A stretch of DNA of 32,000 nt, from contig JBDHVY010000001.1 in assembly GCA_039809905.1 (NCBI GenBank), positions 1,140,001 to 1,172,000 of the forward strand, given 5' to 3'. This DNA is from Candidatus Babelota bacterium. Lineage in GTDB: Bacteria > Babelota > Babeliae > Babelales > Vermiphilaceae. The notes beneath the pieces are model-generated. The model was not told the origin of the DNA. It searched no databases and was given only the letters and a program-made list of their open reading frames with translations. Position 1 is the first letter of the stretch; each line of letters begins with the position of its first letter. Position numbers and translations under genes: made by a program. This document shows, piece after piece, positions 1 through 32,000 of the stretch.

Positions 1-7755: not shown

Positions 7756-10137
7756 ATGAATTTTTTTTTAACGGAAAAAAAGAGAGTAGTTACCGCGATT
7801 GGTTTTTGTTTTTATATGGGAGCGCTATTATTTTTACTCATATCTCTTGTATCATATAACGCAACGGATAGTTCATGGTTTTATGTTTCAAGTGATCCGA
7901 AAGATGTTTTTAATCAAGGCGGATTTTTTGGAGCACAACTGGCAGCCCTTCTTTATTATATGTTTGGTGGAGCATCATTTTTATTATTTATCCCATTGCT
8001 CTGTTTGGCATTGATTGTACTGACAGGCAGAACAATCAAGACTGATGGGGAAAGATTTTTTGCAGCATGTTTTTTGGTTTTTATTGGTGCAATGATGCTG
8101 ACCACCTATAGTATTGATTGTGCATGGAGTCCTTATCCTGGTGGAAGGTTAGGATTTTTGGGAGCACAAAAACTATTATATTATTTTGACCCTCTTGGGC
8201 GCATTCTTTTTTTGTATATGAGTTTGTGCGCAAGCCTTATTATTCTTTTTCGTTGGTCGTTCATGTGCATGATTATGTATGTAAGTCGCGCAACAACGAC
8301 TGTTTATGCATTAATTAAAAAGCATCATGTTGTCAGCAAAATAGCAAAAGCAATTGGAGTGTGCCTTTATGCTTTTTGCGTGAGCTTGCCACGCGCTATT
8401 ATGCATTTTTTACAATCACTTATTAATGGAAGGGCTTTTCAAGATACGGGCTTATTGCATCCTGAAGATGATTATGACGGTACAGAATCATATGATGAGC
8501 CATATGAATACATTGCTGCTGTATCTGAAGAAACGCAGTATGATTTTTTTCTGCTTTCTGTACCAAAACAAATTGGGATTGAAAAGAAATTGATTATTGA
8601 TTATGTAGTATTGCATATAAAAAGAGTACCTAAAAAAGAATATACCGAATTACCTCATTCGACTTATTTTGCACGTTCTCCAGAGGTACAACAAAAAAAA
8701 GGATCGTCTACGCTTTCAAAAAAAGTTCCTCATTACAGATTGCCGAATATGGATATTTTCATTGCTGAAAAACACGCAGGTGAAAATCATGATATTGAAA
8801 AAGAGTTGCAAGAACGTGCACGAGTACTTCAAGATAAATTGAAACGTTTTGGAGTAAATGGTGAGGTTGTTGCAATTAAGCGAGGACCAGTTGTAACACT
8901 TTTTGAATATCAGCCAGATGTAGATACAAAATTAAGTAAAATTATTGTGCTAGAAGATGATCTTGCAATGGCATTACAAGCAATGAGCATTCGTATTATT
9001 GCACCAATCCCAGGAAGATCGGTAGTAGGTTTTGAAGTTGCAAATACAGCACGGCACGATGTGCTCTTTTCTCAGATTATTAATGATAAAATGTACACGC
9101 AATTTTCAGGAAGTTTACCTCTTGTTCTTGGTAAAGGAACAATCGGAGAAGCTGTTGTTGTTGATTTGGCTCGTATGCCACATCTTTTAATTGCAGGATC
9201 AACTGGTTCAGGAAAATCAGTAGCGCTTAACGCGATTTTGATTAGCTTATTATGTAAGTTAAGTCCTGATGATTTAAAACTTATATTAATAGATCCTAAA
9301 CGATTAGAATTTGCAGCATTCACTGATATTGCACATTTGCTTTTTCCTATTGTCACCAGCCCGCATCAAGCAGCTCCTGTTTTAAGATGGGTTGTGCAGG
9401 AAATGGAAGAGCGTTATGAAAAAATGGCTCAATGCGGTGCACGTAATATTGCTGACTATATTCTTCGACAGGCTCAAGACAATCGGCAAGAGAAAGATAC
9501 GTATAAACCAATGCCTTATATTGTTGTAGTGATTGATGAATTAGCCGATCTTATGATTACTGCAGGCCGAGATATTGAAGATCTCATTACGCGTATCACA
9601 CAAATGGCACGAGCTGCAGGAATTCATATGATTGTTGCAACACAGCGGCCGTCAGTTGATGTTATTACGGGATTAATTAAAGCAAATTTCCCGAGCAGAA
9701 TATCATTTAGAGTAGCATCACGTATTGATTCTCGAACAATTTTAGACACAATGGGTGCGGATCGATTACTCGGTAGAGGTGACATGCTATTTATTGATGC
9801 ATCAACTTCACAATTGCGTCGTGTGCATGGTGCATATGTTTCTGATGAAGAAATTGAACGCGTTGCAGATCATATTAGAAAAGAAAGAAAAGCAGAGTAT
9901 CTTGATTTGCATCAAGTAACCGCGTTGCAAGGCCAAGATACGCTTTCAGCAGAAGATGATGCATTATATAAGGATATACGAGAATTTTTAGATGGTATTG
10001 ATGAAATATCGATTTCATTATTACAAAGAAAATTTCGTATTGGATATAACAGATCAGCGCGTATTATCGATTTGCTTGAATCACAGGGACTAATTATGCC
10101 GCAAGATGGAAGTAAGACACGAAAAGTAATACGATAA
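7756..10137 (+). CDS. ftsK: DNA translocase FtsK
   Basis: 793 aa. It has N-terminal transmembrane helices, Walker A GSTGSGKS, Walker B VVVIDELADL, ATQRPSVDVITG, and a C-terminal gamma winged-helix domain (LLQRKFRIGYNRSARIIDLLESQGLI). GAGGAG lies upstream of the ATG. Confidence 0.93.
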   Translation: MNFFLTEKKRVVTAIGFCFYMGALLFLLISLVSYNATDSSWFYVSSDPKDVFNQGGFFGAQLAALLYYMFGGASFLLFIPLLCLALIVLTGRTIKTDGERFFAACFLVFIGAMMLTTYSIDCAWSPYPGGRLGFLGAQKLLYYFDPLGRILFLYMSLCASLIILFRWSFMCMIMYVSRATTTVYALIKKHHVVSKIAKAIGVCLYAFCVSLPRAIMHFLQSLINGRAFQDTGLLHPEDDYDGTESYDEPYEYIAAVSEETQYDFFLLSVPKQIGIEKKLIIDYVVLHIKRVPKKEYTELPHSTYFARSPEVQQKKGSSTLSKKVPHYRLPNMDIFIAEKHAGENHDIEKELQERARVLQDKLKRFGVNGEVVAIKRGPVVTLFEYQPDVDTKLSKIIVLEDDLAMALQAMSIRIIAPIPGRSVVGFEVANTARHDVLFSQIINDKMYTQFSGSLPLVLGKGTIGEAVVVDLARMPHLLIAGSTGSGKSVALNAILISLLCKLSPDDLKLILIDPKRLEFAAFTDIAHLLFPIVTSPHQAAPVLRWVVQEMEERYEKMAQCGARNIADYILRQAQDNRQEKDTYKPMPYIVVVIDELADLMITAGRDIEDLITRITQMARAAGIHMIVATQRPSVDVITGLIKANFPSRISFRVASRIDSRTILDTMGADRLLGRGDMLFIDASTSQLRRVHGAYVSDEEIERVADHIRKERKAEYLDLHQVTALQGQDTLSAEDDALYKDIREFLDGIDEISISLLQRKFRIGYNRSARIIDLLESQGLIMPQDGSKTRKVIR

Positions 10138-10165
10138 ATGAGCACAGTTTAAGATTTTCTTCAAT

Positions 10166-10203
10166 CGAGTACCCAACTTAAATGAAATGAAATTTGGGGA
10201 TAA
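10166..10203 (-). repeat. Copy D of the ~38-nt intergenic hairpin repeat
   Basis: The minus strand reads TTATCCCCAAATTTCATTTCATTTAAGTTGGGTACTCG. CCCAA pairs with TTGGG. It lies 29 nt after the ftsK stop codon. Confidence 0.6.
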
Positions 10204-10394
10204 TGTTTTTATTATTTATTGTTACTTGACAAATGTTAAAAAAAAAGCAAATCTTAGTGCCATTGAATAAGCAATAGAAGCGTGTATACGACGCATCAGT
10301 TCATGAGAAAATCTTAATGAAGGGTCTCCATGTGTAATGTAATAAACATGGAGATAAGTTGGTAGTATTTTTTTATTTTCAACGGAGATCATCA

Positions 10395-11804
10395 ATGCGA
10401 TTTGACAAATCTTTTATAATTAAAACATTGCCGGAAGCATCGATTGCATTCGGGCATTTTCCAACAGATGCAACATTTTCTATCGATTCACGCGTATTAC
10501 AAGCGGGAGATATTTTTGTAGCATTGCAAGGCGCAGGCCATGATGGGCATGATTTTGTTGCACAAGCCTTTGAAAAAGGAGCAGCAGGAGCAATCATTGC
10601 TGAATCAAAAAAAGAAATTTTAAAAAAAATAAAAGGCTTAGATACTAAGCTTGTTCTTGTTGTAGCAGATCCATTAGAAGCATTTGTGCAACTTGCAGCA
10701 GCATGGCGTGCACAATTTGAATATCCTGTTATTGCAATTACTGGTTCAGTAGGAAAAACGTCTACAAAAGAAATTCTTGCACAAATTATGTTACATGCGG
10801 GAAAAAAATATCTCGCGTCTAATGGCAATCAAAATACCCGTATTGGTGTTGCTCTTAATATGTTGCGTATGAGACAAGATCATGAATTAGCGGTTTTTGA
10901 AATTGGTATCAGTAAGCGCGGTGAAATGGCAGAGCTTGCATCTTTATTACGACCAACGTCTGCAGCAATTACCAATATTGGTCATCAACATATGGATGGA
11001 CTTGGTTCTCTCAACGATATTGCGCTTGAAAAACGAGATGTTTTTAAATATTTTACCGAAAATAGTATTGGTATCATCAATGGTGACCAGCCAATATTAG
11101 CCCATGTTTCTTACCAACATCCGGTAATCAAATGTGGATCAAAAACAACTAATCAGATCCAAGCTCGAAAAATGAGAGTTGCTGGATCACATATTAGTTT
11201 TGTTCTTAAAATATATAAAAAGAAATATTCTATTGTGCTTGATCATCCTCATGTGGGTGCTGTGTTCAATGTTCTTACCGCAACAGCAGTAGCACATTGG
11301 CTGGGAGTATCTGATGAAGTTATTATTAAGGCAATACAGATGCCATGCGTAGTTGAAGGTCGTTTTGAAGAGCGCATGGTGAATGATAATCGTGGCATAT
11401 TGATTAGTGATTGTTACAATGCTAATCCAGAAAGTATGAAAGCTGCTTTATTGGCATTTCAACAAATAGAGACAAAGTCGCCAAAAATTGCTATTCTTGG
11501 TGATATGCTTGGTTTGGGAGTTAATAGTCCATTCTGGCATAGACAAGTAGGACGCTTTCTGCGCAAAGTTCCTTCATTAAATAAAGTTATTTTAGTAGGA
11601 AACTTGGTTACTTGGGTCAAAAAGACTGCTCCGGTAAGTTTGCGAGTTGAAGTTGTTCCGTCGTGGCAAGATGCGGTTCAAAAAATTGAAAAAGAGCTTC
11701 AATCAAAGCCAGCAATCTTGGTTAAAGGATCTCGCGACATTGGTCTTGATAATTTGGTTTCATTGTTAACAACAAAAAATGGTGTTACGTCATCGGAAAT
11801 ATAG
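10395..11804 (+). CDS. murF: UDP-N-acetylmuramoyl-tripeptide--D-alanyl-D-alanine ligase MurF
   Basis: IDSRVLQAGDIFVALQGAGHDGHDFVAQAFEKGA is typical of the MurF N-terminus. The P-loop is ITGSVGKTSTKE and the signature is DCYNANPESMKAAL. I prefer ATG 10395 (GGAGA 6 nt upstream) over the track start at TTG 10359. Confidence 0.9.
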   Translation: MRFDKSFIIKTLPEASIAFGHFPTDATFSIDSRVLQAGDIFVALQGAGHDGHDFVAQAFEKGAAGAIIAESKKEILKKIKGLDTKLVLVVADPLEAFVQLAAAWRAQFEYPVIAITGSVGKTSTKEILAQIMLHAGKKYLASNGNQNTRIGVALNMLRMRQDHELAVFEIGISKRGEMAELASLLRPTSAAITNIGHQHMDGLGSLNDIALEKRDVFKYFTENSIGIINGDQPILAHVSYQHPVIKCGSKTTNQIQARKMRVAGSHISFVLKIYKKKYSIVLDHPHVGAVFNVLTATAVAHWLGVSDEVIIKAIQMPCVVEGRFEERMVNDNRGILISDCYNANPESMKAALLAFQQIETKSPKIAILGDMLGLGVNSPFWHRQVGRFLRKVPSLNKVILVGNLVTWVKKTAPVSLRVEVVPSWQDAVQKIEKELQSKPAILVKGSRDIGLDNLVSLLTTKNGVTSSEI

Positions 11805-11809
11805 AGTGC

Positions 11810-12745
11810 ATGGACATACTTAATAAAGAAAATGAACAGCTTTTTTATCATAAAACAGTCATGGTTGATGAAGTTTTGGAATACCTTAACCCTCAACCGA
11901 ATGGCTTGTATTGTGATGTGACATTTGGTTCTGGTGGTCATACCAAAGCTATTTTAGAAAAACAACCAGAATGTAATGTTGTAGCGATTGATTGGGATGC
12001 CACATCAATAGAAACATATGCTCCACAATTGGAAGAAAAGTATGGAGACAGACTTCAGATTGTGTGGGGTAATTTTTCTCACTTGTATCGCTTGTTACAA
12101 AAAGCAAAAGTAGGAAAAATTGATGGTGTTCTTGCCGATTTTGGTACATCCCAAATGCATCTGAAAGAACGGGCTGGTTTTTCTTTTTATAGAGATTCAG
12201 AACTTGATATGAGAATGTCACCTGCTCATCAGCAGGTGACAGCTGAGCATGTTATCAATAAAGCATCAGCTGATAAGTTGTGTGAAATTTTTTGGCAATT
12301 AGCGCAAGAAACACAAGCGAAGAAAATAGTTGCTGCAATTATTGAAGCGCGCCAAAGAAAACCAATTCAAACGACGCGAGAATTGGCATTAATTATTGAA
12401 AAGGCTATAGCAAGAGGTGTAAAGCGTTCTGCAAAAATTCATCCAGCTACCAAAGTTTTCCAGGCATTACGTATTTATGTAAATCATGAATTGAATAATA
12501 TAACGGGATTTTTGTCAGGAGCGCTGCAGGTTTTAAAACCTAATGGATTGATACTCTGTATTACATTCCATTCTTTAGAAGATCGTCTTGTTAAACAATT
12601 TTTTAAAGATAAAGCTGATCAGGGAATCCTTGAAATTATTACAAAACGAGTAGTAATACCTACGCCTGAAGAAATTAAAAAGAATCCATCATCACGTTCA
12701 GCAAAGTTAAGAGTTGCTCGATTTATAGGCAATTGCGAGCTTTAG
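11810..12745 (+). CDS. rsmH: 16S rRNA (cytosine1402-N4)-methyltransferase RsmH (MraW)
   Basis: HKTVMVDEVLEYL, DVTFGSGGHT, DFGTSQMHL, ELDMRM, FHSLEDRLVKQFF and NPSSRSAKLRVA are all canonical RsmH blocks. Confidence 0.92.
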   Translation: MDILNKENEQLFYHKTVMVDEVLEYLNPQPNGLYCDVTFGSGGHTKAILEKQPECNVVAIDWDATSIETYAPQLEEKYGDRLQIVWGNFSHLYRLLQKAKVGKIDGVLADFGTSQMHLKERAGFSFYRDSELDMRMSPAHQQVTAEHVINKASADKLCEIFWQLAQETQAKKIVAAIIEARQRKPIQTTRELALIIEKAIARGVKRSAKIHPATKVFQALRIYVNHELNNITGFLSGALQVLKPNGLILCITFHSLEDRLVKQFFKDKADQGILEIITKRVVIPTPEEIKKNPSSRSAKLRVARFIGNCEL

Positions 12746-12882
12746 CGGAGTAAGATGAGATATTTTTAAAAAAAATGTATAAAAAAGCATGTTTATGTTT
12801 GACAAAAATATGTAATGCGATACATTAAAATACGAGCAGTAAAGAAGCAAAAAAACGATACTTATCCTTAAGGATTACAACA

Positions 12883-13176
12883 ATGGAAATAACGGAAGTA
12901 AAAGTATTTCCGGTAACGGATGGCGAGAAGTTAAAGGCTTATGCAACCATCGTCTTTGACAACGCATTTATTATTCGAGACCTTAAAGTTATTGAAGGTA
13001 TTAAGGGATTATTTGTATCGATGCCATCGCGCAAACGCAAAGATGGTACATTCAGAGATGTTGTACATCCGCTTAATCCTGAGACACGAAGTATGATTGA
13101 AGATCGAGTTGTTCAAGAATACAAATCGGTGATGGATCTTGGTGGTGGACAATTTTCATCAATGGATGAAGAGTAG
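12883..13176 (+). CDS. spoVG: SpoVG family protein
   Basis: MEITEVKVFPV...KLKAYATIVFDNAFIIRDLKVIEG..GLFVSMPSRK..DGTFRDVVHPLNPETR matches the SpoVG fold signature. AAGGA lies 8 nt upstream. Confidence 0.9.
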   Translation: MEITEVKVFPVTDGEKLKAYATIVFDNAFIIRDLKVIEGIKGLFVSMPSRKRKDGTFRDVVHPLNPETRSMIEDRVVQEYKSVMDLGGGQFSSMDEE

Positions 13177-13203
13177 TAAATAAAAAAGTTTCACATTTTT
13201 CGT

Positions 13204-13277
13204 TGGGGCGTGGCCAAGCGGTAAGGCAACAGGTTTTGGTCCTGTGATCGGAGGTTCGAATCCTTCCGCCCCAGCCA
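13204..13277 (+). tRNA. tRNA-Gln (anticodon UUG), CCA encoded
   Basis: The acceptor stem TGGGGCG (13204-13210) pairs with CGCCCCA (13267-13273), followed by discriminator G and CCA. The anticodon stem is ACAGG/CCTGT with loop TTTTGGT, giving anticodon TTG. The T-arm is GGAGGTTCGAATCCTTC. Confidence 0.9.
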
Positions 13278-13282
13278 TACTT

Positions 13283-13320
13283 TTAACCCAGTCTCCATTT
13301 CATTTCGACCGGGTACCCGG
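13283..13320 (+). repeat. Copy E of the ~38-nt intergenic hairpin repeat
   Basis: TTAACCCAGTCTCCATTTCATTTCGACCGGGTACCCGG, starting 6 nt after the tRNA-Gln 3' end. Confidence 0.6.
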
Positions 13321-13373
13321 GTGAAGATATAGGATTGGAAATAAAAGTAAAATTACTTTGACGACAAGTTTAT

Positions 13374-13404
13374 AAAAGCCATGTAAATATACATGGCTTT
13401 TTTG
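13374..13404 (+). terminator. Rho-independent terminator after spoVG and tRNA-Gln
   Basis: A perfect 9-bp stem AGCCATGTA (13377-13385) / TACATGGCT (13390-13398) surrounds an AATA loop. It is flanked by A-run and T-run, with TTTTTT following. It ends only about 15 nt before ATG 13420. Confidence 0.8.
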
Positions 13405-13419
13405 TTGTATTTTTATTAA

Positions 13420-14670
13420 ATGATGAATGCTGGTTTAATATCGAAAAATAGGAAAATAATGTTATCGGTTCTATTAATAATGTTATTCGCTTTGCCTTTG
13501 TCTGCAATGGATAAACCATTGGATCAAAAAAAGAGAGCTATTTCAAATATTCTTGAAGTGCGATGTCTTGGTAATGATGCTATTGTAGTTCACACATCTG
13601 TTCGGAAAAAGGATACTCGTAGAGACAATATTTTGTTATATAGTTTTTTTCCTGTTAAAAAAATTCATACGATATTCAGTGGAAAAAAAGATTTAAAGTT
13701 GTTATCTGTCAATTCTCAGCATAAAAAATGTGTTTTTTCTATAATTGATTTAGCTAATCCTGCTTTAGAAAAAATCAATGTATATGATGTTGGAATAAAA
13801 AAAATAAAATCTATTTCCGTCAATATATGTTCTCGAGGGGCTCAATTCATTAATAAAAGTGGTGATATGATCGTTTATGATGTAGATCGGAGCTCTGGAG
13901 CATATGTATTTGATGAACAATTAACATTAAAGCAAATAATGGTGAATTCCTTTAATGAAGAGTTTCGAGAGATATATGATTACCAATTTCAAGATGATAT
14001 GATTATGTCCTATTGTTACGGTAAACAAGCAATTTACTATGGATTAGCTAAAGAAATTGATCAAAATATGGCATGCGATTCATTTTTTACTCAAATTAAG
14101 GCTAAAATGAATTCTTCTATTACCTCTGTAGTAAGAGCTCCCTTGCTTATCTTTTTTTGTAAAAATAAGGCAAGTAATATCATTGATATGAACAAAAAAA
14201 TTGTTAAAAAAGTTCATGATTGCAATCAGATATGGTTATTTGATCTAATTGAGCGAACAAATACAAGCATTGATCATCCGGATTTTATTACTGCTTTAGA
14301 GATTCATCCTAATAAAAAAGTTTTTGTTACTTTATCTTCGCTTGGTCATATTAGCTATATTGATATAGCTCAAAAAAAATGTATTTATGGACCAGAAGAA
14401 GTTAATAAAAAGAATAAGAATAAATTATTATTTTCAGAATGTCAGCTCAATCAAGAATCAGATTTGTTATCTTTTACAGAAAATGGAAAATTTTTAGCAA
14501 TAGCTTTGAAAGATAGCTTTTTTATCAAAAAAGTTCCTTTTGAAGCCCTGTATGGTATTGATTATAAGCGGTTAATGTATATTATTTGTGTGCTAAAAGG
14601 TATAGATGCTCACATGGTTAAAGATATTCGTCAATTAATTACTTTTAGAATTGTTCAACCCTATCTATGA
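13420..14670 (+). CDS. Array member P1: leader-bearing WD40/PD40-like propeller protein, divergent type-2 C-terminal tail
   Basis: The leader is MMNAGLISKNRKIMLSVLLIMLFALPLSA/MDKP. Family blocks are KINVYDVG, ALEIHPNKKVFVTLSSLGHISYID, LLSFTENGKFLAIAL and VPFEALYGIDYKRLMYIICVLKG..VKDIRQLITF. The alternative start ATG 13459 has AGGA 7 nt upstream and would leave room for a promoter after the terminator. Confidence 0.75.
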   Translation: MMNAGLISKNRKIMLSVLLIMLFALPLSAMDKPLDQKKRAISNILEVRCLGNDAIVVHTSVRKKDTRRDNILLYSFFPVKKIHTIFSGKKDLKLLSVNSQHKKCVFSIIDLANPALEKINVYDVGIKKIKSISVNICSRGAQFINKSGDMIVYDVDRSSGAYVFDEQLTLKQIMVNSFNEEFREIYDYQFQDDMIMSYCYGKQAIYYGLAKEIDQNMACDSFFTQIKAKMNSSITSVVRAPLLIFFCKNKASNIIDMNKKIVKKVHDCNQIWLFDLIERTNTSIDHPDFITALEIHPNKKVFVTLSSLGHISYIDIAQKKCIYGPEEVNKKNKNKLLFSECQLNQESDLLSFTENGKFLAIALKDSFFIKKVPFEALYGIDYKRLMYIICVLKGIDAHMVKDIRQLITFRIVQPYL

Positions 14671-14694
14671 AATATTTTACTCTTAAAAAATAAC

Positions 14695-15171
14695 TTATTG
14701 GATTGGTTTACTGTGTTTATTTTGTATTATCATTGAACTTGAAAAAGGTTCAATTCGATCTATAACTACAATGATTTGTGCGTTTATTGCATCGGCTTGT
14801 TTTTGCTTATTTGATGTTTGAGGATCCCCATCAGTGATGGCAATAATGTGTGGATTAATGTTTTTTACTAGTTCTAAGTAATCATTAAAGCCTTCTAGTA
14901 GTGGTAATCCTATGACATGATCAACAGAACGTAATGCTAATAAATTGTGCGCTCGCTCTTCTTGCGTATGAATTGGTACACGTTTTTTGGATTGCATAAT
15001 TCGTTCATCAGGTTCCAATGCAACAACAAGAATATCGCCTAATTCTTTTGCTTTTTTTAAAAACTCAATGTGTCCAAAATGAAGAATATCAAAACATCCA
15101 CCAACAAGAATAATATGTTGTTGTGATGATACTGATATTTTTTTTGTGAGAATATAATGGTGATAATTCAT
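14695..15171 (-). CDS. Cytidylyltransferase/adenylyltransferase-fold (HxGH) nucleotidyltransferase
   Basis: The block ILVGGCFDILHFGHIEFLKKAKELGDILVVAL is the GxFDxxHxGH motif of the TagD / RfaE-II / RibL-like family. At 158 aa the size fits. The substrate cannot be assigned. Confidence 0.7.
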   Translation of the reverse strand: MNYHHYILTKKISVSSQQHIILVGGCFDILHFGHIEFLKKAKELGDILVVALEPDERIMQSKKRVPIHTQEERAHNLLALRSVDHVIGLPLLEGFNDYLELVKNINPHIIAITDGDPQTSNKQKQADAINAQIIVVIDRIEPFSSSMIIQNKHSKPIQ

Positions 15172-15288
15172 AATGGAAAGTATAGACTATTGCTGAGCTT
15201 TACGCAAATAGAGGTGCAATATGATGATTGGCGTTTAAATTGATTATTATAAACCTATAAATATGTATCATAAAAAGGAGAAGATATA

Positions 15289-15710
15289 GTGATTTATGTA
15301 TTTTTATTTTTTACAATTGCTGTATGTTTACATTCTTTTGCTCAAGCGGCGCAGGATAAAAAGATATCTTCTCATACTGTATTTATGAAAAATGTAGCTA
15401 TAAGTGAACCAAAAGATATCCTTATTAAACAAGAATTATTTGGTAAAATTATAGATATCTCTTGCCCTATGGAGATGATGATCTAGAAACTTTTCATCAA
15501 TATCTTTCATTTTCGGCAGATGGGACATTGCTTGCAGCAATATCTCCAAAAACATTGCATCATAAATGTGTAATTTTTAATGTGCCCTATTTTGTTTCAC
15601 ATAAGGAAAACCTCATCTGGTTATTATGGTGTTTGAAGCAATACCTCTATAACGGAAAAATATTACCAAAAGATCTCGTGCATGAGATTTTTAACCAATT
15701 AAAAAACTAA
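15289..15710 (+). pseudogene. Array member P2: internally deleted and frameshifted remnant (leader plus about 40 aa joined to the last blade plus type-1 tail)
   Basis: ORF 15289-15486 (GTG start, AAGGAG 8 nt upstream) reads SFAQAAQDKKISSHTVFMKNVAISEPKDILIKQELFGKIIDIS, which matches the N-terminus of the 20205-21503 protein. ORF 15462-15710, in another frame, reads LPYGDDDLETFHQYLSFSADGTLLAA...IWLLWCLKQY..LPKDLVHEIFNQLKN, which matches that protein's C-terminus. About 300 central codons are missing. Confidence 0.8.
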
Positions 15711-15723
15711 TAAAATAAAGTAA

Positions 15724-15848
15724 CTTGAGTTTCTTTTGCATCAGTGTACTCTTGTAGGCAATAAAAAAGTCTTTTGATATGGTGTTATAAAAAAAACTTA
15801 AACAAGAGCTATACACATGAATATTTTGTATTTTGGTTCAAAATCAAG
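15724..15848 (+). repeat. Intergenic module copy X, plus a duplicated copy of the first ~10 codons of maf
   Basis: The order is CTTGAGT (15724-15730), 17 nt, ACTCTTGT (15748-15755), a ~46-nt loop region, ACAAGAG (15802-15808), then ATG 15817 and aatattttgtattttggttcaaaatcaa. It aligns with 18242-18337 apart from a ~30-nt insertion. Confidence 0.75.
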
Positions 15849-31248: not shown

Positions 31249-32000
31249 TTACATTTTCAGGTAATTGGGCATGTGCTGAATTATATAAAGTGCAGAAAGG
31301 GCTAATATATTTCCAGATGTTCTCAAAGAAGATCCCGTATAAAAATTTTTCCATCCATGTTGATTTATTGTTTTTAGAAAAACATCAAGTGGTCCTTGAT
31401 AATGTTTTTTTTCTATATCAGCATGCAATTTAGTTGCCATAACCCTCAACGGTTGTGTTGTTGCAGTCAGAAGGATTGAAGAAAAACAAGCGCTTGATGC
31501 AAAAGCTGCTGCACAGTTATCACAATAATGATTGATGTAATTTTTGATAAATGGCAATCCATTGGTATATGTTGTTGCAAATAGTATTGCTTGGAATGTT
31601 GTAGGGACTATGCCACGACTCAGGCTTTTATAGCGATGAGGAAAATTATTGATAATAGTGCGCACTGGTAATCCAGTATTTTGTTTATGGACTGCTAATA
31701 ATCCTGAAGCATTAGAAAAAGGAGCTGAAGACGCACCAGCAAGAATTGCTGCAAGAGTAGTTTTTTCGTTAGGATCTTTGTTGTTATCTGAGCACCCAAT
31801 GATGTTGTTTATTAATTTATATATAGCTGTTTGCAAAGCAATAACAGGAATATTGTTAGCAGCAAGAATAGTGTATCCTCTAAAGCAATGATGTATATTG
31901 TTCATTTTTATTTTTATTTCTAATCCTTGAGCTTTTTGTGATTGCGCATAATGGAATGGCATATAGAGAAATGTAGCGAGTAAACTACTTGTTCCACCAA
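31249..32000 (-). CDS. Mitochondrial carrier family (MCF/SLC25-like) protein; N-terminus lies beyond the window end
   Basis: The frame stays open upstream of the track ATG 31962 to the window edge (GGTSSLLATFLY-MPFHY...). Three carrier-like repeats are visible. Repeat 1: PFHYAQSQKAQ ... CFRGYTILAANNIPVIALQTAIY. Repeat 2: APFSNASGLLAVHKQ ... LSRGIVPTTFQAILFATTY. Repeat 3: QPLRVMATKLHADIEKKHYQGPLDVFLKTINQHGWKNFYTGSSLRTSGNILALSALYIIQ. The carrier pattern is P.[DE]..[KR].[KR] ... G....[FY][KR]G. Confidence 0.7.
   Translation of the reverse strand, partial: GGTSSLLATFLYMPFHYAQSQKAQGLEIKIKMNNIHHCFRGYTILAANNIPVIALQTAIYKLINNIIGCSDNNKDPNEKTTLAAILAGASSAPFSNASGLLAVHKQNTGLPVRTIINNFPHRYKSLSRGIVPTTFQAILFATTYTNGLPFIKNYINHYCDNCAAAFASSACFSSILLTATTQPLRVMATKLHADIEKKHYQGPLDVFLKTINQHGWKNFYTGSSLRTSGNILALSALYIIQHMPNYLKM

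Follow-up and report, generated by a model that had tools for sequence, protein, structure and literature searches.

A very divergent mitochondrial carrier family homologue of a Babeliales bacterium, most likely located in the bacterium's own membrane

Introduction

Why does a bacterium encode a protein that resembles a mitochondrial carrier, and in whose membrane would that protein work? Textbooks describe the SLC25 carriers as a eukaryotic invention, and the few bacterial cases are treated as injected effectors. Current preprints likewise still treat the family as eukaryotic and without prokaryotic members (10.64898/2026.03.31.715626). The question is raised here by a minus-strand gene at the end of the window, by which we mean the whole stretch of 32,000 nucleotides that was analysed (contig JBDHVY010000001.1, Candidatus Babelota). 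A sequence-only reading of this stretch had proposed a eukaryote-type carrier in a bacterial genome, had taken bacterial carriers to be rare and had by implication likened the protein to the Legionella effector LncP.

Results

A truncated reading frame with three carrier-like repeats

The 3' part of the carrier gene occupies 31249..32000 on the minus strand and was delimited from the open frame to the window edge, the alignment with an orthologue that is 90% identical (L006) and the Mito_carr match. As the sequence-only reading had stated, the frame is open to the edge: positions 31249–31998 comprise 249 sense codons plus a stop codon at 31249–31251, with no earlier stop, and the 5' end lies beyond the window (the ORF listing reports the frame only from its first internal ATG, at 31962). 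The L006 protein begins with MYKFVSFLLYCTIIHMHA followed by SESS, and its first residue lies 37 positions ahead of residue 1 of the window protein; by this comparison the missing N-terminus amounts to ~37 codons, which encode the signal peptide together with the first part of helix 1. The full protein is thus roughly 286 aa long, and the window ORF is its larger part. All motif strings quoted from the translation were recovered, namely PFHYAQSQK (aa 14–22), CFRG (38–41), PFSNASGLL (93–101), LSRG (126–129), PLRVMATKL (183–191) and FYTG (219–222).

The window protein was scanned against Pfam Mito_carr (PF00153), as the sequence-only reading had proposed, and gave a significant match (E = 9.7e-9; 35.3 bits vs a gathering score of 22.3), which bore out the assignment to the carrier family. 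The orthologue from locus L001 scored 45.7 bits, and 10 of 10 close homologues matched PF00153. A family profile aligned in collinear stretches with the sequences of solved carrier structures (E = 7e-7); a single-protein phmmer search of PDB sequences was not significant (E = 1.4), and NCBIfam contained no model for the protein. Only the third repeat scored in Mito_carr by itself (aa 168–233; 31300–31497). When isolated segments were scanned against Pfam, the window's own repeat 1 and 2 segments gave no match, and the only two matches obtained came from two relatives, in helix 1 of their first repeat, and both stayed below threshold (E 0.005 and 0.06).

Similarity among the three thirds of the protein was not significant by hhalign with a shallow alignment of 11 orthologues; it became significant, with the repeats in register, with 34 sequences (P = 3e-5, 8e-7 and 3e-11) and with 124 sequences (P = 1e-13 to 2e-22). 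Repeats 1 and 2 are thus too divergent for an isolated Pfam scan or a shallow alignment, and deeper alignments are needed to detect them. The three tandem repeats described by the sequence-only reading therefore stand, being significant and in register in the deep alignments, but the signature proline of repeat 2 had been misplaced: the family-aligned position is Ala97, and the Pro93 that had been taken for it lies one helical turn upstream. The window repeats are short, at 75–89 aa vs about 100 aa in a canonical repeat.

Repeat 1 (aa 1–75; 31774..31998, minus strand), which is N-terminally truncated, was delimited from predicted helices at 2–23, 32–39 and 42–67, the in-register alignment with repeats 2 and 3, and the gate positions; it contains H1, in which P14-F-H16-Y-A-Q19 replaces Px[DE]xx[KR], the matrix helix h12, F-R-G41, and H2 with Y60-K61-x-x-N64. 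Repeat 2 (aa 76–160; 31519..31773, minus strand), placed by the structural model, hhalign, the family alignment and gate positions, has A97-S-G99-L-L-A102 at the signature positions of H3, with Pro shifted to 93 and an invariant HKQNTGLP motif, followed by h34 with FPHRYKSL, S-R-G129, and H4 with Q136-A137 (contact point II) and L148-P149-x-x-K152. Repeat 3 (aa 161–249; 31252..31518, minus strand), supported by the Mito_carr match, the model, the orthologue alignment and gate positions, has P183-L-R185-V-M-A188 in H5, where the charge is reversed at the acid position, then KLHAD, h56, Y-T-G222, and H6 with invariant R226, G229 at contact point III and Q241-H242-x-x-N245.

AlphaFold2 run with the 124-sequence alignment returned a model with pLDDT 93.9 and pTM 0.90 in the pattern H1-h12-H2 / H3-h34-H4 / H5-h56-H6, although that alignment includes canonical carriers and the model is biased towards the carrier fold. 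A single-sequence model was discarded (pLDDT 37.5, spurious strands). Foldseek matched the model to the PDB entries 7w5z_M2, a Tetrahymena carrier (TM 0.79), and 8hbv, human UCP1 (TM 0.80; range for both 0.79–0.81), and to c-state ADP/ATP carrier structures (TM 0.67–0.77, with 1okc at 0.77 and 4c9h at 0.76), the next non-carrier match in the PDB having a TM of about 0.2. There are 11 Lys/Arg residues in the matrix-side loops vs 2 on the other side. The predicted topology thus agrees with the six-helix, three-repeat architecture of the earlier proposal, and the protein is modelled as a six-helix carrier barrel like those of the ADP/ATP carrier and UCP1. [quoted passage not shown]

Loss of gate and binding-site charges

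The matrix-side gate positions of the window protein are H16/Q19, A97/G99/A102 and R185/A188. The signature Px[DE]xx[KR] is replaced by P-F-H-Y-A-Q, A-S-G-L-L-A and P-L-R-V-M-A, which retain the signature proline in two of three repeats and contain no acid/base pair. [quoted passage not shown] Contact point II is Q136-A137 (Q-G in orthologues) and contact point III is G229, both outside the rules for canonical carriers, in which contact point II belongs to the classes G[IVLM], R[QHNT] or R[DE] and contact point III is positively charged (PMC6769469). The sequence-only reading had noted that the salt-bridge charges were largely replaced, and the loss proved to be more extreme than that: 0 of 6 acid/base pairs remain across the window orthogroup, and both binding-site arginines are gone as well.

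These charges are common in the wider family. At the matrix gate, K is found on H1 in 88/124 members and D/E on H3 in 87, while H5 carries D in 90 and K/R in 87; at the binding site, R[DE] is present at contact point II in 89/124 and R at contact point III in 74/124, a signature of the amino-acid type. The intermediates P0015, P0017 and P0023 retain R-E at contact point II.

Such a pattern would fit a bacterial membrane protein that has kept the carrier fold but given up transport, and that might work as a scaffold or receptor, or as an insertase or scramblase, roles put forward for MTCH1/2 and SLC25A46. In the orthogroup none of the six gate ion pairs is left, contact points II and III have no arginine, and the same pattern has been described for outer-membrane non-carrier SLC25 members (PMC7611774). 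We nevertheless judge loss of transport unlikely. The full bundle of six helices and three matrix helices is predicted with high confidence, whereas helices of MTCH2 and SLC25A46 are truncated or deviant (PMC7611774); close paralogues have carrier-like binding sites; and conservation is strong, with 46 invariant columns in the orthologue alignment, polar motifs conserved in the cavity and gate regions (HKQNTGLP, TYTNGLP, TTQP, KLHAD and RTxGN) and a dN/dS of 0.19 for the carrier gene relative to the L006 copy, indicative of purifying selection.

Export signals and membrane location

The family comprised 141 cluster representatives (50% identity) at E ≤ 1e-3, and each of the 124 members tested matched Mito_carr. 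The invariant Arg that follows the H6 Gly by four residues (R226 in the window protein) occurs in 109/124 members, and a Pro (P149) replaces the acidic residue of the cytoplasmic motif on H4 in 75/124; the window protein shares both, along with the carrier domain, and its signal peptide is read from orthologues. Distant paralogues are located between FtsW, BipA, TruA and ankyrin-repeat genes. A word-indexed search with the deep family profile returned few matches, mostly eukaryotic, and no named bacterial members. The size of this bacterial family runs against the earlier view of bacterial carriers as rare, and such carriers had already been mentioned for Babela massiliensis.

An N-terminal segment of the n-h-c type, followed by 15–25 residues before H1, was found in 63–64 of 123 family members by a home-made rule based on hydrophobicity, used in place of a trained predictor, which counts cleaved peptides and signal-anchors together. 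All full-length orthologues of the window gene have a Sec-type N-terminal signal peptide, with an n-h-c segment of about 18–20 aa and then 15–20 residues before H1; examples are MYKFVSFLLYCTIIHMHA followed by SES, MYIIAGFLLSCLTTCAYA followed by SER and MKLLSILISCATIYTHA followed by AMH. The window copy lacks its N-terminus, and its signal peptide was taken from these orthologues, above all from L006, which is 90% identical. N-termini of the 'LLLCC' type raised the possibility of a lipoprotein signal, which was rejected because they lack a lipobox in which a small residue precedes the Cys. We know of no eukaryotic carrier with a Sec signal peptide.

The export signal of the relatives, together with the lost charged gate residues, indicates that the carrier is most likely situated in the bacterium's own membrane, not injected into host mitochondria. 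The analogy with LncP implied by the sequence-only reading would have the protein delivered into the host and inserted in the mitochondrial inner (or another host) membrane, where it would alter metabolite fluxes. This draws some weight from the fact that the sole experimentally studied bacterial carriers, Legionella LncP and Lpg1137, are translocated effectors (PMC3252375, PMC5621508), that Dependentiae live in protists, with Chromulinavorax reported to associate with host mitochondria (10.1101/379388), and that genes near the carrier encode exported hydrolases and many signal-peptide proteins. However, a Sec signal peptide ahead of six hydrophobic helices should, from the workings of the Sec pathway, lodge the protein in the bacterial inner membrane, and LncP and the eukaryotic carriers do without an N-terminal signal peptide. 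Type III and type IV secretion are unreported for the phylum; the only systems described, in papers on other Dependentiae, are Sec and the type II / type IV-pilus machinery (PMC4776705, PMC6561590). No secretion-system genes were found in the 32-kb window. A very large and diverse family with a conserved binding site of the nutrient-carrier type also fits importers better. The host-directed role is in our estimate improbable, and less likely than an importer in the bacterium's own membrane; the orthologues' signal peptide, which points to the bacterial inner membrane, qualifies the analogy with LncP.

Genomic setting

The placement of the gene in a bacterial genome held up. The window also contains genes for FtsK, a Mur ligase, RsmH, tRNA-Gln, MerR and an M48 protease, the same gene order occurs in a 1.52 Mb MAG contig, and the window RsmH is 79–85% identical to proteins of 'Candidatus Babeliales bacterium' MAGs. 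The order GH1c – carrier – GH3 – porin-like – PI-PLC-X-like – MerR – M48 is shared by L001, L004/5, L008, L009 and L010; six loci, the 1.52 Mb MAG contig among them, have the order GH1 – carrier – GH3, and at L007 GH3 is not downstream of the carrier gene. The GC content of the carrier gene is 0.343 vs 0.342 for the window, and its orthologues are 44–90% identical. Given its native GC, a dN/dS of 0.19 and conserved synteny, the carrier is a long-resident gene of an obligate intracellular Candidatus Babeliales (Dependentiae/TM6) bacterium. Eukaryotic contamination, mis-assembly, a recent decaying transfer or a chance ORF might be suspected in a family that is otherwise almost only eukaryotic and of which the third repeat alone passes Pfam, but at least six independent assemblies place the gene in the same bacterial surroundings, and this shared synteny and the purifying selection refute an artefact of this kind, to which we assign a negligible probability.

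Downstream on the same strand, at 30057..31157 (minus strand), lies a gene for a NagZ-like GH3 glycosidase (Pfam Glyco_hydro_3, 4e-80) with the N-terminal signal peptide MNMRFFLIMFCSSFTFIYS; its product scored 159 bits against NF003740, below the cut-off of 207. It is separated from the carrier gene by an intergenic spacer of 91 bp (31158..31248, minus strand) in which no terminator-like site was found, and the two genes are possibly co-transcribed. In the L004 gene calls the carrier and GH3 genes overlap by 4 bp, which would suggest translational coupling; this was rejected because the L004 GH3 call starts ~29 codons too early relative to the window and L001. An operon of the carrier with three GH1 genes was likewise rejected, since a strong terminator follows GH1c, between GH1c and the carrier gene. 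The link between carrier and glycosidase is one of gene order in broadly syntenic genomes. Exported hydrolases and many further proteins with signal peptides are encoded by the neighbouring genes.

Discussion

We consider it somewhat better than an even chance that the window protein enters the inner membrane through Sec and there, with altered gating, imports a host-derived solute that is probably uncharged. The signal peptide would lead the nascent carrier to SecYEG/YidC and place the mature N-terminus in the periplasm, after which the six helices would partition into the bacterial inner membrane. The Lys/Arg-rich 'matrix' loops would then face the bacterial cytoplasm and both termini the periplasm, in the same topology as in mitochondria, and the carrier would move a small host-derived solute into the bacterium. 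Its gates would be made of Gln/Asn/His/Thr instead of ion pairs around a central site without arginines, and since these gates are non-ionic and the site arginine-less, the substrate is probably uncharged and polar. It could, as a weak guess, be a sugar or amino sugar freed by the exported GH1/GH3 glycosidases that are encoded alongside. A low energy barrier between the two states would probably give facilitated diffusion (uniport), not strict exchange; weak gate networks have been linked to uniport (PMC7611774).

A broader proposal, which we advance only tentatively, is that SLC25 inner-membrane nutrient importers, mostly amino-acid-like, occur throughout the phylum, and that the window orthogroup is a gate-less, arginine-less offshoot that imports a neutral solute, perhaps a glycosidase-released sugar, without salt-bridge gates. 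At least 60 diverse clusters have Sec-type signal peptides by the home-made rule, and as part of that same proposal these peptides might conceivably reproduce the mitochondrial topology in the bacterial envelope.

If the importer reading is true, this large, old Dependentiae family would show that the carrier fold can be inserted via the bacterial Sec pathway, and would break the rule that SLC25 carriers work only in eukaryotic organelles. An energy and nutrient parasite would be using the fold for its own uptake, next to the familiar NTT ATP/ADP translocases, and there would be both a bacterial system in which to study the fold and a data point on the origin of the family. The window orthogroup is in effect a natural experiment, with the carrier scaffold intact and under purifying selection and with no ion pairs, that directly tests how essential the ion-pair networks of the accepted alternating-access model are. 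For the Babeliales, whose metabolism is poorly understood, it also supplies candidate transporters.

Several known systems resemble the window protein in part. Legionella LncP and Lpg1137 are likewise SLC25 homologues of intracellular, amoeba-dwelling bacteria, and Lpg1137 also has very divergent repeats. LncP, however, is translocated by the Dot/Icm type IV system, inserts in host mitochondria and keeps the canonical motifs, whereas the Babeliales protein, judged by its orthologues, starts with a Sec-type signal peptide, has lost all gate charges and comes from a phylum for which no type IV secretion system has been reported. The wider Babeliales-type family resembles the eukaryotic amino-acid carriers (AGC, ORC, SLC25A29 and GlyC) in having R[DE] and R at contact points II and III, respectively, as well as in its glutamine braces and in two of the three matrix ion pairs; the window orthogroup differs from these carriers in having Q[GA] and G at the contact sites and 0 ion pairs. 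MTCH1, MTCH2 and SLC25A46 similarly keep the carrier topology and have lost the network charges, but they are eukaryotic proteins of the outer membrane whose helices are truncated or deviant, while all nine helices of the window protein are predicted to be intact; set beside them, the window protein departs in repeat 2, where the proline is replaced by Ala and a Pro lies one turn upstream. Giant-virus mitochondrial carriers, the best structure matches in BFVD (TM 0.78–0.81), are a further case of this fold being encoded by protist parasites outside eukaryotic nuclei. They are only 12–18% identical to the window protein and were compared by fold only, and the relation seen is that of the shared family. 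These viral carriers are expected to act in host mitochondria.

The closest precedent is Babela massiliensis (TM6), for which carrier-family transporters were listed in one sentence among the nutrient importers, with 'unknown specificity' (Pagnier et al. 2015, PMC4378268); our search for literature on Dependentiae carriers returned nothing beyond that sentence. The Babela carriers are of the same Babeliales lineage and protein family as the window protein, a likeness drawn from their published description, and their authors also assumed nutrient import into the bacterium; signal peptides, family size, gates and binding sites were not part of that paper's analysis. The existence of carriers in Babela was thus already known from the 2015 mention, and what is added here is the signal peptides, the size of the family and the loss of the gate and binding-site residues.

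Reading frame and family membership

Translation of window positions 31249–31998 (minus strand) gave 249 sense codons, with the stop at 31249–31251 and none earlier up to the window edge, as the sequence-only reading had described, and every peptide string quoted there was found in the translation. The carrier gene is therefore real, and its N-terminal truncation is due to the window edge; the first internal ATG, at 31962, was the sole start given by the ORF listing. Membership of the mitochondrial carrier family, also proposed there, was upheld by Pfam, a homologue profile and the predicted fold. Mito_carr (PF00153) matched the window protein with E = 9.7e-9 and 35.3 bits, exceeding the gathering score of 22.3 bits, although the match was confined to residues 168–233, the third repeat. 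No NCBIfam model matched, and PDB sequences searched with the single protein gave no significant hit. All ten close homologues (44–90% identity; 271–307 aa when complete) carried PF00153, and their profile matched solved carriers (E from 7e-7 to 5e-5), collinearly over repeats 1–2 and 2–3; these were a Tetrahymena 2-oxoglutarate/malate carrier-like subunit and the ADP/ATP carriers of yeast and cattle.

An exhaustive HMMER search over 1.84 billion cluster representatives returned 141 relatives at E ≤ 1e-3, most of them 260–310 aa long, with one full-length match each at 20–30% identity; Mito_carr individually matched 124 of the 124 that were aligned. The window protein is probably one member of a large carrier family native to bacteria.

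The proposed three-repeat, six-helix layout was borne out. Thirds of a 34-sequence family alignment aligned mutually in register (P = 3e-5 to 3e-11), as did those of the 124-sequence alignment (P = 1e-13 to 2e-22); the self-comparison failed to show repeats in a shallow orthologue alignment, and repeats 1 and 2 failed when each was scanned in isolation against Pfam. AlphaFold2 without an alignment gave no usable model (pLDDT 37.5). With the 124-sequence alignment, which includes canonical carriers so that the model leans to the carrier fold, pLDDT was 93.9 and pTM 0.90, and the helices followed the carrier pattern exactly, each of the three repeats having an odd and then an even helix with a short matrix helix between them. 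Foldseek matched carriers only (TM 0.79–0.81 against a Tetrahymena carrier and human UCP1, 0.67–0.77 against c-state ADP/ATP carrier structures), with the next fold at about 0.2; giant-virus carriers scored equally well by structure in a BFVD search.

Gates and binding site

Canonical positions were transferred via the 124-sequence alignment, in which G[I], R[DE] and R of canonical members landed in the expected columns. The matrix motif (canonically Px[DE]xx[KR]) reads P-F-H-Y-A-Q in H1, A-S-G-L-L-A in H3 and P-L-R-V-M-A in H5, and the cytoplasmic motif (canonically [FY][DE]xx[KR]) reads Y-K-L-I-N in H2, L-P-F-I-K in H4 and Q-H-M-P-N in H6. All six lack an acid/base pair, in agreement with the earlier remark that salt-bridge residues are largely replaced, and with these residues no gate ion pair is possible. 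Contact point II, class-specific in canonical carriers, is Q-A (Q-G in orthologues), and contact point III, canonically positively charged, is G; the protein has neither of the contact-site arginines to which substrate binds in almost every carrier. The earlier suspicion of an altered mechanism was well founded. Polar motifs are kept in the orthogroup instead (HKQNTGLP, FP[HN]xY[KR]SL, TYTNGLP, TTQP, KLHAD and RTxGN), and 46 columns are invariant in an alignment of 11 sequences.

Judged from the alignment, the gates and site of the wider family are much more orthodox than those of the window orthogroup: K occurs in H1 in 88/124 members, D/E in H3 in 87, D and K/R in H5 in 90 and 87, and glutamine braces in ~93, while contact point II is R[DE] in 89 and contact point III is R in 74. 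The R[DE] pair is the published amino-acid carrier signature (PMC6769469). Since the intermediate relatives P0015, P0017 and P0023 also retain R-E at contact point II, the window orthogroup is a derived offshoot.

Host genome and neighbourhood

Gene content of the window is bacterial (FtsK, Mur ligase, RsmH, tRNA-Gln, cytidylyltransferase, MerR/HspR-like regulator, M48 protease, GH3 glycosidase), and the source organism is assigned to the Dependentiae (TM6, Babelota), obligate intracellular bacteria of protists, because its RsmH is 79–85% identical to proteins labelled 'Candidatus Babeliales bacterium' at NCBI. GC content is 0.343 in the carrier gene and 0.342 in the window, and the gene is under purifying selection (dN/dS 0.19, dS 0.28, relative to the copy at locus L006, which is 90% identical). 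The conserved gene order begins with three GH1 genes, continues with the carrier and GH3 and then with genes for a porin-like protein of 565 aa and a PI-PLC-X-like protein, and ends with MerR and M48. It is kept in six independent assemblies, one of them a 1.52 Mb MAG contig on which the carrier shares only 45% identity with the window protein. The neighbours of distant paralogues (24–26% identity) are likewise ordinary bacterial genes, together with ankyrin/WD40 genes of the kind usual in this phylum. Native GC, purifying selection and the conserved bacterial neighbourhood thus exclude contamination, recent transfer and pseudogene status, and the carrier is, as first stated, encoded in a bacterial genome.

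Four paralogous proteins of 565–673 aa (10–1413, 3230–5065 and 5345–7366, minus; 28348–30045, plus; mutual identity 30–46%) probably make up the main porin family of the Babeliales outer membrane. The three complete copies had no Pfam match, and 28348–30045 had none in NCBIfam either. The latter product has a signal peptide and an aromatic C-terminal end (...GGFVY), and one of the four copies belongs to the conserved carrier neighbourhood. A tandem array of eight plus-strand genes (15817–25061; products 225–440 aa) includes seven mutual paralogues (22–63% identity), while the short ORF 18239–18916 matches none of them. No product had a Pfam family; these may be secreted beta-propellers, because a related gene (13420–14670, plus) gave a weak WD40 match. 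Most array products start with a signal-peptide-like segment. The 371-aa product of 27133–28248 (plus), which has a signal-peptide-like N-terminus and no match in a Pfam scan, may be an exported phospholipase C-like enzyme, as its orthologue at locus L004 (13861–14895) has precomputed PI-PLC X-domain and Rv2075c_cat matches. At 25658–27019 (minus), genes for an M48 (HtpX-like) protease and for a 155-aa protein of unknown function come after that of a 159-aa MerR/HspR-like regulator; this trio, conserved in loci L001 and L004, may form a heat- or envelope-stress unit.

Transcription and the adjoining glycosidases

The last GH1 gene is separated from the carrier gene by a strong intrinsic terminator hairpin (L004 9722–9745, a 10-bp G+C-rich stem then a T run; L006 about 424–450), and the carrier gene therefore begins its own transcription unit. 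Carrier and GH3 may share a two-gene transcript, as no terminator was found between them in the window or L004. The overlap of these genes in L004 was rejected as a gene-call artefact: the public GH3 call (10852–12039, 395 aa) overlaps the carrier stop codon and probably starts ~29 codons too early, given that the GH3 copies of the window and L001 begin at a signal peptide (MNMRFF..., MNIRLS...). The relatives P0001 and P0010 were also called from internal Met codons, and their signal peptides were missed. With the terminator, this artefact and locus L007, where GH3 is not downstream of the carrier, the carrier–glycosidase link is weak. The window GH3 (30057–31157, minus) most resembles NagZ beta-N-acetylhexosaminidase, at 159 bits where the cut-off is 207, and has an N-terminal signal peptide, whereas NagZ is normally cytoplasmic. 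Signal peptides are likewise present in the products of the three beta-glucosidase-like GH1 genes that precede the carrier in L001, L004 and L010.

Site of action

In the L006 copy, an in-frame start lies further upstream, preceded by a Shine-Dalgarno-like AAGGGG, and the N-terminus reads MYKFVSFLLYCTIIHMHA, then SESSIVLKNMSDCARTGLI, then residue 1 of the window protein. All full-length orthologues have a short n-region with Lys/Arg at the start, a hydrophobic core of 10–14 residues, small residues at −3 and −1, and 15–20 polar residues before helix 1. In the wider family, a heuristic hydrophobicity and charge rule, rather than a trained predictor, counted such a segment in 63–64 of 123 members, with a few others evident by eye.

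A Sec-type signal ahead of six hydrophobic helices would direct the carrier to SecYEG/YidC, and the protein would remain in the inner membrane of the bacterium, with the start of helix 1 periplasmic whether the signal is cleaved or kept as an anchor. Because Lys/Arg number 11 in the 'matrix' loops and 2 on the opposite side, the 'matrix' loops would face the bacterial cytoplasm, a mitochondrial topology moved into a bacterium. Sec, type II and type IV-pilus components are reported in Dependentiae, with no type III/IV secretion (PMC4776705; PMC6561590). On the signal, the loop charges and this secretion repertoire, we lean modestly towards an importer in the bacterium's own membrane. Uniport has been linked to weak gate networks (PMC7611774), and, with the site arginines also lost, our guess is that a neutral, polar substrate would move by facilitated diffusion; a sugar or amino sugar is a weak candidate, as exported GH1 and GH3 glycosidases adjoin the gene.

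A non-transport role for a carrier-fold protein is improbable and nevertheless a serious rival to such an importer, because the same charge loss marks the non-transporting MTCH1/2 and SLC25A46 (PMC7611774). The injected, LncP-like effector implied by the sequence-only reading is more doubtful still, since the protein belongs to a large native bacterial family whose orthologues carry Sec-type signals that should retain it in the inner membrane, in a phylum for which neither type III nor type IV secretion is reported.

Comparison with known carriers

Among bacteria, carrier homologues have been described in Legionellales (LncP, Lpg1137), some Chlamydiales and Rickettsiales (PMC3252375; PMC5621508), and one sentence mentions carriers in Babela (PMC4378268); a 2026 preprint describes SLC25 as without known prokaryotic homologues (10.64898/2026.03.31.715626). 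Our literature search on Dependentiae carriers turned up nothing on the signal peptide, on how large the family is, on its amino-acid-type site or on this gate-less orthogroup. A carrier gene in such a bacterium was already known; its architecture and inferred site of action are new.
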